Source: a virus
Lineage: Duplodnaviria; Caudoviricetes
DNA: 27,471 nt
Virus record (IMG/VR): IMGVR_UViG_3300048598_000250
Span: 1-27,471 of that record
Reading direction: 5' to 3' (one strand)
Shown: piece after piece, positions 1-27,471 of the stretch
Position numbering within the stretch: position 1 is the stretch's first letter
How the letters are laid out: each line of letters starts with the position of its first letter
Position numbers and translations under genes: made by a program
The notes under the pieces: model-generated
What the model saw: only the letters and a program-made list of their open reading frames with translations
What the model was told of the DNA's origin: nothing
Database searches by the model: none

Positions 1-1148
1 TACACAACGTTCCCTTCAGTGGTTTCGAGGTGCCCTTCGGCCGCCCACTTGTCGTACATCACATGGTCGCGCCGCACACGAAGATCCATCATTTCCTCCG
101 GGATCCAGAAGAACGGGAGCACGTAGTACGGCTCGTCATCGTCCTCGGGCGGAAACACCAGCACGATTGTGGTCAGGTCGCTTGTGCTCGAGAGATCGAG
201 CCCGGCGTAGCACTCCCGTCCCTCCAAATAAGAGCTGTCGACCGGCACGTTGCATTCGTCCCACCGATCCATCGGCATCCAACGCACCGATTGCTTGACC
301 CACTGGTTCAGGCGCAGCTGGCGAAAGATATTCTCATCGGCCGGGGTCTCTTTCGCCTTTCGATAAGCGTCACGCACCTTCTCGATGTCGATCGTGATCC
401 CAAGGCTCGGATTTGCCTTGTACCAGTTCGCTTCATCCTCCCAGTCCTCGGTCTCGGCAAGGCCGAAGATCACCGGGTAGAAGCGTGGGTCTATCTTGCG
501 CTGCTCGAGGATGTCAAGTGCTTTTTGATGAACCTCCCAGCAGATGCTATTCCGATCGGTTCCGGCCGTAGTCAAGAAGAACCACAGTGGCTGTTTGCGC
601 GCGTCGCCGGAGCCCTGCGTCATGACGTCGTACAGCTTCCGGGTCGGTTGCGTGTGAAGTTCATCGAAGATGCATCCGGAAACGTTCAGGCCGTGTTTGG
701 TCGCGACTTCCGAGGAAAGCACCTGATAAATGCTGCCTGTCGGCGCATACACCATCCGCTTTGTGGACGGGATCACCTTGATGCGCTTTTTCAGAACCGG
801 GTTTTGCCCGACCATGTCATCCGCGACGTCAAAAACGATCGATGCCTGTTGGCGATCAGAAGCGCACGAGTAAACCTCTGCCTTCCATTCGCTGTCATTG
901 CACAGCATGTTCAGCGCCAGGGCCGCGCCGAGCTCCGACTTGCCTTGCTTCTTTGGAATCTCGATGTACGCGCTGGTGTATTGCCGAATGTCCGGGTTTT
1001 CATCGCGCACCGTCCCGAATACGTCTTGGATGATCTTCGCTTGCCAGCCCAAAAGGTTAAACGGCTTGCCGTGAAATTCGCCTTTCGTGTGCTTCAGGTT
1101 CTCGATGAACCGAACCACCCGCTCGGCTTTTTTTGCGTTGTATGCCAT
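1..1148 (-). CDS. terL: Phage terminase large subunit (3' end runs off the window)
   Basis: Hand translation from ATG 1148 (TAATG overlap with the terS stop): MAYNAKKAERVVRFIENLKHTKGEFHGKPFNLLGWQ... Walker A YIEIPKKQGKSEL, Walker B GCIFDELH, motif III LTTAG. The frame is open to position 1. Confidence 0.95.
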   Translation of the reverse strand, partial: MAYNAKKAERVVRFIENLKHTKGEFHGKPFNLLGWQAKIIQDVFGTVRDENPDIRQYTSAYIEIPKKQGKSELGAALALNMLCNDSEWKAEVYSCASDRQQASIVFDVADDMVGQNPVLKKRIKVIPSTKRMVYAPTGSIYQVLSSEVATKHGLNVSGCIFDELHTQPTRKLYDVMTQGSGDARKQPLWFFLTTAGTDRNSICWEVHQKALDILEQRKIDPRFYPVIFGLAETEDWEDEANWYKANPSLGITIDIEKVRDAYRKAKETPADENIFRQLRLNQWVKQSVRWMPMDRWDECNVPVDSSYLEGRECYAGLDLSSTSDLTTIVLVFPPEDDDEPYYVLPFFWIPEEMMDLRVRRDHVMYDKWAAEGHLETTEGNVV

Positions 1149-1630
1149 TAACCCCACTTCCCGTCAAGAAGCTCGGACATTTCATCCTTGTTGCCATCGG
1201 TGGCGTTCGCGATGTCTGCGCCGATTCGCGCGCGGGATGCGGGCGTAAGCCCGAACTCGGTGCAGAAGCTCTGCATGATCTTTAGGTTTTGCTGGGCGAT
1301 GGACACCTGTGGAACCTGCTGCACATACCCGGACGGAGTTTTGAATATGGATCCGTGCTGCGTGATGAATTCCTCTGCCTCGCGCCAGCGCGCGTATGCC
1401 TGGCAGTATCCGGCGAACGCTGAAATATCAGCGTTCGTCAGAATTCCAAGCTGCTCCATTGCTGGGGCCATTCTTTTCCACTCGCGTTTTGCGGCAGGAA
1501 GAAGCCATGTGGGACATTTCACCGCATCGGCAGGTGGCCGCGGCTCTTCTTTGTTGATCCGGCGTTTCCCGGGGTTTCCCTCGATCACCTTCAAGGCGGT
1601 CGGCTTCGGCTTTCGTCCGCGCGTTGCCAT
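1148..1630 (-). CDS. terS: Phage terminase small subunit, P27 family
   Basis: MATRGRKPKPTALKVIEGNPGKR N-terminus and FGLTPASRAR motif. AGGAGG RBS. Directly upstream of terL. Confidence 0.93.
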   Translation of the reverse strand: MATRGRKPKPTALKVIEGNPGKRRINKEEPRPPADAVKCPTWLLPAAKREWKRMAPAMEQLGILTNADISAFAGYCQAYARWREAEEFITQHGSIFKTPSGYVQQVPQVSIAQQNLKIMQSFCTEFGLTPASRARIGADIANATDGNKDEMSELLDGKWG

Positions 1631-1647
1631 ATGGCGCTCCTCCTTCT

Positions 1648-2907
1648 TTAAATATTGTTTTTAATTGCGGCCATTGCGTCCCCGTACGACAGCGCCTCGC
1701 CGTCGCGCAAAACCGTCACGCCGTCCGTGGATCCGTGCTCTGCGATGTACCGGTCAACGATCACGCTGGCGTACTTCGGATCAAGCTCCATTGTGTAGCA
1801 GATCCTGTCGGTCTGATCGCATGCGATCAACGTCGACCCGCTGCCTCCAAACAGGTCGAGCACTACGCCGTTCGGCGCCGAGCTGTTCCTGATCGGGTAT
1901 GCCAGCAGCGGGATCGGCTTCATCGTTGGATGGTCCGCGCTGCGTTTCGGCTTGTCGAAGTTCCAAATGGTCGACTGCTTCCGATCCGAGAACCACTTGT
2001 GAGTCCCGTTCGGCAGCCACCCGTACAAGACCGGCTCGTGCTGCCACTGGTATGGGCTGCGCCCAAGAACCAGGGAGTTCTTCGCCCAAATGCACACGCC
2101 GCTGATGTGGAATCCTGCGTCCTTGAAAGCGCGCCGGAAGTTCAACCCCTCCGCGTCCGCATGGAATATGTAAGCGGAGCCACCTTCGGCCATGTGGGCG
2201 GCCATGTTTTTGAACGCCGCCAGCAGGAATTCGTAGAAGTTCCCGTCAGACATGCTGTCGTTCTGGATCTTCTTTCCGTCCGCGCTCTCGTACGCTACAT
2301 TATAAGGCGGGTCCGTCACGACGAGGTTGGCGCGCACCCCTGCCATGAGGAAATTGACGGCCTCTGCGTCCGTCGAGTCGCCGCACATCATGCGATGGCG
2401 CCCCAGCGTCCAAAGATCCCCGGCCTTCGCAAGCGGAGCGACTGCGTCCGGGTCCACGTCGTAATCGTCATCCTTGGCCTCAGATTTGTTGACGCTCGAA
2501 AACAGATCGTCGATTTCGGCTGCATCAAATCCCGTCGCGCCAAGATCGTACCCGCTCTGCTGCAGATCGGTCAGCAGATCCGCCAAAGCGACCGGCTCCC
2601 ATTCGCCCACCGCCTTGTTGAGAGCGATGTTCAGTGCCTTTTCGTCCGCCTGGTTCTCGATGTGAACCACGACGCAATCGATCTCGGTCGCGCCCTCGGC
2701 CACCAGCACTTTGTAACGCTGATGCCCACCGACGATGTTGCCGGTGACCTCGTTCCAAATGACCGGGTCCACATATCCGAAGTCGTTCAGCGACCTCTTG
2801 ATCTTCTCATAAGCCGGATCGCCCGGTTTCAGATCCTTCCGAGGGTTGTATTTCGCGGGCTTCAACCGGTCCGCCGGGATCCTCTGGATGTTCATTGCGG
2901 TATTCAT
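1648..2907 (-). CDS. ParB-like N-terminal domain fused to an N6-adenine/N4-cytosine DNA methyltransferase (beta-class order)
   Basis: LKPAKYNPR and IVGGHQR ParB motifs, then catalytic TDPPY before the SAM-binding DLFGGSGST. GGAGG RBS supports the ATG at 2907. Confidence 0.92.
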   Translation of the reverse strand: MNTAMNIQRIPADRLKPAKYNPRKDLKPGDPAYEKIKRSLNDFGYVDPVIWNEVTGNIVGGHQRYKVLVAEGATEIDCVVVHIENQADEKALNIALNKAVGEWEPVALADLLTDLQQSGYDLGATGFDAAEIDDLFSSVNKSEAKDDDYDVDPDAVAPLAKAGDLWTLGRHRMMCGDSTDAEAVNFLMAGVRANLVVTDPPYNVAYESADGKKIQNDSMSDGNFYEFLLAAFKNMAAHMAEGGSAYIFHADAEGLNFRRAFKDAGFHISGVCIWAKNSLVLGRSPYQWQHEPVLYGWLPNGTHKWFSDRKQSTIWNFDKPKRSADHPTMKPIPLLAYPIRNSSAPNGVVLDLFGGSGSTLIACDQTDRICYTMELDPKYASVIVDRYIAEHGSTDGVTVLRDGEALSYGDAMAAIKNNI

Positions 2908-2984
2908 CTTAATCCTCCCTGAATATCTGTCCATAATTGCCAAATATCAGCGCATATTTTGGCAATTTCTTGCACAGGGGGCAT

Positions 2985-3117
2985 AAATCCCCACCCCCTG
3001 AAAATCGCGGGCGTTCCCACGATAGGCTTGCGCGGTCTCCAATTTTTGCCCTGTAGAGATCCGATCCCCCCTCCCCCCAAGGGGCGAGGGGGGCCGGAGG
3101 GCTGAGGGGGGGCCGAC
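2985..3117. other. Candidate packaging-initiation (cos-like) non-coding region
   Basis: Non-coding, rich in G and C runs (minus strand GGGGGGAGGGGGGATCGGATCTCTACAGGG...), immediately upstream of the methylase-terS-terL block. Positional inference only. Confidence 0.4.
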
Positions 3118-3340
3118 TTCACTATGCGAAAGCCCACCTTGTCAGTATGTTTAGGTCAAGGTCGGTCGATCGAGCATATTACACAATTCGTGTTCTGTTT
3201 GTTGTGACATGTGCAGACTTAAGTTGTCATGGTGTTATCCGAATGGTAACGACTGCGGGGCACATTCGAGGTAAACTCACGGTGACCCTGAAGGTTGGGG
3301 GCGCGCCGCGGGTGGGAATCGCCGGGCCGAGGAGGACACC

Positions 3341-3559
3341 ATGGAAGGATACGTTGTAGCCAACCCGGGCTGGATGAACTACTCGCTGCACACGGATTGC
3401 TACCCTAAACCAAAGCGCATTTACTTTCGGAACCATGGCCACTCCTACCTCAAACACAACGGCGAGTGGGTGCGCGTGTACTTCAACTACTACTTGTTTA
3501 ACGCAGATGGACAGATCCCGATGCGCCTGAACTCAGACGGAGAATGGGAAATGGCATAA
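3341..3559 (+). CDS. Small hypothetical protein (72 aa, aromatic-rich), first gene of the opposite-strand cassette
   Basis: GAGGAGG RBS 5 nt before ATG. The stop is immediately followed by the hammerhead repeat. Confidence 0.75.
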   Translation: MEGYVVANPGWMNYSLHTDCYPKPKRIYFRNHGHSYLKHNGEWVRVYFNYYLFNADGQIPMRLNSDGEWEMA

Positions 3560-3560
3560 C

Positions 3561-3620
3561 CCCGCCTGACGAGCGCCGGGTCGCCCCCGGCCGAAACCGC
3601 CCACCACGGGCGGTCGCGGG
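3561..3620 (+). ncRNA. Hammerhead ribozyme, type I, canonical core
   Basis: Stem I CCCGC/GCGGG, core CTGACGA (3566-72), stem II G-C plus GCCGGG/CCCGGC, GAAA (3593-96), stem III ACCGCCC/GGGCGGT, GUC triplet with predicted cleavage after C3615. Confidence 0.88.
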
Positions 3621-3660
3621 AAGCCACCAGCTTCCAAATCAAACGGAGGAGGAATCTCGA

Positions 3661-3990
3661 ATGACCACCACCGAACGCCGCGCCGCCGCCGCGAAGGCAT
3701 GCGCTTACGAATCAAACGTCGCCTTCGCCGCTCGGACTCAAGCCGCCGCTTTCTCCGCGGAAGGCCGTCTCTACGAAGCCGCCCGCGCCGCCGACAAGGC
3801 AGCCTGCGCCGCCAAGTGCGCCGCCCAGGCCCACGACGAGCTTTGGGAAGCCGCGGGCGGTCTCTTGACCGCCGAGGAATGGGTCGCCTTCGAGGACGCC
3901 GAGCTCGCGCAAGGCGCCGCAGCCCAGGCAGGAGCCAAAGCCGCGGGCGCGGTGGCTTACGCCATCGCCGACCGCCTGAACCGCTTCTAA
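3661..3990 (+). CDS. Ala-rich helical hypothetical protein (109 aa)
   Basis: GGAGGAGG RBS at 3645-52, ATG 3661 (MTTTERRAAAAK). Flanked by hammerhead repeats. Confidence 0.75.
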   Translation: MTTTERRAAAAKACAYESNVAFAARTQAAAFSAEGRLYEAARAADKAACAAKCAAQAHDELWEAAGGLLTAEEWVAFEDAELAQGAAAQAGAKAAGAVAYAIADRLNRF

Positions 3991-3995
3991 ATCGC

Positions 3996-4053
3996 CCCGC
4001 CTGACGAGCGCCGGGTCGCCCCCGGCCGAATCCGGCCCCGGGCCGGTCGCGGG
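3996..4053 (+). ncRNA. Hammerhead ribozyme copy 2, with GAAA changed to GAAT
   Basis: Stems I and II and CTGACGA are identical to copy 1. Stem III differs but still pairs (CCGGCC/GGCCGG). GTC at 4046-48. T at 4031 replaces the conserved A15.1. Confidence 0.72.
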
Positions 4054-4095
4054 AAGCCACCAGCTTCCAAATCAAGCAGAGGAGGCACACACGCC

Positions 4096-4371
4096 ATGAC
4101 CAAGCAAGCCGCGTTTGCACGGTGGCAATCCGCCAACGAAGCGGCAGCCGATGCCAACGCACGAGCCACCACGCTACTCGAAACCGCCGCATGCGGCGAA
4201 ACTGCGAAAGATCGAGAAGCAGCACTCCGCGCGCTTCCGAAGGCCCTCGATGCCGCCCGCGCGGCAGTCGAGCTTTCATTCGATGCCGGACGCATCTATG
4301 AGGAAACGCCGGGCTCTCGCCTTCCGCGCTCCCACCACAAAGCGAAAGACCAGAGCGCACAGCACTCTTGA
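4096..4371 (+). CDS. Ala-rich hypothetical protein (91 aa)
   Basis: GAGGAGG RBS following the repeat, in the same cassette arrangement as the neighbours. Confidence 0.65.
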   Translation: MTKQAAFARWQSANEAAADANARATTLLETAACGETAKDREAALRALPKALDAARAAVELSFDAGRIYEETPGSRLPRSHHKAKDQSAQHS

Positions 4372-4392
4372 ATCAAGAGGGAGGAACACACC

Positions 4393-4590
4393 ATGGCAAA
4401 CCTGATCCGCGAATGTGATGATGTTGACCCGCACAACCCTGGGCGATATTCCGACCCCAACACACCCGTGTCCGACGAGTTGCTTCGGAATGCACTGGAT
4501 TGGATGAGCGGCATTCCAGACTTCGTAGAAACCTGCGACGCGATCCGCGAAGAACTTCTGGCTCGGTGCTCCCAAATCATACCCGCCTGA
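4393..4590 (+). CDS. Small acidic hypothetical protein (65 aa)
   Basis: GGGAGG RBS. Its TGA stop lies inside the CTGACGA of the third repeat. Confidence 0.65.
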   Translation: MANLIRECDDVDPHNPGRYSDPNTPVSDELLRNALDWMSGIPDFVETCDAIREELLARCSQIIPA

Positions 4591-4628
4591 CGAGTGCCGG
4601 GTCGCTACCAGACGGTCACGGGAATCCA
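4582..4628 (+). repeat. Degenerate third hammerhead repeat (internal deletion removing GAAA)
   Basis: CCCGCCTGACGAGTGCCGGGTCGC...CGGTCACGGGAATCCAC aligns to both ends of copy 1 but lacks about 17 nt including the 3' arm of stem II and GAAA. Confidence 0.7.
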
Positions 4629-4784
4629 CATGGTGCCCCGGCATGAGCCGGGGCCTTCTCTGCTCTGAAATCAAACGCGTTGCCGCGCTGCGTGCGGTCC
4701 CACCTCACCGTAACCACGCTGCCCACCGCCGAGGAGGGAGAGACCCCGACGGCGCCCCGGAACTTTGAAATCAAACTCGGCACA

Positions 4785-4813
4785 GAAAAGGCGGCCCCGC
4801 TTCGCGGCCGCCC
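4785..4813 (-). terminator. Probable intrinsic terminator or attenuator hairpin
   Basis: Minus strand GGCGGCCGCGAAGCGGGGCCGCC followed by TTTTCT. Confidence 0.55.
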
Positions 4814-4821
4814 ATCTATGT

Positions 4822-4865
4822 ATGATATCATTTTATGCCTTAAAAAGTAGCCTTTGGTAGCCTTT
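4822..4865 (-). promoter_or_regulatory. Putative activator-dependent (late) promoter
   Basis: Tandem AAAGGCTAC direct repeats with 10-bp period (4847-55, 4857-65) upstream of an extended -10 TGaTATCAT (4830-4822), with no -35. A RinA/ArpU-like gene lies nearby. Confidence 0.5.
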
Positions 4866-4895
4866 ACTACCCCCTCTGTCGATTTCACATTCTCG

Positions 4896-5081
4896 TCATT
4901 TTCCACCACTGCCGTCCGGCTTCTGAATCTTCTTCGTGCATTCTCCCACAAAACTCCCGCGCGCTCGGCCGGTGTCGTGGCAGTAATAACACGCCATCAC
5001 GGAGTATGTGTTGCTGCCCTTCAGCTTCTTGTAATAAATACACCCATAGCACGTCCTGTCGTTCACCAGCTTCTGAATCAT
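4896..5081 (-). CDS. Small Cys-rich hypothetical protein (61 aa)
   Basis: CxxC...CxxC motifs, ATGA overlap with the thyX stop. Confidence 0.6.
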   Translation of the reverse strand: MIQKLVNDRTCYGCIYYKKLKGSNTYSVMACYYCHDTGRARGSFVGECTKKIQKPDGSGGK

Positions 5082-6040
5082 AGCAACCCAGCTGCCACGG
5101 CTGCTTTATGGAACAGCTTCGCGCAAATCTGCATGTCCGGGTGTGCGTTTTTTGCATCGCGCAGCGCCAGCCAGTCGCGCCACCGCTCCGGGGTCTGGGT
5201 GATGACGATCTCCGTCTTGACCGCCTTCGTCAGGACCGCGCGCGCCGCCTGGGGCGGAGCTTCCACATTCGCGGCACGGAGGTGCTTGTAATGCTTCTCC
5301 GCCTCCAAACACGATACCTCAAACGCCGGGCCCCACACGGCTCGTGAATCTTCATCCGTCCACCACCACGGTTCAACAAACTGAATGTCCCCGCCGCCGT
5401 AGTCGCAGTACCGCGTGCTCTCCTGCGCGGGAGACAGGCACACCGCGGGCGGCTCTGCGTCGCGCTCGTAGTCCGCAGCCGCTATCCGATGGCGGAACGC
5501 CTCGAGGCTCACGCCCTCCGCGCACACGAAGCGCGCAGTGATAATCCCATGACGGGCGCGCTCGGATTCGGTCAACTCCGACTCATCTATGCGCGCCGAC
5601 GTTAAGTCGCCAATCGTCGTTTTTTTCACTTCGACGCCCGCAAACAGGTCGTCATCTCCGAAATTAAGCGACAGCCGCGCGTGCGGAAGGACGTCTCGCC
5701 ACGCACGCACGTTCCCCGAATAGATATCGCGATTCCCGTCCTGCGGCGTATATGTTCTCGTGTGCCGAAGCATGCTCGGAAGTCCTGTGGCTTCCATGTA
5801 CGCCCGGATTGCAATGTGCATTCTTGCGGCGCGCTCATCGTTGTGCCTGAACAACACAATGATGTTGCTGTGCTCGAGCATCGCCGTGTGGCCGCGCTTG
5901 ATCAGCATCTGGCAGAACGTCTGCGCCGTGCCGGGGGCGATCTTGTCCTCACTTTTATAGCATGTACGTCCGGCGATCTCTATGCGCTTTGCATTGTCAC
6001 GCTCCGAAATGATTTCAACGCTCGGTTTTATGATCTTCAT
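5078..6040 (-). CDS. thyX: FAD-dependent thymidylate synthase (divergent)
   Basis: IEIAGRTCYKSE, RGHTAMLEH, RHR...QESTRY, PQAARAVL and AHPDMQ motifs. AGGAGG RBS. Confidence 0.88.
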   Translation of the reverse strand: MKIIKPSVEIISERDNAKRIEIAGRTCYKSEDKIAPGTAQTFCQMLIKRGHTAMLEHSNIIVLFRHNDERAARMHIAIRAYMEATGLPSMLRHTRTYTPQDGNRDIYSGNVRAWRDVLPHARLSLNFGDDDLFAGVEVKKTTIGDLTSARIDESELTESERARHGIITARFVCAEGVSLEAFRHRIAAADYERDAEPPAVCLSPAQESTRYCDYGGGDIQFVEPWWWTDEDSRAVWGPAFEVSCLEAEKHYKHLRAANVEAPPQAARAVLTKAVKTEIVITQTPERWRDWLALRDAKNAHPDMQICAKLFHKAAVAAGLL

Positions 6041-6055
6041 CTTGGCCCGCCTCCT

Positions 6056-6217
6056 TTAAAAGAATCCGCCGATTTTTAGAAGCGCCATCCAGATCAGCAC
6101 CCGGAGCGCCTGTTTGGGGAAATTGTACTCTCCGACGTACAGTTCCCCATGCCGAACGACTGGATTCACCAGCGACGCAGCCATTATCCCAACAACAACC
6201 GCTTGAGCAATCGTCAT
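6056..6217 (-). CDS. Small hydrophobic protein (53 aa)
   Basis: Hand translation MTIAQAVVVGIMAASLVNPVVRHG...LLKIGGFF. ATGA coupling with the upstream gene and it fills the gap before thyX. Confidence 0.55.
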   Translation of the reverse strand: MTIAQAVVVGIMAASLVNPVVRHGELYVGEYNFPKQALRVLIWMALLKIGGFF

Positions 6218-6417
6218 TCTTCCACCTCCGGGTTCGCTTCGTTCCAGGCGGAAACCGCGCGATCGATCGCAACAGTGTCCTCTTCTTCACCCTCGAACGC
6301 CTCGTGCAGTCCGGTCGCGGTTTTGCACACCGGACACCGCACGCGCGCGTTGTACCCGTCCTTGTTGATCTCCGGGGTTCCGCCGCAGACGCGGCACGGA
6401 TTCAAAGTGTACTCCAT
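6214..6417 (-). CDS. Lar-family (restriction alleviation-like) Zn-finger protein
   Basis: LNPCRVCGG...RCPVC...AVSAWN signature. GAGGAGG RBS. Confidence 0.7.
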   Translation of the reverse strand: MEYTLNPCRVCGGTPEINKDGYNARVRCPVCKTATGLHEAFEGEEEDTVAIDRAVSAWNEANPEVEE

Positions 6418-6429
6418 GGATCTTCCTCC

Positions 6430-6918
6430 TCACACGATTCCAAAGTACCCGCACCCTGGGGCTGAATCATCCTTGTCGCTCGGCAGCGTGTCCAGCGCCT
6501 TCGCCAGCTGGCAGGATCGCTGCTCCTGTGCGTTGAGCCCGCACATCATGCAATGCTCGTGGATCGCTTCCGAGATCGGCTTGAGCGCCTCGAAGCTGAT
6601 CCACATGCCATACTCTTCATCGCGCTGGCCGTTCGCCACGCGCTTGGTCCCGACGGTATACGCCATGTACGGAAGGTTCCGCCGAAAAGTCTGAAGCTGT
6701 TCGCTCGGGATTGTCGCCATCAAGTGCTCGAACATCAACAGCGACATGGTCTCGAGGTGTCCGTACATCCGGGCGCCGTTCGGCACCAGATCAAGGCGTG
6801 AAGCAAGGAACTCCTTCTGCTTGTGCATGATGTCCACCACCGTCATGATCCGAAGGAGCGCCTCCCGCTCGTCCCCGTTCATGCGCTTGCGGGTGGTGTT
6901 GGGCGCGCTTTCGCCCAT
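6430..6918 (-). CDS. Hypothetical protein
   Basis: ORF with GGAGGTGGAG RBS before MGESAPN and C-terminal Cys motifs. Confidence 0.7.
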   Translation of the reverse strand: MGESAPNTTRKRMNGDEREALLRIMTVVDIMHKQKEFLASRLDLVPNGARMYGHLETMSLLMFEHLMATIPSEQLQTFRRNLPYMAYTVGTKRVANGQRDEEYGMWISFEALKPISEAIHEHCMMCGLNAQEQRSCQLAKALDTLPSDKDDSAPGCGYFGIV

Positions 6919-6920
6919 CT

Positions 6921-7112
6921 TCACTCCACCTCCTGCCGCGGGAGCTGCTGCCGTTCCCGGCAGGATGGGCACAGCGTCTTGCGGTCGCGGATATACCATC
7001 CCGCCGCGCGAAGGCTATGTATGAACGGCTTGCGGCCGTTCCCCTGCCACTGTTCCTGCCTCCGGCACCTGACACACTGACAAATCTGAATCTTGACCTC
7101 CCAAATCGCCAT
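6921..7112 (-). CDS. Small Zn-ribbon hypothetical protein
   Basis: CxxC...CPSC motifs, AAGGAGGAG RBS. Confidence 0.6.
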   Translation of the reverse strand: MAIWEVKIQICQCVRCRRQEQWQGNGRKPFIHSLRAAGWYIRDRKTLCPSCRERQQLPRQEVE

Positions 7113-7128
7113 AGTCAGCTCCTCCTTC

Positions 7129-7611
7129 TCACATCCGCTCCGGCGGGTATAATTTCAAATAATAATTTTGAATGACCCCGGAGGCCGGGCTTGTATCCAA
7201 AATGCGCTGCGCGGCCTTGAGCGCGCGGCCATGGAGCTTGAAAATGTACTGCTTCCCGACGTCGCCAAACTGGATCGATATCTGTGGCCATTGCCACTGG
7301 GCGAAGTAGCGCCAGTCGAGGACGTCCCGGTATCGGTCATCTGCGATCTTTGAAATCACGTCTTTGGCAAAATCGCGGTACGCCATTGCGCAATCGATCT
7401 CGCCTTGGAGGCGCTGCTCCAGGTCGATGTAACGAATAACCGCGTTCTCCACCCGGCTTGTTGGGCCGCCACCTCCGCGCGGCTCATCCGAATAGGAAGC
7501 CGTCACGCGCTCGGCCATCGCCTTCGCACGGTCGATCTCGTCGCATTTTGCTTCGATACGCGGGTCGATCCGAACGCACCCGCGGAAGAACTTCTTGGCG
7601 TCAATCTGCAT
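7129..7611 (-). CDS. RinA/ArpU-like phage transcriptional activator (sigma-70 region 4-like HTH)
   Basis: ...RGGGGPTSRVENAV...RYRDVLDWRYFAQWQWPQIS...IFKLHGRAL. Typical position after the nuclease. The start could be 7617. Confidence 0.8.
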   Translation of the reverse strand: MQIDAKKFFRGCVRIDPRIEAKCDEIDRAKAMAERVTASYSDEPRGGGGPTSRVENAVIRYIDLEQRLQGEIDCAMAYRDFAKDVISKIADDRYRDVLDWRYFAQWQWPQISIQFGDVGKQYIFKLHGRALKAAQRILDTSPASGVIQNYYLKLYPPERM

Positions 7612-7921
7612 TCTCATCCCTCCTGTTTGCTTGGTCGAGCAGCTGGAGCGCGTCCTCGACGCTGTACGCAACGCCCGCGATGCCGCCGTGTTCGTTGATC
7701 CGAGAGAGTGTGATCTTCTGGAGATCCGTCAGGCGCCCGACGCCCGGGCGTTTTACCTCGATCCCAAGGAACCGGCCGGTTCCCGGGGCGATCGCGATGA
7801 TGTCGGGCAGCCCGGACACCTGATACTGCCCTCCGTGGGTTTTTACCGCCCACACGCCGCGCTCTTTCAGCGCGCGCATGATCGCCGCGACGATGGTTTT
7901 TTCCAAAGGTGCGTTTTTCAC
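7601..7921 (-). CDS. VRR-NUC domain nuclease
   Basis: GLPDII...FLGIEVKRPG..LTDLQ PD-(D/E)XK motif. GTG start with GAGGGA RBS. Confidence 0.88.
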   Translation of the reverse strand: MKNAPLEKTIVAAIMRALKERGVWAVKTHGGQYQVSGLPDIIAIAPGTGRFLGIEVKRPGVGRLTDLQKITLSRINEHGGIAGVAYSVEDALQLLDQANRRDENAD

Positions 7922-7971
7922 TCTGTTCCCTCGTTTCTGCTGAATATCGTGCAAGGAATGTAAGACTTTCT

Positions 7972-8467
7972 CTAGCTAAAGTGCCCGTTTTTTTGGCGTT
8001 TTTTGCAGAATTTCGTACATGTTTTGTGAATGTGTCGCATCCGAAAAACCTCTAAAAATGCCTGGCCCCCAATTTTCCCCAAAATTGTGGGGGCCAGCAA
8101 ATTGTGCAACATGTACAAGAATCTTGCATAATTCCGCCGATATATCCGCGTTATCTTGTGTAACATGCACTATGGCCCCCTGGCCCCCACTTTTCCGCGA
8201 AAGGGTATGTTATAGAGAAATACAACATTTGAAATTCGTGGGCAAAAACTTTTTTCTATATAGGTGTATTCCAAAAAACTGGGGGCCTTGGGGGCCAGTA
8301 TATACTTTTTTGTTCATATCTTATATTATAAGGCACATTTACAAATATTTTTTGTGCAATGTGCTGTTTTTTCTGGCCCCCATTCTGGCCCCCAGCTGGC
8401 CCCCAAAACGCCCCAAAACGCCATTTCATTTTGGGGGCCACCCATTTTCATTAAAAATCAATTTTAA
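7972..8467. repeat. AT-rich non-coding region with ten TGGCCCCC-type iterons, probable replication origin
   Basis: Direct copies at 8063, 8173, 8181, 8374, 8386, 8397 and inverted copies at 8089, 8281 (variant), 8290, 8433. Directly downstream of the primase-helicase. Confidence 0.7.
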
Positions 8468-11095
8468 TTAAAACGGCAGCTCGGGGTCCTCGACCTCGGC
8501 AAATCCCGTCAAATCCACCTTGATTTCGTCGTTCGTCAGGAGCCGAATCATCCACTTTCTATCGCCTTCGGCCCTGTGCCTCACAACATCTCGGACGCGT
8601 CCACCCTCCGTCGTTGTATCGATCAGCCCCTTCCCCACCAACCACCGGCGTGTCTTTTTCGCCGAGAACCCTGCTTTTTGGAGTGCCTCGTCGAAGATCG
8701 CCGGGAACACGAGCACGTGGTCCTTGTCATTGGTCTCTGCGTATCCGAACCGCGTTGTGCCGCGGAATCCATCCGAGAACTGCGCGCTGTTCGACGCCAC
8801 CCAGTCGAGGAGGAAGTCGTAGGCACGGCGGTTGACGTCAACCGCGGCATCGTCGCCGTCGACGGCGCCCATTGCCCCAAAGATGTCGACGCCCATGGTC
8901 ACTGCGGACTCGTATGCTTCGCCCCACGAGCCGCCGAACAGCCACTGCTCGATAAGCAGGTCAGCCAGGCACACGGTCGCGAGGTAACTCAGGTGGTGGC
9001 GCAGCTTCGTCTTGAGGCGATCGCGAAGGTTGGCCATGAGCTGCTCCCGGGCGGCGCGCAGCTTGTCCTTGTCGGCCTGAACGAGCCGGGCGATGAACGC
9101 CGGTCCTGCGGTCCCGTGCTGCTGCGCCACTGTTCCGTACATCCGCGACGCGGCCTCCTCATCATTGAACGGGGACCCGAAGATTTCAATGGCGCGGGTG
9201 TTGGTGCCTGACTGCGACGAAGCCCCTGTGAGCGGCTCTTCGCCGTTTGCGATGACGATGTTGCGCCACGAGATTTGTTCCTGCACGCCGCCGTCACGGG
9301 CGCCACGGCCGCGGCTGTTGCCCTCGGCGAGCTGGTAAATGAGGTTGTCCAAGAAATCCTGCTGCCGGGCGCCGCCGCCCGCCAGCTGGCGTTCATTCAA
9401 TCCAAGTGGTAGGTCGGAGAACAGCCCTGCGAGGCGCTCCGAGAACACGCGCGTGGTGTTGAAGCTGCTGATGAGGTCGAGCGGATCGCCCCAGGCAGAC
9501 AGCGAGGCGTAGAGTGCGGCCGTTTTGCCGCCGCGGGAGTCGGACCAGTTGTAAACGATGAAGATGCGTTCGCCGACGATCTTCAGGAGCGGAGCGGCGA
9601 ACGACGCCGCCATGATGAACCGGAAGATGGGATTTTTCCGTGCTTCGCGCATGGCCTCGACCCACCCGGCGAGTGTGCCGGATGCTTGTCCGACGTTTGC
9701 GTAGCGGCCCCAGCTGCCGCCGTCGAAGGTGTACTCGTCGCCGAGTAGGCACGGGGCGAAGTGTGTGCTGTCGACCCACCCGAACTGCGAGACGCAGCGC
9801 TGGTTCTCGATGAGGCTGCCGTTGGCGCATTCCAAAGCGGAGAGCCAGCGCACGACCTGCGCGGCATTGTCGCTGGTGACGTCGGCGCCATGGGCGGCGA
9901 GCTTCGTGATGGTGCGCGCGGTGGCGATGGTCTCGCGGGCCATGGTGCCTTTGTTCCAACCGGTGTGGTCCTTGAACACGTACTCGACCTTGCGTTCGCC
10001 GGTCGCGACGTCGCGAAGCTGCTTCGTAATGAAGATCGGCGTCCAGCAGAATGGCTTGTCCGAGATGTTCCCGCTCTTCGGGTCGATGGCGTAGATGCCG
10101 CCCGCGTCGAGGTCGAAGCCATCGGGAACGCGCAGCTTGACCGGCGCGTCCTCGAGGCCCTTGATGTCGGCCATGGCGGCCTGTTCAAGGTTCATGGGCT
10201 GTGCGGCGTCCATGATCCCGCGCATGATTGCCCGGGCACTGTCGCCTTCTTGAATAAACAGCTGCGACGGGTCCTTGACCCCTTTGTGCGCGACGCATGA
10301 CCACGGGCGAACGATACCTTTGTACCCGGCGTCGAGGAGCGCCTGTGCGACCTTGCGCTTGGCGATGCGGCCACCCTGGTCCGGCTCGACGTGGAGGTAG
10401 AGCTCCGGCACGTCGAGGAGCAGCTTGGCTGTGTCGACGTTGAAGTTCGTCGCCCCGGGGAACCCGAGTGCTTGCATGCCGAGGAACCACAGCGTCTGCG
10501 AGTCGGACTCGCCCTCGACCAAGATGGCGTAGCCGGCCGATTTCACATCGGCCATGCGCCAGCGACCGTAGAGCGTGGGCTTGGCGCCCTTGTGCCAAAG
10601 GAACCGCGGGCCTTCGCCCTTCGGCATGCGCTTGCGGACGCAGAGGACGTGGCTGTTCTCGTCCATATAGGCCAGCTCGACGTAGCGGCTCTTGTATCCG
10701 TCCTTGACACCGTTGGCCTGAAGGAACTCGATAGGCAACCGCTTCTCAAGGGAGTACTCCTTGAGCGTGTAGGTCTTCTCATCTGTGGTGCTGGGCCGCG
10801 CGGAGTCCAATGGCACCCCGGCGAGATCGCAGAGGCGCTTGTAGGCTTCGCCGGTTTCGATGCCTTCCATCTTCGCGAGGAAGCTGGTGGCGTTGCCATG
10901 CTCTCCGCACGCCTCGCATTTGAAAAGCCCGTTCGACGGCCGGTACCAGAATGAGTCATGTCGATCTTCGTGCGTGCCGAACGGGCACTTGGTGAGGATC
11001 TTGTCATCGCCCGCCGGGCGCATCGGCGCGGATATGTATTTCCGGTAGAAGTCCGGCCAGTTGATGAGGCGGTCTATGTCCGGGCGCTGTGTCAT
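8468..11095 (-). CDS. DNA primase-helicase (Zn finger, TOPRIM, DUF927-type P-loop domain)
   Basis: CPF..H.D..DS..CEAC Zn finger, ILVEGESD and EPDQGG TOPRIM motifs, DSRGGKT Walker A, GRGRGA, NGE motif, acidic DPELPF tail. Confidence 0.88.
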   Translation of the reverse strand: MTQRPDIDRLINWPDFYRKYISAPMRPAGDDKILTKCPFGTHEDRHDSFWYRPSNGLFKCEACGEHGNATSFLAKMEGIETGEAYKRLCDLAGVPLDSARPSTTDEKTYTLKEYSLEKRLPIEFLQANGVKDGYKSRYVELAYMDENSHVLCVRKRMPKGEGPRFLWHKGAKPTLYGRWRMADVKSAGYAILVEGESDSQTLWFLGMQALGFPGATNFNVDTAKLLLDVPELYLHVEPDQGGRIAKRKVAQALLDAGYKGIVRPWSCVAHKGVKDPSQLFIQEGDSARAIMRGIMDAAQPMNLEQAAMADIKGLEDAPVKLRVPDGFDLDAGGIYAIDPKSGNISDKPFCWTPIFITKQLRDVATGERKVEYVFKDHTGWNKGTMARETIATARTITKLAAHGADVTSDNAAQVVRWLSALECANGSLIENQRCVSQFGWVDSTHFAPCLLGDEYTFDGGSWGRYANVGQASGTLAGWVEAMREARKNPIFRFIMAASFAAPLLKIVGERIFIVYNWSDSRGGKTAALYASLSAWGDPLDLISSFNTTRVFSERLAGLFSDLPLGLNERQLAGGGARQQDFLDNLIYQLAEGNSRGRGARDGGVQEQISWRNIVIANGEEPLTGASSQSGTNTRAIEIFGSPFNDEEAASRMYGTVAQQHGTAGPAFIARLVQADKDKLRAAREQLMANLRDRLKTKLRHHLSYLATVCLADLLIEQWLFGGSWGEAYESAVTMGVDIFGAMGAVDGDDAAVDVNRRAYDFLLDWVASNSAQFSDGFRGTTRFGYAETNDKDHVLVFPAIFDEALQKAGFSAKKTRRWLVGKGLIDTTTEGGRVRDVVRHRAEGDRKWMIRLLTNDEIKVDLTGFAEVEDPELPF

Positions 11096-12915
11096 CGTTC
11101 CGCCTCCTTTTGAAGCGTGTCAATTCCGTTCAGCACCGCCAGCATGTTTGGAAGTGCCATGCCGTTCCCCCACATTTTGTACTGCGCGCTGTCGCTGCCC
11201 GGCACGCCGTCCGTCCAGAAGTCCGGGAACCCCTGCAATCGGCAGCATTCAAGTGGAATGAGGCGGCGGACGATGTATCGGCGTGGCGGCTTGCCGGGCA
11301 CAACGACTCCGTTTTGTCTCCTTGCTCCGTTGTTTGCATCAATCGTAGCGTGGGTGTCGCAAAGCCGAATTCCAGACTGGCTTGATTGAAATCCGATAAC
11401 TCTATTCTTGTCACAAAGAATGGGCCGTTCATGGCTTGCATTCAGGCACGGCGCGATCCCTTCGGTAATTGCCGCATTTGCTTGCGCACTCTCCAACAGA
11501 ACAGGCGGCATGTAATTCAAACTCTGTCCGCCGTTCTCCTTGGCTTGCATCGTTGGCAGAAGCTCATCGTTCAGCGCGCCATTGCGGGCGTCGATGCCGT
11601 ATGCCACAGCGTGCGGTTCTTTGGTGTCCACCGTGTACGCCACATCTTCAACGCAGCCGTTCCCATCACAACCGCTCTGATCTCCGCGTCCGATGATGTT
11701 TGATCTCATACAAACCGCATGGGTGTCGATCGTATTAAGCGTGTAGGCCGAACCATCGTCTATGTATCCAGCTCCGTTTTGCCCCAGCTGCGCACCACGG
11801 GCGATGTTCCCTTGGATCGCGATGGCCGCATGGCTCGATTTGCTTGCGTCCGCGCGCAGCGCGTTCTTCGCCTCGGATTGCGCCCAATTCTCTTCTTTTG
11901 CTGATTTTGGCTCAAAAAGCGCAATGTATGTTTGTTGCTTCATTCCGGCGTTTGCCGACAAAGCTCCTGTGTGATCCCCAAGGTCGCGAACTTCATCGCG
12001 CTCGTTTTGGGCAAATGCAACGAACGGTTGCCCACGATCCACACACGGCGAACTGTCTGCCCGGGCGCAAAGAGCACCGACCGGCCCGGTGGGGTACGCA
12101 ACGGCGTTGATTTGCTGCGCGCTCTCGACGCATCGAGCATTCAGCGAGGTCATTGTGTGCCATATCGCTGGGCTTGTCAGTCCATCTCCATCTCTACCAC
12201 TTCGATCAACGCTTCCCACAGCATTGGAGGAATCGGCTTCTTGCGCCGCAGCGCGCGGTTCAGGATCCCGAGGCAAGCGCGTGCGCTCAAATAGTATTTC
12301 TCCGGCGCGTTCGGCACCAAGATCGAGGACAGCGTAGATTCGACGGCGTCTCTGGGGCACTCCCCAGTATTGGGCGTCGACGACACGCCAGGCAAACGAC
12401 CACCCAGCTCCCACGACGGCCCCGGCGTTTCTCCAAACAAGTTGACCTGTTCTATCGCGTTCAGGTGCAGGGATTGAAACTCTGTCGTTGGCAATGGCGC
12501 AGAACGCCTCGACGACCGCGAGGAAGTCTTTCCCCTGATTGCTTGAAAACGCTCCCGGTACGTTTTCCCACACGACGAACCGTGGGTATTTTCCATTCGT
12601 TGCATCCCTCATCTCTCGAACAATGCGCGTCATCTGGAAAAACAGGTGCGACTTATTTCCACCGGTCAAACCGGCCTGTTTTCCAGCAATCGAAAGGTCC
12701 TGACACGGGGACCCGCCCGCGATCACATCCACAGGTTCAATCTCTGCGCCGTTGATCTGTGTGATGTCGCCCATGTGCTTCAAACTCGGGAAGCGGGCGT
12801 TCGTCACGGCGACGGGATATGGTTCAATTTCGCTGGCCCAAACGGGAGACCATCCGAGGATTGACGCCGCCAGCGGAGCTGTTCCGCTCCCGTCAAAGAG
12901 GCTTCCGAGTTTCAT
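11092..12915 (-). CDS. DNA (cytosine-5) methyltransferase with long variable region
   Basis: Motif I LFDGSG, IV GSPCQDLS, VI ENVPG, VIII QRRRR, IX RRLIPLECCRLQGFP, X YKMWGNG. The start could be 12921. Confidence 0.95.
   Translation of the reverse strand: MKLGSLFDGSGTAPLAASILGWSPVWASEIEPYPVAVTNARFPSLKHMGDITQINGAEIEPVDVIAGGSPCQDLSIAGKQAGLTGGNKSHLFFQMTRIVREMRDATNGKYPRFVVWENVPGAFSSNQGKDFLAVVEAFCAIANDRVSIPAPERDRTGQLVWRNAGAVVGAGWSFAWRVVDAQYWGVPQRRRRIYAVLDLGAERAGEILFERTRLPRDPEPRAAAQEADSSNAVGSVDRSGRDGDGLTSPAIWHTMTSLNARCVESAQQINAVAYPTGPVGALCARADSSPCVDRGQPFVAFAQNERDEVRDLGDHTGALSANAGMKQQTYIALFEPKSAKEENWAQSEAKNALRADASKSSHAAIAIQGNIARGAQLGQNGAGYIDDGSAYTLNTIDTHAVCMRSNIIGRGDQSGCDGNGCVEDVAYTVDTKEPHAVAYGIDARNGALNDELLPTMQAKENGGQSLNYMPPVLLESAQANAAITEGIAPCLNASHERPILCDKNRVIGFQSSQSGIRLCDTHATIDANNGARRQNGVVVPGKPPRRYIVRRLIPLECCRLQGFPDFWTDGVPGSDSAQYKMWGNGMALPNMLAVLNGIDTLQKEAER
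12177..12605 (-). CDS. Out-of-frame ORF nested in the C5-MTase, resembling the M.EcoHK31I beta-type polypeptide
   Basis: ESTLSSILVPNAPEKYYLSARACLGILNRALRRKKPIPPMLWEAL is a segment I recognise from alternative-frame MTase subunits. GAGGG lies upstream of the ATG at 12596. Confidence 0.6.
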   Translation of the reverse strand: MQRMENTHGSSCGKTYRERFQAIRGKTSSRSSRRSAPLPTTEFQSLHLNAIEQVNLFGETPGPSWELGGRLPGVSSTPNTGECPRDAVESTLSSILVPNAPEKYYLSARACLGILNRALRRKKPIPPMLWEALIEVVEMEMD

Positions 12916-13054
12916 CGTCATCTCCTTCGCCTCCGTTCAATCCACCGCATCGCGCCGTTGCAGATCCAGAGCAGTGCCTCGTGGATCTTGATCATGACCC
13001 AGCACCAGGCGATCACGGCAAGGAGGTATGCGGTGGAATGGTCTTGTGGGTTTC

Positions 13055-13657
13055 TCATGAACGTTCCTCTCTGCGCGCAATCCATCCTTCATATTCCGGC
13101 AGCAGTCCGCGTTGCCTCAAAAAGCTCTTCATTTGCGATGTCTCCAACCACGCGTCTGTGCCGCGGCGTTTCTCATCATTTATGGTGCTCTCGAGCCTTT
13201 CAATGCGACGCCGGTATTCGCCGACCACAGTTTCGTTCCCGGACATCTTGACTTGCTCGTATGTCCGATACAAGCTGCGGATAATGCTTCTGGTCAGCAC
13301 CTTTTCATCGCATCCAAGTGGTCGCCGCTCCGCTTTTTTTTCGCTGATGAGCCAGTTCCCGCCGGGGACGAGAACGCCGACATGCGACGGCACCTCGTCC
13401 CCCACCTCTGCAAAAAGCGCGCGTGGCATCACAAAGTAGTTCAGGTGCCCGATGAATGTTTTGCGTGCCTTGCTGTGGAAGTCGGCCTTGCTGACCTTAA
13501 TCTCGAAACAGCGCCACGTTCCTTTGAAGTCCAGCGTGATGAAGTCTACCCGTTCGCGGCCGAACGGGCCGATAGTGACTTCGTCGCATCCAAACTGGCC
13601 GTGGGTGTATCGGAGAAGCCGACGCTCAATGTCGAGCGTTTCAGGGGTCTTGCTCAT
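13055..13657 (-). CDS. PD-(D/E)XK nuclease-like protein (MmcB-like)
   Basis: RVDF...CFEIKVSKADF...NYFVMP...VGVL motif set. Confidence 0.7.
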   Translation of the reverse strand: MSKTPETLDIERRLLRYTHGQFGCDEVTIGPFGRERVDFITLDFKGTWRCFEIKVSKADFHSKARKTFIGHLNYFVMPRALFAEVGDEVPSHVGVLVPGGNWLISEKKAERRPLGCDEKVLTRSIIRSLYRTYEQVKMSGNETVVGEYRRRIERLESTINDEKRRGTDAWLETSQMKSFLRQRGLLPEYEGWIARREERS

Positions 13658-14054
13658 TGTGTTTCTCCGAGTGCTTCTCGTTCCAGATCCCCTCGGCGAT
13701 CTGCTGCGCCTCTTCGCGGGTGCAGCGATACACGTCGACGGGCATTGGTTGTTTGGGTTTGAATAACGAGATGCGAAACTCCTTGTCTGAGTAGGCGTCT
13801 GAGTCGACGAAGTGCACGATCTCGGACCCAGTGCATACCCCGTTAGCATCGGCCGGGAAATGCCCAGTCCAGTTTTCGAGGTGAATGTCGTTGATGTGCT
13901 CCGTCAGAACGTCGCGCACCTTGGCGGCGTGCTCGGCATCGATCCGCATGAGCTTCTTCATGACGTGCGTCGGCACGAAGAACCCGCAGTACATCTGCGC
14001 GCCAAGTTGGAAGAGCTGCCCGGGGATCTTCTTCTCAAACCGGTCAATCTCCAT
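13641..14054 (-). CDS. Hypothetical protein (137 aa)
   Basis: AAGGAGG RBS, overlaps both neighbours. Confidence 0.65.
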   Translation of the reverse strand: MEIDRFEKKIPGQLFQLGAQMYCGFFVPTHVMKKLMRIDAEHAAKVRDVLTEHINDIHLENWTGHFPADANGVCTGSEIVHFVDSDAYSDKEFRISLFKPKQPMPVDVYRCTREEAQQIAEGIWNEKHSEKHNEQDP

Positions 14055-14391
14055 CGCGGCCCTCCTTCATCCCGTACAACGCCCCAACCTCGGGGTCGCT
14101 TTCGGCCGCGTATGTGGCCTCAACGATAGCGCACGCGACCGCCATCACCTGGGTCGCCTCGCGGCGAATGGCCTCAATGCCGCCGCGCTCCGGGTGGCGG
14201 GGGTTGTGCGCGCAGGTCTCGTTGACCGCCTCGCATAGTTCGCCGAACTCTTCCCCGAGGATGCTCATCCACTCGTACGGGTGGTTGTGTGACTGGTCGC
14301 CCCATAGGCCCATCTGGCGAATGCGCTCATGCCGGAGCAGCGACGCGCCTTCGTTGATCAGGTCTGTGTTGATGCTGAAGTCAGACCCCAT
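14044..14391 (-). CDS. MazG-like nucleotide pyrophosphohydrolase
   Basis: WMSILGEEFGELCEAV...IRREATQVMAVA (EExxE motif). GGAGGAGG RBS. Confidence 0.78.
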   Translation of the reverse strand: MGSDFSINTDLINEGASLLRHERIRQMGLWGDQSHNHPYEWMSILGEEFGELCEAVNETCAHNPRHPERGGIEAIRREATQVMAVACAIVEATYAAESDPEVGALYGMKEGRDGD

Positions 14392-14569
14392 ATGTGCTGC
14401 GCCTCCTCCGCTTGGGTTTCAGCGGCTCCATGGCCGCAAACTCGCGCCAGTTCCTCGAGAAGAAGCTCCCGAGCGCGCCAGCCGTTTTAGAAAACCGTTG
14501 CCTGTTGATCTTGGTGAGTCCGCGCTCCCTCATGCGCGCCTTGGCGATCGACCGTTTCAGTTCTCGCAT
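14381..14569 (-). CDS. Small basic hypothetical protein
   Basis: AAAGGAGG RBS before MRELKRSIAKARM. Confidence 0.6.
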   Translation of the reverse strand: MRELKRSIAKARMRERGLTKINRQRFSKTAGALGSFFSRNWREFAAMEPLKPKRRRRSTYGV

Positions 14570-14763
14570 GTGACATCCTCCTTTGCCCATCTGGCGAATG
14601 CGCGGATGGTCATCGTCCCGGCGACCCCGCGCATCCTGTTGTGAAAGGTTCCGTCCTTGACGATCTCGTATCCGAGCAGGATATCCCTGCGGGAGAGCAC
14701 CTTGCGCTCCCGGCCGCGGCTGTTGCTGTATGTATGCCCGGCGCGGATTTCAATCTGCTTCAT
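14557..14763 (-). CDS. Small hypothetical protein
   Basis: AAAGGAGG RBS before MKQIEIRAGHTY. Confidence 0.6.
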   Translation of the reverse strand: MKQIEIRAGHTYSNSRGRERKVLSRRDILLGYEIVKDGTFHNRMRGVAGTMTIRAFARWAKEDVTCEN

Positions 14764-15010
14764 CTGAGTCACTTCCTCCTTTCGGTGGCGGCGGCGGGAC
14801 AGGATGCGGCATGTTGGGAATGACCGCAGGGTGTTGCTCCCACCTGACGGCTTTCCATCGCCGATCGAGCATATCCGATACGAAACACTCACGCCATTCC
14901 GCAACCTCAAGCCAGCGCCATTCTCTATCGATCCGCTTTGGGAGCCAGAGGTACTTGCGAACGATTCTGCGATCACCGTTTCGCGGTCTGCGCTTTCCTG
15001 CCCATCTCAT
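14750..15010 (-). CDS. Small Trp-rich hypothetical protein
   Basis: RIVRKYLWLPKRIDREWRWLE, ATGA coupling with the upstream gene. Confidence 0.6.
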   Translation of the reverse strand: MRWAGKRRPRNGDRRIVRKYLWLPKRIDREWRWLEVAEWRECFVSDMLDRRWKAVRWEQHPAVIPNMPHPVPPPPPKGGSDSDEAD

Positions 15011-15318
15011 TCGCTTTCCTCCGCATCCATCTTCGCGCCGCACTTCGGGCAATAGTTTTCCTTAATTGCCGCAAACCGGCCGCAGCCGCTGCACGTATTC
15101 CGCGTGCGCCTGATGAAGCGATAGCTGCCGTCTGGGGTGTCGTACGTAGCCATAACGGCGGTTGAGATCCAATGGGCATGCCTCACGACCTCGGCGTCCT
15201 CGGCGGGGACATCCACAATTTCCTGAAGTATCTCGGCGCGCAGCACCTCGGCATCCGCGACCACGAGCGCGTCTACGTTGTCTATCAGCTTCGCCCGGCT
15301 GATAAAATCGTCACTCAT
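15007..15318 (-). CDS. Phage Zn-finger hypothetical protein
   Basis: DFISR...DAEVVRHAHWI...CSGCG...YCPKCGAKMD, a common phage pattern. Confidence 0.75.
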   Translation of the reverse strand: MSDDFISRAKLIDNVDALVVADAEVLRAEILQEIVDVPAEDAEVVRHAHWISTAVMATYDTPDGSYRFIRRTRNTCSGCGRFAAIKENYCPKCGAKMDAEESE

Positions 15319-15880
15319 GTCCGGCCTCTTTCGTTGCGTCATCGTATATCGGCTCAAGCGCCAGGGTGCCGGTGCGTAGATCGACCGCACACACGCGCGC
15401 CCGTAAGCCTCCGATGACGATTTCCTCTCCGATGCTGGGAGGCGCTGGCGGGTCTTGCAGGATGTGGACGCCTTCTGGGCTTGCGGGCTTGGCGTTGTCG
15501 GCGTCGCGCCTTGCCCCAAACACGCCGATGATCTTCTCGACTTCCATAAGCGCCAACGTCTCGAATTGATGCGGTAAATCCGCATCCTTGTTGACGTACG
15601 CAAAACGCATATCATCCAGCGCGACTTTCGCCGCCTCCAACTCCGCGCGGAGGGCGGCGTTCTCGGAGGTGATCCCCTTCGCCGTTTCGGCTACGACCAT
15701 CGCGCCTTTCAGGGCTTCCCGCAGCCTCCTTATCTCCGCCGCCATGCGGGGGACGGCATCGAGTGCCAGTTCACGTTCCGGACGAAAAATAACTGAAAAT
15801 GGAGGGCGCTTGTCCGCACGCACCTTCTCCGCCAACGCCTCGATCTCTCTCAATTCCCGTTCGTTCATCGGCTCGTTCAT
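15311..15880 (-). CDS. Hypothetical protein with coiled coil
   Basis: AAGGAGG RBS before MNEPMNE. Confidence 0.65.
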   Translation of the reverse strand: MNEPMNERELREIEALAEKVRADKRPPFSVIFRPERELALDAVPRMAAEIRRLREALKGAMVVAETAKGITSENAALRAELEAAKVALDDMRFAYVNKDADLPHQFETLALMEVEKIIGVFGARRDADNAKPASPEGVHILQDPPAPPSIGEEIVIGGLRARVCAVDLRTGTLALEPIYDDATKEAGHE

Positions 15881-16013
15881 TCCGCGTCCTCCTTCTCCTT
15901 CTCCCAATAGCCGAGAGGCGCGTCCCATATCTCTGCCCGATCGGCGGGTGTCAACCTTTCGCTCATGGTTCCTCCTTCGGCGGCCGTCCTCCCGGGCGGC
16001 CGCCAGCGCGCGC

Positions 16014-16409
16014 TCAGTCGGTGGTGGTGACTTGGATGGGCACGATGGATTTCGGCTGGAAGTTGATCTCGTAGTGGTATTTGTCGACGTAGGCGCCGCT
16101 GATGTCCTCGACCACGTATGTAGTCCAGTCGTTCATGCTGACGAAGTGCTTCTTATAAACCCCGTCGGCGATCTCCATGATGATGTCGAGGTCGCCAGCG
16201 CTTTTCTGGATGGAGATCAGCCCGATCACCTCGATCAGGCACTTGTCGGTCCTGGTGTTGAAAACCGTGACCCGGCGGGTGATGTTGAACGCATCCGCCT
16301 CCTTGGACAGGTTATAGGAAACGTTCTCCGCCTGGGTACAGCCCGAGACGATGACGGCAATGGCCACCAAGGCCATCACCAACGCGATCCACCGAAAAGA
16401 CTTCTTCAC
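16014..16409 (-). CDS. Phage lipoprotein
   Basis: GTG start with AAGGAGG RBS, basic plus hydrophobic signal peptide, lipobox VSGC, then SYNLSKEADAFNITRRVTVFN. Confidence 0.8.
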   Translation of the reverse strand: MKKSFRWIALVMALVAIAVIVSGCTQAENVSYNLSKEADAFNITRRVTVFNTRTDKCLIEVIGLISIQKSAGDLDIIMEIADGVYKKHFVSMNDWTTYVVEDISGAYVDKYHYEINFQPKSIVPIQVTTTD

Positions 16410-16543
16410 AAGCGTTCCTCCTTGATTTTTTTGATGACCCTGACGATGATCCACGTTGCCACGACCGCCACCACGCCAATGACAGCGCAGAGGAAAACGT
16501 AGACAAGAATGGAGAACAGGTAGTTGAGGTAGCTGATGACCAT
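16406..16543 (-). CDS. Small single-pass membrane protein
   Basis: Hydrophobic stretch followed by a basic tail, coupled to both neighbours. Confidence 0.55.
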   Translation of the reverse strand: MVISYLNYLFSILVYVFLCAVIGVVAVVATWIIVRVIKKIKEERL

Positions 16544-16866
16544 CAACCATCCCCCTCTCCCGCCTTCTCCGCGAACGGGTCCGGCGTCATGACCTTGTGG
16601 CGCCAGTCGAGCTTTTCGTAGTTCACCCGGCAGGTCTGGCAGTTGTGACCTACGATCACCGTGTCTTCCAGGCTGTATGCGCCGCCCAATGTGTCCCCGA
16701 GCCGGATACCGCAGCGGGCGCAGTTGATGTATCCGAAACATGTCTCGACGATTTTGCTGTGCCCGAGAAGCGCGCATGCGATGGTCTTGCGCGTGTCCTC
16801 GTCTGGAGCAATACTGGCGTCGAGTGCGCCCATGATCTCATTGAACTTCTCCTGCGTGAGATCCAT
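16543..16866 (-). CDS. Cys/His-rich hypothetical protein
   Basis: CALLGH...CARCG...HNCQTC. GGGGAG RBS. Confidence 0.65.
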   Translation of the reverse strand: MDLTQEKFNEIMGALDASIAPDEDTRKTIACALLGHSKIVETCFGYINCARCGIRLGDTLGGAYSLEDTVIVGHNCQTCRVNYEKLDWRHKVMTPDPFAEKAGEGDG

Positions 16867-17018
16867 AAAAACTCCCCTTTCTTTATCCCCCTACTCTTAC
16901 TATCCGCGAAACGCTCCGCGGTGATTCGGCATTTGTGAAGGCATTGATAGAGAACATTTACGATCATTTTTGTGCAAGATGGCAGCGCACCGGGTAATGG
17001 CGCGCTGCCGGGGAGTCG

Positions 17019-17252
17019 CTACTTCGTTCCGATTTCCTTGGCCTTGAAGTGTTTGCACGGAGGCGCAATCTTGCAGATGATGTACTTCGAACCATCTTCG
17101 GACTTCCCGCATGGGGCTCGAAGTGCAACGATGCTGTTATCGCATAGCTCGCAGTACTCTCCCATAGTGACATCCTCCGAAGATGCGGAGTGTTCGCCCT
17201 GCGCGATCTTTGCGGGCAGCTGACCTTTCAGCGGTTTCATTGGCTTCATCAT
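17019..17252 (-). CDS. Small Cys-rich hypothetical protein
   Basis: AAGGGAG RBS and Cys motifs. Confidence 0.5.
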   Translation of the reverse strand: MMKPMKPLKGQLPAKIAQGEHSASSEDVTMGEYCELCDNSIVALRAPCGKSEDGSKYIICKIAPPCKHFKAKEIGTK

Positions 17253-17294
17253 GTAGAACTCCCTTGTTTCTGCGGGGAGCTGCCCCCGCGCCGG

Positions 17295-17750
17295 TCATTC
17301 GATGTTCGGCGGCAGGTCGGGCACGGGCGGAACGCTGGTCGGATGTGCGGAATTCGCCTGGTGCGGAACGCCGGACGGGTATGGGGCGCCGTACGTTTGC
17401 GGGGGCCGGGTCGGCGGTTGCTCGTTCTCGTATCTGGGCGGCGGCGTCGCGGGGGAAACCATGCGCCCGGCGTACATCTCCTCTGCACATACCTCGACGC
17501 GCAGCCCGTACGGGTCGACGAAGCGCTGGGTCAGGTAGCCGTGAACTGTGATCTCCATCCCATGACGGATGTTCGCGTTGCCCCAAATCCCAACCGCGCC
17601 CCAGGCGTTCACACGGTAGATCTCTTGCTTCATGCCCGCCTTGGCCTTGTGCGCCACGGAAAGGTTCAGCGAGAGCTGGGTGGTCCCGTTCATGTGGTTC
17701 ATCAGAATCGGCTGGTCGCAGACCACGCCGGACAGGAAAACTTCATTCAT
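17295..17750 (-). CDS. ssb: Single-stranded DNA-binding protein (OB fold)
   Basis: MNEVFLSG...VNAWG...GMEITVHGYL SSB pattern with a Pro-rich tail. Confidence 0.75.
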   Translation of the reverse strand: MNEVFLSGVVCDQPILMNHMNGTTQLSLNLSVAHKAKAGMKQEIYRVNAWGAVGIWGNANIRHGMEITVHGYLTQRFVDPYGLRVEVCAEEMYAGRMVSPATPPPRYENEQPPTRPPQTYGAPYPSGVPHQANSAHPTSVPPVPDLPPNIE

Positions 17751-17769
17751 GTGGGTGCTCCCTTCGGAG

Positions 17770-18627
17770 TCATTCCTTGAGGCCCAAAGCCCTCGCGGCG
17801 TCGCGGGGCGTCATCATGATGGCATCGATCCCATATGTGGGATTTGTGAGGTATTCTTTCAGCTCCGGCGCCATATCCCAAGAGTCATAGGCGATGGTGT
17901 TGCGCAGCGTCGGGTCGCTGTATGCGGCAAGTGCGCAGGAGACGATCTTGGCGTATTCATCGACTGTCTGCTGCTGCATAAGCTGAACGCAAACGCCATG
18001 ATACTTCCCGGAGTGGAACATCATCTCGTAGTGGGAGCCGTGCTTCGAGATGTAGATGTCGGGCTTCGGCAGCGGTTCCGGCGCGGGGAAGAGCTTCTTT
18101 TCGGCTCTGATGTCCTCGATGGGCTCAATTCCCCGCGCGCGAAGGGCCTCGTTAGGGGTGCGGACCCCGCGCACAACATCCGTCATGGCGAAGTGGCCCT
18201 GTTTTTGGCCATGCTGAGTGCCCTCCTTGAGCCCGTCATCGTAGTTCTTTGTCCCTTCTGGCGCGAGTTTTCTGTCAGCGCGGTAGTCATTGATCGTCGG
18301 GAGCCCAACATCGAGTAGCGCGTCGTTCGGCGATATCGCGCCCACCACAACATCGAACATCGCCCTGGCGAACCTGCTTTTCAGATCGCGACTTTCCGCC
18401 TTTACGCTATGCTCCTGCAGTTTGAATGCGTATATGGACTTTGCCTCCTTCGCAAGTCCAAGCCGCTCCCGCGCCTCGTTGATCGTGATCTTGTCGAAGG
18501 CGATGTCATCGAGGACTTGCGCAATCTTTTGTTCCTGCGCTTCTGCGGATTCCGCCAGCAGCTTTGAAAGCTGCCGCGTCGATGGGATGTTCGGCATTAT
18601 GATGCATCCGTTTGCTAAACTGGCCAT
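17770..18627 (-). CDS. Hypothetical protein with four repeated (T/S)xN(E/D)AxxxxG(L/I)-like motifs
   Basis: AAGGAG RBS before MASL. Motifs TINEARERLGL, SPNDALLDVGL, TPNEALRARGI, TPRDAARALGL. Confidence 0.65.
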   Translation of the reverse strand: MASLANGCIIMPNIPSTRQLSKLLAESAEAQEQKIAQVLDDIAFDKITINEARERLGLAKEAKSIYAFKLQEHSVKAESRDLKSRFARAMFDVVVGAISPNDALLDVGLPTINDYRADRKLAPEGTKNYDDGLKEGTQHGQKQGHFAMTDVVRGVRTPNEALRARGIEPIEDIRAEKKLFPAPEPLPKPDIYISKHGSHYEMMFHSGKYHGVCVQLMQQQTVDEYAKIVSCALAAYSDPTLRNTIAYDSWDMAPELKEYLTNPTYGIDAIMMTPRDAARALGLKE

Positions 18628-18675
18628 CGTTTTTCTCCTTCCCGCCGGGGGCCAAGGCCCCCGGCGCATCGTTTC

Positions 18676-19536
18676 TTAGAAGTTCTCGGCGGGCGGCGTG
18701 CCGACGGGCACCGCGAACGGATCCTCCTCGTCAGGATCGACTTCGATGAACCCGCCGTTCTTGGCGTTGATCGGCGCGGAGTGCTTGGGAACGTATGGCT
18801 CCGAGCGGTCGCCATCGTCGACGCCGTCGACGGCGACTTTCTTGGCGGCCGCCTCGAACTGCGCGGCATACTCCTTCACGCGGGCGATCTCATCGGGCGG
18901 CAGCGCGGCGTCGGCCTCGAACACGGCGACAGAGTATTCCTGGCTCTTCTCGACGCCGGGTATGGCCTTGAGCGAGATCCGGGTGATCACGGTGTCGGCG
19001 GTCTTGCGCTTCACCGCAAGCCTGGTGCGGTAGAAGTCGAAGGCTTTGAGCGATGTGGCCGGGAGCGACAGGATGATCGGGAACACGTCGCCCTCGCGCA
19101 TGATGTAAAGGCGGCGCATGTTCCTGCACGCCTTGCCGCGGGCGTTGTCATCGGTGCCGAACTGGTTGTACGGGCACGTCGCACATTCCTTGCACTCGCC
19201 GGTGAGCGCGACGATTCCGATCTCGCCGTCGGTGCTTGAGCACTCAGGGGATTTGGGGCCTTCGGTCTTGACGCCGAACTTCGTGGCCCACTTGACGTTG
19301 ACCTTGTGGGAGAACAGGATCACGCCGATGATCTCGGACGCGGACGTAGCGTTCTCGTCGCCCGGCTCAAGCACCTTGAAGGCGTTCAGGCCGCCGGAAG
19401 CAACGGTGATGCGTCCGTACGGAATGCGCTCGATGTCTTTCAGTTCCGCGAGTATGGCCGCCATGTCTTCCACCTGGGGGATGATCGTGACGCTGCCCGG
19501 ATCGAGAACCACGAGCTCGTTCTTCTTGTTTGCCAT
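18676..19536 (-). CDS. Conserved phage replication protein, probable ssDNA-binding or annealing protein
   Basis: CxxCPYNQFG...GKACRN...LSLPATSLK pattern, acidic EEDPF tail, and position in the replication module. Confidence 0.65.
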   Translation of the reverse strand: MANKKNELVVLDPGSVTIIPQVEDMAAILAELKDIERIPYGRITVASGGLNAFKVLEPGDENATSASEIIGVILFSHKVNVKWATKFGVKTEGPKSPECSSTDGEIGIVALTGECKECATCPYNQFGTDDNARGKACRNMRRLYIMREGDVFPIILSLPATSLKAFDFYRTRLAVKRKTADTVITRISLKAIPGVEKSQEYSVAVFEADAALPPDEIARVKEYAAQFEAAAKKVAVDGVDDGDRSEPYVPKHSAPINAKNGGFIEVDPDEEDPFAVPVGTPPAENF

Positions 19537-19564
19537 GGGTATCCTCCTTAAAAGTTGATTTTAA

Positions 19565-20665
19565 TCATTGCGCGGTGCGCACCGGCAGGACGAGGATTAT
19601 GAAGTCATTCTGCTCTGTCGGTGCGATCACGCAAGGCTGGGTACTGGCGTTGAAGCGCAGCTCCACTTCGGCGGTTTCGATCGCCTTCAGCGCGTCGATG
19701 ATGTACTTCACGTTGAACGCGATCTTGAGATCGTCGCCTTCTTTGGTGACGCATACCGCCTCGGTGCAGCTGGCCACTTCGGACGCCGCCTCAACGAAGA
19801 GCGCGTTGCCTTCGATGCGCATCCGAAGGATGTGGTCGCCATTGTCGGCCGCAATGGACGCGCGGGCGACGGCGGCTCGAAGTTCCTCGGTCTGCGCGAT
19901 CGCGCGCGTTCCGAATGATGTGGGGATGATCTTCCTGTAGTCGATGTACTGGCCCGCGATCAGGCGAGTGTGGATCTCTGCGTCGCCCAGCGCGGCGTAG
20001 AGGCTGTTGGGGCCGAACTGCAGCGTGCAAGGGGCATCGTCGTGGCGAAGCATCCGAAGCAGCTCGGCAGCCGCCTTGCCCGGGATGATCGCAGAAACCT
20101 CGTCCGGGATCGCGGAGCAGATGCTGGTGACCCGGACCAGCCTGAATCCGTCCAGGCCCACCAGGGTGACGTTACCGCCGCGCGTCTCAAAGTACGCGCC
20201 GGTGAGAACCTCCCGCAGGTCAGCCGAGGCCACGGCGGGCAACGCTTTGTCGAGCATCTCGCGCAGCATGCTGTGTGTCATGGTGGCCTTCTTCGTGTGC
20301 TGGTCGGCGGGTGGCTCCGGGAACAACTCGGCGCTCTGCCCGGAGATGTTCGTGCGAGACCCGGAGCAGGTAATTCGGAACATGTCCTTTTCGTCGACCG
20401 CGACGGTCAGAATCCCACCGCCGCTGCGTTTCACCAGATCCGTGAACAGGCGCCCCGGCGCGACTGCGCTGCCCGGTTCCAAAATGGTCGCGTCCGCACG
20501 CGCGATGATCGTCGTGTTCCCATCCGAGCATGTCAGGCGCACGCAGTTGTCGCCAGCCGTGACCAGCACCCCTTCCAAGATGGGGTTTGGCGTGCGCGCG
20601 GAAAGCGCCCGGGTCGCCGTGGCCAGCGCGTTCGCAAGGAGTGACGCCGGAACTGAGAACTTCAT
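19565..20665 (-). CDS. dnaN: DNA polymerase III beta sliding clamp (phage copy, 366 aa)
   Basis: NPILEGV, DGFRL, IIPGK, RLIAGQYIDY, IAFNVKYIIDAL and LVLPVR motifs, full length. Confidence 0.93.
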   Translation of the reverse strand: MKFSVPASLLANALATATRALSARTPNPILEGVLVTAGDNCVRLTCSDGNTTIIARADATILEPGSAVAPGRLFTDLVKRSGGGILTVAVDEKDMFRITCSGSRTNISGQSAELFPEPPADQHTKKATMTHSMLREMLDKALPAVASADLREVLTGAYFETRGGNVTLVGLDGFRLVRVTSICSAIPDEVSAIIPGKAAAELLRMLRHDDAPCTLQFGPNSLYAALGDAEIHTRLIAGQYIDYRKIIPTSFGTRAIAQTEELRAAVARASIAADNGDHILRMRIEGNALFVEAASEVASCTEAVCVTKEGDDLKIAFNVKYIIDALKAIETAEVELRFNASTQPCVIAPTEQNDFIILVLPVRTAQ

Positions 20666-21153
20666 TTCGTCCCTGCCTTCCTGTCGCTGATCGTGCTCTT
20701 GTCGTACTGGGTGAGCAGATCGGCCAGGTCGGAGAACCGCTCGGGCAGATCGTCTGTTCCGGCGTCGGCGATCGCATCCTCCAGCGACTTTGTAAGCGTG
20801 CGGTTGTCGACCTTCTCGACGATGAGGTCGCTCATTCCCAGCTCCCTCAGCGCGGCGTATGCGGCGTCCCTGTTTTCCGCCTTGATCGAGTAGTAGTGCT
20901 TGGTGGTGACGCCGTAGTTGCGGCCGTCGCACGTGACCTTGAACGCAGTCGGGTCATCGAACCCCGCGGCCTCGGCGACGTCAAGGAACTCGGTCACGAG
21001 ATCCTGCTCGGTCTGCTTGATCAGCGCGTTGTTCTCCTTGACCAGGTCCTCCAGCTGTTTCTTGCGCTCCTTCAGCTCGGCGAACAGGCGCAGATGGTCT
21101 GACAGCTTGCCGCTTGCTGCCGTCGGGACGTCTTTTGGCTTCTTGGTGCTCAT
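20662..21153 (-). CDS. Conserved phage coiled-coil protein of replication modules
   Basis: LKERKKQLEDLVK...ALRELGMSDLIVEKVDNRTL. AAGGGAG RBS. Confidence 0.7.
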   Translation of the reverse strand: MSTKKPKDVPTAASGKLSDHLRLFAELKERKKQLEDLVKENNALIKQTEQDLVTEFLDVAEAAGFDDPTAFKVTCDGRNYGVTTKHYYSIKAENRDAAYAALRELGMSDLIVEKVDNRTLTKSLEDAIADAGTDDLPERFSDLADLLTQYDKSTISDRKAGTK

Positions 21154-21166
21154 GGGGGACTCCCTT

Positions 21167-21406
21167 CTATGATCGGCTTTGCTTGTACTCTCGTTCGATG
21201 TCTTCGAGGCACGCAAGCAGAATCGCGCGGGCGAACGGGTGTGCGTTGTGGCTGAACGCGATGCTCGAGAGTTCCGCGGCCGCATCGCTCCAAAACTGCT
21301 TGTCCTCGACGGGATGCTGGTACTTCTGGCGGTATCTGTACGCGTCGAGCATGATCGCGCGCAGCTCCGGGGCCATCGGGGGAAGCTCTTGCTTCTGATC
21401 GGCCAT
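21167..21406 (-). CDS. Hypothetical protein
   Basis: GGGAGG RBS, TAATG coupling with the upstream gene. Confidence 0.6.
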   Translation of the reverse strand: MADQKQELPPMAPELRAIMLDAYRYRQKYQHPVEDKQFWSDAAAELSSIAFSHNAHPFARAILLACLEDIEREYKQSRS

Positions 21407-21669
21407 TACCACGCCTCCCGGCTCTCGCGCGCGGCCTCGGCGATCCCGAGCCCGAACGCGCTCTCGTCCATGCGGCCGCCGCGCTGCTGAGCCATTGCGT
21501 CCTCCGCATCGTCGATCGCTTCATCCGGCGTTGCCCTGGTCGCGGTCGCGCGCGCGCCGCACGTGGGGCACGACAGGCGCGCCCTGAACGCGGTACCGCC
21601 GGTGGCGGTCTTGATGGGGTCGATGAACTGCTCGACCCCGTACGATTTGCAAACTGCGCATCTAGTCAT
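21406..21669 (-). CDS. Zn-ribbon hypothetical protein
   Basis: CAVC...CPTCG. AGGAGG RBS. Confidence 0.6.
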   Translation of the reverse strand: MTRCAVCKSYGVEQFIDPIKTATGGTAFRARLSCPTCGARATATRATPDEAIDDAEDAMAQQRGGRMDESAFGLGIAEAARESREAW

Positions 21670-21895
21670 TGTGCGCCTCCTGTTCGATTGGTTGCTTCAG
21701 GCAGACCGGCGTCGCCTTGCAGTAAACCTTCTGCTCCAGCTCCATCGGCCGATGGCAGTGCGGGCAGCTGATGAGCATGGCGTATACTTTGTAGTCGGTT
21801 GCCTTCCAAAGGTCAAACTCGCGGATGCACCACGGACAAACCATGTACCGATTGTCGGACAGCGCAAATTCACGTTTTGGGGTGTCCATTGTCAT
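21662..21895 (-). CDS. Zn-ribbon hypothetical protein
   Basis: CPWC...CPHC motifs. Confidence 0.6.
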   Translation of the reverse strand: MTMDTPKREFALSDNRYMVCPWCIREFDLWKATDYKVYAMLISCPHCHRPMELEQKVYCKATPVCLKQPIEQEAHND

Positions 21896-22082
21896 CCCCC
21901 TTCCGCGGCGGGTAGAGATCGTCGACGCCAGGCCGGTTCTCCGTCTCGTCTTCCATGCGTTGCACGTGCCCGAACCCAACGGCTCCGCAGTTTGCGCACG
22001 AGAACCGCCCAAAGAACCCGAACCATATGCGGAGGTCCGTGTATACCCCGCAAACCGGGCACTTGACTACGCCCCGCTTCAT
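21870..22082 (-). CDS. Zn-ribbon hypothetical protein
   Basis: CPVCG...CANCG. AAGGGAG RBS. Confidence 0.55.
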   Translation of the reverse strand: MKRGVVKCPVCGVYTDLRIWFGFFGRFSCANCGAVGFGHVQRMEDETENRPGVDDLYPPRKGDDNGHPKT

Positions 22083-22414
22083 CAAAACGCTCCCTTCATG
22101 GTGGCTGTCTCGCCGTCCCACGCCCATTTGCTGTTGTCTGCCTTGCAGTTGCAGCACGGCGGATCAGACGTCTCGACGTTCTTGTGCTGACAGGAATTGC
22201 AGTCCGCAACTACGCCCATGAACCTGACCTTGAGATCGCGGAGCGCAGTTTCCTTGCTCTGCAGCTCCCCAAGCAGGTGCTCCAGGTCGGCGACCGCCCA
22301 CGAGTCGATGGAGATCTTCGCCAGCGTTGCGCGGATCCCGGCGTCCGGTTCGTCCGACTTCAGCGCGGCGCGGTACTCGGCCACCCGGGCCATGATCTCG
22401 TCGGTGCGGCTCAC
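22082..22414 (-). CDS. Hypothetical protein with C-terminal Cys cluster
   Basis: GTG start overlapping the Lar stop, GGAGG RBS, CNSCQH...PCCNC...W.W motif. Confidence 0.6.
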   Translation of the reverse strand: MSRTDEIMARVAEYRAALKSDEPDAGIRATLAKISIDSWAVADLEHLLGELQSKETALRDLKVRFMGVVADCNSCQHKNVETSDPPCCNCKADNSKWAWDGETATMKGAF

Positions 22415-22713
22415 GGTGCCCTCCTGTTCCATTTGCCAGCGGCTTCCGCAGGAGTCCTTGCATACCCGGACGCCGCGCCACACCCGCGCTCCCATCCGGG
22501 TACCGGCACAGGACCAGGCTCGGTCACGCTGCAAACGACGGCGAAATTCTCATCCTGTCCATCGCTTACGCTGGCGTCGTGGACAATCTCGGTTCTGTGC
22601 CCCAGCCATGGCGCGGATGCGTTCCCGCAAAACGGGCACGGTTTGATGTAAACTCCGTTCGCGCGCCACGCCGCCGCGCGCTCCGGGCCGGTCACGGGGC
22701 ACCATCGGGCCAC
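22411..22713 (-). CDS. Lar-family restriction alleviation protein
   Basis: IKPCPFCG...GCGA.SG...EAAGKWNRR signature. Confidence 0.8.
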   Translation of the reverse strand: MARWCPVTGPERAAAWRANGVYIKPCPFCGNASAPWLGHRTEIVHDASVSDGQDENFAVVCSVTEPGPVPVPGWERGCGAASGYARTPAEAAGKWNRRAP

Positions 22714-22970
22714 GGGTTTTCGGCCTTTTCTTCTTCGGTCGGCGGCTGCGGCAGCGCCCAGATGCGAAAGAACTGTTCTTGGATGGACCGTTCCTTGTGG
22801 AGGTGGTACGGTCCAAACATGTCCGACACAACCGGCGATCCATCATCTTCATTCTCGCGCGTATGTACGCCGCTGAGATCCTTGAATGCGCCGCGAAGCT
22901 CAACATAGACCTGTGTCCCGAGCGGAAGCGCGATCGCCTCTGCCTGTGAAATGAGGTGGTTCTTTTCCAT
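22692..22970 (-). CDS. Hypothetical protein (92 aa)
   Basis: AGGAGG RBS, RIWALPQPPTEEE...PW tail. Confidence 0.65.
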   Translation of the reverse strand: MEKNHLISQAEAIALPLGTQVYVELRGAFKDLSGVHTRENEDDGSPVVSDMFGPYHLHKERSIQEQFFRIWALPQPPTEEEKAENPWPDGAP

Positions 22971-22979
22971 GAATGCCTC

Positions 22980-24368
22980 CTATCCCAAAAGGTCGCGCCA
23001 GTTGTCCACGACCTTCTTCGCCAGATCGTCCTTGCGATGGAGTGCCGCCAGGACCTTCTCGTCCACGGTTCCCGGAACCACGAGGTTGATGTAGGTGCAA
23101 GCGTTCCGCTGGCCGATGCGGTGGATGCGGTCCTGGCTTTGGAGGTACTGGCCGAGGCTCCACCCGATGCTGTAGTAGAGCATCGTGTCGGCGGCCGTCA
23201 GAGTCAGTCCCTCCGCGCATGCCTGGATGTTCCCGATGAACACCCGCACGCCCGGGTTGTTCTGGAACTGCTCGACGATCCTGCCGCGCGTCACGGCGTC
23301 AACGCCTCCGCGAATCCCAACAACATGTTCATATGGGCCGAGGTCGCTCAGTGCCTTGTTTGCCCGCGCCATCAGCGCGTCGTACTCGGCCGTGTAGCGG
23401 CAGAAGATCACGAGCTTCCGGCATTCGTCGACGCACAGTGTCTCGATGAGCTCCGTGGCTGCGCCGAGCTTGGCGGTGCTCACGGCGTGCGATTTGCCAT
23501 CGTCATCGGTGAGAAACCCGCCGACGATCTGCTGCAGCCGCAGCAGCTTGGTGAGCACGATGTTCGGGGTCACTGTGCCACCGCTTTCCAGTTCTGCGTA
23601 GCTCTCCTTGCGGATGCGCTCGTAGAGCTTGGCTGCATCGTCCTCGAGCAGCACCGGATGATCCTCGAAGGACTTCTCGGGCAGGTCGAGGCAATCTTTT
23701 TTGCGGACACGAAGCGCAATGCTGTGCATCTTCCGGGTCAGCTCGTCGATGTTCCGCGGTCCAAGGTACTGGTGGTTGCCGTACCCGCCAAAAACGCAGA
23801 ACCGGTTCTGGAACGCGTAGAAGTTCCGCCCGAAGACGTCCGGGGCAAGGAACCGGTACTGCGACCAGATGTCGCGGACGTCCTGCTGCATCGGCGTGCC
23901 GGTCAGAGTGAGCTTGAACTTCGCGGCGTCCCCGAGTCGATGCATCGCCTTGGATTGCGCGGCCGTGTGCCCCTTGATGCGCTGGCTCTCGTCGCAGATG
24001 ATCATGTCCGGGGCGAAAGCGGCAAGCTCGTCCTCGAGGCGCCATGTGCTCTCGTAGTTGATCACCGCGACACGCAGCGGGTCGGTTGCGCCCGCGACAA
24101 CGGGGGCGGTCAGCGCCTTGAGCGCCTTGAGCCGCTTGTCCTTCGTTCCGAGCAGCATCTTCACGCGGTGCGGGAAGTCAGCGAACTTGGCGTACTCCGC
24201 GGGCCAGACCGGGCACACGCTGGACGGCGCGACCACGAGCACGCGCTTGATGTGTCCGTCGAGGTAGAGCCGACCGGTGATGGCGACCGCCGCCAGCGAC
24301 TTGCCGCAACCCATGTCAAGGAAAAGGCCGCACCCGCCCCCGCGCACATTGGATTCCGTTTGAATCAC
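22980..24368 (-). CDS. SNF2-family (SF2) helicase/ATPase, catalytic part from motif I onward
   Basis: DMGCGKS (I), VVAP (Ia), ICDESQRIK (II), LTGTP (III), QSQDRIHRIGQ (VI). Start uncertain (24347-24368). The longer computed ORF only reads through the repeat array. Confidence 0.9.
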   Translation of the reverse strand: MIQTESNVRGGGCGLFLDMGCGKSLAAVAITGRLYLDGHIKRVLVVAPSSVCPVWPAEYAKFADFPHRVKMLLGTKDKRLKALKALTAPVVAGATDPLRVAVINYESTWRLEDELAAFAPDMIICDESQRIKGHTAAQSKAMHRLGDAAKFKLTLTGTPMQQDVRDIWSQYRFLAPDVFGRNFYAFQNRFCVFGGYGNHQYLGPRNIDELTRKMHSIALRVRKKDCLDLPEKSFEDHPVLLEDDAAKLYERIRKESYAELESGGTVTPNIVLTKLLRLQQIVGGFLTDDDGKSHAVSTAKLGAATELIETLCVDECRKLVIFCRYTAEYDALMARANKALSDLGPYEHVVGIRGGVDAVTRGRIVEQFQNNPGVRVFIGNIQACAEGLTLTAADTMLYYSIGWSLGQYLQSQDRIHRIGQRNACTYINLVVPGTVDEKVLAALHRKDDLAKKVVDNWRDLLG

Positions 24369-24398
24369 TCCCTTCCAATATAATAGGGGCGTTCCCCC

Positions 24399-25137
24399 GT
24401 GGAGAGGGGCTTTGACGATAAACCTCTCAGAACGCCTTGCCAGACCGTGCCAGACCGTGCCACGCCGAACCGAGCCGAGCCGGATCCAACCTTGCCTATC
24501 CATACATTGCCTATCCTTACCAAACCCCACCTCGCCCAGCATTGGCTTGCAGTGCCCTGCCTTGTTGGTGGAGAGAGGCTTTGACGATAAACCCCTCGGA
24601 ACGCCATACCAGACCAGACCCCGCCATTCCCCGCCTTGCAATGCCGTAGCAAGCCGTGCCAGGATGTGGATGGGGGCTTTGTCGATGAACCCCCAAGAAC
24701 GCCGTACCCTGCCTCGCCTCGTCTCGCCTCGTCTCACCACGCCTCGCCCCGCCCTGCCTCTCCATTCCATTCCATTCCATACCATGCCTTGTGATGGATG
24801 GGGGCTTTGACGATGAACCCCCAAGAACGCCGTACCATGCTCCGCCGTGCATAACCGCGCCTGGCCTTACATTTCCCCAGACTGCCTCATCACGCCGCGC
24901 CGAACCATGCTTCTCCGTACCACGCCCCGCATCGCCCTGCCCCTCCGGGCCTAGCCAGAGGCTGCCATGCCAGGTTGTGGATGGGGGCTTTGACGATGAA
25001 CCCCCAAGAACGCCGTGCCATGCATTGTCCTACCATGCCTGACCACTCCTTGCCCTGCCCTGCCTCGCCTCACATCACCACGCCATACCGTGCCTTGCAA
25101 TGGAGGGCGGCTTTGTCGCGAAACCGCCCAGAACGGG
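24399..25137 (-). ncRNA. Array of five putative guide-RNA units: phased (GGY-NN)n tracts separated by a 38-nt hairpin repeat (VIPR-like)
   Basis: Repeats at 24399-436, 24568-605, 24666-703, 24794-831, 24977-25014, 25100-137. Pentamer tracts at 24437-561 (25 units), 24606-660 (11), 24704-788 (17), 24832-971 (28), 25015-094 (16). The array begins 1 nt after the stop of the RAMP-like gene. Confidence 0.85.
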
Positions 25138-25138
25138 G

Positions 25139-25765
25139 TTAGTCCTCGGTGAGAACCGAGAAGCTGTCAAGCTGGAACCGACCGAAGCTCGGCCGGAAGT
25201 CACCGATGCCGATCAAGCGCCCAGCGTTGGTGACCAGCATGTGCAGCATCTGGGGGGTGATGTACTCGGCCAGAACCACCTGCATGATGAATTCCAGCGA
25301 CCAGCCGGTGTTCATGGCGGGCCGGACCCGCGTGATGGCGTTGCGCTGAATGACCACGCGCCGCCGGTCGAGGTAGTCGGGGTCCGCGACGCCGAAGGAG
25401 GCGAACTCGGTGAAGCTGATGACGCCCGCACGGAGCAGGTCCATCGCGCTCTTGCGCGGCGAACGGGGGTCCTGCAGATACTTGCCCGCGTGAACGATGC
25501 TCTGCTTCAGGTACTCGCCGGGGATGGCGATGGTGCCGTCGGTCGCCCGGTACATGTAGCTCTCGAGATCGTCGGACTTCTTGGCCTTGGAGCCCTTCGC
25601 TGCCTTGCCCTTCTCCTCGACTGCCTCGGCGCAGTACCGGTGCATGAGGATGGGCGCCGTGCCCGAGATTCTGATTGCCGCGCTGTAGGGCGGGGTGATG
25701 GAATTCTCCGCGCCGTTGCTGATCTGATCGTCCGCCAGATTGGTTGCCGTTGCTTTGCGTGCCAT
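25139..25765 (-). CDS. Stand-alone RAMP/Cas7-like RNA-binding protein (208 aa), putative effector of the adjacent array (Vipr-like)
   Basis: N-terminal strand IRISGTAPILMH, IPGEYLKQSI (compare Csm3/Cmr4 IPGSSLKG), C-terminal Gly-rich loop AGRLIGIGDFRPSFGRF. Strong GGGAGAGG RBS. Flanked by the repeats. Confidence 0.8.
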   Translation of the reverse strand: MARKATATNLADDQISNGAENSITPPYSAAIRISGTAPILMHRYCAEAVEEKGKAAKGSKAKKSDDLESYMYRATDGTIAIPGEYLKQSIVHAGKYLQDPRSPRKSAMDLLRAGVISFTEFASFGVADPDYLDRRRVVIQRNAITRVRPAMNTGWSLEFIMQVVLAEYITPQMLHMLVTNAGRLIGIGDFRPSFGRFQLDSFSVLTED

Positions 25766-25804
25766 GATATGTACCTCTCCCTTTTTGGATTGCCCTTGTG
25801 GGCT

Positions 25805-25842
25805 GTGGATGGGGGCTTTGTCGGTAAACCCCCAAGAACGCT
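25805..25842 (-). repeat. Isolated copy of the 38-nt hairpin repeat in the 5' leader of the RAMP-like gene
   Basis: Plus strand GTGGATGGGGGCTTTGTCGGTAAACCCCCAAGAACGC, with no pentamer tract attached. Confidence 0.85.
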
Positions 25843-25857
25843 CGGGCGATTTTTCAG

Positions 25858-26196
25858 TTACTCCAATCCGAAGAGGCTCCTCTGCGCTTCTTTGCCCGCC
25901 AGTCTATCCCTGAGCAGATGTGGTAGGAGCGGATAGTCTTCCGCGCAGTTTTCGATGAGCGCGTCGAGCGCCGTAAGCATCGTGTGCGTGCTGAAAGTAC
26001 CAAGGATCCCGACTTGCGTCGACGGGCGCGGATCACCGTCTTCCGACGTATCTCCCCTCTTGCGAACTGCGATGAGTACGCCCTCACCTTCGGTTTCGTG
26101 GTTGACCACCTCTCCGGTTTGCAGGTTCGTAAGAACAATCGTCACCTTGACATGGTCCGCTTGCTCGTCCGGCTGGCCTTTCATAATCTCTTCCAT
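25858..26196 (-). CDS. Hypothetical protein (112 aa) embedded between two repeats
   Basis: AAGGGAG RBS before MEEIMKG. Ends in QRSLFGLE. Confidence 0.7.
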   Translation of the reverse strand: MEEIMKGQPDEQADHVKVTIVLTNLQTGEVVNHETEGEGVLIAVRKRGDTSEDGDPRPSTQVGILGTFSTHTMLTALDALIENCAEDYPLLPHLLRDRLAGKEAQRSLFGLE

Positions 26197-26236
26197 TGTC
26201 AATCTCCCTTCTTGGTTTGCCCGTCTCATGCGGGTC

Positions 26237-26334
26237 GTGGATGGGGGCTTTGTCGGTGAACCCCCAAGAACGCCGTGCCTCGCCGTACCATTCCCTGGAT
26301 CGCCTTGCCGGGCCCTTCCATACCTGGCCTTTCC
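26237..26334 (-). ncRNA. Sixth, upstream unit: 12 phased pentamers plus hairpin repeat
   Basis: Tract 26275-26334 (GGAAA GGCCA GGTAT GGAAG GGCCC GGCAA...) followed by the repeat at 26237-274. Confidence 0.8.
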
Positions 26335-26344
26335 CGAAAAACTG

Positions 26345-26716
26345 TTATCCGTTTGGCACCTCGTATCCAAAGAGCGCCAATGCGATGTTTACGGCTTGAA
26401 CCTGATGCTGGTAAAGTCGAATTCCAGGCTTCAGCGGAATCGGCGCGATCGGTTCAACCGTCTTCGCCAGCTTCTGCCGCTCAATGAATTCATGAACGCG
26501 CACGATCCGTTTTACCTCTGCCAAAATCTCCGGGGTGAACCCGGCGCCTACCCCGCGCAGAATGTTGATGCTCTCGATGGTCAAAGGCATGTTCCACTGC
26601 CTTATGGGCATCTTGGGGCTGCGGGTCGCGCCCGGAAGCTTCGCGGCCACGAGCGCGCTCTCCGGGTCGGACGCAATCCGAATCCCGCCGCCGGGGGCGA
26701 TCGTTGCGCGGATCAT
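26345..26716 (-). CDS. Protein resembling the N-terminal part (Q-motif) of a split SNF2 helicase
   Basis: Ends PIPLKPGIRLYQHQVQAVNIALALFG, like the segment that normally precedes helicase motif I. Confidence 0.65.
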   Translation of the reverse strand: MIRATIAPGGGIRIASDPESALVAAKLPGATRSPKMPIRQWNMPLTIESINILRGVGAGFTPEILAEVKRIVRVHEFIERQKLAKTVEPIAPIPLKPGIRLYQHQVQAVNIALALFGYEVPNG

Positions 26717-27471
26717 TTCGGGCGGCGGGCAACGTGCTCGATTTCCGCCAGGACCGTTTTCCAGCGCGCTTGGCGAAGCTGCTCGGCGGCTGCGCTCGGG
26801 TCCTCCCTTCGCGCATACATCCGCTCAACCTCCGCTGCGCCCTTTCGCCATTCCTCAGGCCCGAAAAGCTCCGCCAGCGCGACGATGGCGCCGGTCGAGA
26901 AGCTGAATGTGTCTTTGTCCATGCACCTTGTCTTGGCTTTGGCCGTCGGCGTTCCACCGATCTTTCCATGCGCAGCGTTCGTGAACGGCGAACCCATGTT
27001 GGATGTGATGAGGATCGACTGTGACTCGGTGGCGATGTTCGTCGGCCGCTGCTGCGCTGATTGCCCAGTGATACCAAGCACCATCTTCACCTTTACAGTC
27101 GCGGCTGCGGCCTCGGCTACCGCTCGAGCGGCGTTCCGCACCGCATCCAGCGTAGAAGAGCACGCGACCTCGTACTTGCGTGGGATGTAGTGGAAGTCGA
27201 CGATCGGTTTGCATGTTCCCTCGAAAAACTCCGGCGCGCAGGTAGCAATCCGAAATTCGCCGGACCGGTGGCGAACCGTCATGACCGTCATGCCTTCCTT
27301 CGGCACGCTGCGGCCCTTCATGCCCGCGCGGGGCGGCATGCCGTTCGCCCAGAGCAGCTTGCTCCTGGTCGCGATTTCAAGGAACTCGCCGATCTCATTC
27401 CGGCGCACGCGCAGCCAAAAGTCGCCACGGATGAACTGCCCGAAGTTGTGTTGGAGCGGCTTGACGTAGTC
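26713..27471 (-). CDS. Hypothetical phage protein (5' end probably outside the window)
   Basis: The frame is open to the window edge. Contains AKTRCMDKDTFSFSTGAIVAL, a recurring phage motif. Confidence 0.6.
   Translation of the reverse strand, partial: DYVKPLQHNFGQFIRGDFWLRVRRNEIGEFLEIATRSKLLWANGMPPRAGMKGRSVPKEGMTVMTVRHRSGEFRIATCAPEFFEGTCKPIVDFHYIPRKYEVACSSTLDAVRNAARAVAEAAAATVKVKMVLGITGQSAQQRPTNIATESQSILITSNMGSPFTNAAHGKIGGTPTAKAKTRCMDKDTFSFSTGAIVALAELFGPEEWRKGAAEVERMYARREDPSAAAEQLRQARWKTVLAEIEHVARRPK

Follow-up and report, generated by a model that had tools for sequence, protein, structure and literature searches.

The window analysed here, the whole stretch of 27,471 nucleotides of a viral record (Duplodnaviria; Caudoviricetes), carries a minus-strand locus that is almost certainly a VIPR system. 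Its 208-aa reading frame matches the SUSP1 Vipr 36pp_D (E 6.6e-9 with the single sequence, 5.3e-12 with profile A1), which was its sole match in the PDB, and a Pfam search of this frame returned no match. Residues H42, K57, R148 and D189-F190-R191 align with H17, K33, R138 and D177-W178-R179 of the SUSP1 protein (numbering by hand), and across 78 homologs they are either invariant or conserved to at least 90%. Guide-binding roles of these SUSP1 residues are described in the available text of the VIPR preprints (bioRxiv 10.64898/2026.04.26.720920,.720927), where Vipr is a RAMP protein. Altogether 6062 homologs of the window Vipr were found; a single-protein scan of viral contigs yielded none confirmed of 4 candidates, and the Vipr profile run over 2 and 401 genomes recovered the seed genomes only.

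The neighbouring 112-aa ORF has no match in Pfam, no tblastn match among the matches listed, and Atlas neighbours restricted to unnamed viral or Bacillota clusters with scores below 0.9. An SNF2 helicase frame lies past the terminal repeat copy and its hairpin. A rejoining of the split helicase at the 8-nt direct repeat that flanks it was considered and given up, as its two frames are not the same.

Six GGYNN tracts of 11, 16, 28, 17, 11 and 25 units adjoin a 38-base repeat that occurs in eight copies, all on the minus strand (Table 1). Two of these tracts (25 and 28 units) exceed the range of 9-16 units given in the available text of the preprints. A repeat copy follows every tract in phase (6/6), and six copies are arranged around five tracts, the first of them directly after the vipr stop codon. 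This N+1 geometry is CRISPR-like, and the role as guide delimiter that the initial annotation suggested is probable. In 9 loci a leader copy lies immediately behind a stop codon or spans it; a copy is missing in front of four first tracts (window g0, that of L037 and the upstream ones of L068 and L176), which speaks against the cut model proposed below. Downstream of copy 2 come a small hairpin and the start region of vipr. A comparison of the six guides with 1.72 Mb of collected loci and the window, under a 1-nt skip rule, gave no match above background.

Table 1. Features of the VIPR locus in the window, with the predicted fold of repeat copy 4.
Feature	Position	Strand	Remarks
GGYNN tract g0	26275..26329	-	11 units (8 GGY); upstream guide, no repeat before
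Repeat copy 1	26237..26274	-	predicted pseudoknot + UCCA; CCA 26240-26238; small hairpin then 112-aa ORF
112-aa ORF	25858..26196	-	between the first two repeat copies; candidate accessory (vap) gene, no family
Repeat copy 2	25805..25842	-	orphan, no tract; 15 nt past 112-aa ORF stop
vipr gene	25139..25765	-	208 aa; RAMP of VIPR system, by homology to SUSP1 Vipr
Repeat copy 3	25100..25137	-	leader, compensatory stem; between vipr stop and first array tract
GGYNN tract g1	25015..25094	-	16 units (12 GGY)
Repeat copy 4	24977..25014	-	consensus
Copy 4, predicted S1 core	25012-25011 with 24995-24994	-	
Copy 4, predicted loop 1	25010-25007	-	
Copy 4, predicted S2	25006-24998 with 24990-24982	-	
Copy 4, predicted discriminator	24981	-	
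Copy 4, CCA	24980-24978	-	
GGYNN tract g2	24832..24971	-	28 units (17 GGY)
Repeat copy 5	24794..24831	-	
GGYNN tract g3	24704..24788	-	17 units (11 GGY)
Repeat copy 6	24666..24703	-	
GGYNN tract g4	24606..24660	-	11 units (8 GGY)
Repeat copy 7	24568..24605	-	two compensatory pairs + one G-U
GGYNN tract g5	24437..24561	-	25 units (18 GGY)
Repeat copy 8	24399..24436	-	terminal, A-C stem mismatch; small hairpin 24398-24385 then SNF2 helicase frame

The copies differ from the 25014 copy (copy 4) at 0-9 of 35 bases, against 14 differences at the next-best site of the window. The previously proposed consensus is exactly this copy, and the CGTTC (positions 3-7) and TCCA (34-37) that had been called invariant are present in all eight. 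Continuation of the pentamer phase by the initial GGCGT, likewise claimed, holds in the six tract-following copies and fails in the 25842 and 25137 copies, which follow stop codons and begin AGCGT and CCCGT, respectively. No Rfam family matches the repeat, and literature searches found no description of the element. A weak RAGATH-32 match of Rfam near the window copies (E 1.4, opposite strand) was rejected.

The stem covaries among the eight copies: pair 9-33 is U-A in five and G-C in three, pair 10-32 is G-C in six and A-U in two, and pair 12-30 is G-C in five and C-G, G-U and A-C in one each, while U15-G27 is common to all. The stem covariation and minus-strand orientation of the initial annotation are thereby confirmed, as are the compensatory stem of the 25100-25137 copy and the strand preference of the G-U pair in the 24568 copy (-11.3 kcal/mol versus -6.9 on the plus strand). 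Its GAGAGG/CCTCTC pairing in the 24399 copy is not: the in-register 3' arm reads CCCCTC, which gives an A-C mismatch, CCTCTC comes to pair only if it slips by 2 bases and uses up the "invariant" TC, and the fold of this copy is no better than that of shuffles (z -0.31). A covariance model scores the eight copies, which lie within its training set, at 36.9-42.2 bits, compared to 10.6 for the next site. As individual copies show just a modest gain in stability over shuffles (z -1.7 to -2.6) and the plus-strand fold of the consensus repeat is equally good, the evidence for structure is covariation and not energy. We conclude that the repeat has been selected as an RNA structure of the minus strand.

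The plain hairpin of the earlier reading nevertheless is incomplete, and the covariation points to a pseudoknot. According to our model the repeat very probably folds into an H-type pseudoknot, in which the "invariant" CG of the 5' flank would pair with the loop. The knot stem would consist of positions 3-4 paired to 20-21, extending at most to 1-4 and 20-23, and the long stem of positions 9-16/17 paired to 25/26-33. The A run and the U-rich loop 1 probably engage in base triples, and stacking of one stem on the other would yield about 11-13 bp, resembling an acceptor plus T stem. At least two Watson-Crick pairs between flank and loop are found in 26 of the 29 distinct copies from VIPR loci, compared to 15.3 after shuffling. 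A search pattern that left the knot pairs unspecified recovered 83 distinct phage sequences, 67 of them with an intact stem, and both core knot pairs are kept in 52 of these 67 versus 3 of 12 chance matches. Among the 83 unfiltered sequences, pair 4-20 is paired in 68 (12 both-side changes) and pair 3-21 in 67 (20 both-side changes); with one sequence per flank cluster the value is 18.7/22, with p at the 0.001 floor. The outer knot pairs are weak (2-22 is paired in 30/83), and the knot type GG/CC is common to 15 of the 22 clusters. In the mixed alignment A3, RNAalifold recovered just 4 pairs, since the stems had been misregistered by MAFFT; the analysis relied instead on the ungapped alignments A4 and A7 and on alignment-free tests. 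Longer tails in Alicyclobacillus (L114, L123) resemble the same knot with an inserted hairpin and ACCA; they lack a covariance-model match and are excluded from all counts.

The long stem is followed by one unpaired base and then by CCA, which is the arrangement of a tRNA acceptor end. Judged by sequence, the invariant TCCA is a tRNA-type discriminator plus CCA. Stem, unpaired discriminator and CCA occur together in all eight window copies and in seven of nine held-out sequences, the latter being the distinct new sequences returned by a pattern with neither CCA nor knot specified, of which seven have both features and two have neither. In VIPR-locus copies that have it, the CCA lies 10-13 nt past the A run. 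It is kept in 22/23 guide-preceding copies of VIPR loci versus 3/9 terminal ones (Fisher p 6e-4, with roles labelled by hand; L011a and L011c were scored by TCCA after the stem, as the automatic rule mis-anchored there). The CCA therefore matters for the downstream unit, as expected of a cut signal. In L399 the element occupies the position that tRNA-Leu holds in L384, L395, L412 and L419, with ACCA in register and the same downstream RNA. We interpret the repeat as a likely tRNA-end mimic that is handled by host tRNA enzymes, among which RNase P is the most probable. Several features speak against a tRNA-like RNase P substrate: the 38 nt contain no T-loop or elbow, the discriminator is mostly a pyrimidine (T39, C15, G7 and A6 in the 67 stem-intact sequences), and the purine of an RCCA motif is present in 13/67 only.

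Nearly all of the 83 element sequences have no Vipr nearby. The element sits after stop codons in 52 of 67 sequences and is also found in tRNA arrays, and neighbouring intergenic gaps sometimes hold ribozymes, with matches to pistol (L369, 68 bits), hammerhead or twister, which speaks for the element being equivalent to a cut site. Among 119 element loci a vipr match is present in L469 (= L011) only, and none of the other 65 stem-intact sequences (17 loci below 2 kb) has more than 4 GGY per 10-unit window. A 94%-complete phage record carrying the element lacks Vipr, with a positive control in the same search, and most Vipr relatives are devoid of the element. The best reading is that phages used this portable element as a general cut mark before VIPR arose, and that a single Vipr clade co-opted it to separate guides. 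These distributions also bear on a cut by Vipr or the 112-aa ORF in the manner of Cas6, for which the N+1 layout and the RAMP nature of Vipr might speak; we regard it as highly improbable and reject a Cas6-type reading on the commonness of the element without Vipr. No Cas6-like ORF was recognised in the window. Processing by the RAMP itself, one branch of the initial annotation, is likewise unsupported because the same element is common in phage loci without Vipr or GGYNN tract, and its other branch, a putative cleavage by a host RNase, is the supported one.

Broader searches added little. An exact window-type pattern returned no relatives; one tract-plus-element pattern gave 0 matches and the other 3, without vipr or array and judged to be chance. 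Model scans of 151 + 151 genomes produced 5 and 7 new single marginal matches (E 0.001-0.01), which were left unused, and missed the known positive G002. The one sequencing run, X1, consists of contigs, probably of DNA, with a 0.07 share, and shows no RNA ends; its loose ends hint at a further related copy behind a stop codon, which is uncounted.

A small H-type pseudoknot is cleaved within its loop 1 by bacterial RNase P, and this cleavage depends on a 3' RCCA (PMC12710915). By analogy, host RNase P would pair with the NCCA of the repeat and cut at the end of loop 1, between positions 8/9 (25007/25006 in copy 4), which would divide the long transcript into single guides and mRNAs. The stem-CCA hairpin would remain on each guide as a protected 5' head, with the GGYNN tract of the guide coated by Vipr. 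Both enzyme and cut site are what we infer, and a specific loop-1 cut by RNase P is a tentative proposal. Pseudoknot substrates are cut much less efficiently than hairpins by RNase P in vitro (PMC12710915), so that RNase P by itself does not account for selection of the knot. Cutting in loop 1 would, moreover, destroy the pseudoknot, which speaks against this model; in SUSP1, according to the available preprint text, an intact pseudoknot forms the cap at the guide's 3' end.

It is less likely, but a serious alternative, that the same mimic is cut just 3' of CCA by an RNase Z/BN-type or RNase Y-type enzyme, followed by trimming to CCA, and that the upstream guide or mRNA retains the intact pseudoknot-CCA as a 3' cap, like the SUSP1 tail. 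The H-type topology is that of the tails in Alf5, a SUSP1 relative, in which the first stem also starts in the last pentamer, and SUSP1 filaments, in the text available, resolve first next to the 3' pseudoknot. A second hairpin after the CCA (39 of the 67 stem-intact sequences versus 1 of 12 chance matches, and all three ORF-preceding window copies) fits such a cut better than one in loop 1; T. maritima RNase Z cleaves right after CCA, and the knot is kept in terminal copies. However, CCA acts as an inhibitor of the RNase Z of B. subtilis (PMC7479834) and, where related loci have a named host, it belongs to the Bacillota, no copy lies past the last tract in L011, L164 and L165, and a pure CCA-capped 3' end should keep its CCA in terminal copies, where it is lost in 6/9.

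The element might also represent a new, very small class of self-cleaving ribozyme, as it is compact, knotted and Vipr-independent and takes the same post-stop slot as pistol, twister and hammerhead in phage operons; type I and V VIPR arrays, in the available preprint text, use hammerheads as separators. We consider this improbable, since no Rfam ribozyme model overlaps the element, its constant bases (UU, A run, CCA) are explained by triples plus tRNA mimicry, and it replaces a tRNA with CCA in register. Its 37-38 nt also fall below the size of classical natural nucleolytic ribozymes. The CCA, as read from the sequence, points to a host enzyme rather than to self-cleavage. Similarly doubtful is a mere stabilising end structure or Vipr loading handle that marks no cut of its own, with ends left by termination or by general decay that stalls at the knot and at RNA covered by Vipr. 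Such a role would agree with the constant structured cap formed by the published vrRNA tail (as far as its available description goes) and with the post-stop position (52/67), where 3' stabilisers sit, but it leaves the fixed-distance CCA, its terminal loss and the leader copies before the first guide unexplained. An intrinsic terminator was rejected: no U tract follows the stem, none of the eight copies was called, and the region has 2 sites versus 2.8 expected.

Returning to the tRNA-end mimic, we give nearly even chances to the full proposal that a minimal tRNA-end-mimicking pseudoknot punctuates a natural guide array, is cleaved in vivo by host RNase P and is interchangeable with tRNAs and ribozymes across many phages. 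The available text of the VIPR preprints is silent on how constant-tailed guides are cut from the array, and the locus offers a testable answer for one clade, in which host tRNA-processing machinery would be borrowed via a 38-nt mimic. The targeting of pseudoknots by RNase P in vivo is an open question (PMC12710915), for which the repeat family, with dozens of sequence variants, is a natural candidate. RNA-guided arrays would be linked to the general use that phages make of ribozymes and tRNA-like modules as operon punctuation and, if true, the repeat would be a very compact separator for multiplexed guides in laboratory strains.

With the 3' pseudoknot tail of SUSP1-clade type II vrRNA, as far as described in the available text, the window shares a Vipr homolog, GGYNN tracts, a phage location and a constant structured element after the tract, H-type and with an A-rich third loop. 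The window repeat differs in its short first stem, long second stem and N-CCA end, and in its occurrence also before the first guide and between genes; covariance model R1 found no match in L158, which has the Alf5 tail, at E up to 1. The VIPR layouts described in that text are staggered, hammerhead-interspersed or single-vrRNA, and none is tRNA-like (bioRxiv 10.64898/2026.04.26.720920,.720927). CRISPR direct repeats with Cas6 are likewise N+1 structured repeats that delimit variable guides beside a RAMP gene; unlike there, the guides here consist of pentamers in tracts 55-140 nt long, and the element is also found in the absence of any RAMP.

The acceptor arm of the TYMV tRNA-like structure and an RCCA-tagged model pseudoknot are H-type with a second stem ending in N-CCA, like the repeat, and in vitro RNase P accepts them as substrates and cleaves them in loop 1 (PMC12710915). 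The repeat, a putative substrate of 37-38 nt, is by contrast internal in a bacterial phage transcript, lacks T-loop and anticodon arm and has a mostly pyrimidine discriminator. RNA elements likewise punctuate phage transcripts in hammerhead-interspersed VIPR arrays (types I and V) and, as theta ribozymes, beside gut-phage tRNAs, according to the available texts (for the latter, PMC10879173). The repeat shares its intergenic slot with pistol, twister and hammerhead and, unlike them, matches no ribozyme model. The tRNA-like ends of MALAT1 and MEN-beta and the C4 RNA of phages P1/P7 use cloverleaf-type or larger folds, whereas the repeat is a minimal knot that recurs through a guide array. These RNAs are matured by RNase P in the available account (PMC4919922) and resemble the repeat in the principle that we propose for it, by which a tRNA-like fold would recruit tRNA-processing nucleases to set the ends of the neighbouring RNA.

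On sequence grounds, the window (a linear virus record with a completeness estimate of 57%) contains a VIPR locus. The central ORF has no match in Pfam and a sole PDB match, SUSP1 Vipr (E 6.6e-9 as a single sequence, 5.3e-12 with a 78-sequence profile), whose GGY-binding residues align with conserved positions in the window protein. Six GGYNN tracts of 11-28 units all run in phase into a repeat. In the VIPR preprints, guide RNAs (vrRNAs) comprise 9-16 pentamers followed by a constant structured 3' tail (10.64898/2026.04.26.720920), which is a pseudoknot in the SUSP1 clade (10.64898/2026.04.26.720920, 10.64898/2026.04.26.720927), and other types show staggered, hammerhead-interspersed or single-guide layouts (10.64898/2026.04.26.720920). 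The window system is thus already known in kind. Related loci have named hosts in Oscillospiraceae, Clostridia, Alicyclobacillus and Bacillota; as these are Bacillota groups, we infer a Bacillota host for the window.

Coordinates of features in the window and in retrieved loci (L plus number)
Feature	Coordinates	Observation
38-nt repeat, eight copies	window 26274 to 24399 (minus)	Clear gap to background in sequence comparison and in a covariance-model scan of the window
Copies without a preceding tract	window 25842, 25137	Both follow stop codons
Vipr ORF	window 25139-25765	
Repeat-like stretch	window 26330-26347 (minus)	Right after the upstream ORF's stop; flank plus runs of T and of G resemble the 5' repeat half; may be the remnant of a leader for g0, the upstream tract
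SNF2 helicase gene, split by the VIPR cassette	window 26345-26716, 22980-24362 (minus)	ORF 26345-26716 matches, by its C-terminus, the helicase N-terminus, contiguous in L037; remainder downstream of copy 8
8-nt direct repeat	window 26355-26348, 24362-24355	At both helicase junctions, in differing frames
Two repeat copies	L136:1444-1481, 1917-1955	Each follows a stop codon, roughly 1 kb 3' of vipr; no tract; three knot pairs, TCCA and a trailing hairpin in both
Longer element version, hairpin inserted in loop	L114:2713-2775, 2896-2955; L123	Alicyclobacillus VIPR; ACCA in internal copies, ACA in the copy upstream of vipr; first tract preceded by a different structured leader
Second, U/A-rich hairpin upstream of tracts	L158:950-980, 2215-2240, 2360-2395	Phage Alf5; candidate 5' processing mark unlike the 38-nt element
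Sub-threshold twister-like/hammerhead-like intergenic RNAs	L366:7018-7078, 7438-7492; L368 ~3170-3610	Phage operons; may be ribozyme variants missed by Rfam models

The helicase interrupted by the cassette is split at the same point in L011 by an HNH-like ORF.

The initial annotation had read the repeat as a covarying hairpin, which holds for three stem pairs that change with compensation among the window copies, U15-G27 being constant; the pairing described for the copy at 24399 was wrong, its stem having an A-C mismatch in register. Folding of the window copies on the minus strand gave z of -0.3 to -2.6, and folding energy by itself is weak evidence. None of the copies is terminator-like, and that reading was rejected.

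Comparison across loci identifies the repeat as a predicted pseudoknot, in which the 5' flank pairs with the loop (core pairs 4-20 and 3-21). Flank and loop covary (CG/CG, GG/CC, CC/GG, GC/GC, AG/CT): at least two Watson-Crick flank-loop pairs are present in 26 of 29 distinct hand-picked copies, against 15.3 after shuffling and 5 with the flank shifted 5 nt upstream; when each locus contributes a single copy (n=11), the median p is 0.004. As these copies were hand-picked, held-out tests were run. A first pattern, with knot and CCA both unspecified, retrieved 15 loci, which after L343 (the same as L011) was dropped gave nine distinct sequences; seven have both core pairs together with CCA at positions 35-37, and two have neither. 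A second pattern specified the CCA but neither the knot nor four of the stem pairs; it matched at least 119 loci (about 160 estimated), and the matches listed number 124, or 83 distinct sequences. All three free inner stem positions are paired in 67 of these 83, two in 4, and one or none in 12, the last being the chance hits used for comparison. Among the matches listed, both core pairs are Watson-Crick in 52/67, 2/4 and 3/12 by falling stem intactness (Fisher p 7e-4). Across all 83 listed sequences, unfiltered, the covariation score was 0.397 (0.126 shuffled, at most 0.149 slid) and that of the knot only 0.393 (0.210 shuffled, at most 0.175 slid), the shuffles ignoring relatedness. One sequence per flank cluster (22 clusters) yielded 18.7/22, with p at the 0.001 floor and GG/CC common to 15 clusters. 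The outer knot pairs are weak. Base triples occur in H-type knots, and tRNA has a 12-bp acceptor-plus-T stack. The first stem pair (9-33) is replaced by a C-A mismatch in 17 of the 65 held-out elements, possibly one clade, which resembles the C1-A72 mismatch of initiator tRNA.

Retrieval of loci with Vipr relatives gave 316; pooled with two annotated phages and the window, they reduced to 220 distinct ones, most of which separate their tracts by means other than the 38-nt element. Downstream of vipr in L004, L012, L013, L023 and L024, long tracts are broken either by very small tetraloop hairpins or by phase shifts of 1-12 nt, in place of the element; upstream of vipr in L287, pentamer tract and gene lie on opposite strands. 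A search of 199 loci (L243-L322 not among them) with model R1, for which 30 copies picked by hand were the training set, matched 11 distinct loci with E no higher than 0.1. Ten of these were training loci and L136 was new; L007 was joined by eye. Those placed in the tree fall into one clade of 41 sequences including the window (support 0.86), which also contains loci without the element.

A leader copy, upstream of the first tract and right after or across a stop codon, is present in nine loci (window, L007, L011, L084, L164, L165, L166, L176, L215). The first tract lacks a preceding copy in the window (g0), L037 and the upstream tracts of L068 and L176, and the last tract lacks a downstream copy in L011, L164 and L165. 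The two tract-less window copies misfit a simple 3' tail, since both trail stop codons. Among VIPR-locus copies, the stem is followed by CCA in 22/23 of those preceding a tract versus 3/9 terminal ones, those after the last tract (p 6e-4; roles hand-labelled, two rows scored from the flank-loop comparison, orphan copy 25842 excluded). This retention before tracts and frequent loss in terminal copies suggests a CCA-dependent cut that would free the downstream unit.

The element also occurs outside VIPR. A vipr match was found in only one (L469, the same as L011) of at least 119 second-pattern loci, no GGYNN tract near the other 65 stem-intact sequences (17 loci under 2 kb), and no Vipr in the element-bearing whole records G407-G411 (28-68% complete) and G412 (94%), with G414 as positive control. 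A Cas6-like role for Vipr at the repeat is unlikely. Among the matches listed, the element lies at most 25 nt after the stop of a frame 30 or more codons long in 52/67 stem-intact sequences versus 4/12 chance hits, and a hairpin follows the CCA in 39/67 versus 1/12.

Pistol ribozymes occupy the next two intergenic gaps in G411 (68 bits, threshold 34.5), and G408 has sub-threshold twister-P5 matches in two later gaps; 40 chosen loci gave a ribozyme match on the same strand in three, of which one exceeds the threshold, and tRNA matches in five. From this genomic context a new ribozyme is a possible reading of the element, though at 37-38 nt it is smaller than the classical natural nucleolytic ribozymes. 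ARAGORN found tRNAs in 7/18 loci picked for follow-up. In L399 the element occupies the tRNA-Leu slot of four relatives, with ACCA in register and nearly identical downstream RNA; because the upstream sequence differs, we interpret the exchange as a module swap. Another copy ends a few bases upstream of tRNA-Met in L399 and L412. Phage tRNA/ncRNA arrays surround the match in L384, L385, L395, L399, L412, L419 and L377; they contain several structured, unannotated units that end in CCA with 0-3 nt between neighbours, and L385 has RAGATH-33.

These comparisons establish, at the level of sequence, the fold by covariation, the CCA position, the layout and the independence from Vipr. A host tRNA-processing nuclease would cut at the element, RNase P being by analogy the best candidate. 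RNase P cuts a small H-type pseudoknot in vitro in loop 1, RCCA-dependently and inefficiently (PMC12710915), and is the maturation enzyme for a number of non-tRNA and phage RNAs (PMC4919922); Bacillus subtilis RNase Z is inhibited by CCA (PMC7479834). A close rival is a cut 3' of the CCA, after which the knot would remain as a 3' cap like that of SUSP1, in line with the hairpins downstream of CCA, the SUSP1 structure and Thermotoga maritima RNase Z, which cuts after CCA (PMC7479834). Between RNase P cutting in loop 1 and a cut after CCA, sequence cannot choose.

No Rfam family covers the element, and no published description was found in a search mostly outside subscription journals. The accessible text of the VIPR preprints yielded nothing on maturation of this kind, and this clade may be shown in their Fig. 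S17 or data S4. The repeat is a real feature, punctuating a VIPR array as a predicted tRNA-end-like pseudoknot that is apparently undescribed. By reading of sequence, the tails of Alf5, a phage related to SUSP1, share the strand order of the repeat, but gave no model match. The VIPR system itself is known; what apparently differs here is the putative tRNA-end-like separator in the array.
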